From: Acinetobacter phage Mokit
Strand: one strand, 5' to 3'
Sequence record: MW388002.1
DNA: 64,000 nucleotides
The notes under the pieces were generated by a model. That model saw only the letters and a list, made by a program, of their open reading frames with translations. It ran no database searches and was not told the DNA's origin. How positions within the stretch are numbered: the first letter of the stretch is position 1; the number at the start of each line of letters is the position of its first letter. The translations under genes were made by a program, and so were the position numbers. Positions 1-64,000 of the stretch are shown piece by piece.

Positions 1-396
1 ATCACTTAGGGCTTCTTTGATTGTCATAACTGCTTCATGTGCGTCTTCGTCTCCATGTTTGTCTAAGAATTCATCACTATCAGGATGAATTCCAAATAAA
101 ACAGTAAATACCCATTTTGATGTTTCTAGTGCGGCTTCAATAGTGTCATATTCATCTCGAGACCATGTATGACGAGTTTTGCGTGGCATATTAAGTGCAC
201 TACAAAGTGCATGGATCAATTCCATGAAGTTTACTGAACGGCTACCTGTAAACACTTCGCCTGGTGCAAATACACGTTCTGGATATTTAGGGTTGACACG
301 ATGTTCGATATCAATATAATCGGCATCATTTGTATCTCCAGAAATTTTAAGGAAATGCGTAGGTTTATGTATAGGATTTTCCATAATGAGCTCCAT
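1..396 (-). CDS. hypothetical protein, partial; N-terminus at 396, C-terminus runs off the window start
   Basis: Open minus-strand frame from an ATG near 396 (MELIMENPIHKPTHFLKISGDTNDADYIDIEH...) continuing to base 1. No recognisable motif. Confidence 0.35.
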   Translation of the reverse strand, partial: MELIMENPIHKPTHFLKISGDTNDADYIDIEHRVNPKYPERVFAPGEVFTGSRSVNFMELIHALCSALNMPRKTRHTWSRDEYDTIEAALETSKWVFTVLFGIHPDSDEFLDKHGDEDAHEAVMTIKEALSD

Positions 397-409
397 ATTC
401 AAAATAAAA

Positions 410-727
410 TTATACTACATTACTAGGTGATTGTAAACTGAAATGTTTAATAAATCCCTGAATTGTTCGACGCATTTCTTTTTCTTTTTCGCGATTTTCT
501 GCGCATAATTTCAAATATTCGTGATTCATCGACATGACTTGAGCTGCATCCTTTTCTGATTCATATACACCAAGTATAGCGGATTTCCAATACTTTGAAC
601 GGCGTGATCCTATTTCAATTTCAATTGAATCTGTGTCTTCTGATACAACTTGATGCGCCTTCTCAAGCATAAAATGTGGTGTAGAATTATATGCCACAAT
701 AACATATTTACCAACTAGTGAATTCAT
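410..727 (-). CDS. hypothetical protein (105 aa)
   Basis: ORF track; tightly packed in a co-directional minus-strand gene run. Confidence 0.4.
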   Translation of the reverse strand: MNSLVGKYVIVAYNSTPHFMLEKAHQVVSEDTDSIEIEIGSRRSKYWKSAILGVYESEKDAAQVMSMNHEYLKLCAENREKEKEMRRTIQGFIKHFSLQSPSNVV

Positions 728-1266
728 TAAATTTTCCTCAAATAACCATTTTCAATTTTCAAGCCGATATTTTCAAGATATCCTGGATAGTCGTTATATT
801 GCATTTCTCTTTCAAGTAGTGCATCAATAACTTGATCTGCATGAGACCTGAATGTCCATTCCTTTTGATACCTGATGTGATTTTTAATTTTCCATAATAC
901 TACACATACCTTAGAGCCTACATGCTTTTTGAGCATTTTATCTAACGCATTAACTGCAATTTTGTAGCCATGATTATGAGCATAAGTATGAATAGGATCA
1001 TAATACACGTGTTTGTATGCTACGTCAGGATGTATGTGCTTTGGATCATAAGACTTATATGATGTACTATCCATCATCTTAGCTAACTTATTAACCTGAT
1101 TACCGCACCAGATACCTATCCACGGTTGTTCTTCATACTGCTCGCGCCATTCATCTTCCCACTCTTGATAGTCTTGAGCAGTAGGTTCAGGCCAATCGTC
1201 ATCCCACATATCATAAGGGTCCATATCGCATACAGCGTCATATTCGTCATAATCACGATAAGTCAT
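727..1266 (-). CDS. hypothetical protein with highly acidic, Trp-rich N-terminus (179 aa)
   Basis: ORF track; overlaps its neighbours' stop/start in the way T4 early genes do. Confidence 0.45.
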   Translation of the reverse strand: MTYRDYDEYDAVCDMDPYDMWDDDWPEPTAQDYQEWEDEWREQYEEQPWIGIWCGNQVNKLAKMMDSTSYKSYDPKHIHPDVAYKHVYYDPIHTYAHNHGYKIAVNALDKMLKKHVGSKVCVVLWKIKNHIRYQKEWTFRSHADQVIDALLEREMQYNDYPGYLENIGLKIENGYLRKI

Positions 1267-1292
1267 ATAGCCTCCATGTTTAATAAGAATTA

Positions 1293-1619
1293 TTATACAA
1301 AATGGTAGTATGCATGTAAACAGCTTTCGAAATTAATTTTGCCACCACATAGTTTAAGACAATGGCGAATCCAATCATTTCGTTCATAGTTGCCAGGATA
1401 ATCTTTCCAATTTGTGCAATATTCTATGATTTGATCTGCATGGACAGTATAAGTTTGCCATCCTGCTTCCTCTTCTATAGTCGCAATTGCAGTTTCTAAT
1501 GGTAGATGTTTTACTTTGTTATACAGTGGAAATGAAATCATTCCCCATTTATACATCTCAGATACACTCTTTGGAGAAGTACGAATTCGACTATCTACAC
1601 CTTGCATAAATTGTTTCAT
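1293..1619 (-). CDS. hypothetical protein (108 aa)
   Basis: ORF track. Confidence 0.4.
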   Translation of the reverse strand: MKQFMQGVDSRIRTSPKSVSEMYKWGMISFPLYNKVKHLPLETAIATIEEEAGWQTYTVHADQIIEYCTNWKDYPGNYERNDWIRHCLKLCGGKINFESCLHAYYHFV

Positions 1620-1671
1620 TTTAATCTCCTCAAATTAGTAAAGCCTGATCAAATGATCAGGCTTGAATTTA

Positions 1672-2679
1672 TTAACGAAGTTGTGTAACTTCTGCAATTT
1701 CTTTCCAGTTGTGCTCATCAGTTTTAACAAAACTAGCTAGATAAAGTGCTGTACGTAATGAAACATTACGAAGGCGTGAAATATTTTCTTTCATCCATGC
1801 TAAAATTTCTTGTGTTTCAGATTCAAGTAATCCTGCTTTAAACATCATATCTGTGTTTAAAATTACGTCTTCAACACGAACCATAATTTCTTCATTTGTA
1901 TGAACACCAAGATCGAGGTAAACCGAGCGAGATACTAGAGCATCAAGATGTGGCGCTAATTTTGATCCACGATCAATTTCACGATCAATATCAGTGTTGG
2001 TAATGAAAACGATTGTACCTTCAAATTCAAATTCTTGTGGAATTTCTTTTTCCTCAAGATATGATGATGCAGTAGACCAACAAACTTTACGAGTTTCAGA
2101 AGTATCTAATGCGGCTTTTAAAAGATTAAGAGAATCTTCAGATGAGAAAACATCTACGTCATCAAGTACTAATACATTGTTTGGTCCAGAACATTCATAT
2201 AGTTTACAGAACATTCCAATTGGAGACATTTTGCCATTTAAGATAGTGTATTCGATTTTACCTTCAGCATCGGCCTTTTCTAAATCACGGTTTAATGTGT
2301 ATGTCTTTCCAATGCCTGGAGCACCTGAAATAATGAGAGAACGTATTGATTTGTTAATTAAGCCGTTTGTCATAATATCCATAACTGAAAAACGACGATT
2401 AATTCGAGTTTTCATTTCTTCAAGAGTTTCAGTTGGAACTAATGAAGCTACAGGAGATTCAACTTTTATTGATTTAGGAAGTTGCCCATCGATTGTATAA
2501 TCACCATGGAAAACCCAAATTCCGCGTTGTTTGCCATTGAAGTTAATAATGACTTTACCATCCCCAAATTGACTATCATACTGATTCAATTCTGTAGGGA
2601 ACCATGTATTAATTAGTTCGAAAGTACCATGAAATTCATTTCCACGATAAATTCCTTTGTTGATAGTAACTGTAGCCAT
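1672..2679 (-). CDS. AAA+/P-loop ATPase with an ~110-aa N-terminal domain
   Basis: Walker A GAPGIGKT and Walker B VLVLDDVD are seen in the translation. Confidence 0.6.
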   Translation of the reverse strand: MATVTINKGIYRGNEFHGTFELINTWFPTELNQYDSQFGDGKVIINFNGKQRGIWVFHGDYTIDGQLPKSIKVESPVASLVPTETLEEMKTRINRRFSVMDIMTNGLINKSIRSLIISGAPGIGKTYTLNRDLEKADAEGKIEYTILNGKMSPIGMFCKLYECSGPNNVLVLDDVDVFSSEDSLNLLKAALDTSETRKVCWSTASSYLEEKEIPQEFEFEGTIVFITNTDIDREIDRGSKLAPHLDALVSRSVYLDLGVHTNEEIMVRVEDVILNTDMMFKAGLLESETQEILAWMKENISRLRNVSLRTALYLASFVKTDEHNWKEIAEVTQLR

Positions 2680-2738
2680 AATATTTTACTCAATACGATG
2701 TTTGATTTAATATGACTATTATACCATTAAAGATAATA

Positions 2739-2770
2739 GGTGTAAACATTTATTTGAAAATATTTACACC
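2739..2770 (-). terminator. hairpin GGTGTAAA...TTTACACC between minus-strand genes
   Basis: 8-bp stem seen in the sequence. Confidence 0.35.
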
Positions 2771-2780
2771 TGTCTAAGAT

Positions 2781-3065
2781 TTATTTTACATAAAGCCCAA
2801 GTGCAAGAATTGCTAAAGCTATCCATCCAAAAAACGAGACTAAGTGAGACACCTTAACTATGTATACATCTTGCATTGCACGATGTGGCCAATAAGTTTC
2901 TAGTGCGTACTTATTCGTACCGCGAATAGCATTCATAGGGAACTCATGCCCGTCAAGGTTCTTAGCCCACACACTATCAACAGTATTAGTTTGGCGAAAT
3001 GACACGACTTTTGCTGGGATCATAAAGGGCATAATGATTATATTTTCGCCTTCTTTAAACTTCAT
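2781..3065 (-). CDS. small protein with C-terminal transmembrane anchor
   Basis: Hydrophobic C-terminus LVSFFGWIALAILALGLYVK. Confidence 0.4.
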   Translation of the reverse strand: MKFKEGENIIIMPFMIPAKVVSFRQTNTVDSVWAKNLDGHEFPMNAIRGTNKYALETYWPHRAMQDVYIVKVSHLVSFFGWIALAILALGLYVK

Positions 3066-3277
3066 GAGGAGCCTCCAATGGATGAAGTTCTAATAACAAA
3101 TCACGTAACATGATTTGTTCACGAATAGTAAGTACTACACCTTCGTATTCATCATCCGCGTCAATCTCTAAGTGTTTTTCATCACCAATGAGCGAAAACA
3201 GAGTATCAACATTTCCTTCTGCAATTTCTTCAGGTGTTTGACGAATGATCCAAGATGTTTCAGATAATTTTTCCATG
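3055..3277 (-). CDS. small hypothetical protein (~74 aa); start trimmed from the ORF-track call
   Basis: ATG at 3275-3277 (MEKLSETSW...) preceded by GGAGAAG. It sits directly after the TAA stop (3278-3280) of the upstream nucleotidyltransferase. Confidence 0.35.
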
Positions 3278-4318
3278 TTACTTCTCCAAATGTGAGTAGA
3301 TATGTGCAGAATATACGTTATAGACAAAGTTGTCCCAGAACGAACGATCAACTTTTTGCGGCATCCCATTTTTAGCAGCCTGAATTGATAATGCATCAAC
3401 ATCTGCAATGACGTCTTCAAGAATTGTAGAGACTTCTTTAAATGAAAGCTCGCCTTTCTTGATTTTTAAAAGCAATTCAGCGTCCTTTAAAGGATATTCT
3501 AAATCGCCGGTATCATAGATTTCTTGTAATTGTAAACCACCTCGAATGGCATGATGCATTGCTTTCCAATCAATGCCATTATTTAATTCTGCTTGACGAG
3601 CACGTTCACCATACTTCTCCCATTCCTTTGCAATTTTCTGTTTGAGTTCAGACATTTTGATTGTCAATTGATGTTTGACACCCATAACATTATAGAACGT
3701 TGCACCGGTTTTAGGATCAGTTTCGATTTTGCAATATTCATTAATTGGTAATTTATGCACAAATTGTGAAACTTTGTAATCACGGCGTCGAGAAATATGT
3801 TTAGACGGCTCAATAGTGACATCCGTTATGTCTACAATATGATACTCAGGCAAATCCTTTATAGCATCATTTACCTGACGAAGCGCTGCCATTCGTGTAC
3901 CTTTGATACCATATTTTGCGGCTTGTTTCTTTACATACCCAAGATATGCTTTCATATCTGTAGTGTAGAAACGATATCGATTTTGGCGGATAAAGCTCCA
4001 TACACTTGAATCGCCTAATTCTGTGATTAACTCTTTAGGAGTATGCAACATGTCTAAAGCAATAGTTTCACCCTTAATTGCCAATTCAATAAAGTACTGT
4101 AGTGAATACATTTCTTCATCGACATCATCTGCAGTGTTTTTAGTGGTATGAGTGCCTGTGTTGCGGCTATAATGTGTAGTCGCATTTCCTAGGATGAGTT
4201 GTTTTGCATCCGGAATATAGATGCCTTTAATGTCTAGGTCGCTTTCCGGAGTAGATGTTCCGTAAAGTTTTGATCCAAACAATGATTTCATTACTAAACG
4301 TTCGGTCATATTATTCAT
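3278..4318 (-). CDS. Pol-beta-superfamily nucleotidyltransferase-domain protein (346 aa)
   Basis: N-terminal GS-x9-DxD signature FGSKLYGTSTPESDLDIKG, followed by a ~250-aa helical C-terminal region. Confidence 0.55.
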   Translation of the reverse strand: MNNMTERLVMKSLFGSKLYGTSTPESDLDIKGIYIPDAKQLILGNATTHYSRNTGTHTTKNTADDVDEEMYSLQYFIELAIKGETIALDMLHTPKELITELGDSSVWSFIRQNRYRFYTTDMKAYLGYVKKQAAKYGIKGTRMAALRQVNDAIKDLPEYHIVDITDVTIEPSKHISRRRDYKVSQFVHKLPINEYCKIETDPKTGATFYNVMGVKHQLTIKMSELKQKIAKEWEKYGERARQAELNNGIDWKAMHHAIRGGLQLQEIYDTGDLEYPLKDAELLLKIKKGELSFKEVSTILEDVIADVDALSIQAAKNGMPQKVDRSFWDNFVYNVYSAHIYSHLEK

Positions 4319-4380
4319 CCCATTTTGAAGATATGATAATTATATTATCGTTTCTATGTAAAGTAAACCATTAAATGCAC

Positions 4381-4407
4381 AAAAGGCGAACAATGTTCGC
4401 CTTTTTA
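4381..4407. terminator. intrinsic terminator AAAAGGCGAACAATGTTCGCCTTTTT, bidirectional in form
   Basis: 9-bp GC-containing stem flanked by an A run and a T run. Confidence 0.55.
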
Positions 4408-4408
4408 A

Positions 4409-4648
4409 TTAAATTGATTCGCGTAGATCAGCTTGCCATGTGCCATTATCGTAAATTAAATCAAACGGTAATGGAGCAGAAAATTTTAATTCATTTGTAA
4501 ATGGCTCTACTGAAACTTGGATAGTTTCACCATTTGGCCAAATGAATTTCGCAATAGGCACTTTAAAAAATGATGATGTACCTATTTCTGCCTTGAATTG
4601 AACTCGGACTGAGTCAACCCAGTAATAATTTGTATGTTTGAGATACAT
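4409..4648 (-). CDS. hypothetical protein (79 aa)
   Basis: ORF track; followed by a hairpin terminator at 4381-4407. Confidence 0.4.
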   Translation of the reverse strand: MYLKHTNYYWVDSVRVQFKAEIGTSSFFKVPIAKFIWPNGETIQVSVEPFTNELKFSAPLPFDLIYDNGTWQADLRESI

Positions 4649-4649
4649 A

Positions 4650-5108
4650 TTAGTCCTTAAATTCTAGATGACGACATATCTTTTTATGCTTGTCACTAAT
4701 ATATGTGATGAAAATTGATTTTTGGACAGGCGACTCATTTGCACGTTTTATGCGCTTATATACATAAACCTGTCCATGGCCTATGCCAAATACCGCTCCA
4801 AAGCTTGCGGCTACGATTGTAATAAATGTTACGAACCCGATAGGTACTGCTATAATATTAACCCAAAGTGGATTCTCAAATATTGCGCCTGCTGCAACTA
4901 TATCTAGCCCAGTGTATGGATTACACATGATGAATAATGATATGCCTATAGCAAAACAAATAAATGCAGCAATTGCTAAAATTGCTGCACCTATAACCAA
5001 ACGAATTAATAACGTTCTAACATATGCACACAAATTTTTTGGTGGTGTTTTGCCATCAGAAGACCATTTGATAAATCGATAATGCCATGACGATTTCTTA
5101 ATTTCCAT
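4650..5108 (-). CDS. multi-pass membrane protein (152 aa)
   Basis: Three to four hydrophobic segments, e.g. LLIRLVIGAAILAIAAFICFAIGISLFIM. Confidence 0.45.
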   Translation of the reverse strand: MEIKKSSWHYRFIKWSSDGKTPPKNLCAYVRTLLIRLVIGAAILAIAAFICFAIGISLFIMCNPYTGLDIVAAGAIFENPLWVNIIAVPIGFVTFITIVAASFGAVFGIGHGQVYVYKRIKRANESPVQKSIFITYISDKHKKICRHLEFKD

Positions 5109-5113
5109 TTTTG

Positions 5114-5380
5114 TTACCTCAGTTGTGAGTCTTTACTACCACGACGGTTGTAGTAAGATTTGTGTTCAGCATCATGAGCAGGCTGGCAACCTATACAATA
5201 TTTGACACCTTTGACGACTTCTCGGCGCTTTTGTGGAATTTTATCTCCACAATCATCACAGAATTCATTTGATTCTCGTTTAGATTGGAGTTCTAATTCT
5301 AGTCTAGCCCAGTCTATAGCATCATCTATTGTTGCTTTGTTTGTTTCAAATACAGGATCGTTAGGTCCCCAGCCATTCAT
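5114..5380 (-). CDS. TraR/DksA-type C4 zinc-finger protein
   Basis: C-terminal CDDCGDKIP-x-CIGCQ four-cysteine motif after a coiled-coil-like N-terminus. Confidence 0.55.
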   Translation of the reverse strand: MNGWGPNDPVFETNKATIDDAIDWARLELELQSKRESNEFCDDCGDKIPQKRREVVKGVKYCIGCQPAHDAEHKSYYNRRGSKDSQLR

Positions 5381-5414
5381 AGTATTTTACTCATGATGTA
5401 TGATATGAAAGCTA

Positions 5415-5753
5415 TTATATACTCCTTTTTGAAGGTTGTAAACTAGATTTAGGTTTAATTTCAATATTTTTCTCTTTGGCATACTGTTGTCCTATAGCAT
5501 AACCGACATCTGAACAATCATGCTTGCAATCTGCTTTACTCCATTTTGCTTGAACAAAGTCATAAAACCGTTCAGATTCTGCTTTGGAAGGTTTCTTAAA
5601 TTGAGAATATACTGTGAGTGCTCCTTCTACGAATCGATTAAAATCTTTATCATCTGCAGCTTGACACTGCTGGAACGATATGCCTAGTAGCATAGCTGAA
5701 ATTAAAATTGCTTTCATCGATATTCTCCTCTGTGAGGATTCAATTCTAAGCAT
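5415..5753 (-). CDS. small secreted protein; probable true start at MKAILISAMLLGISFQQCQA
   Basis: Sec-type signal peptide in the translation. Confidence 0.45.
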   Translation of the reverse strand: MLRIESSQRRISMKAILISAMLLGISFQQCQAADDKDFNRFVEGALTVYSQFKKPSKAESERFYDFVQAKWSKADCKHDCSDVGYAIGQQYAKEKNIEIKPKSSLQPSKRSI

Positions 5754-6013
5754 GTTCCCATAAACCTACGATCAAAGTTATCGTTGGTCCATCCGAGTTT
5801 TGTTACATTGTTTTTATTTATTGTTGACACATAGTCATCTCTAATTTCTTTGAGTATTGCTCTATTTGGGCAAATGCTAGATTTATACACACGATACGAA
5901 AAGGCGAGTGAATCTACCTCTCGTTCATATGATTTAACCTGTATAATAGGTGCGTAGTGAATCCCAAGTCCTATTAAAATTAAAGATGATGCGATTAACA
6001 CCAGCTTTTTCAT
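5714..6013 (-). CDS. small secreted or membrane-anchored protein
   Basis: N-terminal signal MKKLVLIASSLILIGLGIHYA. Confidence 0.4.
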   Translation of the reverse strand: MKKLVLIASSLILIGLGIHYAPIIQVKSYEREVDSLAFSYRVYKSSICPNRAILKEIRDDYVSTINKNNVTKLGWTNDNFDRRFMGTCLELNPHRGEYR

Positions 6014-6438
6014 TATTTTGTCTCTGGTAATGGTCCTGCATTTTCAAATTTGTAAGTAACATATTCATTAGAAGTGTTCCACACTCTGAAAAATATAGGA
6101 CGTTTGCAGTCTAAAAATATACTATCTAGTTGATCCTTTGATGGAATATCCACCAATGTAGGTCCAGCAATTGCACCTAAAGTGTTTATTCCACAGGTCC
6201 GCATAGTGAATACACCATACGGCATGATGTGTCGTTGTCCATCACTTCCTATAAAGGATATACCAAATAAATCGGTCTCTTTGTCATAACTTATTTCTGC
6301 AAAGGGTTTAAGTATCGGCGCAGCAGATTGGTCAATCCTTGTACCATAAATTGTGAAAATAGATGGAGTTATTTGTTCCCATGCTGATGCAAAAGGACTT
6401 ACTAAAAGTAGGCTCAATAACATAGCCTTTAATTTCAT
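6013..6438 (-). CDS. secreted protein (141 aa)
   Basis: Signal peptide MKLKAMLLSLLLVSPFASA. Confidence 0.45.
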   Translation of the reverse strand: MKLKAMLLSLLLVSPFASAWEQITPSIFTIYGTRIDQSAAPILKPFAEISYDKETDLFGISFIGSDGQRHIMPYGVFTMRTCGINTLGAIAGPTLVDIPSKDQLDSIFLDCKRPIFFRVWNTSNEYVTYKFENAGPLPETK

Positions 6439-6761
6439 CTATCTAATAATCCTGTTATATATTTTAGCATTAACTGATTTTTGTAATTTTCACATACTAC
6501 TTTGTCTTCTGCATGAGAACAAAACGATGCAAGTTCCTTTGCCTTACGATTTATAAGAGCGCCAATTGACACTTTATCTCTTTCATTTAGTCCCATGAAG
6601 TACATTCCATCTAATTGCATAGAAACAACATCTATGCATTCTGCGTTAGATGAACATACCATTCCTGCAGCTTTATCAGTACGTCTTTCTTCTATAGAAG
6701 CGGATGTCACAATAGGTGCAAAAACTGCACCTAAAATAACAATGAGTTTTAATAACTTCAT
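6435..6761 (-). CDS. secreted cysteine-containing protein (108 aa)
   Basis: Signal peptide MKLLKLIVILGAVFAPIVTSA. Confidence 0.45.
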   Translation of the reverse strand: MKLLKLIVILGAVFAPIVTSASIEERRTDKAAGMVCSSNAECIDVVSMQLDGMYFMGLNERDKVSIGALINRKAKELASFCSHAEDKVVCENYKNQLMLKYITGLLDR

Positions 6762-7282
6762 TATTCAACCTTTAATACATTATTGTCCTTAAGGTAATTG
6801 GCTTTCTTGATAACACTTCGTGAGTATGAAGCTCCTCTTTGATGTTTCCAACCTGCATTATATGAGGCTAATGCACGGTCGATACTCCCGTTATGTACTT
6901 TTAACCAAGATTGCATCTCAATTCTCGCCCAATGAGCAGAGACATTTGGATTTTGGAGCTCTTTGGTGATTTGAGCTCGACTTTTTTGGACTCCATTTTG
7001 AGCCATACGTGACTTAACAGTTGTGACCAAATTTTGATATTGGCCTGCTGCATGTTTGCCTGTTCCGCAGTTGATTCCTGCACTAGTCTCTTGCCAAATA
7101 ATGGCAGCCATAATGTATCCAAAATCAACTCGTGAACCGTTAAACTTTAAAGGTTGCGAGTGGCCGTATTTGTAAGCCTTTTGCATGTTTTTGATTTGAG
7201 TATCGCTAAAATTATGTTCAGCGAATATCGTGGGTGATAACATTAATGTGATTGAAATTAAAAGTAACTTCAAATATTTCAT
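6761..7282 (-). CDS. family-1 lytic transglycosylase with N-terminal signal or signal-anchor; endolysin candidate in the position of T4 gene e
   Basis: Signal MKYLKLLLISITLMLSPTIFA; catalytic E-S motif (AIIWQETSAG) followed by AGQYQ and SYNAG motifs. Confidence 0.6.
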   Translation of the reverse strand: MKYLKLLLISITLMLSPTIFAEHNFSDTQIKNMQKAYKYGHSQPLKFNGSRVDFGYIMAAIIWQETSAGINCGTGKHAAGQYQNLVTTVKSRMAQNGVQKSRAQITKELQNPNVSAHWARIEMQSWLKVHNGSIDRALASYNAGWKHQRGASYSRSVIKKANYLKDNNVLKVE

Positions 7283-7400
7283 AGGGTACTCCCGCTGTAA
7301 TCAGCTTTGTTTCATTTACGCTATGCGCATCCTTCTGGTTAGTTGATAAAAATATTTATAACATGATCAACTTTTGACTATTATATCATACATTACACAA

Positions 7401-7423
7401 AAAGGACATCAAAATGTCCTTTA
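7401..7423 (-). terminator. intrinsic terminator AAAGGACATCAAAATGTCCTTT overlapping the 3' end of the GIY-YIG gene
   Basis: 9-bp stem; on the minus strand it is followed by TTTTTGTG. Confidence 0.5.
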
Positions 7424-7852
7424 TTTTTTAATTTGTGCTCTTCTTTTGCCTTCAATCATGCGAGAATACCAGAACTCATAGAATTCTGGATTTTTTAACT
7501 TCTCTTGGAAGATTGCGGAAGCCTTTTTATTTCGTTTTAAAATAAACTCTTCAGTATTAGTAGCGTTGACATAATCAAAACCACCTTGGCCTCCAAGTTT
7601 TATATTGTACGAATTTTTGTCTAGTACCAAATCGGCATCTACTAACTCCTTTTCGTGTTCATACATTGAATTTTGGTCAGGGTGAAATTTAATGATTTCC
7701 TTTTTAAATTTATCTTGACCATATTTTTTTAAAGCTTTTTTGAGCACAGTTCCGGAGCCCATATAGCCATCATTCAAGTTTGAGGTTTTGTGGGCTCCGA
7801 TATAGAAGTGACCATTAACAGTGTTAGTGATCTTGTAGGTGTAATAAAACAT
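7421..7852 (-). mobile_element. GIY-YIG homing endonuclease (seg-like), 143 aa
   Basis: N-terminal YTYKITNTVNGHFYIGAH GIY-YIG motif. T4 segB also sits beside the tRNA cluster. Confidence 0.6.
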
Positions 7853-7906
7853 CTTTCCACTTTACAAAATACCATGATAGTAATATTTAATAAAGTGGAA
7901 TAAGAG

Positions 7907-8158
7907 TTATGCATATGCTTCAAAATATGCGGCTTCGTTGGCGGCGCTTTGCGAATCAATTGCGTCTCGAAGAAGTTCTTTGATTTTATGCTCGTCGCCT
8001 TTAAATGATTCCTGACAATCTACGTAATAATCACAAACACAACCAAGTTCTGTACCTAACTCTTTAAGTTCGTTGAGTACGTCTTCAATAGTGTTATACT
8101 CAATAAGGTAGTTGTAGTGGTCGGTGGATTCAGTTACTAGGTGTACTGCTGCAAACAT
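7907..8158 (-). CDS. hypothetical acidic protein (83 aa)
   Basis: ORF track. Confidence 0.35.
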   Translation of the reverse strand: MFAAVHLVTESTDHYNYLIEYNTIEDVLNELKELGTELGCVCDYYVDCQESFKGDEHKIKELLRDAIDSQSAANEAAYFEAYA

Positions 8159-8162
8159 GATA

Positions 8163-8720
8163 TTACTCCAATGTTAACGATTTTGCTGATAAAATATTAT
8201 AATGCTGTATGTCAAAGAAAAACATTCCCTGAAATGAACTGACCTTTTTGTGCAGATCTAGTATCCCGTAAGATGTTAACATCGTTCGTGTATCTATTGC
8301 CTTGGCTAAGTACTTACCATCAGGCAATCCCATATCACCGCGAGCAAATTTTGTACCTGGTGGAAATACTATATCAATTTGGTGCTCTGGTATTTCTAAG
8401 TCAACTTCAAATTCGATTTCGATGCTATCAATATCCCAACTATAAATTGGCTCATGATTGGCCGCATCAATATAATTGAACGAGTATGAAGAACTATCGT
8501 CTATCACTACCAAAGTACGTTTATCGCCTTTAACTGCAAAAACTGCACGTAAATTATTTTTTGGGCGTTTATTGTACAATTCCTTAATTTCATATGATGA
8601 CGTTTTAGGGTCAAATGATAAAACTATTTTAGCCATAATAATGTACTCGCAAGTATTAAAAGTATTGTACCGACAATTAATTCTACCGCTACTGTTTTTG
8701 CATTTTTGAGTTGAAGACAT
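8163..8720 (-). CDS. hypothetical protein; true start probably the internal MAKIVLSF at ~8636
   Basis: ORF track. Confidence 0.4.
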   Translation of the reverse strand: MSSTQKCKNSSGRINCRYNTFNTCEYIIMAKIVLSFDPKTSSYEIKELYNKRPKNNLRAVFAVKGDKRTLVVIDDSSSYSFNYIDAANHEPIYSWDIDSIEIEFEVDLEIPEHQIDIVFPPGTKFARGDMGLPDGKYLAKAIDTRTMLTSYGILDLHKKVSSFQGMFFFDIQHYNILSAKSLTLE

Positions 8721-8783
8721 GCATCGATTATTAAAAATAATCCAACGAACATACCTACAATAACTGGAAAGGCATCAAACATT

Positions 8784-9419
8784 TTACATTCCTTTAAGTG
8801 CACAGAAATCTACAGCTTCTACAAATTCTTTATCGTCTTTGATTGACATATTATTGGCTGCACATACTGGTAGCAATTTTTGAAATCGTGGATCATCGCG
8901 ATACTCGGTACCTTCATAGTTTTCTGCCATTTTAGGGTAAACTGTGTTAAATCGATCTTCTGAATTAAAGTTTGCCTCTTCTCCAGCAGACAATTCTAAT
9001 CCATATCCTGGTTCATCTGCACGCGGAATTTTATGGCGTTGTGCTTCAGGGATAACTGAATATCCTCTTAATGAATTTGTTGCGCATTCTTTAACATTTG
9101 CGTGGTATTCAGATAAAACAGTTGAACCGTAATCAGTTGAAGTATCGATATTTACTAGCATATTGTCATATTTCTTGCCACAGTAGTATATTGCCTTGAA
9201 TCCAACTGTGCCATACTGTTCTGCTAAATCATACTCCCAATCAAATTCAAGATCAAATCCTTCAATATTGTCTTTCAATTTTGATAAATTCAAATATGGT
9301 TTATTTTGCTCAGTACTTGGCAGTGGAACTGTGCCGGAATCTTTAGCTACGTTTGGTTGCGTACAAGCTGTTAAACTAACTAATCCAATAATCGATGCTG
9401 CAATTAATAACTTTTTCAT
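8784..9419 (-). CDS. lipoprotein (211 aa)
   Basis: Signal peptide with lipobox MKKLLIAASIIGLVSLTAC. Confidence 0.5.
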   Translation of the reverse strand: MKKLLIAASIIGLVSLTACTQPNVAKDSGTVPLPSTEQNKPYLNLSKLKDNIEGFDLEFDWEYDLAEQYGTVGFKAIYYCGKKYDNMLVNIDTSTDYGSTVLSEYHANVKECATNSLRGYSVIPEAQRHKIPRADEPGYGLELSAGEEANFNSEDRFNTVYPKMAENYEGTEYRDDPRFQKLLPVCAANNMSIKDDKEFVEAVDFCALKGM

Positions 9420-9499
9420 ATCTATCTCTTTAGGATATTTGATTTGATAAAACTATTATATCAAATCTGATTATCGCTGTAAATAGTTTTGACAAAAAA

Positions 9500-9524
9500 A
9501 ATAGGACTCATTTGAGTCCTATTT
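9500..9524. terminator. bidirectional intrinsic terminator AATAGGACTCATTTGAGTCCTATT, with a second hairpin CCTGATGGTAAGTTCATCAGG at 9528-9548
   Basis: Perfect 11-bp stem flanked by A8 and T4 runs. Lies at the boundary between the early gene run and the tRNA cluster. Confidence 0.6.
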
Positions 9525-9648
9525 TGCCTGATGGTAAGTTCATCAGGTCTTACAAGCCCTTAAAAGGAACTTATTTGGCAGGCACTGAACGAATCGAACG
9601 CTCGTTAATGGGGTTGGAGCCCACTGTAATAACCACTATACGAAATGC

Positions 9649-9942
9649 CTATAGAAGACAACATGTTGTAATTAGCCATTGATTTTGGCGTTGTAAATTC
9701 GCTGAAGCTCTGCGATCACGTTCTTCAGTTTCACGTCTACGACGTTCATTTTCTCTTTGTCGATCTTCAAACACAGAAGTTTGTCCTTTTGATAGGTGTT
9801 TGAGTTCTTCTCGATATGCATCACGTGCTCGATAACCACCAATACGAGGCAGCCCATTCTCATATGAAGCAACATGTTTATCATTTTGCTTTGCCATTTC
9901 ATTCATACGTTTTGCAAAATTGACATATTTAGAAATACTCAT
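9649..9942 (-). CDS. basic, Arg/Glu-rich protein; start trimmed to MSISKYVNF
   Basis: GGAGAAG RBS 4 nt before the ATG at 9940-9942. The longer track ORF would read into the adjacent tRNA. Confidence 0.4.
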   Translation of the reverse strand: MSISKYVNFAKRMNEMAKQNDKHVASYENGLPRIGGYRARDAYREELKHLSKGQTSVFEDRQRENERRRRETEERDRRASANLQRQNQWLITTCCLL

Positions 9943-9962
9943 AATCTTCTCCAAAAGAAATA

Positions 9963-10051
9963 TGGCGGAAAGCAATGGAATCGAACCATAACCGAATTAA
10001 CAGTCCACTCGCTTAGCAGGCGGCGCCAATCACCTTATTGGTTTACTTTCC
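9963..10051 (-). tRNA. type-II (long variable arm) tRNA-like gene; identity unresolved (Ser GCU or Leu)
   Basis: Reverse-complement reads GGAAAGT...GGTTCGATTCC...GCTTTCCGCCA with a 7-bp acceptor stem, canonical T loop and encoded CCA. I could not hand-fold a clean anticodon stem; the best loop is CTGCTAA on a 3-bp stem. Confidence 0.4.
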
Positions 10052-10057
10052 AAAAAA

Positions 10058-10134
10058 TGGTCCGCCATAAACGATTTGAACGTTTGACCGTATCGTCCCA
10101 AACGATATGCTCTACCAGACTGAGCTAATGGCGG
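10058..10134 (-). tRNA. tRNA-Pro (UGG)
   Basis: Hand fold: acceptor CCGCCAT/ATGGCGG with C1-G72 and A73; D arm GCTC-AGTCTGGTA-GAGC; anticodon stem TATCG/CGATA with loop TTTGGGA; T arm AAACG-TTCAAAT-CGTTT; CCA encoded. Confidence 0.7.
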
Positions 10135-10253
10135 TTAATTGCTGTGAAATGTCCTTTTATACTTTCGAGCATTTCACCACTCAATAAGTAAATCTTGAAG
10201 CTTTGTTTGTTTTACAAGAGGAAACTTCGTCCTGCTTATCAAGCAATTAAATA

Positions 10254-10348
10254 TGGCGGAAGGTGAGGGGAACGATCCCTCAAGGCGTATCACTACGCTC
10301 GCTGGTTTTCAAGACCAGTGCCGTCGCCAGCCATCGGCTTGACCTTCC
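10254..10348 (-). tRNA. tRNA-Ser (UGA), type II
   Basis: Acceptor GGAAGGT/ACCTTCC; anticodon stem CTGGT/ACCAG with loop CTTGAAA; variable-arm hairpin GCGTA-GTGA-TACGC; T stem GAGGG/CCCTC; CCA encoded. Confidence 0.65.
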
Positions 10349-10400
10349 ATTTAATTAACATGACGACCTAGGAATTTACGCCATTAGGACACCTAGGACC

Positions 10401-10423
10401 ATTTACGTCATTTCTTAAATTTG
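10401..10423. repeat. 23-bp direct repeat ATTTACGTCATTTCTTAAATTTG, copy 1
   Basis: Identical copy at 10655-10677. This copy overlaps the stop codon of the small minus-strand gene 10408-10587. Confidence 0.7.
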
Positions 10424-10587
10424 TCATCCTGTTTCATACGTCCTTTGGACATTTCAAAGGCTCTGCGAAGATTGTGTTTTGTTTCTTCACGAGAATCGCC
10501 AGTGATTCTCGTGGCACTAATACCATTGCCCATCTGCACAAGTTCAACAATTGCAGGATTTACATTTCGATTAGCCATTTTATTCAT
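10408..10587 (-). CDS. small hypothetical protein (59 aa) nested in the tRNA cluster
   Basis: ATG at 10585-10587 with GGAG 7 nt upstream, TGA at 10408-10410. It falls below the 60-aa cutoff of the ORF track, whose plus-strand 10421..10672 ORF looks spurious. Confidence 0.3.
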   Translation of the reverse strand: MNKMANRNVNPAIVELVQMGNGISATRITGDSREETKHNLRRAFEMSKGRMKQDDKFKK

Positions 10588-10654
10588 AATATTACTCCAT
10601 TTGGAGTTTAAGAAAACCTTCTTGTTTTACAATGGTTTTTCTTGGAAAGGTCTT

Positions 10655-10677
10655 ATTTACGTCATTTCTTAAATTTG
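10655..10677. repeat. 23-bp direct repeat, copy 2, abutting the 3' end of tRNA-Asn
   Basis: Same 23-mer as 10401-10423. Confidence 0.7.
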
Positions 10678-10751
10678 GCTCCCCGAGCAGGTCTCGAACC
10701 TGCGACACATGGATTAACAGTCCACCGCTCTACCAACTGAGCTATCGAGGA
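10676..10751 (-). tRNA. tRNA-Asn (GUU)
   Basis: Acceptor TCCTCGA/TCGGGGA; D arm GCTC-AGTTGGTA-GAGC; anticodon stem GTGGA/TCCAT with loop CTGTTAA; T arm GCAGG-TTCGAGA-CCTGC; CCA encoded. Confidence 0.7.
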
Positions 10752-10757
10752 ATTATA

Positions 10758-10834
10758 TGGCCGATCTGACAGGACTCGAACCTGTGACCTACTGCTTAGA
10801 AGGCAGATGTTCTATCCAACTGAACTACAGACCG
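10758..10834 (-). tRNA. tRNA-Arg (UCU)
   Basis: Acceptor CGGTCTG/CAGATCG; anticodon stem TCTGC/GCAGA with loop CTTCTAA; T arm ACAGG-TTCGAGT-CCTGT; CCA encoded. T4 carries the same isoacceptor. Confidence 0.7.
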
Positions 10835-10848
10835 ATAAATTCTTAAAG

Positions 10849-10919
10849 TTCTGGCACGAGGAATCGAACCTCGGTGACTGGAGTACAAAACCAGCATAAT
10901 ACCACTATATGATGCCAGA
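10849..10919 (-). tRNA. tRNA-Thr (UGU); CCA not encoded
   Basis: Perfect acceptor TCTGGCA/TGCCAGA; anticodon loop TTTGTAC on a 4-bp stem with one T.T mismatch; T arm CGAGG-TTCGATT-CCTCG. Confidence 0.6.
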
Positions 10920-11235
10920 ACTTTAAAAACTTGATAATATTATTTATACAACCATAAAGGCACCGTCATGACCACTCATCAAGAACACAGTGAGTTAAAA
11001 CTTTTTATGATGAGATTAATAAGGTTTGATCGAAAACATTTGAACTCTGCTAAATAAAAACTTTGATCTTTAAGATTTTAGCTTTGAACTTTAGCCTTGG
11101 GATAATGTACAGGATTCGCGCTTGGGAAACCTATATCACCATCAAAGTTCTATAGCATTAGAAGTTAGCTGTTTTTAGGAAAATCAGCTAGAACCCTCTA
11201 CAGTTTTTGATCATGGCGATTATAACTTTAACCTA

Positions 11236-11802
11236 TCAGTCGAGAACAACTGTAGGGTTTGTTTCTGTTAAAATTGCATCGAATTCTAAATCAAAGAAGT
11301 CGATAGTAGTTTTGAGTTCATCAATTTCTTTTTGAATGTCCATAATCGATGGTTTTTCTCGTTGTTCCAATAATTGCTTGAACTCATCATCATTTGCAAA
11401 CTTTGCAACTTTTGCATCATAATCTCGTTCAATATTAATAAATGATGAACGAGCAGCAGCTAATTCTTTTACTAGGCGTGAATGGAGCGCCTTTAACTGT
11501 GGCAAGATATGAGTACGATAAGTAAGTGCGTCATTAATTGACATACGTTTATCGCCAACGTCTACCATTGTTTCAAAATTTGCCTTATTGATTTTAACAC
11601 GAAGGTCAAATTCTGCTGCGAGTTTATCTTTCACAGATTGTACATTTTTACGAGATGTTTCTACGAATTCAGCGGTTTTAATACCGGTAGAAGTTTCTAC
11701 ACCATTACGAAATACACCACAGAATCGCATTTCACGGAGATCATCTGCGAATACTGCACGATTACGTTTAAGTGTTACTAATGCACGAGCGATGGTAGTC
11801 AT
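11236..11802 (-). CDS. hypothetical protein (188 aa) inside the tRNA region
   Basis: ORF track; charged, helical-looking translation. Confidence 0.45.
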   Translation of the reverse strand: MTTIARALVTLKRNRAVFADDLREMRFCGVFRNGVETSTGIKTAEFVETSRKNVQSVKDKLAAEFDLRVKINKANFETMVDVGDKRMSINDALTYRTHILPQLKALHSRLVKELAAARSSFINIERDYDAKVAKFANDDEFKQLLEQREKPSIMDIQKEIDELKTTIDFFDLEFDAILTETNPTVVLD

Positions 11803-11875
11803 TTAAATTTCCTCTAATCATATAAGCTTTAAGTGTATGAAGTAATTATATAACAAATTTCGTAAAGCAAGTAAC

Positions 11876-12112
11876 TTATGAATAAGTTTTTGTTGCAATA
11901 TAAAATTCTTGTTCAATTAATTTTTCGTTGAGGCGTCTGTATGCTTCATTACGATTCAAAAATTGAGATCGTTTATTTGAAACTTCGACAACTATGCCAG
12001 TAACGACATGAGTAACACGTACACCATTGTAAGGACGATTGATCCAATTACTTGCACCTTTAGCTCTAAATTCCTGAACAATTATTTCAGAAGGAGTAAA
12101 GACATAGTTCAT
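11876..12112 (-). CDS. hypothetical protein (~78 aa); start trimmed to MNYVFTPSE
   Basis: The ORF-track N-terminus overlaps the tRNA at 12132-12208. The internal ATG at 12110-12112 has a GAGGA RBS. Confidence 0.35.
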   Translation of the reverse strand: MNYVFTPSEIIVQEFRAKGASNWINRPYNGVRVTHVVTGIVVEVSNKRSQFLNRNEAYRRLNEKLIEQEFYIATKTYS

Positions 12113-12131
12113 AACAATATCCTCAAATATA

Positions 12132-12208
12132 TGGTGGGCCCACCCGTGACTCGAACCGAGATCTGTCAAATTATGAGTTTGATGTTTTACCAATTAAACT
12201 ACAGGCCC
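12132..12208 (-). tRNA. tRNA with CAU anticodon (Met or lysidine-Ile type); T arm atypical
   Basis: Acceptor GGGCCTG/TGGGCCC (two G.U pairs); D arm GTTT-AATTGGTA-AAAC; perfect anticodon stem TCAAA/TTTGA with loop CTCATAA; T loop TTCGAGT but only 4 of 5 stem pairs; CCA encoded. Confidence 0.5.
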
Positions 12209-12212
12209 TTAA

Positions 12213-12455
12213 TTATTTTAACTTAATCTGAGCTTCAAAAACAAATCGATAATTATCGTCTGTTAAAATTTTAGCTCGTTCATAAGTGGTTGCCATTCTT
12301 AAAACAGCACCATTATATGAAACAATAGCAAATACACAATTTTTCGAGTTTTCATTAGCGATTTCGCCAACTTTAAAACGAACTTTTCTATAAGTATATT
12401 TATCATCATACTTGCATAGAAATTGTGCTAAGTTTTTAGAAAAAGTGAAACGCAT
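12213..12455 (-). CDS. hypothetical protein (80 aa)
   Basis: ORF track. Confidence 0.4.
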   Translation of the reverse strand: MRFTFSKNLAQFLCKYDDKYTYRKVRFKVGEIANENSKNCVFAIVSYNGAVLRMATTYERAKILTDDNYRFVFEAQIKLK

Positions 12456-12574
12456 AATTTTGCCTTCACCATTAAAAATCCCATAGATACTTCGTGCTGA
12501 AGTTTTATCTATACATTTGCGACAAATCTAATGTTTCATAATAATTCCTTATATAGATTCAACAAAAAATAATT

Positions 12575-12676
12575 TGGTGGATACTGGGAGTGCTTGCACC
12601 TCCAAATCAACGAGGATCATCAACTCTAGAAGTTTCACCTATTGCGCTGCTTTACTATTTAAGCTATCAGTACCCA
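12575..12676 (-). ncRNA. tRNA-like or stable-RNA candidate (~100 nt)
   Basis: Reverse-complement starts GGTACTG and ends CAGTATCCACCA (acceptor-like pairing plus CCA) with a T-arm-like GGAGG-TGCAAGC-ACTCC. The interior does not fold as a tRNA. It recalls the tRNA-like RNAs C and D of the T4 tRNA region. Confidence 0.25.
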
Positions 12677-12680
12677 TAAT

Positions 12681-12755
12681 TGGTCATCGATCGGAGATTC
12701 GAACTCCGGCACCCAGATTTAGAGTCTGTTGGTCTAACCGCTAACCTAATCGACG
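12681..12755 (-). tRNA. tRNA with CUA anticodon (amber-suppressor-type)
   Basis: Hand fold of the reverse complement: acceptor CGTCGAT/ATCGATG with A73 and CCA; D arm GGTT-AGCGGTTA-GACC; anticodon stem (A)CAGA/TCTG(G) with 7-nt loop CTCTAAA (U33, anticodon C34-U35-A36, A37); 4-nt variable loop; T arm CGGAG-TTCGAAT-CTCCG. CUA pairs with UAG. Confidence 0.5.
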
Positions 12756-12778
12756 TTAAAGTAACTTTTTAATAACAT

Positions 12779-12871
12779 CAGATGATGGGACTCGAACCAC
12801 ATATCAACCGGGTTTAACAGGCCGGTTATGCTCCAGTATCAGGCGCAAGCTTAACCAATTAGCTACTACCA
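12779..12871 (-). ncRNA. tRNA-like element with canonical T arm (GGTTCGAGTCCC) flanked by an 18-bp perfect inverted repeat
   Basis: GTAACTTTTTAATAACAT (12761-12778) is the reverse complement of ATGTTATTAAAAAGTTAC (12872-12889). Interior has D-arm-like AGCT-AATTGGTTA-AGCT and a CTGTTAA loop but no acceptor pairing. Confidence 0.3.
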
Positions 12872-12920
12872 ATGTTATTAAAAAGTTACCTCAATGAAGA
12901 GGTAACCCGAGGTAATTCAA

Positions 12921-13169
12921 TTATTGAACTAAACCTGCTTGAACAGCTGCTTCATAATCAGATTGTTCGATTGCATCAGCAATAGTTTCAAATGATTCGT
13001 CAACAAATGTTTGAATGATACTGCCGTTGCGAGCTTCAAAGGTTACACCTACTAAGCCAGATGAATATTCTACAAGACCAATAATTTTTGCAGCATCAAG
13101 AACAAAACGGCTAACATTTGTGTTTTGTTCAACAGCGCGAGATACAGTAAGAGCAATGCGAGTAGCCAT
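12921..13169 (-). CDS. hypothetical protein (82 aa) in the position of T4 internal-protein genes; no capsid-targeting sequence
   Basis: ORF track and position. Confidence 0.4.
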   Translation of the reverse strand: MATRIALTVSRAVEQNTNVSRFVLDAAKIIGLVEYSSGLVGVTFEARNGSIIQTFVDESFETIADAIEQSDYEAAVQAGLVQ

Positions 13170-13210
13170 GATGTTTTTCCTTTGTTAGGTTCAATAAATT
13201 AAAAATATAT

Positions 13211-13426
13211 TTATTCAGCAGATTTTGAACGATTCGCAATAATTGCTGAGATCAATGCGAATACCATTGAGATGAAAATAAATTTCAAGGAAATCATTCC
13301 CATCGTTTTAATTTCGACATTAGTCATGAAAATACCAAAGATTGCAGTACATAAAGATACTAGAATTCCTACAAAGAAGACCCAATATGCAGTAGTTTCA
13401 AATAATTCAATAACTTTGGCTTTCAT
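13211..13426 (-). CDS. small two-helix membrane protein (71 aa)
   Basis: Hydrophobic segments WVFFVGILVSLCTAIFGIF and ISMVFALISAIIA. Confidence 0.4.
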   Translation of the reverse strand: MKAKVIELFETTAYWVFFVGILVSLCTAIFGIFMTNVEIKTMGMISLKFIFISMVFALISAIIANRSKSAE

Positions 13427-13459
13427 GATAATTTACTCAATGTTTTATTTGATAAGACT

Positions 13460-13489
13460 ATAATAACATAAGTTATTATAGTTGTAAAC
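13460..13489 (-). promoter_or_regulatory. sigma70/T4-early-like promoter candidate (GTTTAC, 18-bp spacer, TATTAT) for the minus-strand gene run
   Basis: On the minus strand: GTTTAC (complement of 13484-13489) and TATTAT (complement of 13460-13465), upstream of the gene ending at 13426. Confidence 0.3.
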
Positions 13490-13500
13490 TGCTTTTTGAA

Positions 13501-13959
13501 TTATTTTTCCGTTGTCCAATCTAAATCAAGATCTTCAACATATTCGTGTGTTGCGCCTATGCCAATTTTGAATTCAAGTTCAGGTACTGCCATTGCGCCT
13601 ATGTCATATGCCAAAGTGATATGTGGTTTGTAGTCCGGAAAATCATAAGTGGCACCTAATGCCATTGCATAATCAAAACGTGATTGCAAGTAAGGAGAAT
13701 CCAACAATAATACTAGAGCTCGTTTGCCATCTCGTGTTTCAAATACTTCATAACCTAATGCATAAGCAATGATGCCTAAATTTTGCATAGGTTTATATGG
13801 AATATGAACACGTGAATAACAAATTGTAGAATGCAATTTATCTCGTGGTGTTGGATCAAATAGCCTGAGGCGTTCCTGCATATCACAAAGAGCATCTAAT
13901 GTCTTATCATTGAATTTGGCCGCAGCATATGTACCACGGCCAACTTCACTAAATTTCAT
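13501..13959 (-). CDS. acb1: 2H-phosphoesterase family protein, Acb1-like (T4 gene 57B homologue, anti-CBASS nuclease)
   Basis: Two H-x-T motifs (HSTICY and HITLAY); 152 aa, the size I recall for T4 57B; lies immediately upstream of the 57A and gene 1 homologues as in T4. Confidence 0.6.
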   Translation of the reverse strand: MKFSEVGRGTYAAAKFNDKTLDALCDMQERLRLFDPTPRDKLHSTICYSRVHIPYKPMQNLGIIAYALGYEVFETRDGKRALVLLLDSPYLQSRFDYAMALGATYDFPDYKPHITLAYDIGAMAVPELEFKIGIGATHEYVEDLDLDWTTEK

Positions 13960-14201
13960 TATTCTAAAGGCTCATCAACAGCTTCAACCGGCGCATTATC
14001 TGCAACTAATGCTGCAACAGTTTGAACAATTCGATCTAATTCAAGGTTACCAGTTTCATCAGGTTCAAGACCAATTACTTGACAGATCGATTGTAATGTT
14101 TGTGATAATTGTTGATTGTGCTGATGAAGCGATTGATTTGCTTCAATTGCATCCAATAATTTAGCTTTGGTTTCGAGCAGTGTTTGATTAACGTCTGACA
14201 T
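13959..14201 (-). CDS. 57A: gp57A-like tail-fiber assembly chaperone (80 aa, Gln-rich coiled coil)
   Basis: MSDVNQTLLETKAKLLDAIEANQSLHQHNQQL...; AGAGG RBS; T4 synteny. Start trimmed from the 113-aa track ORF, which overlaps gene 1. Confidence 0.5.
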   Translation of the reverse strand: MSDVNQTLLETKAKLLDAIEANQSLHQHNQQLSQTLQSICQVIGLEPDETGNLELDRIVQTVAALVADNAPVEAVDEPLE

Positions 14202-14922
14202 TTTGTAATACCTCTGTGTGAAACAAATTTGAAATCTTTTCGTAGAACTCTTCGATTGTGCCATTATTTTCAATGACTGCATCTCCAAGTCGTCTTCCAA
14301 GACCAGCTTCTGTAATATGCTGATCTGTTGTGGTAGTATTTATTATATCACGTTCTACAAAAACTGTCATTGCTTTAATATGACGCATAAAGTCAATTTC
14401 ATGTTTTTGGCGAATATCAGAAACAATGAATAATTTACTTCCGGATGCAAATGCGTTAATGTATTCAATCATCATGAGCTTCAGCCAGAAATGTTTATCA
14501 TGTGTGTTGACAACAATATCTGTACCTAGAGTTTGCATCAATCTACGAACTGACCAACTTAAACTATTTTTACGTATTGCATTTATTGCATTGAGTTTGT
14601 CTAAAAATCCATTAGGTTCAACAGTTTTTAGCCCATATTCATCTTGCAAAATTTCTATAGACTTATGCATTAAATCTACAACATTTGCATTAGATAACAT
14701 TAATGAAGTTTCACGATCATAATCGGTTTCGCCATTAAAGTCGGCAAAGGTTAAGCCTACACCGGTTTGATCAACTAAATGCAATTCTTCATATGCTCGC
14801 GCCAAAACAAGCTTAATTGGCGTTGCCAATGCATATTTTCTTGCGTTTAATTTAGTCACCATAAAATCAGCCATAGTGTCTTTGCCACTACGCTTCTTGC
14901 CTACAATAGAAACAATTGTCAT
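14188..14922 (-). CDS. 1: deoxynucleoside monophosphate kinase (T4 gp1 homologue)
   Basis: P-loop VGKKRSGKDT near the N-terminus; 244 aa, near my recollection of T4 gp1; synteny. Confidence 0.7.
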   Translation of the reverse strand: MTIVSIVGKKRSGKDTMADFMVTKLNARKYALATPIKLVLARAYEELHLVDQTGVGLTFADFNGETDYDRETSLMLSNANVVDLMHKSIEILQDEYGLKTVEPNGFLDKLNAINAIRKNSLSWSVRRLMQTLGTDIVVNTHDKHFWLKLMMIEYINAFASGSKLFIVSDIRQKHEIDFMRHIKAMTVFVERDIINTTTTDQHITEAGLGRRLGDAVIENNGTIEEFYEKISNLFHTEVLQNVRR

Positions 14923-15488
14923 ATTACCTCTCTGCTGCCATTAGTTAACATATCGGATATACTTTTCCGTGTTTCTATTATAACACCATTTTTTTCTACG
15001 GTGAAGTGGCTATATTGAAAGGTTACATTTGCAAATATTGCAGGGTCAGCTTCTTCAGTATAGTTAAATTCAAGGTCCCCAATCAGTTGCGGCCACGCGT
15101 TATGATAATGAATTGTCATTAATGGTGTGACTTTATCATTTGATAATATATGTAGCGAAATAAAATCTGGCAATACTCCAGGCAGAACACCATTATTATC
15201 GTGTGTCAAATAATTATTAAGAGACAGCATCCAGGTATAAATGTCTGTCCATGCATCTAATTTCTCGTCTATTAGTACACGACAAACTAGAGGCTCAAAT
15301 TCAAATGTAGTTCCTGGGCGGTTTGCACGTCCAAGTCCTTTTTTGCCAAGTGGTGTATTGATTGTAGGGATACTAATACCTGGAATTAAAGCGGTTTGCA
15401 CATTGAGTCTAAATGCGTCTGTTATGCCGGCATCAGGTACATCTAACAAAAAGTTAGTTATATTAGTTTGGTTGAATTGCAGTGTCAT
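14919..15488 (-). CDS. 3: tail completion and sheath stabiliser (gp3-like)
   Basis: 189 aa; position between the gene 1 and gene 2 homologues as in T4. Confidence 0.5.
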   Translation of the reverse strand: MTLQFNQTNITNFLLDVPDAGITDAFRLNVQTALIPGISIPTINTPLGKKGLGRANRPGTTFEFEPLVCRVLIDEKLDAWTDIYTWMLSLNNYLTHDNNGVLPGVLPDFISLHILSNDKVTPLMTIHYHNAWPQLIGDLEFNYTEEADPAIFANVTFQYSHFTVEKNGVIIETRKSISDMLTNGSREVI

Positions 15489-15554
15489 AATTACGCCTGT
15501 TTAAAAAATGATCATCTAAATTTATATTGCAAGTGCTATCTAAAAAGTTGATGT

Positions 15555-15624
15555 TATAATGGTTCTACCGGTTCACCGCTCTAAATTTATCTATTTGGTC
15601 GGAGAAGATAGAGTTTCAGATGAT
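15555..15624 (+). repeat. inverted-repeat copy A (~70 bp, promoter-like cassette) between genes 3 and 2
   Basis: TATAATGGTTCTACCGGTTCACCGCTCTAAATTTATCTATTTGGTCGGAGAAGATAGAGTTTCAGATGAT; partner at 55171-55239 in inverted orientation. Confidence 0.8.
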
Positions 15625-15682
15625 ATATCTGCATTGAAAATATAGAATATTGTGCTGCGCACAATGATGCGCAGCATCTAAT

Positions 15683-16522
15683 TTATTTCTTCCATACCTT
15701 TGAGGCTGCAAAACGTTTACCTTGTGATACAAATTGTTGAAGTGGCATTAACACGACATTACCCCAATCAGCAGGTTTAATTTCAACGAATTTGCCTTTT
15801 ACATGAGCAGGCAAATATGCTTTAATCATCAAGTCTGCTCCATTGAAGCCTTTAACCTTCGACCAATCAACCTTTAGCACTGTATTATTTGTGATAGTTT
15901 TTGTTGATGAATAACTTTTAAGCAGTTCTTCTAAAAATTGTTGACGTGCTTTAGGTGGAATATAATGCAAGTTAAGGCCATGAAATAAAGTTGTGCCAGC
16001 AACTTTGGAACGGGACGTTCCTAAAAATATAATTAACGGATATTTATCCCAAAATGGTAGTTTGTCTTTATGCTTAGCATCATATATAAATGCATAAAGT
16101 TTACCAGGCTGTGGTCTAACAACAGAGTGACCTCTTACACCTTTTGCTAGTGTCTCTTTGAACCATTTTTCAGATTTATTGTTGACAGCAGCACCGTCGT
16201 TTTTGATTCTTTCTCTCATTGATTGCCTAAAGCTATTAATGAGAATAGCTTCACGATCTTTAGGAGTCAATTTGTTGTTTGGTTTGTCTTTTGCTACTTC
16301 TGCTGCATACGCCAATTTTATTTTTTCTCGATAGCGTATCATGCTTCTAGTAAAAGTTGTATAAGGAATATTTTTTTCTTCAGCGAATTTTTTGGCCTGT
16401 GCACCTTTCGCCTTGGCTTTATACCATTCAACACCGATATTAACCCATGTTAATTCTTGACGTGTTATCTTTGGCTGAAGATTTTTTGGTACTTCAGCTT
16501 CATCAATTTGAAAAATGCTCAT
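15683..16522 (-). CDS. 2: DNA end-protector protein (gp2-like); start trimmed to MSIFQIDEA
   Basis: GGAG RBS plus ATG at 16520-16522. The longer track ORF would overlap gene 4 by 45 codons. Confidence 0.5.
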
Positions 16523-16530
16523 GATTACTC

Positions 16531-16980
16531 CTATATTCGCATACCAAGTTTTCTGAGACCTTCTTCCGTTAGTACTCTGAATTTTACATTTCGTTTTTCT
16601 GCAAGAGCTTGTGCAGCTTTCCATTTGTCGCAGTTCACCTGCCATGTGTAGCACTCGTCAATATATCTACGTTTAGCGCCGGCTGTCATTTTCGCAGGTG
16701 GCTTAGGCGGAGCAGTTTCCTTTTTAGGTTTTATTTCAATAAAGAACTCTTGGCCTTCATGAGTTTTGAACCAAACATCCATAAAATATCTGCGTTTCTT
16801 GCCATCTGCGTTAGAAAAATATTGAATTACTACTTCTTCTGATGACCAATATTTGACACGTGGATCTTTATCTAGCCATTCAAAATACCACTTTTCCCAT
16901 GTCGATCTATACGTAACTTTGTCTACATGTCCTCTATATTTATCTTTATTCTTTACAATGTATTTGCCACTATACGCCAC
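16531..16980 (-). CDS. 4: head completion protein (gp4-like), 149 aa
   Basis: Size and position, divergent from gene 53 as in T4. Confidence 0.5.
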
Positions 16981-16997
16981 ATCTACATCTCCTTACT

Positions 16998-17005
16998 TAT
17001 AAATA
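16998..17005 (+). promoter_or_regulatory. T4-type late promoter TATAAATA upstream of gene 53
   Basis: Exact 8-mer ~37 nt upstream of the gene 53 start. Confidence 0.6.
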
Positions 17006-17041
17006 CTTTTATTAAAATTTTATTTATAAATGGAGATCGTT

Positions 17042-17635
17042 GTGATTAATTCTTACTTTGATCCAGTCACTTATGCAGCTAAAACTGTCAATTCTACCGC
17101 TCCAGAGCGTCTAATGACAAACATTTTTAAGAACTACACAGCATACTTCAAAAATGTAGCGTCAAAATACAATCTCATAACATATTATATTCAAGGTGCT
17201 CCAAGACCAGAAGCATTGTCATATGAGCTTTACAATAACACCCAGTTGTACTGGGCATTAACTATGGCAAACGATTGTTATGACCCTTATCATGATTGGA
17301 TAAAAACACAAGAAGCATGTTATGAATCTGTTGCTCAAATATATGATCGTCCTGAAGAAGTTATTGTATATCATGTAGATATACGTGGCGAACGTTATTA
17401 CAATTTAGTAGAATATGATGATGAGCCTGGAGTCTGGTATGACAAAGGCGATAGAAATAGAAAATATCCGCAATTTAAAGGTACTCTGGCACCAGTTAAT
17501 GCATACGAAGATGCATTAACCGAAAATGAAAAGAAACGAGAAATCAAAATTATTTCACCAACTGACATCGACAATTTTATTGCAGATTTAATTAAAGAAA
17601 TGGAGAAGAGCCTAAATGAGACTACAATCGGATGA
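17042..17635 (+). CDS. 53: baseplate wedge subunit gp53; probable GTG start
   Basis: GGAG at 17032-17035 then GTG at 17042. The product starts with INSYFDPVTYAAKTVN, close to the T4 gp53 N-terminus. The ATG at 17030 has no RBS. Confidence 0.6.
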   Translation: MINSYFDPVTYAAKTVNSTAPERLMTNIFKNYTAYFKNVASKYNLITYYIQGAPRPEALSYELYNNTQLYWALTMANDCYDPYHDWIKTQEACYESVAQIYDRPEEVIVYHVDIRGERYYNLVEYDDEPGVWYDKGDRNRKYPQFKGTLAPVNAYEDALTENEKKREIKIISPTDIDNFIADLIKEMEKSLNETTIG

Positions 17636-19403
17636 TGTAAAATGGTGGGTTGGGGTAGTTGAGGATCGTCTTGACCCATTGCAACAAGGACGTGTTCGTG
17701 TACGAGTAGTAGGAGTTCATCCATTTTCTAGAATCCAAGGTGAATTCTCTGGGCTACCTGTCGAAGATTTACCATGGATGAGTGTCTTACTTCCAGTAAC
17801 AACACCTGCTGTAGCAGGCGTATCTGGCGCAGTTACTGGTCTACTTCCTGGTTCTGGTGTTTTTGGTATCTGGTTGGATAAGTATAAAACCAATGGCCTC
17901 GTTTTAGGATCATATTCTGGTAATCAAGTCAATATTCCAAATTCCGAAGAAGGATTTAGTGATCCATCAGGGCAATATCCTGATTATGCCGGCCCTGATG
18001 GATCTGCATTAAATGCTGGTGGAGCCTATGGCGATGCCGCAAGTGCTAATGGTAGCCAAAATGCTAACTCTTCTACTGGGCTATGGCCGGGCGGAGCAGA
18101 TATTTCTGGTCCTGATGACAATCCAGATTTTACAATCGAGAAAATGCTACGTGGCGACGAAGGTGTAAAAAATACTGTGTACTGGGATCATCTAGGATAC
18201 CCTACAATTGGTATCGGACATTTGATTCTTTATCGTAAAACCAGAGACATGAGTGCAATTCTCAAGAAACTATCTAGTGATTTAGGGCATTCAGTCGGAT
18301 CAACTATTGCACAAGCTGATATAACCAAGCTATTCATTTCCGATTTAGGCAAAACTCAAGCCGAAATAAAAAAGAATAGAATTATTGGACCTGTCTATGC
18401 AAAATGTAATAGATCACGTCAAATGGCATTAGAAAATATGGCCTTTCAAATGGGTACTGGCGGCCTTGCTAAGTTCAAAAATTCATTAGCATTAATGGCT
18501 GCAGGAGACTGGGAAGGTGCATCAAAACAACTAAAACAATCACTTTGGGCACAACAAACACCTGGGCGAGCAAACAGAATTTGCTTGGTTATCAAAAATG
18601 GTAATTTAGGTGCATACGGTGTAGTTCCTAAATTACCAGCACCTGGATCAAAGTCTTTGATAGCTCCTATAGCAGCAACGGCAACTCCATTAGTAGAAGA
18701 TTCATTTGACCCATATGATCCTAGTGATACTGAAATATACCCTAACTATGACACCACTGAAGTTAAAGATGGAATTGATGAAGATCTAAGCGTGCCATAT
18801 GTTAGAGAACCATCTGCAACGCTATTTGTAGAACCTAATAGTTCATATCAAGGCAATTATCCATATGTACAAGCATTGACAACTGAAGGCGGTCATTCTC
18901 AGGAGTTTGATAATACACCAGGACAAGAACGATATCGCATTAGACACCCATCTGGTTCTTATGTTGAAGTTGCGCCAGATGGAAGAAAAACTGATAAATG
19001 CACAGGCGATTTGTACCATTTAACTGAAGGTGATCGTAATGAATTGACATCGGGTGAACGAAAGGTAAACGTTGGCGGTAATGAAACGTATATTAATTTT
19101 GCAGATGTCATGCGTCAAATAGAAGGATCTAATACTACAAAGATCGCAGCAAATAACACTATTGAGGTTGCAGGTAACGAAACACGTAAAATCACTGGTG
19201 ACGGCACGATTGAAGTTTCAGGTAACTTAAAAATAATTGTTGCTGCAGATGCATCAATTGAGGTTGGTGGTAATGCCAATATAAAAGTTTCAGGAAACTT
19301 GACCACAAATGTTAGCGGAAATTACAACATGACTGTTGGTGGAACATATACAATTAATTCAGGTACAGTTAATTGGACAGCACCTAGATACAATATGGTA
19401 TAA
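17616..19403 (+). CDS. 5: baseplate hub subunit and tail lysozyme gp5 (cell-puncturing device)
   Basis: Central T4-lysozyme-like motif DEGVKNTVYWDHLGYPTIGIGHLI and C-terminal VxGxxxxx beta-helix octapeptide repeats. Confidence 0.85.
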   Translation: MRLQSDDVKWWVGVVEDRLDPLQQGRVRVRVVGVHPFSRIQGEFSGLPVEDLPWMSVLLPVTTPAVAGVSGAVTGLLPGSGVFGIWLDKYKTNGLVLGSYSGNQVNIPNSEEGFSDPSGQYPDYAGPDGSALNAGGAYGDAASANGSQNANSSTGLWPGGADISGPDDNPDFTIEKMLRGDEGVKNTVYWDHLGYPTIGIGHLILYRKTRDMSAILKKLSSDLGHSVGSTIAQADITKLFISDLGKTQAEIKKNRIIGPVYAKCNRSRQMALENMAFQMGTGGLAKFKNSLALMAAGDWEGASKQLKQSLWAQQTPGRANRICLVIKNGNLGAYGVVPKLPAPGSKSLIAPIAATATPLVEDSFDPYDPSDTEIYPNYDTTEVKDGIDEDLSVPYVREPSATLFVEPNSSYQGNYPYVQALTTEGGHSQEFDNTPGQERYRIRHPSGSYVEVAPDGRKTDKCTGDLYHLTEGDRNELTSGERKVNVGGNETYINFADVMRQIEGSNTTKIAANNTIEVAGNETRKITGDGTIEVSGNLKIIVAADASIEVGGNANIKVSGNLTTNVSGNYNMTVGGTYTINSGTVNWTAPRYNMV

Positions 19404-19409
19404 CTAACT

Positions 19410-19868
19410 ATGGCATCAATATTACCTTCAAATTCAATGTTGGCAACAGTTATAGAAGGCGCAAACGTAAGTTTCGCCTTCACCGCTGCGTTAGCACCAA
19501 CAGAAAAATTGGTCAGTTTAAAAATTGTTCAAACTGATTTTCCATCATATATAACTATAAATGGAGCATCATTTAGCGGAAAGTTTATAAATTTATTCCA
19601 ATTGCCAATTAATTCATTAAAATATCGTAAGGGCCTTGAATATGGACAGGCTTCAACGTTTGGCGAATTACCGCCTAAAGGCACGGCAGACTTATACTCA
19701 TTCACTGCACCTACAGTTATGTTAAAGAATTTTAACATTAAGGTTGAACTCGTTTATACGGATGAATCAAATCCTACAACCGAATTAAATATAACTAATA
19801 CGTATGTCCAGCCTGTCCAAGGTAATTGGGATACATTTAAACAACAATTTTTAGAATATGTGAGATAG
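19410..19868 (+). CDS. gp5.1-like hypothetical protein
   Basis: Position between genes 5 and 5.4. Ends with a TAG stop, the only TAG stop seen among ~35 stops checked in this window. Confidence 0.4.
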   Translation: MASILPSNSMLATVIEGANVSFAFTAALAPTEKLVSLKIVQTDFPSYITINGASFSGKFINLFQLPINSLKYRKGLEYGQASTFGELPPKGTADLYSFTAPTVMLKNFNIKVELVYTDESNPTTELNITNTYVQPVQGNWDTFKQQFLEYVR

Positions 19869-19869
19869 T

Positions 19870-20145
19870 ATGTCAGCAATATCATATGATAAGGCCATGA
19901 CAACAGGTCACGGACCATATCCACCAACACAAATAAACTCATCACAAACTAAATTTTTTATAGAAAGTAAAGCAGCTCTTGTGACTGGTGACCTGGCAAA
20001 CAACCATGGGCATACGCCAGTAGGAGCATGTATTGCAACTTCTTCAAAATTCTTTATTGGTGGTAAGGCTGCAGTTCAAATAGGTGACCCATTGACAGAT
20101 GGCGATGCTGTTGCACAAGGCAGTTCAAAGTTCTTTATAATTTAA
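19870..20145 (+). CDS. 5.4: PAAR-repeat spike-tip protein (gp5.4-like)
   Basis: 91 aa with SSKFFI/GGKAAV PAAR-like repeats; position after gene 5. Confidence 0.6.
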   Translation: MSAISYDKAMTTGHGPYPPTQINSSQTKFFIESKAALVTGDLANNHGHTPVGACIATSSKFFIGGKAAVQIGDPLTDGDAVAQGSSKFFII

Positions 20146-20154
20146 GAGGCTACT

Positions 20155-22104
20155 ATGGCAGATTTACCAAATTATTCGCATGGGCAATTGCAACGAACAG
20201 TCAATGCTATTCCAGATGTATTTGTCGGTGCAACATTCCAAGAAATAAAAAATTCATTAATTAACTGGCTTGCTGGTCAAAAAGAATTCAAAGACTATGA
20301 TTTTACTGGTTCACGTATAAACGTGCTTCTGGATCTATTAGCGTATAATACACTTTATATACAACAATTTTCTAATACTGCAATTTATGAGTCATTCTTA
20401 CGAACAGCAAACTTAAGAAGTTCAGTTGTACAAGCAGCCCAAGACAATTCATATTTGCCTAGTGGCATGTCTGCTGCAGAAAACACAATTCAACTTCGTG
20501 TTTCTAATCCAACGAATCCTAACAAAATTACAATACCGCGTGGCACTAAATTCTTAGCTTACGCTCGTGAAACTTCTGCCGATCCATATCCATTTGTAGT
20601 TACCGAAGACGTTGTAGCCGTCAAAGATTTCCAAAGTGAGTATTGGCCTATTGTTAAACTAGCACAAGGGCGTATTGTTCGTACTGAGTTATTATTTGAT
20701 AGAAAGGAACCTATTATTATACGTGATCAGTTTATTGACCGTAATCACATACAAGTATTTGTTGATGGTGCGTTATGGACAAACTGGACACATAAATCAA
20801 TGATCACTGCTGGGTCAACATCTACAATTTATTATGTCCGTGAGACTATTGATGGTTTTACTGAAATCTATTTTGGTGAAGGTGAATCATCAATATCTAC
20901 ATCAAGTGGTGCATTAGAAGCAAATTATATTGGTGGTTTGAAGCCTACTCAGAATGCTTCAATAGCTATTGAATACATCCGAACAGATGGCGCAAAGGCA
21001 AATGGTGCACGAGATTTTACTTATGCCGATACACTACAATACATTACCATCAATGAAGTCATTGAAAACTTTAATGATGATCCTGATTATGTAGGCGCAG
21101 ATGGTGGCGGTGACCCAGAAGACAAAGAACGTATTAGAGAAATGGCTGCAGTTAAGCGTGAAGCGCAAATGCGCTGCGTAACTGCGTCAGATTATGATGC
21201 ATTTGTATCAGAGAGATTTGGCTCAATCGTTCAGGCCATTCAAACATTTACCGATTCTGATAAACCTGGATATGCTTTCATTGCTATTAAACCTAAATCT
21301 GGGCTATACTTGACTGCTGTTCAGCGCGAAGACATTCAGACGTATCTTAAAGAGTATAATTTGGCACCAATTACTCCTTCAGTGATTTCACCAAATTACT
21401 TATTCATTAAGCACAACATTCGTGTAACGTATGCAATAAACAAATTGCAAGAATCCGAGCAATGGTTAGAATCTAGAATTTTAGACCAAATCGATCGATA
21501 CTACATAGAAGACGTCGAATTATTCAATAAATCATTTGCGAAATCAAAAATGTTAACATTCATTGATAACGCCGATCATTCTATTGTAGGTTCTTCTGCT
21601 TCAATACAACTTGTGCGAGAAATTCAGAACTTTTATGTAACACCAGAATCTGGGATTAAATACTATAACACAGTTAAGCCTAGATCAATTGAATCAAATG
21701 AATTTCCATTTATTCCAGGTGGTGATTCTGATGCATACAATGTTAAAATAATTTCTACTGATGCAGATGCGAATAACAAAGGAAGTATTTTAGTAGGTCC
21801 TTTTATTCCAGGTGACATCCCTGCTCATATCACTCCATATACTGCCAATGATTTTAATAGAGAGGTCAGTGGCGCACAATATGTCTATTATAAAATAGGT
21901 GAAGCCAATTATACCACAGATTATGTGTATTGGAATATGGGTGCATTGGATGTGACATCAGATAAGTTTGAAGTTCAACAGATCGAATTATATTCGGATC
22001 CGTCAGCAGATAATATTTTTACAAGAGATGGTTCATTAATTGTATTTGAAAATGACTTACGTCCGCAATATACAAAAATTACTTTAGAGGCAATCACACA
22101 ATGA
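20155..22104 (+). CDS. 6: baseplate wedge subunit gp6
   Basis: 649 aa, near the ~660 aa I recall for T4 gp6; synteny. Confidence 0.75.
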   Translation: MADLPNYSHGQLQRTVNAIPDVFVGATFQEIKNSLINWLAGQKEFKDYDFTGSRINVLLDLLAYNTLYIQQFSNTAIYESFLRTANLRSSVVQAAQDNSYLPSGMSAAENTIQLRVSNPTNPNKITIPRGTKFLAYARETSADPYPFVVTEDVVAVKDFQSEYWPIVKLAQGRIVRTELLFDRKEPIIIRDQFIDRNHIQVFVDGALWTNWTHKSMITAGSTSTIYYVRETIDGFTEIYFGEGESSISTSSGALEANYIGGLKPTQNASIAIEYIRTDGAKANGARDFTYADTLQYITINEVIENFNDDPDYVGADGGGDPEDKERIREMAAVKREAQMRCVTASDYDAFVSERFGSIVQAIQTFTDSDKPGYAFIAIKPKSGLYLTAVQREDIQTYLKEYNLAPITPSVISPNYLFIKHNIRVTYAINKLQESEQWLESRILDQIDRYYIEDVELFNKSFAKSKMLTFIDNADHSIVGSSASIQLVREIQNFYVTPESGIKYYNTVKPRSIESNEFPFIPGGDSDAYNVKIISTDADANNKGSILVGPFIPGDIPAHITPYTANDFNREVSGAQYVYYKIGEANYTTDYVYWNMGALDVTSDKFEVQQIELYSDPSADNIFTRDGSLIVFENDLRPQYTKITLEAITQ

Positions 22105-25100
22105 CAATAAAGGCACCGACAATCACAAGTTTGACAATAGCTAAGCTATCTGCTACTGCAGTACAGCTAACTTGGGACGATGTGGGTGAGAATTTTTATT
22201 ATCTAGTTGAAGTAGCAAGAATGAGAGAAGGTGACCAAATTACTTGGTCACCGCTCGGCTACACAGCAGAAAATAGATGGTTCTCAGCCGATCTAATAGC
22301 CTCAGTCTTTTATAAATTTAGAGTAGCAGTTGCTTCAGCAGGATTCGATCAATCTGATTGGGTAGAGACTGAAGAGTTTCAAACATTTGAACAAAATGCG
22401 TATACATTTGAAGTAATGAATGAATTAACTTTGAACAAACAATTCATTAACGAAAAGTTTGTCAAAGGTAACAACTCATTTGTTGATTTCAACACTGATG
22501 TCATTCATGCAGCATTGACAAATGAATCCTTTACATATTCTGATGCATATACCGACATTTCACAAATTCGCCCATTTATTATTAAAGAAAATGAATACCA
22601 TGAAATTCAAGGTGATATTACGTCTATTTGTCGTGATTTAGATCGCATGTATTTAATGGAAGACGATGGCGTGCTATATCTTTTCGAACGTTGGCAGAAT
22701 CTCGTTAAAGTATCTAATGACAAAGGCCAAAATTGGCAAGCTGTAGCATTAATGAATGACCGTGTAGGATGGCCACTTTCAAAGACCGTGTTCTATCAAA
22801 ATTCTACTACAAATTTTGTATTAGGCTGGGATTACTTATTCTACGGGCGCAAATCGACCGACGTTAGATGGTCATCAGATGAAGTAAGATTCTCTAGTGA
22901 TGATGTAACCTTTGCTAAAATTGGTGATACATTAAATCTAGGCTTTGACGTTAACATTTTTGGTAATTATGCAATGCTACCTGGTGATGTGGCTAAAATA
23001 GGCGAAGCAATAACATGTAATGATGAATTTATTTACATTGTTGCACGCGACAAAGTGCGATTTATTAAAGCAAAGAATCCACCGGTTGATGATGTTCCAG
23101 GGTCTCCTACCGAAGGCCAAAAAATCTTTGAAAAAGATTTTCACAACATAACAGGCAATAATAAGGCTGTTACATGGAAGATGGATTCAGTAGATGGGCA
23201 GATTTTTGCATTAGTAATAGGTGAAGTTGCAAACTATGGCGATGACCCACGTAAAGTCCCGATTAAGGATTCGTTATCTAAAGGCGTGTACTGGTTGAAA
23301 GATCACGATGCAGGCACATGGGTTCGAGTTTTTGGCAATACAGAAGAAGAACGTAGACGTATTGAACCTGGCTACACAAATATGTCATGCGATAATAAAG
23401 AAATTTTCATTTCATCTAGTAATTACAAAGTTCTACCTAATGATATTGTAGATGATCCTGCTACTGTTGCTAAATATCCTGAATTAGTTAACAAAGCTGT
23501 TAAGAATTTGTATGTACCGCAATGGATCCATGATAAACACTTAATGATGATGTCATTTAGAGCTAATGGAGAAGATGGATGGGATAAGTGGGCACCAGGA
23601 CGCATGAGATATTACGCTGAGCCATATTTCTCTAAATGTACTAATTCTGGTACAAGATGTTGGGTTAATAACTCTAACAAAGTTGTAATGGTGTATTCAG
23701 ATGTTCAGCATGAGTATGCTATTGATCCATTCCCGGCATCATCACCTAGTAGATTTATGAAAGAGGTGTGGCACACAGGGGATTGTACTGTTATTTTCCC
23801 TAATATTGAATTTAAAAATTTTACACAATATTCAAATGGTGTTATTTTCTTTAAACAATCTGGCGAATTAATAGGCTATTTTGAATTCAATTATCGTGTC
23901 AAAGATAACGTCAGAATAGTTTGGAAACCTACTAACGTATTTCTTAAAGCATACATGCAGAATCAGACACGTGAAGATCCATGGACTCCTGATGATGAAG
24001 GTGGTTACAATAACCCTGATTTAAGACCATTTTTGACTCGAATGATTCCAGATAGTTACTTAATGCAAGATTCAAACTTTGAAAAATTTTGTGAGTACTA
24101 CATTCAATACATTTCAGATGGATACGGAACGCCATATAACAACTTGGTTAATCTCATCCGAGATAAGTATCCTAAAGAGAAACATTCTTGGGAGTATATG
24201 TGGTCGGAGATCTATAAGCGAAATATTTATCTGAATAGAGATAAACGTGATATGGTAGCTCGTTTATTTGAAACTCGTAAAAATGACTTTTATTCTACTA
24301 AAGGCATCGAAGCATCATATAAATTTCTGTTTAAAGTTTTGTATAATGAAGACGTTGAAGTCGACATCGAGTCACTTAATGGTCTTGAATATGACATCAT
24401 TGTTGAGTCAGACAACATTAGCGAGGATTTAGCCGGGCGTACTGTTTACACCGCTACCGGACGTTCCAATGTTACATATATTGAGCGCCACTACGCTAAA
24501 GGTAAATTGCAATGGAAATTAACAATTCATAACTTATTAGGGAGATTTATCGCTGGACAGGAAATTTTATCTGAACGAACTAATTTTAAAGGTATGATTG
24601 TTCAAGGCGTTCGTGGCAAGGATATGACATCTAACACTATTGAATATATCAATAGAGGAAGAGCATATTATGTTATGAAAATCAAATCTGCTTTGCCATC
24701 ATCTCGTTACCGTGATGACGTTCTACGATTTGTACATCCAGTAGGTTTTGGCTTTATCGGTATTACACTGATTACAATGTTTATCAATTCAGGACTTAGT
24801 ATGAAGCATACTGAAACTGTGATAAATAAATTAAAAGTATATAGATGGGATTCTGGTATTCCGTCAATGTGGCCCGACAGAGTTGCAAAACTTGGTCCTA
24901 CTGGCAAAATTGACAGAGACCCAGTTACTGGTGAACCAATTTATCTCGATCACCCGAATAAAGGCCAGGAGTATGTGCTGACTGCACAACAACAAGCAGA
25001 CTATCTTGCAAAAAATCCTGGAAAGTTCTATGGATTTAATGCTATGCAATTGAGACGCCCTATGAGCCCATTATTCGATCAATCTGCTGTTACATTTTCT

Positions 25101-25193
25101 AGGTTTAGAAATCTAGTAGATGAACGCCTTAAAGACAATATAGGCAATCCACGTGACCCAGAATTCCCTACACAGGTGCAAGTAAATGAATGA
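22101..25193 (+). CDS. 7: baseplate wedge initiator gp7
   Basis: 1030 aa, near the ~1030 aa I recall for T4 gp7; start overlaps the gp6 stop (ATGA). Confidence 0.75.
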   Translation: MTIKAPTITSLTIAKLSATAVQLTWDDVGENFYYLVEVARMREGDQITWSPLGYTAENRWFSADLIASVFYKFRVAVASAGFDQSDWVETEEFQTFEQNAYTFEVMNELTLNKQFINEKFVKGNNSFVDFNTDVIHAALTNESFTYSDAYTDISQIRPFIIKENEYHEIQGDITSICRDLDRMYLMEDDGVLYLFERWQNLVKVSNDKGQNWQAVALMNDRVGWPLSKTVFYQNSTTNFVLGWDYLFYGRKSTDVRWSSDEVRFSSDDVTFAKIGDTLNLGFDVNIFGNYAMLPGDVAKIGEAITCNDEFIYIVARDKVRFIKAKNPPVDDVPGSPTEGQKIFEKDFHNITGNNKAVTWKMDSVDGQIFALVIGEVANYGDDPRKVPIKDSLSKGVYWLKDHDAGTWVRVFGNTEEERRRIEPGYTNMSCDNKEIFISSSNYKVLPNDIVDDPATVAKYPELVNKAVKNLYVPQWIHDKHLMMMSFRANGEDGWDKWAPGRMRYYAEPYFSKCTNSGTRCWVNNSNKVVMVYSDVQHEYAIDPFPASSPSRFMKEVWHTGDCTVIFPNIEFKNFTQYSNGVIFFKQSGELIGYFEFNYRVKDNVRIVWKPTNVFLKAYMQNQTREDPWTPDDEGGYNNPDLRPFLTRMIPDSYLMQDSNFEKFCEYYIQYISDGYGTPYNNLVNLIRDKYPKEKHSWEYMWSEIYKRNIYLNRDKRDMVARLFETRKNDFYSTKGIEASYKFLFKVLYNEDVEVDIESLNGLEYDIIVESDNISEDLAGRTVYTATGRSNVTYIERHYAKGKLQWKLTIHNLLGRFIAGQEILSERTNFKGMIVQGVRGKDMTSNTIEYINRGRAYYVMKIKSALPSSRYRDDVLRFVHPVGFGFIGITLITMFINSGLSMKHTETVINKLKVYRWDSGIPSMWPDRVAKLGPTGKIDRDPVTGEPIYLDHPNKGQEYVLTAQQQADYLAKNPGKFYGFNAMQLRRPMSPLFDQSAVTFSRFRNLVDERLKDNIGNPRDPEFPTQVQVNE

Positions 25194-26190
25194 TAGTTCT
25201 ATGGTTTACCGTGCGATAATAACATCAAAATTTCGTACGGAAAAAATGTTAAATTTTTATAAATCTATTGGCGATTCCGCAAATGACAATACGATTTATT
25301 TGACCTTTGGGCGTGATACGCCCTGGTCTCCTTCAGAAAATGAGCCTGGATTTGCTCCGCCTTATCCGGTCGATAGTCCTGCCGGCGTTACTGATGTATG
25401 GACAAATATTTTAGGTGCAGTAAAAGTACAGCAATCTTATCTAGATGCAGTCGTGCCACGTAAAGATTGGGGTGATATACGTTATCCTAATCCTCTAACA
25501 TTTCATATTGGTGATATTGTTGTAACAAACACTATGCCTAATAACAGAGCTCCATCTGCTGAAGGCTGGATGGTATATAAAGTGGTCGATGTTCCTGATG
25601 ATGGAACATGTTCTATAAGCTCTATTACTAACAAGGATGAATGTCTAAAACTTGGCGGCAAATGGACTTCTGGCGTAGAAAGCTTCTTTCCGCCTACAGG
25701 ACGAGGTGATACTGAAGGTTTGGTTGATACCGGCGATGGATACTTATGGGAATACCTATATGAGATTCCGCCTGATGTTTCAATTAATAGATGTACAAAC
25801 GAGTATATTGTAGTTCCATGGCCAGACGAAATCGCAGCTGATCCAAAACGCTGGGGCTATCAAAATAATTTGACTTGGCAACAAGATGATTATGGGCTAT
25901 TGTTCAGAATCAAAGCAGTTATTATGAGATTTAAGGCGTATCTTGATTCAGTATATTTCCCGGAGGCATCTATCTTAGGAAATAAGGGATTTAGGCAGAT
26001 TTCCATGATCATGAATCCAATTGAAGCAAAAACTGACCCTACTGAGCCTAATAAAAAGGCGACAAAAAACTATTATGGTAAAACTGGGCTGTTTAGACAT
26101 TCAGGTGAAATGGTCTACATTGAGAATCGTCAACCTATTATTCGAGCACTCGACCAGACGGAAGAAGTCAGTATATTTTTTGAATTTTAA
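25186..26190 (+). CDS. 8: baseplate wedge subunit gp8
   Basis: 334 aa, near the ~330 aa I recall for T4 gp8; followed by a hairpin at 26193-26214. Confidence 0.7.
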   Translation: MNDSSMVYRAIITSKFRTEKMLNFYKSIGDSANDNTIYLTFGRDTPWSPSENEPGFAPPYPVDSPAGVTDVWTNILGAVKVQQSYLDAVVPRKDWGDIRYPNPLTFHIGDIVVTNTMPNNRAPSAEGWMVYKVVDVPDDGTCSISSITNKDECLKLGGKWTSGVESFFPPTGRGDTEGLVDTGDGYLWEYLYEIPPDVSINRCTNEYIVVPWPDEIAADPKRWGYQNNLTWQQDDYGLLFRIKAVIMRFKAYLDSVYFPEASILGNKGFRQISMIMNPIEAKTDPTEPNKKATKNYYGKTGLFRHSGEMVYIENRQPIIRALDQTEEVSIFFEF

Positions 26191-26192
26191 CA

Positions 26193-26214
26193 TTTGGGAC
26201 CGTTTGGTCCCAAA
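26193..26214 (+). terminator. hairpin TTTGGGACCGTTTGGTCCCAAA after gene 8; no U tract
   Basis: 9-bp stem; possibly a processing or attenuation structure rather than a full terminator. Confidence 0.35.
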
Positions 26215-26218
26215 GTTG

Positions 26219-26226
26219 TATAAATA
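26219..26226 (+). promoter_or_regulatory. late promoter TATAAATA upstream of gene 9
   Basis: Exact 8-mer 24 nt upstream of ATG 26250, just after the hairpin at 26193-26214. Confidence 0.6.
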
Positions 26227-26249
26227 TTAAAATTATAAGAGGATTACGT

Positions 26250-27116
26250 ATGTTCATACAACAACCTAAAATGGAAATTGATGTTGGCGAAATTGGTAAT
26301 GCATCTACTGGAGATATTCTTTTTGATGGTGGAGAAAAGATCAATAGTAACTTTACTGCAATTTACAATCAGTTTGGCGATCAGCGAATGTTCAATGCTG
26401 GTACACAAGTAGGCAACCAGACGATTCATGCAACTGGGTATTATCAAAAGGTATCAGGGCTAGACTTACGTACAGCACTAACTCTAGGTTCAATGTGGGA
26501 TATTGATACAAATCCTACCGGTGGAGCTAACCCTATTTTGCCTAAAGGAAAAATAGGCGAATGCGTAAAATTTATTAATTCCAATGGAAGCTGCTCAGTT
26601 ACGCAACCTATTGATATTCAAGTCATCGATGGCTCATTTGTAGGTGTCCAAGGCAGCCTTAAAATTACTCAGCCTTATTGCATGGTCGATTGCTGGTGCA
26701 TTGGCTTTTCTAACAATATACCTATTTGGAATTATTCTATTCGATCTATGTTTGGGTCATTTGAAACTCCTATCCAAATAACTAAAGCTGTGTCGACTAC
26801 TGCACCTACAGTCATCCCTATTGCACATTTTAGTGAATATAACTCTTTGAAGCTATTAATTACTGCTCAAACTTCTAATGGCGAAATTTCCAGACAGTCT
26901 GAAGTCAATTTACTTATTGACAGATATCTTAGAAATGTACATCATACTGAATTTGGCGTTATTAGAATAGGCAATAAGTCTGAAGAAGATGAAATTGTAG
27001 ATATTAAATACGATATATCATCTACTGGCATACTTAATTGCACAGTAACAACTAAAGTGAATAACATGCGTATTGCAATCAAGAGCATAGCGACGCAAAG
27101 ACTCGGGTCAGCATAA
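26250..27116 (+). CDS. 9: baseplate wedge and long-tail-fiber connector gp9
   Basis: 288 aa, near the ~290 aa I recall for T4 gp9; own late promoter at 26219-26226. Confidence 0.7.
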   Translation: MFIQQPKMEIDVGEIGNASTGDILFDGGEKINSNFTAIYNQFGDQRMFNAGTQVGNQTIHATGYYQKVSGLDLRTALTLGSMWDIDTNPTGGANPILPKGKIGECVKFINSNGSCSVTQPIDIQVIDGSFVGVQGSLKITQPYCMVDCWCIGFSNNIPIWNYSIRSMFGSFETPIQITKAVSTTAPTVIPIAHFSEYNSLKLLITAQTSNGEISRQSEVNLLIDRYLRNVHHTEFGVIRIGNKSEEDEIVDIKYDISSTGILNCTVTTKVNNMRIAIKSIATQRLGSA

Positions 27117-28933
27117 TGAAAGAATTAGTAAATATCGGACAAATGGTTGATGATGGCACTGGAGACTATTTGAGAGAAGGTGGAATAAAGATTAATAATA
27201 ACTTTACTGAAACCTACGATCAATTAGGCGATGGTAAAAATCTTCACCCTGCTGGAGCTTGGCAGACTATTGAAGCTCATAAATTACCAAATAACACATT
27301 AAATGCAGTGTTTGGAAAATCTTACGCAGTTGATACTGGTACATCTCGTGCTGTTATAAAATTGCCTAAAGGTACACCTGCAGACTACAACAAAGTAATT
27401 CGAATTCGAGATACGTTTTCGACCTGGCAAGCAAACTCGGTTACAATTGAGCCTGCTAGTGGCGACACACTTAAAGGTGGTGGTGCAAGAGTATTCACTA
27501 CAAATTTAACTGACCTTGAACTTGTGTATTGTCGTCCAAACCGCTGGGAATACCTTCCTAATAAACTCCTTAATAAAATTTCAAATGGCGACATCGCCAC
27601 TGTGATGAAAAAGGAATTTTTATGTACTGAAGGACAAACAGACTTTATTAATATCTTTGGCAACAGTGATTATAATTTAGTCAATACTCATGTTTATCTT
27701 CGAGGTAACCTATTGTATTACGGTGATGACTTTAGCGCAGATTCCGATTATGGGTCACCGGGTGCCGCAGCTGGACAGTTAGTTCCATTAGATGCAAGAA
27801 GCATTAGACTTAGAGTACCTGCAGCCAAAGGCGATTCACTCATGGTTGTTACCTACCTTGATGGTATTGCGCAATTTAGATCAACATATAATCGTTTAGA
27901 TTTATCTTTACTTGATAGTAAATTAACAAATGAAGAAACTGCTCCTGGTGCTAGACTGGTAACAGATTTAAGTTCTTTGACATCTATTACCGTAGAGCAA
28001 ATGGGCTATGTCTTTAATAGTAATAGCGGTCTTATCAATACTGAAACACTTGAAGTTTATTTGAATGGTGTTATTTTAAATATGGCCGGGCGTGCAGGTC
28101 TTCCAATGATGTATTGTGAAGGCGCAGATGCCAATAATTTAACAGATTGCCAACTTATGGGCGGTAATTGGACTCAATCTCATAAAGATTATACAATTAG
28201 TGTTAATGACAACGGTGCAATCACAAGTATTGAATTTGGAAGAAAATTTGAGCATGGCGACATTCTCACAATAAAATGGTACAATAATAATATTGGCACA
28301 ACAATGGAAATTGACGATATCACTGTTATTACAGATGATATGTATATAGCTCGTGGCGGTGAGTATGATATTACTAATGCAGTTCGAGTTACAGACTACT
28401 CAAATCCTGTTCTCCCGAATGTTGAACCAGAAGCTCCCAAATCAGTTCGTATCCAAGTCCCTGGCGATATGTTTGATTTATTGTATCCAATTGGCACCAT
28501 TTATGAAAATGCAATAAACAAAGCAAATCCTGTTACTTACATGGGCTTTGGTGTTTGGAAGCTCTGGGGTATGGCTAAAGTTTTAGTCGGTTGGAATGAT
28601 GATATTCAAGATACCCAATTTGGATTAAATAATAATGACTTGGACATCAACGGGCAGCCTACGCACACTGCTGGTGGTACCGGTGGTTCGAGAACCGTGT
28701 CAATTGACAATGATAACCTTCCTGCAACCTCTACAGATAAAGAAGTATTAGTTGCGGATAATGATGGTTCTGTTGTAATCGGTGGTTGTCAATTTGATCC
28801 AGACGATAGTGGTCCGGCATATCATAAGTATCGTCAAGAAAAAGCAACGACAAATATTTCACATGCGCCGCCTAAACCTATTGAAACATTAGATCCATAT
28901 ATCACAGTATATCGTTGGATGAGGATTGCATAA
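27116..28933 (+). CDS. 10: baseplate wedge and short-tail-fiber attachment gp10
   Basis: 605 aa, near the ~600 aa I recall for T4 gp10. Confidence 0.7.
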   Translation: MKELVNIGQMVDDGTGDYLREGGIKINNNFTETYDQLGDGKNLHPAGAWQTIEAHKLPNNTLNAVFGKSYAVDTGTSRAVIKLPKGTPADYNKVIRIRDTFSTWQANSVTIEPASGDTLKGGGARVFTTNLTDLELVYCRPNRWEYLPNKLLNKISNGDIATVMKKEFLCTEGQTDFINIFGNSDYNLVNTHVYLRGNLLYYGDDFSADSDYGSPGAAAGQLVPLDARSIRLRVPAAKGDSLMVVTYLDGIAQFRSTYNRLDLSLLDSKLTNEETAPGARLVTDLSSLTSITVEQMGYVFNSNSGLINTETLEVYLNGVILNMAGRAGLPMMYCEGADANNLTDCQLMGGNWTQSHKDYTISVNDNGAITSIEFGRKFEHGDILTIKWYNNNIGTTMEIDDITVITDDMYIARGGEYDITNAVRVTDYSNPVLPNVEPEAPKSVRIQVPGDMFDLLYPIGTIYENAINKANPVTYMGFGVWKLWGMAKVLVGWNDDIQDTQFGLNNNDLDINGQPTHTAGGTGGSRTVSIDNDNLPATSTDKEVLVADNDGSVVIGGCQFDPDDSGPAYHKYRQEKATTNISHAPPKPIETLDPYITVYRWMRIA

Positions 28934-29592
28934 TGGATAGCAAAAATTTATCATTAACACATAACACCTCAAGAGATGCTACTCATCATGAATTTGATGT
29001 TCAAGAAGGTAGTATTTTAGTAGGTAACAATCAGCCCGTCGGATCGCCAACAATTAGAAGTACTGCAAAAGGTGTTACGTACCCTAACGTTCAAGCTGCA
29101 ATTGACGATGTAGCTTCATTGTATGAACTTCCACTCAATACTGTCATTATAACAGATGACGGTATTGCGCCAGGAGGTCGTCCTCAACAAGATGAGTTCA
29201 AATTCGCAGGAATTGTATCTTATCCGGGCAAAAGTACTAATGATCCAGTCCAATTTAACTTTTTAGGATTTGTCGTAACTGTACTAGTCGGTGAAACGGG
29301 TGAAATGGTCGCTGCTAAAGTCCTTAGAGAGCTTCAAATCGCAATGGCTAATAAACTTGTTATAAATCGAGTCAATTTCGGTGCGTCGAACGACATCTTA
29401 CAAATAGTTTACAATGATTGCCAAAAGCATGTTATTGAGGAATTTGTTGAATGTGGTATACGCATTACACAGACAGTACTTACACCTGCTCGAACAGGGT
29501 ATGGAGTTTGGTCACGCCTCGGAACACAGACAATTAAATTGGACGGCGCTACTGGCGATTCAGTGTTATATTACTATAAGAGAGTAAGCTAA
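28933..29592 (+). CDS. 11: baseplate wedge gp11 (219 aa)
   Basis: ATG overlaps the gp10 TAA as TAATG, with a GAGGA RBS. The C-terminal ...GYGVWSRLGTQTIKLDG... resembles T4 gp11. Confidence 0.7.
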   Translation: MDSKNLSLTHNTSRDATHHEFDVQEGSILVGNNQPVGSPTIRSTAKGVTYPNVQAAIDDVASLYELPLNTVIITDDGIAPGGRPQQDEFKFAGIVSYPGKSTNDPVQFNFLGFVVTVLVGETGEMVAAKVLRELQIAMANKLVINRVNFGASNDILQIVYNDCQKHVIEEFVECGIRITQTVLTPARTGYGVWSRLGTQTIKLDGATGDSVLYYYKRVS

Positions 29593-31118
29593 TGGCATTT
29601 ACACCGTTAAACAATACATATAAACATATTGCGGATGATGCAAAGTATATATCATTCGACCCTGTTGGGACAAATTTCCCGTCAACAGTAAAAGATGTCC
29701 AATCTGCACTCAAACTGACATCGCCTACTGCATATGCCACGACCACACAACCTGGTGTGGTCACATTGGCTACTCGCGATGAAGTTCTCGCTGGCACAGA
29801 CAATAAAAAGGTTGTTACACCTTATACATTGAGTGAGCGTCTCAAATTTCCTGATGCTACTACTACTGTTAAAGGCCTAGTAACATTGGCAACAAATGAT
29901 GAGGCCAATACAGGTACATTAACAATAAATAAAGCAATAAACCCAGCAAGTTTAAAATATACATTAGATCAATGGTGGAAGAAATTCTCTTCTGAAACTG
30001 CCTATGGCGTTATAAAATTATCTACACAACAAGCTGCTCAAGCCGGTGTAGATGATTCTACAGCAATGACTCCACTTAAGGTAAAACAAGCCATTGCAGC
30101 TGCAACTGCTAATATTCCGCAGCCTACTACTGCAACAGAAACTGCACCAGGTCTTGTACAATTAGCAACTATTGGACAAGCCCAAGCAGGTACATTGCGT
30201 GATGGGTACGCGGTCTCTCCGTATACTTTGCAACGTATAACAGGGAGCCTGACAACTAGGGGTATGGTTCAAGCGGCTACTCTTGCTCAAGCTAATGTTG
30301 GTACGGACGATTCATTATACATTTCCGCAAAAGGCTTCAAAACGTATAATGCTAATGCATCAAATTATGGTACTGTCAAATTAACAGATACTCCTGGCGC
30401 AATTGGACCGGGGCTAGTTTTAAGTTCAACTGCCAAAGTTCTAAGTACTATTTCTACAGGTGTTCAAACTGTGACAGGTGAAGTGAATTTCACCGGCACA
30501 CTAAAATATAAGTCATCACCTGTTTCATCTGAACAATTTGTTAGAGATTCTATTCCTATCGGATCAGTACAAATGTGGTTAGGAACTACAGCGCCTGCTG
30601 GAGGCCTATGGGCAATCTGTGACGGTGGTGCAGAGTCAAGAGCAGCACGTCCGGATCTATTTGCAGTAATTGGATATAGATTTGGTGGCTCTGGTGACGT
30701 ATTCTATCGCCCTGATATGCGTGGATTATTTGTTCGAGGAGCAGGTGTCGGCAAAGATATTCAAAATGCTACTGGTACTGATGAATTTGGCAAGCCAAAA
30801 TTAGGGAATAATGCATTTGGAGCAGGTGTCGGCGAAGTGCAACCTCAACAGATCCGTGAACACCAACACGTGACTCCATTTGGTGAAGCGTATACTGGTG
30901 GATCACGTTGGCCTTGGGGAAGAACTACATTGGCAGGAAAATTTGGTTCTAACGGCGGAGAAGATTGGGATAACTATTATCCATTCAGTAATAATGGACG
31001 AGAAATTGAAGACGCTGCAATTAGAACATCATACACTACAGTGAATAGTAAAGATTTGATAGGCGGAGAATCTAGACCATGGAACATGTCAGTAAATTAT
31101 ATTATTAAGGTGGCTTAA
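29592..31118 (+). CDS. 12: short tail fibre gp12
   Basis: 508 aa, near the ~530 aa I recall for T4 gp12; repeated TxxGxVxLAT motifs and a T4-like C-terminal receptor-binding region. Confidence 0.7.
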   Translation: MAFTPLNNTYKHIADDAKYISFDPVGTNFPSTVKDVQSALKLTSPTAYATTTQPGVVTLATRDEVLAGTDNKKVVTPYTLSERLKFPDATTTVKGLVTLATNDEANTGTLTINKAINPASLKYTLDQWWKKFSSETAYGVIKLSTQQAAQAGVDDSTAMTPLKVKQAIAAATANIPQPTTATETAPGLVQLATIGQAQAGTLRDGYAVSPYTLQRITGSLTTRGMVQAATLAQANVGTDDSLYISAKGFKTYNANASNYGTVKLTDTPGAIGPGLVLSSTAKVLSTISTGVQTVTGEVNFTGTLKYKSSPVSSEQFVRDSIPIGSVQMWLGTTAPAGGLWAICDGGAESRAARPDLFAVIGYRFGGSGDVFYRPDMRGLFVRGAGVGKDIQNATGTDEFGKPKLGNNAFGAGVGEVQPQQIREHQHVTPFGEAYTGGSRWPWGRTTLAGKFGSNGGEDWDNYYPFSNNGREIEDAAIRTSYTTVNSKDLIGGESRPWNMSVNYIIKVA

Positions 31119-32995
31119 TGAATAGTATCAATAAACTCCCATTTATAGATGGGATTCCACAAGAAGGGCAATCTCGCCTTTCTTGGATTAAAGACGGCGA
31201 ATTGCTAGAGGGCGCTAAAACTCGATTCGGTAGTGAAGGCAATTTGAATAAAGTCGACAAAGAGCTTCAAGAAAACATCGCAGTAATTTGTGGTATTATT
31301 GATGACATTGGTGCTTTATATAGCCTCCACACAGAAGATATCGAGAAAATTAAAGCGATTTTAGCTGATGTCGGCAATGCAGATTTAATTACTCAAGTAA
31401 ATAAAAATAGCGACGACATTAAAACTATTGACACAATTATTAATACGTTAAATAATGAAGTACAAGAGGCCACTACAAATTTAACATCGTTAAGTGATTT
31501 AGTAGGAAGTCGTAATCCATTAGAAGATGGAACGATGTCTGTATTTGAAAATTTGCATTTCATAAAGACGGTTGTAGGTAATGAAGCAGAATTTGATATT
31601 AACGGTAACTCAGCTCCTAATAACCCTGAATCTGGCCTAATTTCTAGAATAAGCGCGGTTTTGGCACAAGCTGTACAAAATCGTGATAAGATTCAACAAA
31701 TTGAAGAATCATTAGACTCTGCCAATTTTGATGAATTAGAAACTAAGGTTCTCAACATTAGAACAGAACTAGGCTCGTCTCCAGGGTCAACAACGGTTTA
31801 TGAACGCCTTGATAGAATCGAGAGCAACGAAGTAGATACAGATGCTCGCCTAGATAAGATTGAACTTTCGATAGGAGGTCCGGGCAAAATCATTGATGCC
31901 GTAGACACAAACTCAAGAGATATACTCACACTTAGCAATCATATTTCCGGTGCAAATGGTGTTGACGCCAAAATCGAAGCTCTTAATACTGCGGTGTTTG
32001 TACAAGGTACAGGTATTGCCGATAGGGTTGATGCAATTGATCTCAAAGTCACAAATTTAGATAAGGTAGTAAATGATCCAACTACTGGATTAGTTCAAGC
32101 AAATATCTTTTTGCGAGATACAATAGGGGTTGATAATGCAAATTCTACAAGTGTCCTAGGGCGTCTGAATATTCTAGAAGACAACTCGTCTGGTACTGCC
32201 AATGCCGTTCAAGATTTACAGTTAGTTGTAGGCAATACAACTACAGGTCTTGTCGCAGATTCAAGTAAGCACGGCAAATCATTATATGGCGATTCTACTG
32301 CATCCGATCCCGTAGATAAAGCCGGTGTCGTAAGTGCAACTAAAAGCGTTTATACAGGCCTTAATGATGCAAATGTTGCAATCAAAGGTTTATATGATAG
32401 GATGAAATATAATGGGCTGAAATACTCTAGTTTATCTGATGCTACAGTAGATGCAAATGACATCACAATATCATCTATGCTGAATATGACTCTTGCAAAA
32501 TCTGTTAAATCTCCTAATGGTATTGCTAATATTTCACAACAAAATGATTTTGCCGATGCGATTAAGTCGGATGTTGTATTAGTCAATATTGGCACATGGG
32601 ACTATGCGTTCAACACGCCATTAGGTTCTAAAGCTGATGCATCAAGTGAATATAGCGGATCAGTGTCATTCTATAATGAAGTATTCAAACTTTTTGATAA
32701 AATCTTGACTGCAACATCAAAAACGCGGGTATTTGTTACTAATGGATATAGATCTACATTATTTACTGATGGAGTCAAGTATCCAGAGGCTAATAGCGAA
32801 TCACATACATTAGATGATTACTCTACAGCTATTAGTGAAGTCGCTAAAATGTTCGGGATTCCTGTTATAGATACTAATAACGAATTTGGTCTTTATCATA
32901 AGAACTCTGCGTTATTTTTAACTGCATCTGGATTTACAAATGCTGGCTCACAAAGATTTGTTAACCTTGTTGTTGGCCAAATAAATTCTAAATAA
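31118..32995 (+). CDS. wac: fibritin (wac) neck whisker with a non-T4 C-terminal domain
   Basis: 625 aa coiled-coil-rich protein between genes 12 and 13; followed by a terminator at 33000-33017. Confidence 0.6.
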
Positions 32996-32999
32996 AAAT

Positions 33000-33017
33000 A
33001 AGGCCTTCGGGCCTTTT
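33000..33017 (+). terminator. intrinsic terminator AAGGCCTTCGGGCCTTTT after wac
   Basis: GC-rich 6-bp stem, TTCG tetraloop, T run. Confidence 0.55.
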
Positions 33018-33945
33018 GAGGTATTACATGTTTACAGAACCTAAAACACCTAAACAACTTAAAGATCACATTTTGATGCGTTTAGGTGCGCCAATTATTA
33101 AAATAGAAGTAACAGAACAGCAGATAATGCACTGTATTCAACGAGCATTAGAGTTATATGGCGAGTATCATTACAACGGACTGAACAAAACCTTTATGTG
33201 GGTTTATGTAGGAGATGATGAACAATACAAAAATGGAGTTTTTGATTTATCAAATGAAAATATTTTTGCTATAACACAAGTCATTAGAGGCAATACTGGT
33301 GCATTATTAACAATGGATGGTTCTGCTACTTATCCATGGGTAACTGACTTTATTCTAGGATTAGCTGGTGTAAACGGATGTTCTTCTGCACAATCATTTG
33401 GTCCAAATGCATATGGCGCAAATCTTAGTTACTACACATCGGTTATGCAATACTGGACAATACTTCAGAATATGCTTAATCCCGTGCCAGACTATTGGTT
33501 TAATGATGACACCGGGCAATTGAAATTATCCGGAAATTTTAAAAAGGGCGATTTTATGTTCCTTGAAGTATGGACAAAATCATTTGTTGACACAGGTCCA
33601 TCCGTTGGCACATATGCAGGATATGCATATGCTCAACCTGAACAAGACCCATGGACATTATCTGAAACATATAATAATGCAAATCGACGAGTTGCGGGAT
33701 ATAGAGCAGGTGAAAATGCAGGTGTCAAACAAGGTGCATTTAATAATCGCTGGGTAAAAGATTATGCAACGGCATTAGTCAAAGAACTCAATGGCCAAAT
33801 TTTAGCCAAGCACCAAGGCATGCAATTAGCTGGTGGTACCACAGTAGATGGATTGCGTCTTATCGAAGAATCACGAATAGAAAAAGAACGCTTACGTGAC
33901 GAATTAGATTTATTAGCAGCTCCACCTGGAATTTTAATGGGGTAA
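33016..33945 (+). CDS. 13: neck protein gp13
   Basis: 309 aa; synteny. Confidence 0.7.
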
Positions 33946-33948
33946 GAT

Positions 33949-34719
33949 ATGACTACATTCGATAGTAGCTTGTTTGCTAAGCTAGAAGACGGTACAGGAT
34001 ATGATAAAACAAATACGTCTGAAGTACTTAACCCATATGTAAATTTCTATCATCATGAAAATACACAAACTCTCCAAGACGTACTTGTTGCAGAAAGCAT
34101 TCAAATGCGAGGAGTTGAGTGCTACTATTTGCCATCAGAATTTGTCAATAAAGATGAACTATTTGGTGAAGACCCATCAAGAAAATTCAACAAAGCTTGG
34201 AAATTTGCGGCATACTTGGATTCATTTGAAGGATATTCAGGAAGCAATACATTCTTCAGCAAATTTGGTATGACTGTTAATGATGAAGTTACAATAACTG
34301 TCAATCCAAATTTATTCAAACATCAAGTCAATGGTGCAGAGCCTAAAGAAGGTGATTTGTTCTATTTTGCAATGGACAAATCATTGTTTGAAATTACATG
34401 GGTTGAGCCATACACTCCATTTTATCAGGTAGGCTCTAATGCAATGCGTCGGATTACTGCACAGAAATTTGTTTATTCTGGAGAAGAGATCAAACCCGTC
34501 CTACAGGTTAATGAAGGCATCAACATCCCCGAATTTAGTGAGCTTGATTTAGATCCTATTCATGCGCTTAATGGCATTCATGATATTAAGACTGACCAGT
34601 ATATAGAATCGGATGAAATCAATAATGAAGGTAAAGAAATCATAGAACCTTATGTTGTCATAAACAACAAAGGGATTATGGGAGACGGAACGCCTTTTGA
34701 CGATTTTATGGACTCATAA
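33949..34719 (+). CDS. 14: neck protein gp14
   Basis: 256 aa; synteny. Confidence 0.7.
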
Positions 34720-34770
34720 ATACATTTATCATAGAGGGCATTGCCCTCTCACGGAATAAGGAGAATCAAA

Positions 34771-35595
34771 ATTTTTGGTTATTGGTACAACTCGTCTATT
34801 AGGCGCTATTGCGTCTTGATGGGAGATTTATTTTCCCATGTTCAAGTCATGAGACAACGAGATAATGACAAGATTGACTTGATCAAAGTTCCTATTACGT
34901 TTTCGTCGAAGGAACGATTCATAGAAAAATTAGATACAGTGACTTCTGTTAACAATAATGGACCTGTAGCAAAAGTAGAAACTATTTTGCCTAGAATGTG
35001 TTTAAATTTAGTTGATATACTTTACAATGGGCAGTATAAAACAAGCGTTACTAACAGAACGGTTAAAACGCCAGCAAAGGCTCAAAATTTAGTATCTCAA
35101 TATAACCCGGTCCCAGTTAAATTTATTTTTGAACTCGGCATATACACTCGTCATCAAGATGACATGTTCCAAATAATTGAACAAATTTGGCCATATTTCC
35201 AACCGCATTTTTCAACTCAAATGAAAGAACTATTTGGAAATGACATCACATTTGACAGAAATATCCGAGTTGTGCTCCAGTCATTATCATTTGATAATCA
35301 AATTGACACGGATAAAACTACTCGACGGCGCCTTCAAACAGATTTTATCTTTGAGGTCAATGGATGGTTATATCCACCTGTAGCAGAAATAAAAGGTGAA
35401 ATTAAAACGATCTATTTAGATTTGTTTGCCAATGAAAAGACTCTAACACATGACGGCGTATTTGAATCAGTGGACACTCAAATTAGACCTATTGATGCAA
35501 CAAAAGACAATTGGGATGGCGAGTTTGCTCAAGGACAATCAGTTGGTATACCTATTCCTACTGCACCAGAAGAGCCCCATATAAGGAGAAATTAA
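34771..35595 (+). CDS. 15: tail sheath stabiliser and completion protein gp15; apparent ATT start
   Basis: AAGGAG at 34758-34763 then ATT at 34771. The product begins (M)[21 protein letters not shown], matching the T4 gp15 N-terminus MFGYFYNSSFRRY. The only in-frame upstream start is a TTG at 34741 inside a hairpin, with no RBS. Confidence 0.6.
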
Positions 35596-36076
35596 TGCAA
35601 GACATCATGGCGCAAATCATGGATTGTACTGATTTGCCTGGAATGGAAGGAGAAGAGTTAGTAGTTTATAAGCCCTTGGAACTTGAAGAAGTAATAAGCA
35701 ATCCGACGAACCGGACTCCTGATCTAGAGTCAGATTATTCCATTGTACGAAAAAATATGCACTTCCAGCAACAAATGTTAATGGACGCAGCAAAAATATT
35801 CTTAGAAACTGCAAAAAATGCAGACAGCCCAAGACATATGGAAGTTTTTGCTACACTTATGGGGCAAATGACTACAACTAATAAAGAAATCCTTAAACTC
35901 CACAAAGAGATGAAGGATATTACAAACGAGACTACAACAGCTGGCAAAGGCGATGAGAAGCCTAATGTCAACATTGAAAATGCACATGTCTTCGTCGGTG
36001 GTCCAACGGATATGATGGACAAATTTGGCGATGGATTTGAAACTAGAACCCGTAATATGCAAGTGGTAGATGAACA

Positions 36077-36080
<4 letters not shown>
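35595..36080 (+). CDS. 16: terminase small subunit gp16
   Basis: ATG overlaps the gp15 TAA (TAATG); AAGGAG RBS; block [43 protein letters not shown] matches T4 gp16. Confidence 0.8.
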
Positions 36081-38324
<2,244 letters not shown>

Positions 38325-38329
38325 ATATT

Positions 38330-38337
38330 GAAAAATA
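38330..38337 (+). promoter_or_regulatory. late promoter TATAAATA upstream of gene 18
   Basis: Exact 8-mer ~20 nt upstream of ATG 38356 (RBS CAGGAG). Confidence 0.6.
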
Positions 38338-38355
38338 AAATAAACAGGAGTCAAA

Positions 38356-40332
38356 ATGGCTTTATTATCACCTGGTATTGAACTAAAAGAGAATACCACA
38401 CAAAGTACAGTAGTACAGAATGCCACTGGGCGTGCTGCAATGGCCGGCAAGTTCCAATGGGGACCTGCATATCAAGTAATTCAAGTTACAAATGAAGTAG
38501 AATTAGTAGATTTATTCGGTCGCCCTAACAACCTCACATCAGAATATTTTATGTCTGCTGCGAATTTCTTACAGTACGGTAATGATCTGCGCCTTGTACG
38601 TGCAGTTAACGAAGAAGTGGCCAAAAACTCAAGCCCTATTGCAGGCAATGTTAAATTCACAATTTCCTCTGCTGGTAACAACTATAAAGTCGGGGACAAA
38701 ATTACCGTTAAGTATACATCTACTACAATCGAATCTGATGGACGTGTAACTAAAGTAGACGCAGACGGCAAAATTACTGGAATCTTTATTCCTACTGATA
38801 AAATTATTGCATATTCAAAATCAATCGGGCAGTATCCTGCACTTAGCGATGCATGGGTTACTGAAGTTACTTCAGTAACAGGTATACAAGGTGCAATTAA
38901 CCTAGGATCAATTGAAACTGACTCTGGTATCATTCTCACCGACCCGGACAATGCCGTACCTCGCATGACATCAACATCATTCCAAGAGTCGTTGAAAAAA
39001 TATGGTATGCCTGGTGTAGTTGCTTTATATCCAGGTGAAACTGGTGATCAACTTGAAATTGAAATTGTTTCTAAAGCCGATTATGACAAAGGCTCACCAA
39101 TTTTAAATGTATATCCTTCAGGCGGTACTCGAGTATCTGTCGCTAAAGGTGTATTTGGGTATGGTCCGCAAACTGATGACCAGTACGCTTTCATTGTAAG
39201 ACGTAATGGTGAAGTCGTAGAAAATTATATTCTTTCTACTAAGCAAGGTGACAAAGACATCTATGGAAGCAATATTTTCCTCGATGATTATTTTGCTCGT
39301 GGCTCAAGTAATTACATCTTTGCAACTTCTACTGGATTTCCTAAAGGCTTCTCAGGTATCATTAAACTTAATGGTGGCCTTTCTGCAAATGAAGCCGTAA
39401 CCGCTGGAGATTTAATGCTTGCATGGGATAAATTTGCTGACGCTGAAGCACTTCATGTCAACCTAATGATTGCCGGATCATGTGCAGGTGAATCCCCTGA
39501 AATCGCTTCTACTGTACAAAAACATGTAGTGTCATTGGCCGACGAACGACGTGACTGTTTAGTACTTATTTCTCCGCCTCGTGAAACAATTGTAGACGTT
39601 GGTCCAACTCGCGCAGTAGATAATCTTATTGCATGGCGTGAAGGTACTGGCGAATATGACACTGCAAACATGAACATTAGTTCAACATATGCATTTATTG
39701 ATGGCAACTACAAATATCAATATGACAAATACAATGATGTTAACCGCTGGGTGCCATTAGCCGGTGATATCGCTGGATTATGTGCTCGTACTGATGATAT
39801 TTCTCAACCGTGGATGTCTCCAGCAGGCTATCAACGTGGTCAATTGTTGAATGTTGTCAAGTTGGCTATCGAACCTCGTAAAGCACAACGTGACCGTATG
39901 TATCAAGATGCAATCAATCCGGTTATTGGTGCAAATGGCGGAGACGGATTCGTGTTGTTTGGTGACAAAACTGCAACAAAAGTTCCTTCACCGTTTGACC
40001 GAGTAAACGTTCGTCGTTTATTCAATATGCTTAAAAAGAATATTGGTGATGCTTCTAAATTCCGTTTATTCGAAATTAACGATGCATTCACACGTAGTGC
40101 CTTCCGCATGGAAACTTCGCAATATCTTTCAGGCATTCGTTCTTTGGGCGGTGTATATGATTTCCGAGTAGTTTGTAATGAGACTAATAACACACCGGCG
40201 GTTATTGATCGAAATGAATTTGTTGCAACATTCTACATCAAACCGGCGCGGTCGATAAATTTTATTCAATTGAATTTTGTAGCTACTGCTACATCTGCAG
40301 ATTTTGATGAATTGATTGGCAAACAACAATAA
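38356..40332 (+). CDS. 18: tail sheath protein gp18
   Basis: 658 aa, near the ~660 aa I recall for T4 gp18; late promoter at 38330-38337. Confidence 0.85.
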   Translation: MALLSPGIELKENTTQSTVVQNATGRAAMAGKFQWGPAYQVIQVTNEVELVDLFGRPNNLTSEYFMSAANFLQYGNDLRLVRAVNEEVAKNSSPIAGNVKFTISSAGNNYKVGDKITVKYTSTTIESDGRVTKVDADGKITGIFIPTDKIIAYSKSIGQYPALSDAWVTEVTSVTGIQGAINLGSIETDSGIILTDPDNAVPRMTSTSFQESLKKYGMPGVVALYPGETGDQLEIEIVSKADYDKGSPILNVYPSGGTRVSVAKGVFGYGPQTDDQYAFIVRRNGEVVENYILSTKQGDKDIYGSNIFLDDYFARGSSNYIFATSTGFPKGFSGIIKLNGGLSANEAVTAGDLMLAWDKFADAEALHVNLMIAGSCAGESPEIASTVQKHVVSLADERRDCLVLISPPRETIVDVGPTRAVDNLIAWREGTGEYDTANMNISSTYAFIDGNYKYQYDKYNDVNRWVPLAGDIAGLCARTDDISQPWMSPAGYQRGQLLNVVKLAIEPRKAQRDRMYQDAINPVIGANGGDGFVLFGDKTATKVPSPFDRVNVRRLFNMLKKNIGDASKFRLFEINDAFTRSAFRMETSQYLSGIRSLGGVYDFRVVCNETNNTPAVIDRNEFVATFYIKPARSINFIQLNFVATATSADFDELIGKQQ

Positions 40333-40345
40333 TCTTATGGCTCTC

Positions 40346-40353
40346 TATAAATA
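40346..40353 (+). promoter_or_regulatory. late promoter TATAAATA upstream of the HNH endonuclease, embedded in a palindrome
   Basis: Exact 8-mer inside the hairpin GGCTCTCTATA...TATAGAGAGC (40339-40368). Confidence 0.55.
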
Positions 40354-40383
40354 AAAATATAGAGAGCTAATATTGAGATAGAG

Positions 40384-40968
40384 ATGATTATTGATAAAAC
40401 TGTTAAAGTTAAAATTGTTGCAAGCAATTTCAAATATTTTTCTGAACTTGGGTACAAGTTGAAGAAACTTGAACGTCGTAATGCAAATCCGCAAATCATT
40501 GATGTTAAAATTGAGCATTTAAAACCGGGCTCTAACGTTAGAGTCTCATGTAAATGTGATAGATGCTCTGAAATATACACACAACGGGTCTGTCGAGACA
40601 CCGACATTTGTTATCCTTGTAGAAAACATCTAAGTTTGCTTGGAAACAAACACGGTGCGGGCGGCGGTTACACCATCCCTTCAATGCAAGGTGAAAAACA
40701 CCCTAGATGGAATCCTAATAAATCTGAAAAACGAAAGTATGTAAATGAGTGCAATAAGGTTACTGCACGATTTGATTTAAGTACACTTGAAAATTCAGAT
40801 AAACCTCGCGGATTGTGTGGAGTAGAAGGCGCATATCAATTAGATCATATCATTCCTATCCAATACGGATTTGACAATAATATCTCTCCAGAAATAATTG
40901 GGCATATTGACAACCTAAGGTTTATCCCTTGGGAAGAAAATAATGCAAAAAGAGACAAAATAATTTAA
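40384..40968 (+). mobile_element. HNH homing endonuclease (194 aa) inserted between genes 18 and 19
   Basis: N-terminal Cys cluster (CKCDRCSEIYTQRVCRDTDICYPC) and C-terminal HNH motif AYQLDHIIPIQYGFDNN...NLRFIPWEENNAKRDK. Preceded by its own TATAAATA at 40346-40353. Confidence 0.7.
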
Positions 40969-40977
40969 GGAAATATA

Positions 40978-41469
40978 ATGGAACTTACAGATTTACTCAG
41001 AGCATTTGAGTCTGGTGACTTTGCACGCCCAAACTTATTTGAAGTTGAAATTCCTTTCTTAGGCAAGAATTTTAGTTTCAAATGTAAAGCTGCTGCAATG
41101 CCTCCTGCAAACGTAGACAAAATTGCAGTTGGCTTCCAAAACAGAAAATTGCATGTTGCTGGTGATAGAACATTTGATGATTGGTCGGTAACGATTTATT
41201 CAGATGATAAGCATGAAACTCGTCAGGCTATCCTTGATTGGCAAAATCTATGTCATGGTCAAGGAGCAGAAATTAGTGGTGCTACACCTGCTGATTACAA
41301 AAAGACAGCAGTTATTCGCCAATTTGGACGCGATGGCAAAACCATTACCAAAGAGCATACCATTTATGGGCTGTGGCCTACTATTGTAGGCGAAGTGCAA
41401 CTTGACTGGGATACAAACTCAGAAGTAGAAACATTTGAAACTACATTTGCATTAGATTATTGGCTATAA
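40978..41469 (+). CDS. 19: tail tube protein gp19
   Basis: 163 aa; synteny. Confidence 0.8.
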   Translation: MELTDLLRAFESGDFARPNLFEVEIPFLGKNFSFKCKAAAMPPANVDKIAVGFQNRKLHVAGDRTFDDWSVTIYSDDKHETRQAILDWQNLCHGQGAEISGATPADYKKTAVIRQFGRDGKTITKEHTIYGLWPTIVGEVQLDWDTNSEVETFETTFALDYWL

Positions 41470-41485
41470 GTGAAAATCCGATTGG

Positions 41486-41493
41486 TATAAATA
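41486..41493 (+). promoter_or_regulatory. late promoter TATAAATA upstream of gene 20
   Basis: Exact 8-mer in the loop of the inverted repeat CCGATTG/CAATCGG (41478-41510). Confidence 0.6.
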
Positions 41494-41530
41494 ACTTTAT
41501 ATCAATCGGAACCACTCTGTAGGAGGATTT

Positions 41531-43084
41531 ATGCAAGATGTGAACGATTTGAAAATGTTCGCCTTTTGGCAAAAAGTTGACACCACAGAATACGATCAGA
41601 TTATTAACGATAAAGCAGAGTCTATCACCGCTCCAAAATTTGATGATGGCGCTACAGAGATTGAATCATCTGACGCATCATACAATGGTGTATTTAGACA
41701 ATTATACGGTAATCAAGACCCTAATGTTACTTCGACAAAGGAATTGATTAACACTTATCGAAGCATGCTTAATAACTATGAAGTCGATAATGCCGTACAA
41801 GAAATTGTTTCAGATGCAATCGTGTATGAAGATGGCTATGATGTAGTATCTCTTGATTTAGAACAAACAAAATTTTCGCCTAATATTCGTGAAAAAATAT
41901 TTGAAGAATTTTCAGAAATTCTCAATATGCTTAATTTCCAGCGTAAAGGTTCTGATCATTTTAGACGTTGGTATGTAGATTCACGTATATTTTATCATAA
42001 GATTATTAATCCGTCACGCCCAAAGGATGGCATCATAGAGTTAAGGCGTTTAGATCCACGTCAAGTTCAGTTTATACGTGAAATTGAAACTGTTACGGAA
42101 AAAGGGGTCAAAGTAGTAAAAGGTTATAAAGAATATTTCATTTATGACACGCAAAATGACACATACAACTGCAATGGTAGACAATTTGCCGCAGGTTCTA
42201 AAGTTAGAATCCCGTATTCTGCAATGGTTTATGCTCATTCAGGGCTTGTGGATTGCTGTGGCAAAAACATTATCGGCTATTTGCATAGAGCAGTTAAACC
42301 AGCCAACCAGCTGAAATTGCTTGAAGATGCAATGATGATTTATCGTCTTACTCGCGCGCCCGATCGTCGTGTTTTTTATATTGATACAGGTAACATGCCG
42401 GCTCGCAAAGCAGCACAACATATGCAACACATTATGAATTCTCATCGAAATAGAATTTCATATGATGCATCTACAGGAAAAATTAAAAATCAGGCGAATA
42501 TGATGGCCCTCACCGAGGACTATTGGCTACAACGTCGTGATGGTAAAGCAGTTACCGAAGTTGATACATTGCCGGGCATGTCTGGTATGAATGAAATGGA
42601 TGACATTTTATACTTCCGTAAAGCACTGTACATGGCACTTCGGGTACCATTATCTCGAATACCCGATGAACAGTCTCAAAATGTGTTTGATATGAGCACA
42701 GCCATATCACGTGATGAGCTTAGATTTGATAAGTTCATTATGGAACTTCAACATAAGTTTGAAGAAATTTTCCTTAATCCACTCAAAAGTAATTTGCTTT
42801 TAAAACGCATTATTAGCGAAGACGAGTGGGAGAACGAAATAAATAATATTAAAGTTGTATTCCACAAAAATTCCTATTTCACTGAAATGAAAGAAATGGA
42901 AATTATGGAACGACGTGTCAATGCACTTAATTTAGTTGAACCTTATGTTGGCAAATATATTTCTAATCAAACTGCAATGAAACAATTCTTGCATATGACT
43001 GATGAAGAAATTGCGGCTGAGCGTAAAATTATTGACAAAGAGCTTAAAGATAAAGTATATAACCCACCAGACGAGGAATTATAA
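41531..43084 (+). CDS. 20: portal vertex protein gp20
   Basis: 517 aa; late promoter at 41486-41493. Confidence 0.85.
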
Positions 43085-43299
43085 TGGACGATATTATTCA
43101 AGCCATTGCTTCCAACGACCTAGTAAAATTTAAGCGTTGCTTTAATGAAGCTATGGCAACAAAAGTTGGAAAAGTCTTACAAGAAGAAAAACTACAAATT
43201 GCTAAATCTGTCATGATTGAAGGTGAAGAAGCTGCCCTTGATGATGAAGACGATGAAGATGAAGGCGATGACAATCCTGAGCCAGATGAGGACGACTAA
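43084..43299 (+). CDS. 67: prohead core protein gp67 with acidic tail
   Basis: 71 aa ending [19 protein letters not shown]; ATGA overlap with the gp20 stop. Confidence 0.6.
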
Positions 43300-43727
43300 T
43301 GTTGATTATTGTTGAAAACGAATTAGTTTTTGATGATGTTTCAAATCTCCTTCCTGAAGCAACAAAACAATATGAACAGCTCTCAAAACTTTTTGAGAAA
43401 GACGAAATTGTTAAAATTGTTGAAAATTTAGGTAAAACAGAGCCAGAACTTGCAGTTGCAATTGGCTCTCTTGTAGAAGATGTACCTTTAAATGAATTCA
43501 TGGTAAAACATGTAAGTGCAAAAGGCGAACTCACAAAAACTAAAGATCGCAAAACACGTGAACGTAATGCGTATCAAACTACTGGGTTATCAAAATCTGA
43601 ACGGCGCCGTATTGCTCGCAAGGCGGTAAAAACAAAAAAAGCGAATCCTTCCGGTCAGATTCGAGCTCAAAAGAAAATTAAAAAAGCTCGTGCTAAACGC
43701 AAGAGTATGTATGGACTTAAACCATGA
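43299..43727 (+). CDS. 68: prohead core protein gp68
   Basis: 142 aa; basic C-terminus. Confidence 0.6.
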
Positions 43728-44371
43728 CTAATGAACCTCAATTGTTAATTGAGCATTGGGGCCAGGCAGCAGAAGTTACGGATGTTTTAACTAATCAGCT
43801 GGACGAGTCTTTAGGCAAAGGATTGCCACCAGGTTTGTATATTGAAGGTATCTTTCTTCAGGCAGATGTTGTCAACAGAAATAGAAGATACTATCCTAAG
43901 GCTGTTCTCGAAAAGGCTGTTGATAAGTACATCAAAGAACAAGTCAATACAAACCAGGCATTAGGCGAATTAAACCATCCGCCAAGAGCAAATGTCGACC
44001 CAATGCAGGCCGCCATTATTATCGAAGATATGTGGTGGAAAGGCAAAAATGTGATGGGACGTGCTAGAATTATTGAAGGCGACAATGGAGCCGGAGATAA
44101 ATTGGCAGCACTCATCAGATCAGGTTGGAAGCCTGGAGTATCAAGTCGAGGACTTGGTAATGTCAAAGATTCTGGACGTGGATATAATATCGTCCAAGAA
44201 GGATTCCGTCTAACAGTAGGTGTTGATGTTGTTTGGGGCCCTAGTGCGCCAGATGCATGGGTAAAACCGATGGAAATTACTGAAAGCGTAAATGAGGATG
44301 CAACTGTAGCAACAAATCAGAACGCTGATTCAGCATTCAAGAAATTAATTAGTAACTTGAGTGCGTTATAA
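43724..44371 (+). CDS. 21: prohead core protease gp21
   Basis: 215 aa; synteny. Confidence 0.8.
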
Positions 44372-44374
44372 ATA
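44367..44374 (+). promoter_or_regulatory. late promoter TATAAATA upstream of gene 22
   Basis: Exact 8-mer ~28 nt upstream of ATG 44402. Confidence 0.6.
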
Positions 44375-44401
44375 AAATTATATTAAAAACAGGAAATCAA
44401 A

Positions 44402-45229
44402 ATGCTGAAAGATCAATTACTCAAGGAAGCTCAAGAAATTGAAGTTTCTGTAGAATTAGACGGTATTTTTGAATCAGTAGAACTTTCTGAAGAAATGCAA
44501 CAGAATTTTAAAACTGTATTCGAAACAGCCGTTAAAAAGAATGCTTCTGCGCTAGCTGAATCTCACATCTTAGCCATTGCTGAAAAGGCTGATGAACGTG
44601 TTAATGAAGAAGTTGAAGCACAAGTTAAAGCAGTTGAAACAAAACTAGTTGAAGCCGCTGACAAATTGTTTGAACATACAGCAAAAGAATGGTTAGCTGA
44701 AAACAAACTTGAAGTTAGTCGTGGTATTAAAGCCGACCTATTCGAATCAATGTTCGAAGGCCTTAAATCACTAGTTGTAGAACATAACATTGTACTTCCT
44801 GAAGAATCTGTTGACGTTGTTACTGAAATGGAAGAAGAACTTCAAGAACACAAAGAAGAAAATTCTAAGTTGTTTACTGCTTTGACCGAAACACAAGATG
44901 AATTAAAATCATTAAAACGTGAAGTTGCAGTAAATGAAGCTACTAGCGAATTGACTGAAAGCCAAAAAGAAAAAGTTCATAGCCTAATCGAAGGTCTTGA
45001 ATATGGCGATACATTCGAAAGTAAATTAGCTGCTATTGTTGAAATGGCTACTGCTACTAAGACTCCTGCGCCGATTGTTGAAAGCGTTGAAGGACGTTCA
45101 GAACCCGAAATAAATAATACTAACAATGATGCATCTGGTTTGAATTACATTGCTGAAGAACACCCAGCCGAAGAACCTGCACCAAATGCAAAAATCAACT
45201 CTTATGTAGCAGCTGCAAAACGCTTCTAA
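44402..45229 (+). CDS. 22: prohead core scaffold gp22
   Basis: 275 aa, Glu/Ala-rich coiled coil; late promoter at 44367-44374. Confidence 0.7.
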   Translation: MLKDQLLKEAQEIEVSVELDGIFESVELSEEMQQNFKTVFETAVKKNASALAESHILAIAEKADERVNEEVEAQVKAVETKLVEAADKLFEHTAKEWLAENKLEVSRGIKADLFESMFEGLKSLVVEHNIVLPEESVDVVTEMEEELQEHKEENSKLFTALTETQDELKSLKREVAVNEATSELTESQKEKVHSLIEGLEYGDTFESKLAAIVEMATATKTPAPIVESVEGRSEPEINNTNNDASGLNYIAEEHPAEEPAPNAKINSYVAAAKRF

Positions 45230-45255
45230 TAAAATTTCCACAAAGGTAATAAAAC

Positions 45256-46836
45256 ATGTCTCAATTCAAACAAAAAACTAAAGAACAATTACTAGAAACT
45301 TGGGGAGATTTCCTCACAGCTGAAGGCCTTCCGGTAATTGACGAAAGCCGCCACGTAGTAATGGCAAAGATCTTTGAGAACCAAGAGCAAGATTTCCTTA
45401 CTGGCACAGAATACCGTGATCCCGAAATCGTTAAAGCATTCTCTGGATTCTTGACTGAAGCAGAAATTGGTGGTGACCATGGTTACGATGCAACAAATAT
45501 TGCTGCTGGTCAAACATCAGGTGCTGTAACTCAAATCGGTCCTGCTGTAATGGGTATGGTACGTCGTGCAATTCCTAACTTAATCGCATTTGATATTTGT
45601 GGTGTACAGCCTTTAAACGGTCCTACAGGCCAAATCTTCTCGTTACGCTCAGTATATGGTAAAGATCCATTAGCTGCTGGTGCTAAAGAAGCTTTCCACC
45701 CAATGCTATCTCCGGATACAATGCATTCAGGTCAAGGCGCTGCTGAAGCATTCCCAGTTGCTGCAGCAGGTGATGTACTTGCAATCGGTGACATTCGTCG
45801 TCATGACTTTGCTGATACCGGCCGTGTATACATTCAAGCAGTTAAAGCAGTAACAGTTGATGCAGATGCAACGACTCCTGAATTGTTAGACATCGAAGTT
45901 AAAAAACTAATGGAAGCAGGTACAATTGCCGAAATTGGTGAAGGTATGGCTACTTCGGTTGCTGAACTTCAAGAAGGTTTCAATGGTTCACAAAATAACC
46001 CTTGGAACGAAATGGGTTTCCGTATCGACAAACAATCAGTTGAAGTTAAATCTCGTCAATTAAAAGCTCAATACTCAATCGAACTTGCACAAGATTTGAA
46101 AGCTGTTCACGGTATGGATGCTGACGCTGAATTAGCTGGTATCCTTGCAACAGAAATTATGCTTGAAATCAACCGTGAAATCGTTGATTGGATCAACTTC
46201 TCAGCACAAGTTGGTAAAACTGGCTTCACACAAACAAGTGGTTCTAAAGCAGGTGTATTTGACTTCCAAGATCCGATCGATGTTAAAGGTGCACGTTGGG
46301 CTGGTGAAGCTTACAAAGCGTTGTTAATCCAAATCGATAAAGAAGCTTCAGAAATTGCTCGTCAAACTGGTCGTGGTATTGGTAACTTCATTATCGCTTC
46401 TCGTAACGTTGTAATGGCTCTTGCTCAAGTTGATGAACGTGTTAGCCCTGCCGCTCAAGGTCTTGCATCTGGCATGAACTATGACACAACTAAAGCAACA
46501 TTTGCTGGTGTACTTGGTGGTCGTTACCGTGTATATATTGACCAATATGCTCGTCAAGACTACTTCACAGTTGGTTTTAAAGGTTCAAGCGAATTGGATG
46601 CTGGTATTTACTACAGCCCATACGTTCCATTAACTCCATTACGTGGTTCTGATCCGAAAAACTTCCAACCAGTAATGGGCTTCAAAACTCGTTATGCAGT
46701 TGGTATCAACCCATTTGCAGATACATCAGCTCAAGCTCCTGCAGGTAATCGTCGTATTAGCAATGGTATGCCGACTATCGAGAATTCAGCTGGTAAAAAT
46801 GGTTACTTCCGCAAAGTTTTCGTTAAAGGAATCTAA
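45256..46836 (+). CDS. 23: major capsid protein gp23
   Basis: Blocks LTEAEIGGDHGY.ATNIAAGQTSGAVTQIGPAVMGMVRRAIPNLIAFDICGVQP and YYSPYVPLTPLRGSDPKNFQPVMGFKTRY match T4 gp23. Strong terminator at 46863-46885. Confidence 0.9.
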   Translation: MSQFKQKTKEQLLETWGDFLTAEGLPVIDESRHVVMAKIFENQEQDFLTGTEYRDPEIVKAFSGFLTEAEIGGDHGYDATNIAAGQTSGAVTQIGPAVMGMVRRAIPNLIAFDICGVQPLNGPTGQIFSLRSVYGKDPLAAGAKEAFHPMLSPDTMHSGQGAAEAFPVAAAGDVLAIGDIRRHDFADTGRVYIQAVKAVTVDADATTPELLDIEVKKLMEAGTIAEIGEGMATSVAELQEGFNGSQNNPWNEMGFRIDKQSVEVKSRQLKAQYSIELAQDLKAVHGMDADAELAGILATEIMLEINREIVDWINFSAQVGKTGFTQTSGSKAGVFDFQDPIDVKGARWAGEAYKALLIQIDKEASEIARQTGRGIGNFIIASRNVVMALAQVDERVSPAAQGLASGMNYDTTKATFAGVLGGRYRVYIDQYARQDYFTVGFKGSSELDAGIYYSPYVPLTPLRGSDPKNFQPVMGFKTRYAVGINPFADTSAQAPAGNRRISNGMPTIENSAGKNGYFRKVFVKGI

Positions 46837-46862
46837 GGTTCCTTTAACCTTAACTTAAAAAG

Positions 46863-46885
46863 AAAGGAGTCTCATATGACTCCTT
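46863..46885 (+). terminator. intrinsic terminator AAAGGAGTCTCATATGACTCCTTTTTT after gene 23
   Basis: 9-bp stem plus T6. Confidence 0.7.
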
Positions 46886-46902
46886 TTTTATTGATCTCTG
46901 AA

Positions 46903-46910
46903 TATAAATA
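46903..46910 (+). promoter_or_regulatory. late promoter TATAAATA upstream of gene 24
   Basis: Exact 8-mer between the gp23 terminator and ATG 46957. Confidence 0.6.
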
Positions 46911-46956
46911 TTATAGAAAAATCAATAATGGTAAGTGGTCTATATAGGAAAACAAC

Positions 46957-48225
46957 ATGAAATATATCGATAAAATTATTCGAGAGTCTACAACATCGCA
47001 AGATAATGTCGATTCTAGACCTTCGCTTTTAGCATTAACAAGAGCTACAACAAATTTAGTTTATCACGATTTAGTCGCTACACAATATACAGATCAGCCT
47101 ATTGCCGCTTTATATGGTGTAAAATATTTGAATCCTAATAAAGAATTAACATTTGTTACAGGTGCAACTTATTCAGGTGCAATCGGCACAGAAGATAGAA
47201 AAACCATGCCTGAGTTGACTGGAGCTACTCCTATGTCAAAAGGCACTTTATTCAAGTATACCGATGTCGTCTTCAAGGCACTAGTAGATAATCCTTTTGC
47301 TGGAACTACAGAAACAGACGTATTTGATATTTTATCAGAAGCGGTTGCGGCAAACAATGTCAGAATGGTTCCAGAAGCCGCAGATACCGCCAAATTTGAA
47401 GGAGTAGAATCCGACATCGCTGAAGCGTCATTTGAAATTAATAAATGGCAAGCTCCAGTAAAATCTAGAAAATTTAAAGCTGAATTAACGGTTGAACTTG
47501 CGCAAGATATGGAAGCATCAGGATTTGATGCACCTGAAACCATTGAGGATTTACTTGCCACTCAAATGGCAGAAGAAATCAACAAAGACATTTTACAATC
47601 ATTGGTAACAGTATCATCAAGATTTAAAGTGAAAGGTGTTTCTGATAAAGGAGTTTTAGATTTATCTGATCCTAATATCCCTTCAACAACACAAGGTCGT
47701 GAGTTATACCGCTTCATCTGCGAAATGAATGCTCAAATTCAAAGACAAACTTCATATTCAGCCACTTATGTTGTAGCAAGCTCTAGAGTTGCAGCACTGT
47801 TAACGGCTTCAGGGTGGTTGAAAAAAGAAGATGACCAACCTTACGCATCTGCAGGAATTCTTAATAATGGTTTAGTACTTTATTGCGACAACAATAGCCC
47901 AGTTGAATATGTTGTTGTTGGAGTTAAAGCTGAATACGGTGATAATGAAATGGTAGGATCTTTGTTCTATGCTCCATACGCCGAAGGTTTTAATAAAGAA
48001 GCTGATCCTACTGACCACATTGGAATGTATAAAGTTATCAATGATTCTAGCAGCTTACAACCACGAGTTGCTCTATTGGTAAGATATGCTCTGTGCGTAA
48101 ATCCATACACAGTAGGTTTAAATGATCAAGAAGCTCGAGTTGTTGATGCGAGCGACATGGATCAATTCGCAGGTCAAAGTAAAATGTCAGTTTTATTAGG
48201 TTTAAAATTGCCTAAGTTGGTATAA
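46957..48225 (+). CDS. 24: head vertex protein gp24 (gp23 paralogue)
   Basis: 422 aa, near the ~430 aa I recall for T4 gp24; late promoter at 46903-46910. Confidence 0.8.
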   Translation: MKYIDKIIRESTTSQDNVDSRPSLLALTRATTNLVYHDLVATQYTDQPIAALYGVKYLNPNKELTFVTGATYSGAIGTEDRKTMPELTGATPMSKGTLFKYTDVVFKALVDNPFAGTTETDVFDILSEAVAANNVRMVPEAADTAKFEGVESDIAEASFEINKWQAPVKSRKFKAELTVELAQDMEASGFDAPETIEDLLATQMAEEINKDILQSLVTVSSRFKVKGVSDKGVLDLSDPNIPSTTQGRELYRFICEMNAQIQRQTSYSATYVVASSRVAALLTASGWLKKEDDQPYASAGILNNGLVLYCDNNSPVEYVVVGVKAEYGDNEMVGSLFYAPYAEGFNKEADPTDHIGMYKVINDSSSLQPRVALLVRYALCVNPYTVGLNDQEARVVDASDMDQFAGQSKMSVLLGLKLPKLV

Positions 48226-48243
48226 TATAAAAATTAAACACAA

Positions 48244-48268
48244 AAGGGACTCATATGAGTCCCTTTTT
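48244..48268. terminator. bidirectional terminator AAAGGGACTCATATGAGTCCCTTTTT between convergent genes 24 and hoc
   Basis: 10-bp stem, A run before, T run after. Confidence 0.7.
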
Positions 48269-48280
48269 AAGGTTTTGATA

Positions 48281-51200
48281 TTAGTAAATTATTCCAATAT
48301 CGATTTGATTCTTTGTGATAATCCAACCGTGTCTAGATTCTTGAATTTCGACATTAGGATAATCTTGAATCATTTTAGCAATTGTCAATAATTCACAGGC
48401 ATATTTTAATCCATTAGCTTCAGGATTTTTCCAATCTATTCCTTTGGCAACAGCTTCCTGTAATTCATCCAATACCCAATATCCACACCAAATAAATGAT
48501 GAGTCTCTTGAATCAAGTGGATGAATGTGTCTAATACAATCGCCTTCGATTGGAGGACTCGCAACTGAAATCTCTACACTAAGTTCAATAACTCTATCCA
48601 AATAATCAGGATGCTTAAATGTTACTGTAACACTAGATGTAGATTTTCCTGGAGCAGTAGGAGTAACTGATACCGCCTGTGTAGTAGCTCCATTGTTCCA
48701 AAGATATGTTATCGAAGTCCCATCAACAGATGTCATCGCATCAACTGTAGCTTCATAAGATTCACCCAAAGTAATAGATTCTTTATCAACTGATATATTA
48801 GCTACTCCTTGTACAACAATCTTCTCAACTTTGATTTTGACACCATTTGATGAAACAATCGCTTCATCATAATCTGGATGAGTTGCAGTAACCACACAAT
48901 TTAGTGTATAGTCGCCGGCCAAATGCTCAGATCTAGTAACAGTTTTTGAAGTTTCTCCTGTTGACCATTTATATGCAAATGTTGATCCATTTGGAGCATT
49001 TTTAACATCGACACTAACACTGAAGGATTCATCCTGCTTTACTGTTGTTTTAGTTGCACTAGCTTCAGCAGTAATACTCATTACCATTTTATTGGCAGTC
49101 ATTTCAACTTCTTTTGTCAGAACTACATTATCAGCACCCTCTGCTACAGTGGTAGAGGTTACTTTAATTTTATGTTTTCCTGCTACAGTTGGAGTATAAT
49201 CAAGGTAGTTTGTTGTCGAAGGATTTTTCGTTCCATCAACTTCCCACGCATATGTTGTGCTAGAATCTGCGGGTGCACCTTCTACTAAAGCTGTAAATCT
49301 TTGTGAGTCCTTTATTGTTACTACTGCGTCAGTAGGTAACAGACTTAATGTAATGGCCATTTCTCGTTTTTCCGTTGTTACGTTAAATTTTTCATCTAAT
49401 ATTAAATCTCCATCATAATCAGGATGGCTAAGTCGAGCTTTAGTAGAAATCTCATGTTGTCCTGGATTTACCGCTGCCACTGTGAATGAGTCCTTAATAT
49501 CAGAGAGTGATATAAATTTATCATCGATAAACCATGACACAGAATCAACAGATAATTGATCAAAATTTTCTACTAATTCTTTTCCTACTATTGAAGCGCT
49601 AACAATTAGATTTTCACCCCATTTCAGTAATGTCTTATTTGGAACTAAATCTAAACTAAGATTAGGCCAAGCCTTCCTATTAATATCAATTGTAGATTCA
49701 TGTGAACTCACAGGAGTATCATTAAATCCATCTTTCTTAACTATAGCGGATGCCGATATTGTATAGTTAAAATTTTCGGCTTTCATTGTTATCTCAGGAG
49801 ATGTCACAATTTTGCCATTTATTTTCCAAGTGATATTCTCAGTAGTTGCTCCATCAGGTAAATTAGTCCACTTAGGTTTAATCGTGAAAGTCTGATCCAA
49901 AGTTATATTAGTTGGAACAGTTTCAAAATCCAAAATGGGTGTAGGATCAATAGGATTGTCTAGCACCTCTAAAATAATATCAGATTCTGCTACAAGAGGA
50001 ACGGCATCCACATACATATCATCAGTAAATGTATGTCTAATTTTACCGACTAATTGTTTAGATTCATTCGGTAATGTATAAGAGAATTTTCCATTTACTG
50101 CTTCAACTACAGGATTGCCTTGGAAGTCAATAAGTTCATATTTACCCTTTTTAGATAAAGTTTCAATCTCTTGGGCATACTCTGCTGGGGTATCTTTTAT
50201 GTAATCCAATAAATTAATAACATCAAATTCAATAAGATTACCTTTGGCACCAGAGAAGTAGAAATTGTTTGAAGCTGTTAAGAATTTACCATCTACTCTA
50301 AAAATACCTTTAGCATTCCACTCAGGTTGTTTTCCAATAGTGACAGTTTTAGAAATCTCAAAATCTTGTTGTTCAAAATATGGATTCTCTTTTGATTTAC
50401 CTGATACTTTAATCTCTACCGTTTTACCGCATAAAGAAGGTTCGATATATTCCATTGAATAAAAATTAGGAGTAGTTGGAATTCCTGAGAAAACTTCTAC
50501 ACCGTCTATAGTTACTTTTGCGACATCCTTATCTGAAATTTCAAATGGATAATTTTTATAATCAGGAACACCAGAATATGTACCGTTTACACCAATGCTT
50601 TCACCTGATCCGTGACCCCAATACATTTTTTCAAAGTAATATAGGCCAACGATTTCAGCTGAATGTGGCGCAGCAATCATCTTAACAAATTCAATTGGAA
50701 CTTCAGGTGATGTTACAGTAACACCTTCATAGTCATCAGATTTAACGGATACTATGCACTTGACGTTATATGTGCCAACTTCTTTCCTAGTAAAAATTAG
50801 ATCCTTTTCACTTCCGGCGTGGTCACCATTAACAGACCAATCATAAGATATAGATACTCCCGCAGGTGCTCCAGTTACATTGGCAGTAAAATTAGCAGAT
50901 GAAGTGATCTCTGCTGAAGGAGAACTTGAATTTACAGTTACTGAAATTCCATCCATTGTACTTTTTACACTGTTTACTACAGTTTCATCAGTTATAACAA
51001 TAGTTTCGGAACCTTTGGTAACAGTAACTTCAACTTTAAATGTATCAGTTCCCACTTTCTCATATGGATATGTTACAGGTTTATCTTCAGAAAATAACAC
51101 TCCATTTTTATACCATTTTTGAGTGGCAGTATAAGGTAATGCAACACCAGTAACAGTATAATCTAATACGGCAGATTGACCTATACTAATAGTAACATTA

Positions 51201-51559
51201 CGTGGAGAAATAGATACTTTTCCTCGCAAAGGTTCATATACAGTAAAGGTCTCTGAAATATTTCTAGAAATATCATAGTTACCAGAATCTTTTGCATAGA
51301 TTTGATAATCTACTCTCCATTTACCTAATTCATCTAAAACAGGAGATTCTCTGAAAACAGTCTCTCCACTGGAATCATCATTATTAATTGTAAGAGACAT
51401 ACTAGTTCTCTTACCAGAAGGCGAATAATACGCCTGAACAACTTGGTTCACCGAATCGCCGTAATATTTATTCCAAGAGACTTTAGTATTAGCAGTTTTG
51501 CCTTGGGCTATCCTTTTATCTTCAGGTAACCCAACAATTTTTAAATATGATAATGACAT
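48281..51559 (-). CDS. hoc: giant Hoc-like outer capsid decoration protein (1092 aa) with many Ig-like repeat modules
   Basis: Minus-strand gene directly after gene 24, where T4 hoc sits. Repetitive ~90-aa beta-rich modules (e.g. TVT...Y.W.V.G, KWY.NG, TYNVKCIV). The C-terminal ~100 aa (IEGDCIRHIHPLDSRDSSFIWCGYWVLDE...) is distinct and could be a capsid-binding domain. Confidence 0.5.
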   Translation of the reverse strand: MSLSYLKIVGLPEDKRIAQGKTANTKVSWNKYYGDSVNQVVQAYYSPSGKRTSMSLTINNDDSSGETVFRESPVLDELGKWRVDYQIYAKDSGNYDISRNISETFTVYEPLRGKVSISPRNVTISIGQSAVLDYTVTGVALPYTATQKWYKNGVLFSEDKPVTYPYEKVGTDTFKVEVTVTKGSETIVITDETVVNSVKSTMDGISVTVNSSSPSAEITSSANFTANVTGAPAGVSISYDWSVNGDHAGSEKDLIFTRKEVGTYNVKCIVSVKSDDYEGVTVTSPEVPIEFVKMIAAPHSAEIVGLYYFEKMYWGHGSGESIGVNGTYSGVPDYKNYPFEISDKDVAKVTIDGVEVFSGIPTTPNFYSMEYIEPSLCGKTVEIKVSGKSKENPYFEQQDFEISKTVTIGKQPEWNAKGIFRVDGKFLTASNNFYFSGAKGNLIEFDVINLLDYIKDTPAEYAQEIETLSKKGKYELIDFQGNPVVEAVNGKFSYTLPNESKQLVGKIRHTFTDDMYVDAVPLVAESDIILEVLDNPIDPTPILDFETVPTNITLDQTFTIKPKWTNLPDGATTENITWKINGKIVTSPEITMKAENFNYTISASAIVKKDGFNDTPVSSHESTIDINRKAWPNLSLDLVPNKTLLKWGENLIVSASIVGKELVENFDQLSVDSVSWFIDDKFISLSDIKDSFTVAAVNPGQHEISTKARLSHPDYDGDLILDEKFNVTTEKREMAITLSLLPTDAVVTIKDSQRFTALVEGAPADSSTTYAWEVDGTKNPSTTNYLDYTPTVAGKHKIKVTSTTVAEGADNVVLTKEVEMTANKMVMSITAEASATKTTVKQDESFSVSVDVKNAPNGSTFAYKWSTGETSKTVTRSEHLAGDYTLNCVVTATHPDYDEAIVSSNGVKIKVEKIVVQGVANISVDKESITLGESYEATVDAMTSVDGTSITYLWNNGATTQAVSVTPTAPGKSTSSVTVTFKHPDYLDRVIELSVEISVASPPIEGDCIRHIHPLDSRDSSFIWCGYWVLDELQEAVAKGIDWKNPEANGLKYACELLTIAKMIQDYPNVEIQESRHGWIITKNQIDIGIIY

Positions 51560-51584
51560 TTAATTCCTCTGATTAAATAATGTG

Positions 51585-52256
51585 TTACTCTAACACATGA
51601 AACTTCGAATTTCGAGTTTCGCGGATCATAACACTACCATCTCTATTAATGTAATAAATCAAACTATAGAGTGTATCCATACCGTAGTGATGCGGAAATT
51701 TTCCTGTATTTTCTTTCCAATCCGAGTTTTTTGTGATCCATTCATAAATCCACCAAGGTAATGTGCAGTACCCTGGAGATCTACCTAAGAGAGTTATCTT
51801 AGGAGAAAAGTTTTCAGGCAATTTAAATTTTTTGGATTTGACCTCAACTTCAGGCTCACTATTTTCAACTTTTAATTTTTCGGTAACATTAGATTCAATA
51901 TTAGCAGTAACAACTGATTCAACTACAACTTCTTTAATATCATCGACGATTTCCTCGATAGATAACATCTTAGACGCTGTTAAATTGAGATCAATATCAC
52001 CAGCAAATTGAATATTTTTTCCATTTTTTTGATCACTTGCAGTGATCAAATCTGAAATGGTAAATCCTTCATTATCATCAGGCATAGGCTCATTCGATAG
52101 CTCCAATAATTTATCAGAGAGATCTGATACCATATTGTCAAATGATTTAGTTTTCTTTACCGTAATTCCAAATGTTTCAGCATATTCAGCTAATTTCTCT
52201 TTCGCTTCTTTTCCGCCTAATTCTTTTAATTCTTTAATATATTCATTGTCGATCAT
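51585..52256 (-). CDS. hypothetical protein in the position of T4 inh
   Basis: 223 aa, similar in size to T4 Inh, directly between the hoc and uvsW homologues. No motif checked. Confidence 0.3.
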   Translation of the reverse strand: MIDNEYIKELKELGGKEAKEKLAEYAETFGITVKKTKSFDNMVSDLSDKLLELSNEPMPDDNEGFTISDLITASDQKNGKNIQFAGDIDLNLTASKMLSIEEIVDDIKEVVVESVVTANIESNVTEKLKVENSEPEVEVKSKKFKLPENFSPKITLLGRSPGYCTLPWWIYEWITKNSDWKENTGKFPHHYGMDTLYSLIYYINRDGSVMIRETRNSKFHVLE

Positions 52257-52299
52257 ATCGTCTTCCTATATAGGGTTAATTTATTTTATTTATAACACG

Positions 52300-52307
52300 T
52301 ATAAATA
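52300..52307 (+). promoter_or_regulatory. late promoter TATAAATA upstream of uvsW
   Basis: Exact 8-mer ~30 nt upstream of ATG 52337. Confidence 0.55.
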
Positions 52308-52336
52308 ACTTTATACTATTTGTGCAGGTAAATATC

Positions 52337-53845
52337 ATGAGTGACATCAACGTAATTTTTTACGATTATAGCCACGTCAAGATCAGTACCCAACAATCAA
52401 TTTTTAGAGAATTGCGTGAATATTTTTCATTTTACGTAGATGGCTACCAATTTTCGCCAAAGTATGTTTATGGCATGTGGGACGGTAAGTTGAAGTTGAT
52501 GGATACTGATGGACTTTTGCCATACGGGTTATTAAACCAAGTGGTGAAATTCGCAAATAATAATGGTCTATCAATTTCATTACACCCAGACCTAAATGAC
52601 AAAAATAATATTTCAAGAAGTACATTTGATCACTGGATAAGTTCAAAGAAATATTATTCAGGCTCAGAAGAAATTTTTCCATACTGGTATCAACTTGATG
52701 CGGTATATGAGGCAATGGTAAACAAACGCAGAATTTTGAATTTGCCTACATCCGCAGGTAAATCATTAATCCAAGCGTTATTGACCAAATATTTGCTAGA
52801 AACAACAGATCGTTCGATTTTAATCTTAGTTCCTACTACATCTCTCGTTACTCAAATGAAAGATGACTTTGTAGACTATCGCCTTTTCGAAGAATCTGAA
52901 ATTGCAGAAGTTCGTTCTGGGCACAAACAGAAACATGAACGTGTTGTTATTTCAACATGGCAATCGGCTATTAAAAAGCCAAAAGAATGGTTCAACCAAT
53001 TTGGCATGCTATTGTGCGATGAGATGCATTTAGCCATTGGTAAGTCGATTTCTACAATCATTAATAAATTAAATTATTGTGAGTATAAAATCGGTTTGTC
53101 TGGATCACTTCGTGATGGCAAAGCAAATTTGATGCAATACATTGGATTATTTGGTGAAATTTTCAGCCCAGTCAAAACTCGCGATTTGATGGATGCCGGT
53201 CAAGTATCTCAATTACGAATCAATGCATTATTTTTGAAATATCCTGAAGTAGTTTCAAATGCTATAGCAAAACACGACTATGCATCAGAAATTAAATTCA
53301 TTACAACATTTCAAAAACGAACACAATGGGTCTCAAACCTGTCACTTAGGCTTGCTTCAAGAAAAGAAAATGTTTTTGTTATGTTTAAAAATATTGAACA
53401 CGGCAAAATGATTTATGATTCGATCAAAGCAACCAGACATGAGCATGTTTACTATGTTTCTGGTGAAGTTAGTTCAGATGAACGAACATACTTAAAGAAA
53501 ATGGCAGAAGAGCACACTGGCGTAATTATTATCGCGTCATACGGAGTTTTCTCTACTGGTATTTCGGTCAAGAATTTGCACCATGTTGTATTGGCTCACC
53601 CAGTGAAATCAAAGGTCATTGTATTGCAAACCGTTGGACGTGTTTTACGAAAACATAGTTCTAAAGCAACTGCAATGATTTGGGACATCATTGATGATAT
53701 GTCAATAACTGTAGACAAAAACGGCACTAAACAACGCAAAAATGTCAACTATGCTCTAAAGCATGGTATCGAACGAATAGAACGATATGCTATAGAGCAA
53801 TTTGATTACATCATGAAAGATGTATATTTTCTAAGTGGGACCTAA
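52337..53845 (+). CDS. uvsW: UvsW RNA-DNA and DNA-DNA helicase; start trimmed to MSDINVIFYDYSHV
   Basis: Matches the T4 UvsW N-terminus. Walker A block RRILNLPTSAGKSLIQALL, DExH box LLCDEMHLA and GLSGSLRDGKAN.MQY.G.FGEIF follow in T4 order. Confidence 0.8.
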   Translation: MSDINVIFYDYSHVKISTQQSIFRELREYFSFYVDGYQFSPKYVYGMWDGKLKLMDTDGLLPYGLLNQVVKFANNNGLSISLHPDLNDKNNISRSTFDHWISSKKYYSGSEEIFPYWYQLDAVYEAMVNKRRILNLPTSAGKSLIQALLTKYLLETTDRSILILVPTTSLVTQMKDDFVDYRLFEESEIAEVRSGHKQKHERVVISTWQSAIKKPKEWFNQFGMLLCDEMHLAIGKSISTIINKLNYCEYKIGLSGSLRDGKANLMQYIGLFGEIFSPVKTRDLMDAGQVSQLRINALFLKYPEVVSNAIAKHDYASEIKFITTFQKRTQWVSNLSLRLASRKENVFVMFKNIEHGKMIYDSIKATRHEHVYYVSGEVSSDERTYLKKMAEEHTGVIIIASYGVFSTGISVKNLHHVVLAHPVKSKVIVLQTVGRVLRKHSSKATAMIWDIIDDMSITVDKNGTKQRKNVNYALKHGIERIERYAIEQFDYIMKDVYFLSGT

Positions 53846-53852
53846 TGGTCCC
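53837..53852. terminator. hairpin GGGACCTAATGGTCCC between convergent uvsW and the minus-strand small genes
   Basis: 6-bp GC stem followed by TTTGCGGTTT. Confidence 0.45.
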
Positions 53853-53860
53853 TTTGCGGT

Positions 53861-54130
53861 TTAGTAATTTTCATCACAGTCCTCACACATTTTGCGTTCG
53901 GCGATTGGATTATATACACGAACTTCAATACGTTTCCAACAATCACAATCTTCGCAATGAAAAATATGATCTTCTAACATATCAGTGAAATTTACCGAAT
54001 GCTTTAAGTCTGCATCAAGTCCTAATGACTCAAGTGTCTTAACTAGGGTATTGCCCCAAGTTTCTTCCATGCCATCTAACATATCAGCAAGTTCTTCAAA
54101 TTGGTCATCGGTAGGCATATCAAATTTCAT
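53861..54130 (-). CDS. small Cys-rich acidic protein in the position of T4 uvsY.-2
   Basis: HCEDCDCW...CEDCD cysteine pairs at the C-terminus. Confidence 0.4.
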   Translation of the reverse strand: MKFDMPTDDQFEELADMLDGMEETWGNTLVKTLESLGLDADLKHSVNFTDMLEDHIFHCEDCDCWKRIEVRVYNPIAERKMCEDCDENY

Positions 54131-54392
54131 AAGGTTTGCTCCAGAATGTTAGAATTTTGCCACATAGCTCGTCGTCACCTAAACTAAAGATGACTGAACA
54201 AATTTTATCATGATCTTCCTCATCAAAATATGCCAATAATTTAATCATTGACTCCTTTGTACCATCGGAAAATACTAAACATTTTCCAGCTTTATTACGC
54301 AAAGTAATTTCTTGGCACCAGTTATGTACTTCAAGTTTAAGTATGCCATGGTTTGTGTTGAGTGTCAATGCAGCTGTAGGTATAGTAAGCAT
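54120..54392 (-). CDS. hypothetical protein (90 aa)
   Basis: ORF track; translationally coupled to its neighbours. Confidence 0.4.
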   Translation of the reverse strand: MLTIPTAALTLNTNHGILKLEVHNWCQEITLRNKAGKCLVFSDGTKESMIKLLAYFDEEDHDKICSVIFSLGDDELCGKILTFWSKPYEI

Positions 54393-54715
54393 TACTTGTA
54401 CTCCTTTTCATCAACATAAAATTCAATGTATTTTTCGGTATCCTTGGAACTTGCGTATGCTATTACAACACCACGTTCAAAATCAAAATCTTTGACCAAT
54501 AAGCGCTCATGCCATGGATCAATAGCCCAACCAAATGGAAATTTGCGGTATGGGCAAACGTAATGTACGTTACATTCTTCAACACCATTGAATTTTAGCC
54601 CAGGCGAACCTACAAATTGAACTACCCAACGTTCAGATGCATTACGTACCGATGGTACGTCGCATGTCAATTTTGTTGTTTCAGCGCGAAATGAAGTAAT
54701 TTTACGGTTGCTCAT
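54392..54715 (-). CDS. hypothetical protein (107 aa)
   Basis: ORF track. Confidence 0.4.
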   Translation of the reverse strand: MSNRKITSFRAETTKLTCDVPSVRNASERWVVQFVGSPGLKFNGVEECNVHYVCPYRKFPFGWAIDPWHERLLVKDFDFERGVVIAYASSKDTEKYIEFYVDEKEYK

Positions 54716-54759
54716 AATATTTTACTCATAATTATTAAGATAGAAGCATTATATACCAC

Positions 54760-54787
54760 AAAAGGACCATAGTAAATAGTCCTTTTG
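54760..54787. terminator. hairpin AAAAGGACCATAGTAAATAGTCCTTTT
   Basis: 7-bp stem with flanking A and T runs. Confidence 0.45.
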
Positions 54788-54961
54788 TAGTTATTTTAGC
54801 TTTTTATCAGTGTATTTGCAACAAGGTACAAAATGAGAAATGTAGACACCTTGATCATGACAAGGACAACCACATTTCTTAATAATCTCATTCTGCTGTG
54901 CTGTTAGCACAGGTTTCCCAATTTTAAAAATCTTTCCAATCAACTTTACTAGCTTCATAGC

Positions 54962-55126
54962 AATAACTCAGTCTCTAGCAAAATGTCATCATTAGATTCC
55001 AAAACAGGTAAATCTTGAATGTGCTGCAAGCAGTGTCCAGGATGGACAGGTCCTTGATCAGTTTCAACTACCAGTGCTTCATCAATCGGCATCTTACATA
55101 CCGAACAAATACGTGTTTCCATTATT
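54962..55126 (-). CDS. small zinc-ribbon protein (~54 aa)
   Basis: METRICSVCKMPIDEALVVETDQGPVHPGHC... with GGAGAATAATA RBS. Below the ORF-track size cutoff. Lies just downstream of the repeat-borne promoter-like element at 55171-55239. Confidence 0.3.
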
Positions 55127-55170
55127 ATTCTCCTATATCGTATATATATTTATAGACTCTATACATCTAA

Positions 55171-55239
55171 ATCATCAGAAACTCTATCTTCTCCGACCAA
55201 ATAGATAAATTTAGAGCGGTGAACCGTAGAACCATTATA
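55171..55239 (-). repeat. inverted-repeat copy B of the 15555-15624 element, carrying a MotA-box/-10 middle-promoter-like arrangement on the minus strand
   Basis: Reverse complement of 55171-55239 matches copy A apart from one single-base indel and one substitution. On the minus strand, TGCTTTA (complement of 55254-55260) lies 14 nt from TATAAT (complement of 55234-55239), reading toward the small genes at 54962-55126 and the uvsW-adjacent cluster. Confidence 0.75.
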
Positions 55240-55303
55240 CCATACAAATTTTGTAAAGCATTTTATGCTTATAAATAAGGCGATTTATATGATCAAATTT
55301 TAA

Positions 55304-55702
55304 TCACTCTGATCTATCACCGCTTAATTGTATTTTAATTTGTTCTAATGTGTCAGGGTTATCTAGAATGCTAAATGTAACCGTAACAATTATTGCGTTA
55401 TTGTCATATTGTGCTTGCACTGCAACATTAAGTCTAACTATACGAGGTTCGTAGGTTCTAATTGCAGATGTTATGCTTTTTTCTACTGTGTTGACAGTCA
55501 GTGGTGACATATTTTCAAAAAGCGCGTTGCCAATGTCGCATCCAAATTCTGGATCAAATGGGCGAGAGCCTTTAGGTGTGGTAATAATTCCTAATAAGGA
55601 GTTTTTAACTGCTCTTGCTCCTACAGACGCTGCGACATCCATATTCCATGCACGAGTAAGTTCAGGAGAAATATCCGTGTAGAGGTCATTAATATTTTGC
55701 AT
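55304..55702 (-). CDS. 25: baseplate wedge subunit gp25 (gpW/lysozyme-like fold)
   Basis: 132 aa, the length I recall for T4 gp25; LLGIITTPKGSRPFDPEFGCDIGNALFENMSP matches the gp25 family. Confidence 0.8.
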   Translation of the reverse strand: MQNINDLYTDISPELTRAWNMDVAASVGARAVKNSLLGIITTPKGSRPFDPEFGCDIGNALFENMSPLTVNTVEKSITSAIRTYEPRIVRLNVAVQAQYDNNAIIVTVTFSILDNPDTLEQIKIQLSGDRSE

Positions 55703-56346
55703 TATAAAATCTCGACAAATTCTTTGAAGCCTTTAATAACATGTACATGAGCCTTGCCGCATTGTGCGCAAGTTATTGGTACTACTAAAACCGGCATAGG
55801 AGCTAATAAGAATTTTTTGATATAATTAATATCATCTTCTGTTATTGCATTGTACAAGTCTTCAATTTCTAATTCATTTAAGTCTTCAATCAAAATTTTC
55901 TCATTGCCAACGTAAATTGATTCTATAGACTTTGCAATCATTGTAGGAACGTCATCGTCATCCCATAGTTCAGGCCATTTAAACGCGAGTTTAAATTTTC
56001 TAAATGGGTACAATTTTTCTAATGAAGATTCACCATAGTCAATTTGTGCTTTAGACACATCTAAATTGACTGGCTGTGTATGTCCACACTCACAAACATA
56101 ATCTTGTTTGACTTCACCAAAATGTTCAGAATTTGCAATAAGATTTATGAGAACTAATTCCGCATCATGTTTAGGAAGGTTTGTTAAGCCAGTACACTTA
56201 TTAATTATTTCCGTGTAAACAGATTTCATTGCATCAGATGTCGGAGAATCCTTAGAAATAATTAGTTTAGTGTAGTCGTGTAGCGTATATGATTTACATT
56301 TGACAAGTTGGCCGTTTAATTTAACATCAAAAGTTTTTTCAAACAT
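55702..56346 (-). CDS. 26: baseplate hub subunit gp26
   Basis: 214 aa; stop/start overlap with gene 25; minus-strand late promoter at 56377-56384. Confidence 0.6.
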   Translation of the reverse strand: MFEKTFDVKLNGQLVKCKSYTLHDYTKLIISKDSPTSDAMKSVYTEIINKCTGLTNLPKHDAELVLINLIANSEHFGEVKQDYVCECGHTQPVNLDVSKAQIDYGESSLEKLYPFRKFKLAFKWPELWDDDDVPTMIAKSIESIYVGNEKILIEDLNELEIEDLYNAITEDDINYIKKFLLAPMPVLVVPITCAQCGKAHVHVIKGFKEFVEIL

Positions 56347-56376
56347 GTTTTAGCCTACAAAAAGTTTTATTAAAGG

Positions 56377-56388
56377 TATTTATAAATA
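56377..56388. promoter_or_regulatory. back-to-back divergent late promoters: TATTTATAAATA gives TATAAATA on both strands (genes 26/25 minus, gene 51 plus)
   Basis: Plus TATAAATA at 56381-56388; minus-strand TATAAATA is the complement of 56377-56384; the two 8-mers overlap by 4 bp. Confidence 0.6.
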
Positions 56389-56411
56389 TTTTTAATAAAA
56401 AGGAGGCTTAT

Positions 56412-57167
56412 ATGGCTAATATTATCAGATGTAGATTGCCTGATAGCATTCATCGATTCAAGCCGTTTAACGTAGCTGACTATAGAGATTTCTTATTAGT
56501 TCGAAATGATATGATGACAAAAGATGCATCAGAACAATTAGAAATAGTTAACGAGTTAGCTGAAGATTATTTCGGTGAATATCCAAAATCCTGGCAACAA
56601 TACTTATTTCTAAATGTGTTTACTGGGTCTGTTGGCAAAACTAAAGTTCCTATTATTTTCGAGTGTCCGACTTGCGGCAAAACACAAAAACGATTATTTA
56701 ATTTATCTCAAGATGAATTAGTTGCGCCTTTAGTTAAATTAGATGATACTACAGAATTAGAGTTCAAATTTCCGGACAAAGTTTATTCTGACAATGCAAA
56801 GCTTGTTCTTGAAAATATAGACAATGTAAAATATAACGGCGAAGAGTACAAATGGGAAGACTTAGATACTGACACTCAAGACACTATTATCGAGATGTTA
56901 GATTTTGAAAAGTTTGAGCATATCGTCAAAAAGCTGAAGCCATTGCACTTTGAAATGAATATATCGTGTTGTGAAAGTCATGTTATAGTATTTGACGACT
57001 TGGCATCGATTTTTAGACTTTTAATAAATCCAGATGAAGTATTTCCGTTTTATGAGATCAACAACATTTTGATCAAAAATAATTATGATTGGAATTCTAT
57101 AATGAATATGCTGCCGGCTGAAAGAAGTATTGCTCTTTCAATGATAGAAAAGGATAGTAAACAATGA
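56412..57167 (+). CDS. 51: baseplate hub assembly catalyst gp51
   Basis: 251 aa, near the ~250 aa I recall for T4 gp51; zinc-knuckle-like CPTCGKTQ; late promoter at 56381-56388. Confidence 0.6.
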   Translation: MANIIRCRLPDSIHRFKPFNVADYRDFLLVRNDMMTKDASEQLEIVNELAEDYFGEYPKSWQQYLFLNVFTGSVGKTKVPIIFECPTCGKTQKRLFNLSQDELVAPLVKLDDTTELEFKFPDKVYSDNAKLVLENIDNVKYNGEEYKWEDLDTDTQDTIIEMLDFEKFEHIVKKLKPLHFEMNISCCESHVIVFDDLASIFRLLINPDEVFPFYEINNILIKNNYDWNSIMNMLPAERSIALSMIEKDSKQ

Positions 57168-58747
57168 CAATGCAAAAACCCGGGTATCCTAACGTAAGCA
57201 TAAAACTATATGAAGATTATGATGCTTGGAAAGAAAATAGATTTGTTGAATTAGCTGCCACATTTACTACTCTCACATTAAGAGATGGGTTATATGGTAT
57301 CAATGAAGGAGTTCTCCAGTTTTATGACTCCAAGAATTTGCATGCTAAACTCAATGGCGAACAAATAATTCAAATATCGCTATCAAATGCAAATTCCAAA
57401 GATGTTATTACACGTATCTATGGGTGCAACGATACTGCAGTATCAGTTGATGAAAAGGGAGACAATATACTTGCATTTAATTTAAGACCATTGCATGTTG
57501 TCGAAGATGTTAAATTTAGCCGAGCATTTTTTGCTAATGCTACTGAATCTATTGAGACAATGATAAAATCGATTTATAACAATAAAGCACAGCTTGCGCC
57601 TAAAGTTAAAGGTCTTAACGTATATGTTCCTCGAGTGGCTTGGGTAAGCACGATTACCGATTATTTCGAATATGTAAGAGAAGTTGGCCTTTCTGTTGAA
57701 TCTGAAACTCATCCATTTGTATGGGAAGATTTCACAGGCATTAATATTTCTGATTACAAATTCATGATTGATCAGAAGCCAAGAGTCATGGTAGTCGGTG
57801 ATCCAGCACAAATTGGTGCGTATATCGCAAACATGAAAGAGCAATTGGCTTATGACTTTACATGGCTAGCTAAAACTAACAGAAATGTCAGAAATCCATT
57901 AGAAAATGTTACAGTGTATAGTCATTCATTTAACGATAAAGAAATTCAACGAATTTCAATCGGAGAAGGAACTAATTCTGTTGTTGTATCTCGTTCAGGC
58001 GGATATTCGGAAATGACATACCGTAATGGATATGAAGAAGCATTTCGATTGCTAACAATGGCTCAATATGACGGATATGCAACATGTAAGGTTATAGGTG
58101 ATTTTACTTTGACGCCGCTCCAAAAAATCGTATTTGGCGACAAGAAGGGACAATTTAAAACTGAATTCTATATCGATGAGGTAGTTCATGTTATTACAAA
58201 CAACTCATCTGAAACTCATCTTTATGTTTTTACAAACGGGAAGGATTTAGTTCCAGTAAATATCGAAAAAATAAAAAATGAAATTGAGACAATTACACCT
58301 CCTTCAGACACCGTTCAGCCTGAAGCATCTGCCGACAAGAAAGGTGCACAATGGGATTTAGATAAGCTCGCCGAAGTTGTCACAAAGAACGCACAAGGGC
58401 GTAAATCCACAGGTGAATGTGCGTTATATGTTCGTAAAGCACTCCAAGCTGCACAACTTGAAAATTTCTTTGCTGGTGGCCTAGGGAATGCAAATGAAAT
58501 GCCACCGCGTCTAGTCCAAATGGGGTGGATTGCAGTCGGTCAAAACGTAAAAAATGTAAAGAAAGGCGATATCGCAGTTTTCCAAAGAACAAATACACGC
58601 CTTGGTCAGAAATATGGACATGTTTGTATTTTCACAGGTACACAATGGGTCTCTGATTTTATCCAATCAGGAGTTCAGCCAAATAGAAGTGATAATTTAA
58701 CATATACAGTATATAGAGCACGTTATGGGTATAGTGCAGGAGGATAA
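57164..58747 (+). CDS. 27: baseplate hub subunit gp27 with an extra C-terminal CHAP/NlpC-P60-like cysteine peptidase domain
   Basis: 527 aa against ~390 aa recalled for T4 gp27. The last ~130 aa carry Cys and His motifs in CHAP order: STGECALYV ... KKGDIAVF ... YGHVCIF ... WVSDF. Confidence 0.7.
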   Translation: MTMQKPGYPNVSIKLYEDYDAWKENRFVELAATFTTLTLRDGLYGINEGVLQFYDSKNLHAKLNGEQIIQISLSNANSKDVITRIYGCNDTAVSVDEKGDNILAFNLRPLHVVEDVKFSRAFFANATESIETMIKSIYNNKAQLAPKVKGLNVYVPRVAWVSTITDYFEYVREVGLSVESETHPFVWEDFTGINISDYKFMIDQKPRVMVVGDPAQIGAYIANMKEQLAYDFTWLAKTNRNVRNPLENVTVYSHSFNDKEIQRISIGEGTNSVVVSRSGGYSEMTYRNGYEEAFRLLTMAQYDGYATCKVIGDFTLTPLQKIVFGDKKGQFKTEFYIDEVVHVITNNSSETHLYVFTNGKDLVPVNIEKIKNEIETITPPSDTVQPEASADKKGAQWDLDKLAEVVTKNAQGRKSTGECALYVRKALQAAQLENFFAGGLGNANEMPPRLVQMGWIAVGQNVKNVKKGDIAVFQRTNTRLGQKYGHVCIFTGTQWVSDFIQSGVQPNRSDNLTYTVYRARYGYSAGG

Positions 58748-58748
58748 A

Positions 58749-59300
58749 ATGGGAAATATTAAATTAGATTTAGTTCCAAAAACTAAAGTTATTGAAGTTA
58801 ATGGTAAGCAAATAAAAGTACCTAAGCTTGGACTAAAACATAGAATGCTCATAAAAGACGCTTCAAACCATGAAGAAACTATGAAAGTGTTATTAAATTA
58901 TATTCAGCCTAATTTGTCTTTAGCTGAACGAGATATATTAACACTTCATCTATTAGAGTACAATGGGAGATTAAAACAATCTGTTGAAAAGGATGGATTT
59001 GTATATAAGCTCGATGATGTTTATATTTGCCAACAATTAAAGTTTTCTTATGGTGAGTATGAATTTAAATTTAGATCGCCATCGTTTGAATTGCTTAAAG
59101 GGCCATTAGATATTCTTCTAAATCAATGTTGTGTAAGTGTGAAGCACAAAGGCAAGAAAATTGATACTCCGGATTTTATGCAAATGCCGGCATTTGTGCA
59201 TAGATGGGGAGAAATGATAACAAATACAGTCGCAATAAAGGGCCCTAATGGTACTGAAATAAAAGGATTGTATAAAATAGTGGAGCTATTAAGTGAATAA
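58749..59300 (+). CDS. 28: baseplate distal hub subunit gp28; start trimmed to MGNIKLD
   Basis: AGGAGG RBS then ATG at 58749, just after the gp27 TAA. Confidence 0.6.
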   Translation: MGNIKLDLVPKTKVIEVNGKQIKVPKLGLKHRMLIKDASNHEETMKVLLNYIQPNLSLAERDILTLHLLEYNGRLKQSVEKDGFVYKLDDVYICQQLKFSYGEYEFKFRSPSFELLKGPLDILLNQCCVSVKHKGKKIDTPDFMQMPAFVHRWGEMITNTVAIKGPNGTEIKGLYKIVELLSE

Positions 59301-60999
59301 TACGTTTTCTCAAAATAAACTTCCGTCTGAGCAAACCAGTCTCAGACGAGCTCCTAAGCCTTCTGAAGACGCTCCGGCAAATGATGAGAATTTTGATACA
59401 GTGCCTGAACCGGAGGCAATTGATGGCGCAAGTATTTCAGGAATTGAAAATAATACTTCAGCTCAAGTAGAAGTGTCAAAACTATCATTGGGGCTTCAGG
59501 ATTATCAAACTCAACAACTACAAGAAATAGCTAATTCAGCTGTTGAAATCTCATCAAAACTTAGCATACTAAGTGATCGTCTTAAGCAGAAATATGAAGC
59601 ATCCATACCTGTAGCTGACGCGCCTATTGCAAATGCAGATTCAACATCAGAGGTGTTAGCAAATAAATTAAAGCCTGAAGCCAAAGAACAAGTTGCACCT
59701 GCGCCTATTGAAATTGCTCCAAAAGAGAAAAAACCATCAGAAGATTTATTATCGGGTGGCCCTAAAGTAGATGGTGCACCTAATGTTGGGCCTGCATTAG
59801 TAGTAAACGCTATAAGTTCGGTCAAGGGTGCAATAGTAGAAGGATTTAAAAAGTCTACAAGTATCGCGGATAAAATTTCTGGGATGCTATTTAAATTTAC
59901 GGTATCTCAAGCCGTAGGTGCGGCTAAGATTGCTCTAGCTATTGCTGCGATAATTCTTGGTATCGACTTGCTAAAAATTGCATGGCAGGTCTGGGGCGAC
60001 AAAATCATGAAAAAATTCGAAGAGTGGACAGAAACTTTTTCGAAATGGTGGGATGGGTTTAAAGAATGGTCATCATATTTCTCTGACATGAAAGATTCAT
60101 TTGAAGGCATGAAAGGCGATTTGACCGGCATTAGAAATGCATGGGAATCCGGCGATTGGCCTGCATTAGCTTCAGCAATAGGCACTGCGTTCATAGATGG
60201 AATCAAAACACTTAGTGGAATACTTGATAGAGTAATTACAAAATTAATCTCAACTATTTTGGATAAATTAGGGTTCTCTAAAGCAGCAAAAGCTATTGAA
60301 GCTGAAGGCTTGCAAAATTACCAAAACATGACAAATAATAGATTGTCTCCTGAAAATCAGAGAAAACTAGCCGAAGAGCAACTCAGACGTGAAAAATCGG
60401 ATGGGCTCACTCCTACTCAACGCGGTAAGACATCATTTTTACCAGACTCTTGGAGAAAAAGCTTAGGTTTAATTTCAAAGGATGAGTATTCGCAAATCCA
60501 AGCAGAAAAGAAAGATCAAGCGGCTCGTAGAGGTTTAAGCCATGAAGATCAGATAAAGGCAATTGCGGCATCAAATGAAGCAAGAGAATCTATAGCAAGA
60601 TTTAAAAATATTGCAGATAACGTCAATCCAAATGACGCAAAACAAGTTGCAGAAGCCGATAAATACAAGAAAGAAGCACAACAGTATATTAATAGTCCAG
60701 GATTAGCGCTAGTCCCAAGTGTCAAAGCTGAATTGCAGTCACAATTAGATAATTATAAAATGAAGTCTAGTACAAATACTGCAGTTAAACCTGATAAATC
60801 TGCTAATACTAAAGATACTCAACTTGTCCAGAACATTAAAGTTGCAGAAGCTCAAAAGGCTGCAGCACAAACCAAAGCTTCAACATCCACTGCTAATGTT
60901 CAAACAAACATTGTTAAAACCAATAAGAGTTATAACGTCCAAACTCCAATAACTGGAACTAGAGCTCCAGGCGTATTTAGAGCTACAGGCGTCAATTAA
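59293..60999 (+). CDS. 29: baseplate hub and tail-length determinator gp29
   Basis: 568 aa, near the ~590 aa I recall for T4 gp29; synteny. Confidence 0.7.
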   Translation: MNNTFSQNKLPSEQTSLRRAPKPSEDAPANDENFDTVPEPEAIDGASISGIENNTSAQVEVSKLSLGLQDYQTQQLQEIANSAVEISSKLSILSDRLKQKYEASIPVADAPIANADSTSEVLANKLKPEAKEQVAPAPIEIAPKEKKPSEDLLSGGPKVDGAPNVGPALVVNAISSVKGAIVEGFKKSTSIADKISGMLFKFTVSQAVGAAKIALAIAAIILGIDLLKIAWQVWGDKIMKKFEEWTETFSKWWDGFKEWSSYFSDMKDSFEGMKGDLTGIRNAWESGDWPALASAIGTAFIDGIKTLSGILDRVITKLISTILDKLGFSKAAKAIEAEGLQNYQNMTNNRLSPENQRKLAEEQLRREKSDGLTPTQRGKTSFLPDSWRKSLGLISKDEYSQIQAEKKDQAARRGLSHEDQIKAIAASNEARESIARFKNIADNVNPNDAKQVAEADKYKKEAQQYINSPGLALVPSVKAELQSQLDNYKMKSSTNTAVKPDKSANTKDTQLVQNIKVAEAQKAAAQTKASTSTANVQTNIVKTNKSYNVQTPITGTRAPGVFRATGVN

Positions 61000-61008
61000 G
61001 GTACTAAA

Positions 61009-62100
61009 ATGAATTTTAAAGAATTAGATACTAATTTTTTGGCAAAGGCTGGGTCGATCATTTCGGCCGGCCAAAGCCAAAAGTCTAAAGAGACTCAAGT
61101 AAAAACATTAACCGCACAATATCCTGCTGAACGTTCTTCTGGATATGATAGCACTGGGGATTCTAGAGAATTCGATCAATTGTATCAAAATGGATTATTG
61201 TTTACCGCATACGAGTATTCTTCACGAGTAACACCAAACTTACGAGATATGCGTACTGCTATGCAGAAACAATATAACATTAGTAAAACTATTGAAAAGA
61301 TTAGCACGGCAGTAATGAGTGTCCGTGGTGGATCCACGTCAACCGAATCAGATTTAGCAAAAAAACCTGTAGCAAACTTATTGTTGCCACGTTCAAAAAG
61401 CGACTCAGATATGACTAATCATAAGTTTAATGATGTAGGAGAATCGCTTGTTACACGTGGCAATGGTTCAATTACAGGCATTCTGTCGAACATGGCATCT
61501 ACTGCCGTATTTGGGGCTATTGAATCCGTCACACAAGGTATTATGGCTGACAGTGGCGAGCAAATTTATAATACAGCACGTTCTATGTATGCCGGTGCAG
61601 AAAACAGAACAAAAACATACACCTGGGAATTTACTCCACGTACACCAGAGGATTTGACACAAATTCTTAAAATATATGAAATTTTTAACTTTTTCTCATA
61701 TGGTATTACTGGAAATTCTCAATTTGCAAAAGACGTCAAAAAACGAATTGATGATTGGTACAAAACTACAATTATCAATAAAGTAAATGAAGAAGTTGGA
61801 GCAAAGACTCAGAAAACCTTTATGGAATCGGTTACTTCGTTTTTGTCAAACGTGATTGTTGTATCAAATCCTACAGTATGGTTTATACAAAACTTTGGCA
61901 CTCAATCAAAGTATGACGGCATCGCAGATATATTTGGCCCGGCTCAAATATCGAGTATTCGTTTTGATAAAGCCCCTGATGGGAATTTCAATGGTTTATC
62001 GATTGCCCCAAATATGCCATCTACATTCATTCTTGAAGTTACCTTCAGGGAAATCTTAACTCAAAACCGTGCATCAATTTATGGAGAAGATGTTCTATGA
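61009..62100 (+). CDS. 48: baseplate tail-tube cap gp48
   Basis: 363 aa, near the ~364 aa I recall for T4 gp48. Confidence 0.7.
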   Translation: MNFKELDTNFLAKAGSIISAGQSQKSKETQVKTLTAQYPAERSSGYDSTGDSREFDQLYQNGLLFTAYEYSSRVTPNLRDMRTAMQKQYNISKTIEKISTAVMSVRGGSTSTESDLAKKPVANLLLPRSKSDSDMTNHKFNDVGESLVTRGNGSITGILSNMASTAVFGAIESVTQGIMADSGEQIYNTARSMYAGAENRTKTYTWEFTPRTPEDLTQILKIYEIFNFFSYGITGNSQFAKDVKKRIDDWYKTTIINKVNEEVGAKTQKTFMESVTSFLSNVIVVSNPTVWFIQNFGTQSKYDGIADIFGPAQISSIRFDKAPDGNFNGLSIAPNMPSTFILEVTFREILTQNRASIYGEDVL

Positions 62101-62975
62101 AAAATACTGCTATTGCATTGACATTAGACGAGTTTAATAGTCAAATTGCAAATCATGATTTCCAGCGGACCAACATGTTCTCTATGCATTTTGCGACTAG
62201 ACCTTCATCTAAGTCGCAACAGTATCTTGGACAGATTGCAAACCGAAGAGACGATAGTATTGCTTCTACGTTAGATGCACTAGGAATCACCAATGAAAAT
62301 ATACAAAATGCTATCACTTCAATCATAACTATCGGGACACAAAAGGTCATTCGAAAGGCAGGTGTATCTAAAGTACTTATGGGTGCGATGACAAATCGTG
62401 TAGTTCAGTCACTTTTAGGTGAACTTAATGTAGGTACATATTTACTCGAATATTTTGATATGGCCTTTCCTACATCAGGCTTATTAGTTCAATCGTGTAA
62501 AATACCTGACAATCATCTAAATTATGAAATGGATCGCCAGCATAATGCTCCAAGTGTAAAAATCACAGGCCGAGACTTTGAGCCACTTGTAATTACATTT
62601 AGAATGGATTCAAAGTCTGCAAACTATCGTGCCATGATAGATTGGGTTAATGCAGTAGAAGATCCTATTACTGGGCTTCGTGGGTTACCAATTGATGTAG
62701 AAGCTGACATTCAAATCAATTTGCACGGGCGTGACGGATATCCACACACTGCATATATGTTTACTGGATGTATCCCTATGGTAGTAGGTGGTCCACAGTT
62801 ATCGTATGAAGATAATAACCAAATAACTACATTTGATGTAACTTATGCATATAGAACTATGCAAGTCGGTGCAATTAGTCTGAATGCCGCAAAAGAATGG
62901 ATGGAAAATTCAGCAATAGGCTTGCAAAAAACTCAATTGGATACAAATATGAACTTTACATCAAGATTGGCATAA
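62097..62975 (+). CDS. 54: baseplate tail-tube initiator gp54
   Basis: 292 aa; ATGA overlap with gene 48. Confidence 0.7.
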   Translation: MKNTAIALTLDEFNSQIANHDFQRTNMFSMHFATRPSSKSQQYLGQIANRRDDSIASTLDALGITNENIQNAITSIITIGTQKVIRKAGVSKVLMGAMTNRVVQSLLGELNVGTYLLEYFDMAFPTSGLLVQSCKIPDNHLNYEMDRQHNAPSVKITGRDFEPLVITFRMDSKSANYRAMIDWVNAVEDPITGLRGLPIDVEADIQINLHGRDGYPHTAYMFTGCIPMVVGGPQLSYEDNNQITTFDVTYAYRTMQVGAISLNAAKEWMENSAIGLQKTQLDTNMNFTSRLA

Positions 62976-62997
62976 ATACAATCATTAGGAGATACTT

Positions 62998-64000
62998 ATG
63001 TTAGATATGTTAACCGAATCACAATTAAATGAAGCGTTTGAAAGTGAAGATACTTATGACGTTATTGATCTTATGCCAAAGGCAAAAACTCCACAAATGT
63101 TTCTGCTCAAAGGTGAAGGGATCAGCAACTTAGTTGTCCGTTTAATGGGGCAAAAAGAAAATGGCGATACTTTGCGTAATTTATTGCCGACTGACAAAAA
63201 TGTTGTTGCGTTTATTATGACACTCAACGATAAAGGTAACTTAAGCGAACTCAAAGGTGGTCTTGGGGCAAATCCACTTAAATCTCTTGTGAGCATTTTT
63301 GATGCAGTTTATCATGCAATCAATGTGCCGATGGTACAAACAGTTATGTTCAGATTTCCTGCAAAGAAAATGGCAGGACAAGAGAAAAGTGTTCGTCGAA
63401 TTATGGAACGTTTGATTCAAATTCGCGGAAAAAGTAAATTTTCTGTACTTTCAGAATTAGCTAGTTATTCAGCAAAATATTCATATGTAGTAGCATATAA
63501 GAAAAATATCGAATTGACTGATATCCCTGGCGGGAAAATTGATCAAGAACGATTTAAACGTGTGGACACTAAAGTTGGCGAAGTATATGTTGACAACGAG
63601 ACAGGTAAAGAAACTTCTAAGGCTGAAGCTGTAGCTCAAGCAATTTCGACAGCTGTAAGTAAAATTACTACACAATCGGTTATTACTAAATCAAAAATTA
63701 GCCGACGTGAAGCTATGGCTGCAATGTATTCATCTTCACAATTTAAAACTCACGGTAAGGTTGACCCGGATGTTCTAAAATATGACAATACACATTCTGT
63801 TTATGCAGCAACAGGAAATAAAACTGAAATTCAGCAATTGATTAGTAAAGCTGATCTAAGTGAAGTAGGATCTTACTTAAAACAGTATGACCATAGAACA
63901 TGGGATGAAAATTTCACTTCGGCAAAACATATAACACACGTTCGTGATATGATCACGTCTAATATCAAAGAAATGCTTGGACATAGTTCGTCATCGGCTG
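62998..64000 (+). CDS. alt: Alt-like ADP-ribosyltransferase (packaged, injected), partial: runs off the window end
   Basis: Open frame from ATG 62998 to the window end (MLDMLTESQLNEAF...). Position after gene 54 as in T4. Blocks such as ELTDIPGGKIDQERFKRVDTKVGEVYVDNETGKE and KISRREA resemble my recollection of T4 Alt. The ORF track lacks it because it has no stop in the window. Confidence 0.45.
   Translation, partial: MLDMLTESQLNEAFESEDTYDVIDLMPKAKTPQMFLLKGEGISNLVVRLMGQKENGDTLRNLLPTDKNVVAFIMTLNDKGNLSELKGGLGANPLKSLVSIFDAVYHAINVPMVQTVMFRFPAKKMAGQEKSVRRIMERLIQIRGKSKFSVLSELASYSAKYSYVVAYKKNIELTDIPGGKIDQERFKRVDTKVGEVYVDNETGKETSKAEAVAQAISTAVSKITTQSVITKSKISRREAMAAMYSSSQFKTHGKVDPDVLKYDNTHSVYAATGNKTEIQQLISKADLSEVGSYLKQYDHRTWDENFTSAKHITHVRDMITSNIKEMLGHSSSSA

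Follow-up and report, generated by a model that had tools for sequence, protein, structure and literature searches.

Genomic context of the CUA tRNA gene

The stretch of DNA analyzed here (the window) comprises 64,000 nucleotides of Acinetobacter phage Mokit (MW388002.1) and is 99.9% identical to Acinetobacter phage Melin (MW388003.1), which is classified in the genus Hadassahvirus of the Twarogvirinae (Straboviridae). Its minus strand carries a cluster of tRNA genes that, in order of transcription, consists of a gene with a CUA anticodon followed by genes for tRNAs of the Met, Thr, Arg, Asn, Ser, Pro, Ser, and Trp types, with small ORFs between them (Table 1). Neither ARAGORN nor the Melin annotation places a tRNA-Gln within this cluster. 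The CUA tRNA gene is the last of the cluster by coordinate and the first by transcription. The upstream gene block ends just before the cluster at a hairpin with a T-run (GGGTTACCTCTTCATTGAGGTAACTTTTT), which is annotated as a terminator in Melin. A scan for sigma-70 promoter and terminator consensus sequences around the CUA gene returned no more hits than shuffled sequence did, and the same scan missed this annotated hairpin.

Between the terminator and the CUA tRNA lies a decayed tRNA-like element, for which ARAGORN made no call in Melin, even at a relaxed threshold, and Rfam gave no match at E ≤ 1. At the position of this element, Acj9 has a 93-nt “tRNA-Tyr(GUA)” with a closely similar D-arm segment. 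The cluster context of the CUA tRNA also includes a 78-aa ORF with an RF-1 domain, which aligns to residues 234 to 300 of RF2. The catalytic GGQ is absent, since GAGGQH is replaced by GAS-NW, and it is likewise missing from the homologues of the ORF in Stupor, fHyAci03, Acj9, and phage 133. A functional link between ORF and tRNA is a candidate only; strict linkage was rejected, as each occurs alone in some phages: the ORF in 133 and Ac42, the tRNA in ZZ1.

Table 1. Features at and around the CUA tRNA gene, with positions in the window
Feature	Position	Strand	Evidence
Phage tRNA cluster with small ORFs	9576..12755	minus	ARAGORN; Melin annotation
CPT_Melin_145, a TAG-ended gene with a stop that overlaps the start of tRNA-Trp; potential substrate of read-through, which would add 25 codons	9649..9942	minus	ORF analysis; annotation
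RF-1-domain ORF (78 aa), no catalytic GGQ	11876..12112	minus	Pfam PF00472 (E = 7e-12); phrog_20323
CUA-anticodon tRNA gene (amber-suppressor type) with encoded CCA	12681..12755	minus	ARAGORN; Rfam; cloverleaf MFE; covariation; Melin annotation
7-nt anticodon loop CUCUAAA	12718..12724	minus	Sequence; CM alignment
Anticodon C34-U35-A36 (reads UAG)	12720..12722	minus	Sequence; CM alignment; ARAGORN structure
Decayed tRNA-like element	12781..12875	minus	Sequences
Hairpin and T-run (annotated terminator) at the end of the upstream gene block	12880..12911	minus	Melin terminator 77261-77287; sequence
TAG-ended gp5.1; potential read-through substrate (6-codon extension)	19410..19868	plus	ORF analysis

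The CUA tRNA is already known from public records and from the literature, and the novelty implied by an earlier note on this DNA therefore falls away. In the Melin record, the same tRNA (CPT_Melin_157, positions 77062 to 77136) is annotated as “tRNA-Pyl,” and about 60 related records also annotate a CUA tRNA. Other labels are tRNA-TERM, tRNA-Sup-CTA (AbTZA1), and “possible suppressor tRNA; anti code:CTA” (ZZ1). GenBank features named tRNA-Pyl, tRNA-TERM, or tRNA-Sup-CTA are spread over Melin, AbTZA1, Maestro, Morttis, Stupor, and others. Jin et al. 2014 (PMC4177764, Table 2) listed ZZ1t008 as “Sup (CTA)” and its homologue Acj9t18 as “Pyl (CTA),” without further discussion, and a search of the literature on the function of the CUA tRNA found nothing past that listing. 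These two tRNAs and the GenBank-labeled ones belong to one gene family, share its genomic position, and do not differ in kind. What the present analysis adds is the covariation of the gene, its several body types, a natural knockout, and the finding that TAG is not recoded.

Structure of the tRNA

ARAGORN called a 75-nt tRNA with a cta anticodon at exactly these coordinates. The Rfam model RF00005 matched it over its full length (model positions 1 to 71 of 71) with 57.6 bits, compared with a gathering score of 29, and with an E value of 7.9e-10 for the 64-kb window. The covariance model (CM) alignment places C-U-A inside the 7-nt loop with full posterior probability, and the anticodon is spelled “tag” on the plus strand of the window. 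The minimum free energy (MFE) fold is a cloverleaf; the energy z-score of −0.48 is uninformative, as is usual among tRNAs.

Both the ARAGORN structure and an arm-by-arm parse give a canonical elongator, with stems of 7, 4, 5, and 5 bp, U8, G18G19, U33, and a regular T loop. The acceptor stem (CGUCGAU/AUCGAUG) opens with C1-G72, a G2.U71 wobble, and U3-A70, and is joined by U8-A9 to a D stem (GGUU/GACC) that closes an 8-nt D loop (AGCGGUUA) carrying G18G19. The 5-bp anticodon stem (ACAGA/UCUGG) has an A27.G43 mismatch at its top and an A31-U39 pair. A 4-nt variable loop (GUGC), a CGGAG/CUCCG T stem with a UUCGAAU T loop, and a discriminator A73 followed by an encoded CCA complete the molecule. 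The earlier note had described a well-formed phage tRNA in a T4-like genome, with a 7-bp acceptor, A73, CCA, a D loop with GG, a TTCGAAT T loop, and C-U-A at positions 34 to 36 of a CTCTAAA loop. This description proved accurate in each of these points: ARAGORN and Rfam gave neither a displaced anticodon nor a pseudogene score.

Conservation and loss among related phages

The CUA tRNA heads the tRNA cluster in four genera of the Twarogvirinae, represented by Melin (Hadassahvirus), Stupor (Lazarusvirus), Acj9 (Acajnonavirus), and ZZ1 (Zedzedvirus), and is located 3′ of gene 57B and two small ORFs. The pairwise identity of the four tRNAs is just 61 to 73%. When every tRNA is aligned in its own register, 82 of 84 stem cells across the four genera are paired, and 16 of the 21 stem pairs show double-sided compensatory changes. 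Because the stem cells of the homologues stay paired through these double changes, the gene is a real tRNA gene, far beyond chance.

Five divergent alleles, homologous or analogous, share an invariant C(U/C)CUAAA loop and discriminator A73. Within the Melin type, the sole stem substitution is U71 to C (in AbTZA1 and Bhz15), which turns G2.U71 into G2-C71 and keeps the pairing. The fifth allele, that of PhT2, has a very different body even though this phage belongs to Melin's genus, and its anticodon arm is that of the Stupor type. Searches with blastn found the Melin type in 9 phage records, the ZZ1 type in 4, the Acj9 type in 2, and the Stupor type in about 46, from Acinetobacter phages. As judged from these alignments, replacement or reshuffling has altered the body again and again, with at least five swaps, and a CUA tRNA with A37, A38, and A73 persists. 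Since the pairs covary and the loop and A73 stay constant, the decoding of UAG, rather than the tRNA body, seems to be the target of selection. The changes of body, the lack of TAG recoding, and the lack of conserved read-through targets (see below) likewise suggest that it is UAG decoding itself that is selected.

The gene is accessory rather than essential. No CUA tRNA is present in phage 133, Acj61, or Ac42, which have 16, 14, and 6 tRNAs, respectively. In fHyAci03, a Lazarusvirus that infects A. pittii, a deletion between similar D arms has joined the 5′-most 24 nt of the CUA tRNA to the 3′ portion of the adjacent tRNA(CAU), destroying both genes. This viable isolate is a natural knockout of the CUA tRNA. 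Its viability after the loss, together with the absence of the gene from phages 133, Acj61, and Ac42, means that any benefit of the tRNA must be conditional.

Parentage and predicted charging

The short variable loop makes this a class I tRNA and thus excludes bacterial Tyr, Leu, and Ser parents. Within class I, the search for a parent isoacceptor gave mixed results. In global comparisons with 38 + 14 phage tRNAs, the best match was tRNA-Ile GAU, with an identity (0.65 to 0.69) at background level, and this comparison was set aside as uninformative. Ranking by the core alone (positions 8 to 43) against 241 phage tRNAs placed the tRNA-Gln of phage 133 2nd, 10th, and 8th, which is not distinctive. 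A cross-validated PSSM isotype classifier (59% accuracy) returned negative log-odds for every isotype with Melin, Acj9, and ZZ1, and the same classifier leaned toward Lys for the bodies of PhT2 (+6.5) and Stupor (+0.2). The resemblance of the acceptor to Pro-type tRNAs proposed in the earlier note was not sustained: C1-G72 is replaced by A1-U72 in the Stupor type and by G1-C72 in the PhT2 type, and no similarity ranking places the gene near tRNA-Pro.

Other parts of the molecule resemble tRNA-Gln. The D-arm pattern, searched in bacterial tRNAs, occurs in Gln(CUG) in 60 of the 64 matches listed and in Trp(CCA) in 3, in a sample rich in alphaproteobacteria. In phages 133 and Acj61, tRNA-Gln(UUG) matches the CUA tRNA in its anticodon stem (ACAGA/UCUG), its variable loop of 4 nt, and positions 2 to 5 of the acceptor, and its 7-nt D loop is as in the Acj9 and ZZ1 CUA alleles. 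A Gln(UUG) tRNA and a CUA tRNA do not occur together in any of the phages examined. Taken together, this points to a tRNA-Gln-like body in Melin, Acj9, and ZZ1.

As for charging, amber suppressors with U35 are charged by LysRS or GlnRS; A73 and A31-U39 favor Lys, and G73, a weak 1-72 pair, and C31-G39 favor Gln (PMC9976931, PMC1483225). Of the E. coli GlnRS identity set (U1-A72, G2-C71, G3-C70, G10, Y34, U35, G36, A37, U38, and G73; PMC1483225), the Melin allele has 4 of 10 elements (G10, C34, U35, and A37), to which the AbTZA1 and Bhz15 alleles add G2-C71. In place of the other determinants, Melin has C1-G72, U3-A70, A36, A38, and A73. The rules for E. coli class II LysRS, under which U35, A73, U34/U36, and A31-U39 are favorable (PMC1483225, PMC9976931), are matched in part, by U35, A73, and A31-U39, with C34 tolerated and U36 absent, as in every amber suppressor. 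G2.U71 is a reported antideterminant for this enzyme (PMC9976931); Melin has it, and the sister alleles have G2-C71. By these E. coli rules, we infer that the Melin allele leans toward Lys and the Stupor type (A1-U72, C31-G39) toward Gln.

A host-charged amber suppressor as the probable explanation

The locus is probably best explained as encoding a functional tRNA of the elongator type, which reads the amber codon UAG as a host-charged suppressor and gives partial read-through at a small cost. The tRNA would be transcribed with its cluster and processed by host RNase P, and its A36-A37-A38 motif presumably makes it a likely substrate of MiaA (i6A37). A U35-dependent host synthetase would then charge it, most likely LysRS for the Melin allele (U35, C34, A73, and A31-U39), with GlnRS as the alternative because of the Gln-like body. 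Once charged, it would compete with RF1 at UAG, such that a fraction of ribosomes read through. The cost would be small, as just ~4% of genes end in TAG and most of the extensions are short. Some traits of the Melin allele (G2.U71, A27.G43 atop the anticodon stem, and the presence of only 4 of 10 GlnRS elements) may lower its activity. The benefit may be that amber codons are tolerated or rescued in this low-GC genome, a state in which a suppressor has been acquired and recoding has not yet followed. Such amber tolerance is the most economical guess, made by analogy with the route proposed by Borges et al. (bioRxiv 10.1101/2021.08.26.457843). The earlier note had put forward a counter-defense or host-range function as further candidates.

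It is unlikely that the tRNA instead has a non-decoding role or is a decaying relic, in which case it would be poorly charged or uncharged and would act as a decoy for a host nuclease that targets tRNAs, or as a regulator, or do nothing. Phage tRNAs are reported to counter tRNA-cleaving defenses (e.g., PMC11464382). A role of this kind or decay would also accommodate G2.U71 and A27.G43 in the Melin allele, the dispensability of the gene in fHyAci03 and its absence from three relatives, the decayed tRNA-like element next to it, and a body that fits no sense-isotype model of the 59%-accuracy classifier. However, a relic would not keep its stems paired through 16 compensatory pairs, nor would it keep its anticodon loop and discriminator invariant over five bodies and about 60 isolates. 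The A36-A37-A38 motif, A73, and encoded CCA are traits of a tRNA that decodes and can be charged, and known decoys for anticodon nucleases mimic sense tRNAs, whereas CUA matches no host tRNA.

A more elaborate proposal, which we regard as distinctly unlikely, is that Acinetobacter T4-like phages deliberately manipulate translation termination in the infected cell by means that include the CUA tRNA, perhaps together with the GGQ-less RF-domain protein, which could occupy the ribosome without hydrolysis of peptidyl-tRNA. Its benefit would then be conditional on the host strain, e.g., the defeat of a host or prophage defense that depends on UAG termination or the rescue of C-to-T-damaged genomes with amber codons. 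Such a stable strategy of suppression without recoding would differ from the code switching of crAss-like and Lak phages.

Stop codon usage and the genetic code

For the whole Melin genome (36% GC), with ORFs filtered by coding potential, stops are TAA in 169 genes, TGA in 62, and TAG in 10, such that TAG ends 10 of 241 genes (4.1%). Wherever a region was compared with the record annotation, the TAG-ended ORFs are annotated CDSs. Within the window, TAG ends 2 of the 72 genes that lie wholly inside. The earlier note had found a single TAG (that of gp5.1) among about 35 stops checked; this remark is roughly right, and TAG is also rare in the genome-wide count. The second TAG-ended gene in the window is CPT_Melin_145. 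In ZZ1, TAG ends 10 of 170 genes in the first 100 kb; in 78 kb of phage 133, which lacks the CUA tRNA and has a higher GC content, it ends 11 of 129. Melin and ZZ1 together are not significantly depleted in TAG (20/411 [4.9%] versus 11/129 [8.5%] in phage 133; Fisher P = 0.13), and this comparison is confounded by GC. The small number of TAG stops is what is expected at 36% GC.

Ten TAG-ended genes in Melin leave room for programmed read-through, i.e., for a tRNA that exists to add C-terminal extensions or fusions to particular phage proteins whose genes end in TAG. The extensions that would follow from read-through of the Melin TAG stops are 1 to 81 codons long, with a median of 16 codons, compared with 8 after TAA and 6 after TGA. 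Their coding scores are low or negative, with one exception: the TAG gene at 54390 to 54590 (record coordinates), where the following gene, a gp45.2 homologue, lies in the same frame by accident and would be fused to it by read-through. A TAG-ended ORF in ZZ1 is similarly in frame with gp61.1. However, chance alone puts about one-third of adjacent pairs in frame, and an equally long in-frame layout of gp5.4 and gp6 occurs in phage 133, which has no suppressor. The stops themselves turn over. Among the five Melin TAG genes for which ZZ1 has an orthologue, TAG is kept in a single case, and the other four ZZ1 genes use TAA or TGA; for gp5.1, the ZZ1 stop is TGA and the phage 133 stop is TAA. No enrichment of back-up stops after TAG was found in the Melin gene set. 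Conserved in-frame extensions after TAG, which the earlier note had suggested looking for, were absent by orthologue comparison, coding scores, and protein alignments alike. Programmed read-through is thus quite improbable as the reason for the tRNA.

Still less probable, to the point of being very improbable, is recoding, in which some genes already use TAG as a sense codon or are on the way to doing so (in the manner of code 15) and the tRNA is required to translate them. CUA suppressors, low GC, and rare TAG stops are typical of recoded phages, and Melin has all three. However, a coding-potential scan of the Melin genome revealed no convincing in-frame TAG or split gene, and a mid-gene stop is crossed by none of the 556 protein HSPs among Melin, ZZ1, phage 133, Stupor, and Acj9. 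The 13 stops in these HSPs are all at HSP ends, with all three stop codons represented. TAG is still in use as a terminator in both Melin and ZZ1, at the frequencies given above, and fHyAci03 is viable without the tRNA. By these sequence comparisons, the phage keeps the standard genetic code and has no conserved target of programmed read-through.

Comparison with known suppressor systems

The classical class I amber suppressors are supE, a tRNA-Gln whose anticodon changed from CUG to CUA, and su7, a tRNA-Trp that changed from CCA to CUA and is charged with Gln. Both resemble the Melin tRNA in class and anticodon, in recognition by host synthetases that read U35, and in competition with RF1, the last two being predicted for Melin. 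The D arm, anticodon stem, and 4-nt variable loop of the Melin, Acj9, and ZZ1 alleles add a likeness to supE in being Gln-like. Unlike supE and su7, which are laboratory mutations, the Melin gene is natural and conserved. Unlike supE, it has an acceptor end (C1-G72, A73) without the U1-A72, G3-C70, and G73 of GlnRS recognition, and it may insert Lys rather than Gln.

A second comparison is with phages that have reassigned TAG, in which suppressor tRNAs are the usual companions of recoding (Borges et al.). The route proposed there leads from low GC to rare TAG stops, then to a suppressor in a standard-code phage, and finally to in-frame TAGs; the same authors report that low-GC relatives with the standard code have acquired suppressors, as a proposed precursor. 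The crAss-like, Lak, Agate, and Jade phages share with Melin a phage-encoded CUA tRNA, low GC, and few TAG stops. Melin, in contrast, is a T4-like strabovirus of a gammaproteobacterial host, and no convincing in-frame TAG is found in its genome. Melin appears to fit the third stage of this route, although the stage appears to be stable over four genera rather than transitional. Similar genes are found beyond the isolates: a pattern scan of IMG/VR found at least 123 ARAGORN-called CUA tRNAs in at least 120 loci, several of which encode T4-type proteins such as gp32, gp59, RegA, gp44, and rIIA.

A pyrrolysine tRNA, as the “tRNA-Pyl” label of GenBank and ARAGORN has it, is effectively excluded: the CUA anticodon is all that the two have in common, and ARAGORN gives the name Pyl to any CUA tRNA, whereas pylT is compact, with a short D loop without GG, no canonical T loop, a 3-nt variable loop, and an elongated anticodon stem, and the phage tRNA has a canonical cloverleaf in which two bases separate the acceptor stem from the D stem, the D loop has 8 nt and contains GG, the anticodon stem has 5 bp, the variable loop has 4 nt, and the T loop is UUCGAAU. 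No genes for PylRS (pylS) or pyrrolysine biosynthesis (pylBCD) are present in the portion of the Melin annotation tables examined, and other annotators use Sup or TERM for the same gene. The label is an annotation artifact; dozens of GenBank records carry it in error, and tRNA-Sup(CUA) would be the correct name.

Implications

Naturally maintained suppressor tRNAs in standard-code phages have been catalogued, and the candidate purposes of suppression without recoding are mutational buffering, a step toward a change of code, and manipulation of the host. Culturable, therapy-relevant phages of A. baumannii offer a tractable system in which to distinguish them, with fHyAci03 as the knockout for comparison. 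In phage therapy and in work on expression in infected cells, some UAG read-through is predicted and would be expected.

Distribution of the CUA tRNA gene and the deletion in fHyAci03

Comparison of the tRNA clusters (window positions 9576-12755 and the record pieces L002, L003, L004, L128, L256, and L257) revealed that a tRNA-Gln gene is absent from all of the examined phages that carry the CUA tRNA, namely, Melin, Stupor, Acj9, ZZ1, and PhT2. Phage 133 and Acj61 encode a tRNA-Gln(UUG) and lack the CUA tRNA, and Ac42 and fHyAci03 have neither. This complementary distribution, which covers few lineages, is consistent with the CUA tRNA having descended from, or having replaced, a phage tRNA-Gln.

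In fHyAci03, a natural deletion lies between the similar D arms of the CUA tRNA and the adjacent tRNA(CAU). The resulting chimera, annotated as “tRNA-Met, possible truncation,” starts with 24 nt from the 5' end of the Lazarusvirus CUA tRNA, continues with the 3' portion of the tRNA(CAU), and is not called by ARAGORN. fHyAci03 is a natural knockout of the suppressor tRNA.

Features of the tRNA clusters and of candidate read-through sites
Feature	Piece and position	Record position	Strand
tRNA-Trp gene	window 9576-9650		-
CPT_Melin_145, TAG-terminated ORF	window 9649-9942		-
78-aa ORF, release-factor domain-3 homologue (Pfam RF-1, E 7e-12)	window 11876-12112		-
tRNA-like remnant between upstream terminator hairpin and CUA tRNA	window 12781-12875		-
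gp45.2 homologue, gene after CPT_Melin_105	L006 (Melin):22144-22380	54144-54380	-
CPT_Melin_105, 66-aa TAG-terminated ORF	L006:22390-22590	54390-54590	-
Chimeric tRNA remnant of fHyAci03	L132 (fHyAci03):1205-1272	NC_049438.1 77151-77218	
CUA tRNA of PhT2	L135 (PhT2):1347-1419	MN864865.1 132482-132554	-

Variation at the tRNA locus

The body of the PhT2 CUA tRNA is quite unlike that of Melin, though both phages belong to one genus. As recorded in MN864865.1, its anticodon arm is of the Stupor type, and the 3' strand of its acceptor stem seems to contain an additional U. The re-sequenced record, PhT2-v2 (OZ038336.1), differs in having a Melin-type CUA tRNA. The discrepancy reflects either a mosaic tRNA locus or an error in one of the records.

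The tRNA-like remnant of Melin received no ARAGORN call, even at a relaxed threshold, and no match in an Rfam search. At the same position, Acj9 has a 93-nt “tRNA-Tyr(GUA)” called by ARAGORN (L003, the Acj9 piece, 4879 to 4971), the D-arm segment of which is closely similar to that of the remnant. The Melin element represents either a tRNA gene undergoing decay or a small RNA that is uncharacterized.

The 78-aa ORF within the cluster (phrog_20323) matches RF2 residues 234 to 300, and the alignment places GAS-NW where RF2 has the catalytic GGQ motif, which the Stupor, fHyAci03, Acj9, and phage 133 homologues lack as well. The product could be a catalytically dead mimic for termination or ribosome binding. 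The ORF and the CUA tRNA do not strictly co-occur: in phage 133 and Ac42, the ORF is present and the tRNA is missing, and in ZZ1 the reverse holds.

DNA polymerase gene and potential read-through sites

The Melin DNA polymerase gene (L006:14198-18655, minus strand; record positions 46198 to 50655), which lies outside the window, is annotated as intron interrupted, with a 2.9-kb insert containing five annotated small ORFs. In ZZ1 and phage 133, the annotation divides the polymerase into two split genes, 43A and 43B, separated by ORFs. The interruption in Melin is unrelated to the CUA tRNA.

The gp45.2 homologue is in frame with CPT_Melin_105 across a 3-codon spacer (TAG AGG TAT ACG ATG), and suppression at this TAG would yield a fusion of the two proteins. 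This arrangement is probably due to chance, since it is not conserved in ZZ1. The tRNA-Trp gene begins within the TAG stop of CPT_Melin_145, with an overlap of two bases; if this amber codon were read through, 25 more codons would be translated, across the tRNA-Trp sequence.

Follow-up and report, generated by a model that had tools for sequence, protein, structure and literature searches.

A five-copy family of promoter and non-coding-leader cassettes in Acinetobacter phages, with a possible role as replication origins of the T4 oriF type

Acinetobacter phages Melin, Lazarus and AB1I1M-1 carry a family of five dispersed cassettes, each composed of a promoter and a non-coding leader, which occupy the same five loci in the same orientations, evolve in concert within each lineage and are spaced almost evenly around the genome. 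One of them corresponds in position and direction to the replication origin oriF of phage T4. On the strength of this comparative analysis, we tentatively propose that the cassettes may serve as transcript-primed replication origins of the oriF type, and we consider them more likely to be origin-type elements than sites of module shuffling or inversion.

The analysed stretch of 64,000 nucleotides from Acinetobacter phage Mokit (MW388002.1), called the window below, is collinear with the genome of Acinetobacter phage Melin (MW388003.1; Straboviridae, Twarogvirinae, Hadassahvirus) at 99.6% identity, with 260 differing positions in 64 kb, and its position 1 corresponds to Melin 64382. The two inverted copies that an earlier note had placed at 15555-15624 (copy A, plus strand) and 55171-55239 (copy B, minus strand) are indeed present there. 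As the note had claimed, they are reverse complements of each other, and between TATAAT and GATGAT they differ only by a 1-nt indel (CTACCGG vs CTACGG) and an A/T substitution (TTTCAG vs TTTCTG). Their gene context was also given correctly, copy A lying between gp3 and gp2 and copy B between gp25 and a group of small genes. While the pair itself is real, the proposed extent of about 70 bp is too short: the likeness continues beyond it for about 25 nt on the upstream side and about 20 nt on the downstream side, giving repeat arms of 76 nt (15569-15644/55151-55226, 88%) and 38 nt (15531-15568/55226-55263, 76%), and a weaker likeness upstream reaches a common AT-rich block containing TGATCAT. A search of the window with a 35-mer of the core, allowing up to 3 mismatches, returned exactly 2 matches, compared with 0 expected from 100 shuffles.

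A BLAST search for further copies, which had been suggested as a check, revealed three more in the complete Melin genome outside the window. The pair was thought to bracket the late gene block specifically; copies A and B are only two of five dispersed copies, which we defined in the full genome by the core TATAATGGTTCTACCGGTTCACCGCTCTAAATTTATCTATTTGGTCGGAGAAG:

Melin 14305, plus strand: copy in the srd gap
Melin 48402, minus strand: copy in the split DNA polymerase gene, separating its two halves, with a truncated core
Melin 79936, plus strand: copy in the gp3/gp2 gap (copy A)
Melin 119620, minus strand: copy between gp25 and uvsY.-2 (copy B)
Melin 151618, minus strand: copy in the gp34/rnh gap

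The orientations follow the pattern + - + - -, and three copies sit at conserved core-gene junctions (gp3/gp2, gp25/uvsY.-2 and rnh/gp34). The copies in the srd and gp3/gp2 gaps are opposed to all of their neighbouring genes, lack an ORF to express and end at a terminator after about 120-140 nt, indicating that their purpose is not protein expression. A sixth match in Melin, at 34364, comprises the promoter and start site only and is directly followed by a ribosome-binding site. By BLAST, about 50 related phages have the element at 5-6 places in each genome. Family members in IMG/VR were only AbTZA1 and Kimel, and one unrelated IMG/VR contig had the generic promoter alone in common. The core gave no match in metagenome contigs as a 24-mer and no exact match in 185,579 bacterial and archaeal genomes as a 22-mer, and we found no prior description of this family in the accessible literature. 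In practical terms, the repeats interrupt the assembly of short reads from these therapeutic Acinetobacter phages and cause sequence records to start at arbitrary points.

The general layout of a cassette consists of an AT-rich block, a MotA-box-like TGCTTTA, an extended -10 element TGnTATAAT, an initial transcribed region of about 41 nt and a locus-specific tail. For copy A, we assigned the following features:

15500..15522, plus strand: AT-rich upstream block TTTAAAAAATGATCATCTAAATT, UP-element-like, at about -67 to -45
15534..15540, plus strand: MotA-box-like TGCTATC, 14 nt upstream of the -10 element
15552..15560, plus strand: extended -10 element TGTTATAAT
15567..15607, plus strand: core leader ACCGGTTCACCGCTCTAAATTTATCTATTTGGTCGGAGAAG, predicted +1 to +41
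15601-15613, plus strand: purine box GGAGAAGATAGAG, beginning within the core leader
15608..15651, plus strand: AT-rich locus-specific tail with a GATG unit
15620-15637, plus strand: 5-codon mini-ORF in the tail
15652..15687, no strand assigned: bidirectional terminator-like hairpin of 10 bp, 6 of them GC, with a T-tract on each strand and a dG of -17.1 that is the same for either strand

The corresponding features of copy B are:

55283..55303, minus strand: AT-rich upstream block TTAAAATTTGATCATATAAAT
55254..55260, minus strand: MotA-box-like TGCTTTA, 14 nt upstream of the -10 element
55234..55242, minus strand: extended -10 element TGGTATAAT
55188..55227, minus strand: core leader from the predicted +1 to +40, shorter than that of copy A by one C
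55123..55187, minus strand: tail running into the downstream gene, with the remaining purine box, a mini-ORF and the ribosome-binding site of the next gene, and no terminator
55175-55167, minus strand: two-codon mini-ORF ATG ATT TAG
54955..55122, minus strand: DUF2685 protein (UvsY.-2 homologue; PF10886, E = 4e-23), first gene downstream of copy B

In an alignment of 15 sequences, the AT-rich block reads AAAAWWTGATCAT near -60 in most copies and lineages, and the MotA-box-like element of most copies is TGCTTTA (Melin and Lazarus) or TGCTGTA (AB1I1). The extended -10 element is nearly invariant, with TGT or TGG before TATAAT in all copies compared except the rnh copy of Kimel (GATGATATAAT). The MotA-like box is overlapped in several copies, though not in all, by a stem-loop, either GTAAAGCAC-N-GTGCTTTAC or AAGCAT-AAA-ATGCTT; in copy B, TGCTTTA forms the 3' arm of the latter. 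The predicted +1 is an A located 7 nt downstream of the -10 element, followed by a C-rich start of about 16 nt, an AU stretch and the purine box GGAGAAGAUAGAG. The GC content is about 60% from +1 to +16, and the region from +17 to +30 and the tail of 9-nt repeats are AT-rich, but the whole genome has only 36% GC. Apart from the 1-nt deletion in the gp25 copy, the core leader is identical in four Melin copies, and the copy at the polymerase locus has only the first 23 nt or so in common with the others. The tail segment seen in copy A contains 1-5 tandem 9-nt units (A)GATGNWTTN in relatives. In general, the locus-specific tails are made up of 1-5 tandem 9-nt units and one or two abutting perfect GC hairpins, to which a bidirectional terminator is added at the srd and gp3/gp2 loci.

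The interpretation of copies A and B as promoters agrees with the signals present: each has an AT-rich upstream block and a MotA-box-like element in front of a perfect extended -10. A sigma-70 scan detected no -35 element at either copy. Melin contains both the motA and asiA genes. The MotA-box spacing is 14 nt in copies A and B compared with 12-13 nt in the other candidate middle promoters of the genome, whose leaders are unrelated to the family; one of these ordinary candidates is situated between rnh and the family copy at the same locus. About 35 ordinary early promoters conform to GTTTAC-N15-TGnTATAAT-aGTCaTATCAAATC with a common leader consensus, and their GTTTAC -35 element is absent from the family copies. 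Because the early promoters have another signature and the middle promoter candidates have spacers of 12-13 nt, the five copies form a distinct class. From its position, copy B could transcribe the small genes on the minus strand, as had been proposed; among five small ORFs between gp25 and UvsY.-2 that were searched for UvsY, the only Pfam match was to DUF2685. A transcript from copy A continuing through genes 2 and 4 to gene 53, as also envisaged, is unlikely without read-through because of the 10-bp hairpin and T-tract about 120 nt downstream. Terminator-like sites were found at 15652..15687 on both strands, compared with 0.4 expected in shuffles, and this terminator-like hairpin would end both the copy A RNA (about 120 nt) and the gp2 transcript.

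To follow the family across lineages, we compared Melin with Lazarus (Lazarusvirus), whose flanking genes are about 82% identical to those of Melin, and with AB1I1M-1 as a third lineage, whose gp25 is 85% identical at the amino-acid level. Each of the three genomes contains five copies at the same five loci, in the same orientations and between the same flanking genes, and the core is homogenised within each lineage. All five Lazarus copies contain AATTATA, whereas all five Melin copies contain AAATTTA; the AB1I1M-1 copies have the promoter of the family together with a largely different core (ACCCCCTACCCTTCCAATATTATATTTACTGCCGGAAAAGAATAGG), which is homogeneous among its own copies. The ΔC variant, which Melin and the window have at a single locus, is found at three loci of AbTZA1 (97-98% identical), and the srd copy of Kimel carries the middle segment of the polymerase-locus copy. 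Both the variant and the segment have moved between loci, indicating that gene conversion among the copies is ongoing. Conversion alone is an insufficient explanation, because the core differs between Melin and Lazarus at only 2-3 of about 52 nt, compared with about 30% in the adjacent spacers. In the tandem-hairpin module, the architecture is preserved across three genera (Melin/Lazarus, AB1I1 and ZZ1) with unrelated stems; the hairpins are perfect, their stability is the same for either strand, and G-U asymmetry is almost absent. Even if the proposed function as origins is wrong, the family provides an exceptionally clear example of dispersed non-coding elements that evolve in concert in a virus.

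On the circular map of Melin, the copies are separated by 34.1, 31.5, 39.7, 32.0 and 30.7 kb. The probability of such near-equidistance is about 5e-5 under a uniform null model and the same when 5 of the 39 consensus-promoter sites are drawn; the similar spacing in the other two lineages is inherited by synteny and counts with that of Melin as one observation, not three independent ones. The near-even spacing suggests a genome-scale role at the DNA level. Minima of the cumulative GC skew at 81.5, 119.5 and 153.5 kb lie 0.1-1.9 kb from three of the copies, which are also near points of transcription divergence; the skew is confounded with transcription direction, a point also made for T4 oriE, oriF and oriG (PMC3016281).

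In phage T4, oriF and oriG consist of a MotA-dependent middle promoter and a downstream unwinding element, and the transcript forms a persistent R-loop which primes replication (PMC3016281). T4 has at least five active origins (A, C, E, F and G) without a common motif, R-loop formation requires no specific sequence, and oriE, oriF and oriG are situated near skew minima and transcription-divergence points (PMC3016281). The mechanism is understood only for oriF and oriG, and the same review names two questions still to be answered, namely how the formation of R-loops is controlled and whether R-loops also serve the remaining origins (PMC3016281). The T4 origins used for comparison with the family are:

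T4 115321, minus strand: oriF, in the 25/uvsY gap, with the uvsY transcript as primer (T4 record)
T4 152947, minus strand: oriG, inside gene 34, 2.1 kb from the rnh/34 gap and in the same direction as the rnh/34 copy
T4 79355, minus strand: oriE, inside gene 5, unlike the gp3/gp2 copy in gene context and direction
T4 16763: oriA, upstream of gene 56, unlike the srd copy in gene context and direction

Copy B equals oriF in position (the gap after gene 25), in direction (minus strand) and in representing the transcript of the next gene. The promoters also have the same layout, ATGCTTCA-N13-TGGTATAAT for oriF/PuvsY of T4 (TGCTTCA-N13-TATAAT for the uvsY/oriF middle promoter) and ATGCTTTA-N14-TGGTATAAT for copy B. 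The oriF leader showed no significant sequence similarity to the Acinetobacter leaders (p = 0.1-0.85), and the motifs TCCAATA and GAATAG common to both, which had been noticed by eye, are within chance expectation. Gene-level synteny of the srd-gap and gp3/gp2 copies with oriA and oriE does not hold. In phage ZZ1, which belongs to a different genus (Zedzedvirus), we found units consisting of a promoter and a leader with a GC-rich start in the srd gap (+), the gp3/gp2 gap (+), between gp25 and uvsY.-2 (-) and at rnh/34 (-); they fall into two sequence types and have modules in common with each other and with AB1I1. A fifth unit is located at 60.4 kb beside the nrdC region instead of the polymerase region; the even spacing had led us to predict it at 46-55 kb, which was wrong. 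The resulting ZZ1 map of 17.5, 60.4, 79.3, 117.9 and 149.6 kb compares with T4 oriA, C, E, F and G at 16.8, about 59, 79.4, 115.3 and 152.9 kb, where the value for oriC is approximate, being described in the review as 'near rI.-1' and having no feature in the T4 record. This match, including the uneven A-C-E spacing, has a probability of about 2e-5 against random placement and of 0.017 if only the phase is randomised. In Melin and Lazarus, 4/5 copies match the T4 origin map.

The conservation of position, orientation and number while the sequence turns over, the gene-less antisense units, the regular spacing and the equivalence of copy B and oriF all argue for a genome-wide role at the DNA level. 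The transcription starts, the R-loop, its use in priming and the part played by the downstream modules are inferred as follows. Host RNA polymerase, later together with MotA and AsiA, would fire from the extended -10 and MotA-box promoter, and the largely unstructured initial RNA would stay hybridised to its template as an R-loop. This RNA would then be trimmed and used as the primer for a leading strand running in the same direction as the transcript. The AT-rich 9-nt repeats and tandem perfect hairpins downstream may provide an unwinding, helicase-loading or stop region, and recombination of the T4 type would keep the copies identical through gene conversion. Because T4 origins need no specific sequence, the conservation and homogenisation of the core are not predicted by an origin function, which therefore needs an extra assumption: either a factor recognises the sequence, or selection acts together with gene conversion. 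The constraint on the core could reflect a sequence-specific step, for example binding of a factor or processing of the primer at the purine box. It could also stem from a function of the RNA itself, or from strong promoter cassettes simply being kept alike by recombination. Extended to the Twarogvirinae as a whole, the proposal would be a sequence-defined multi-origin system of five promoter and primer-RNA cassettes about 33 kb apart, whose core co-evolves by gene conversion, possibly with a cognate factor; we regard this wider version as possible and put it forward with slightly more reserve.

The foremost alternative, which we consider rather unlikely, is that the family represents a multi-copy non-coding RNA, with the common 5' segment of about 41 nt acting as RNA. 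It could be a trans-acting small RNA produced from the two stand-alone units (about 120-140 nt) and released from the three mRNA leaders, or a cis-acting leader modifying RNA polymerase, RNA stability or translation. Such a function would agree with the srd and gp3/gp2 units, which run from promoter to terminator without an ORF, with an identical 5' segment under concerted evolution as is typical of multi-copy RNA genes, with the two abutting hairpins whose arrangement is kept in three genera despite unrelated stems, and with the Shine-Dalgarno-like purine box followed by short ORFs. The RNA-level searches point the other way. In a covariance search of the window with Rfam 15, only tRNAs reached the gathering score, and nothing credible appeared around two copies even at E values up to 10. 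Whole transcripts fold with no unusual stability (z -2.4 to +0.6), and the first 50-52 nt or so fold weakly and inconsistently among the variants (-4.5 to -12.7 kcal/mol), with no common or stable structure; a covarying helix in the core (CUCU/GGAG vs UUCC/GGAA) failed across the variants. The segment that would presumably act as a seed is replaced from one lineage to the next (ACCGGUUCACCGCUCU or ACCCCCUACCCUUCC, with two more types in ZZ1), and antisense targets in the phage genomes were limited to AT-rich 10-11-mers at chance frequency, the raw counts being inflated by the opposite strands of the elements themselves. The failure to find an exact match in the bacterial and archaeal genomes also speaks against a function as RNA, as does the equal stability of the hairpins on both strands, and the near-equidistant spacing is left unexplained. 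A core without a stable or conserved fold, combined with hairpins that are perfect on both strands, fits a role at the level of DNA or of an RNA-DNA hybrid.

We also considered coding functions and other known classes for the core. An ATG in TATAATGG opens a frame of 29 codons in copy A, which is broken by the 1-nt deletion of copy B, and an indel of one nucleotide in the core excludes a conserved peptide. Two-codon ORFs (AUG-NNN-stop) are enriched in the tails, with 18 found compared with 5.5±2.3 expected; examples are AUG AUA UAG, AUG AUA UGA and AUG UUU UAG, and they often form tandem 9-nt units after the Shine-Dalgarno-like purine box. Because several copies and the entire AB1I1 lineage lack such minigenes, the latter are not the common denominator of the family and were rejected as the function of the core. 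We take readings of GTTCACCGC... as CRISPR-repeat-like or tRNA-like to be a misfit, given the wrong length and the missing stem.

A further alternative, to which we give slightly less credit still, is that the copies are ordinary regulatory cassettes of the PeSL kind, combining a strong promoter with an insulating terminator, which serve transcription only and owe their identity passively to recombination between repeats of at least 50 bp. PeSLs are composed of a sigma-70 promoter (-35 and -10) with an AT-rich upstream region, a stem-loop and an SD/ATG, and they occur in about 50 copies per genome within hyperplastic regions, upstream of ORFans, where they mark indels between close relatives (Arbiol et al. 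2010; Comeau et al. 2014). The promoter overlapped by the stem-loop GTAAAGCAC...GTGCTTTAC in several copies, the demonstrably active gene conversion and the common leader consensus of the 35 or so early promoters of the genome would all suit this explanation; moreover, PeSL-like sequences are known between g43A and g43B of other T4-type phages (PMC2839356), where one family copy resides, and the ZZ1 hairpin GGGGCTTCGCCCC resembles the GGGG...CCCC stem of PeSLs. Against it, the family numbers five copies where PeSLs reach about 50, and its sites are conserved junctions between core genes instead of hyperplastic regions. Two of the copies face the wrong way and lack an ORF downstream, and in three lineages the copies are not tied to any insertion, deletion or replacement. 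Furthermore, passive conversion does not explain why the Melin/Lazarus core is conserved far above the adjacent spacers, and the spacing is non-random. Most of the defining features of PeSLs are therefore lacking in the family, which the earlier note had likened to shuffling-type promoter cassettes. As for its suggestion that the copies mediate module shuffling, recombination between copies does occur, as seen from the indel variant and the moved middle segment, whereas no shuffling of gene modules is associated with the copies, the loci and flanks being constant in three lineages.

Least probable by far is an inversion switch in which the A/B pair flips the late block of about 39.6 kb by homologous recombination, an idea that is physically plausible, since the arms are inverted and about 70-114 bp long (about 50 bp is cited as sufficient for T4-type recombination) and, each consisting of promoter and core, would merely swap promoters on an exchange within the core and leave the transcription units intact, but that conflicts with the collinearity of 41 records across copy A and 49 across copy B, with no inverted isomer fixed in any of them, and with the same arrangement in the three complete genomes compared. 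With five copies in the pattern + - + - -, several inversions and deletions would be equally possible, and the A/B pair is therefore not special.

If the wider proposal of a multi-origin system is correct, the T4-type origin map would have kept its positions even where gene context and sequence differ. A relative of T4 in which all candidate origins are variants of one short cassette would make the questions raised for the T4 origins directly testable: a single cassette could be mutated, moved or cloned against four internal replicates, and the lineage-specific cores of Melin, AB1I1 and ZZ1 would offer natural swap experiments.

Among known systems, nutL and nutR of phage lambda and putL and putR of HK022 are leader RNA sites just downstream of early promoters, which are inverted relative to each other, act on the transcribing polymerase and depend on defined RNA stem-loops. 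The family resembles them in having a conserved sequence directly downstream of its promoters in several copies, including inverted ones. In contrast, the first 50 nt or so of the family core have no conserved fold across the variants, no antiterminator partner was identified, and two of the copies run at once into efficient-looking terminators with nothing beyond them to express. The bar minigenes of lambda, which read AUG AUA UAA/UGA, are similar to the two-codon ORFs in the tails of many family copies; the family ORFs are predicted from sequence, and unlike the bar minigenes they are missing in several copies and in AB1I1. With PeSLs, the family shares the organisation as repeated composites of about 100 bp with a promoter and a stem-loop, which recombine, and the location of one copy in the plastic g43A/g43B region. 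It differs from them by the absence of a sigma-70 -35 element, although a -10 element and an AT-rich block are present, by being conserved mainly in the transcribed leader, and by having no associated gain or loss of genes. The family may thus be partly PeSL-like as a recombining promoter cassette, yet we do not file it as a PeSL, and the ordinary early promoters of the genome fit the PeSL idea better than the five copies do. Like oriF and oriG of T4, the cassettes have a promoter followed by a non-coding or leader region, in their case a candidate middle-type promoter with a MotA-box-like element and an extended -10 element, whereas their transcribed start is GC-rich instead of A+T-rich and their promoter spacer is 14 nt long instead of 12-13 nt. 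At the scale of the genome, both T4 and the Acinetobacter phages contain several origins or candidate origins about 30-40 kb apart, three of them near switches of transcription divergence and skew; whereas the T4 origins have no common motif, the Acinetobacter copies are united by a transcribed core of about 41 nt, truncated in the polymerase copy, which evolves in concert.

The -10/start-site part of the five-copy promoter-leader element is also found in the unrelated viral contig IMGVR_UViG_3300034777_000465 (10210-10563 of sequence piece L024), where two direct copies of TTGCAT-N-TGTTATAATGGTTCTACC lie 336 bp apart, with a ribosome-binding site and then an ORF immediately downstream. Thus, this part of the element is a generic strong promoter that is common to other phages. 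The rnh gene of the near-identical phage Melin has an ordinary MotA-box promoter of its own, TGCTTCA-N12-TACAAT (Melin 151529, minus strand; about 23529 in sequence piece L003; outside the window), which is located between the start codon of rnh and the repeat copy at this locus. Therefore, that copy is not needed for rnh expression.

Downstream of the SD-like purine box, the repeat tails contain 9-nt units that are arranged in tandem and in frame and read AUG-NNN-UAG/UGA/UAA, coding for Met-Ile/Val/Phe-stop, at the following sites:

Window 55175-55167, minus strand: AUG-NNN-stop unit
Sequence piece L010, about 345-400: AUG-NNN-stop units
Sequence piece L014 (record about 149180): AUG-NNN-stop units of the Lazarus rnh copy

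With 18 found, compared with 5.5±2.3 in shuffled sequences, the units are overrepresented, but they are missing from some repeat copies and some lineages. UAG is the stop codon of many of the mini-ORFs in the tails. The tRNA cluster of the window includes an amber-suppressor-type tRNA with a CUA anticodon (12681-12755, minus strand), called as tRNA-Pyl by ARAGORN, and a nearby 78-aa ORF (11876-12112, minus strand) is listed in the Melin record as a peptide-chain-release-factor (RF-1 domain) protein.

The second GC hairpin was compared between two copies of the related phage Lazarus:

L013 16149, plus strand: srd copy
L013 47928, minus strand: pol (split polymerase) copy

The stems are identical, and the loop reads TGT in one copy and its reverse complement ACA in the other. 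This difference is the hallmark of a DNA palindrome whose loop has flipped.

Several records and contigs of related phages begin or finish exactly at repeat copies:

OL763420.1, position 1: record start
OQ627712.1, position 1-94 (L016): record start
Several PP7989xx/PP7990xx contigs: contig ends

Therefore, the repeats break short-read assemblies. This probably also explains the "114 bp inverted terminal repeats" that were described for the assembly of ZZ1 (PMC4177764).

Compared to T4, where uvsY directly follows the oriF promoter, the first gene after copy B in the window (region 53861-55122, minus strand) codes for a UvsY.-2 homologue (DUF2685). Because no Pfam match was found in the next four small ORFs, there is no recognisable uvsY at this position. 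The AUG-NNN-stop units following the SD-like purine box resemble the bar minigenes of lambda. About 35 early promoters in the whole Melin genome (L001-L004) share an extended consensus reaching into the transcript, GTTTAC-N15-TGnTATAAT-aGTCaTATCAAATCA...TGAGGAAATT-ATG, for example:

Melin 2604, 8997, 18377, 26167 and 138049, all minus strand: early promoters

They represent a second promoter-leader cassette family, which is much larger than the five-copy repeat and nearer to the PeSL (promoter-early stem-loop) concept of T4-type phages.
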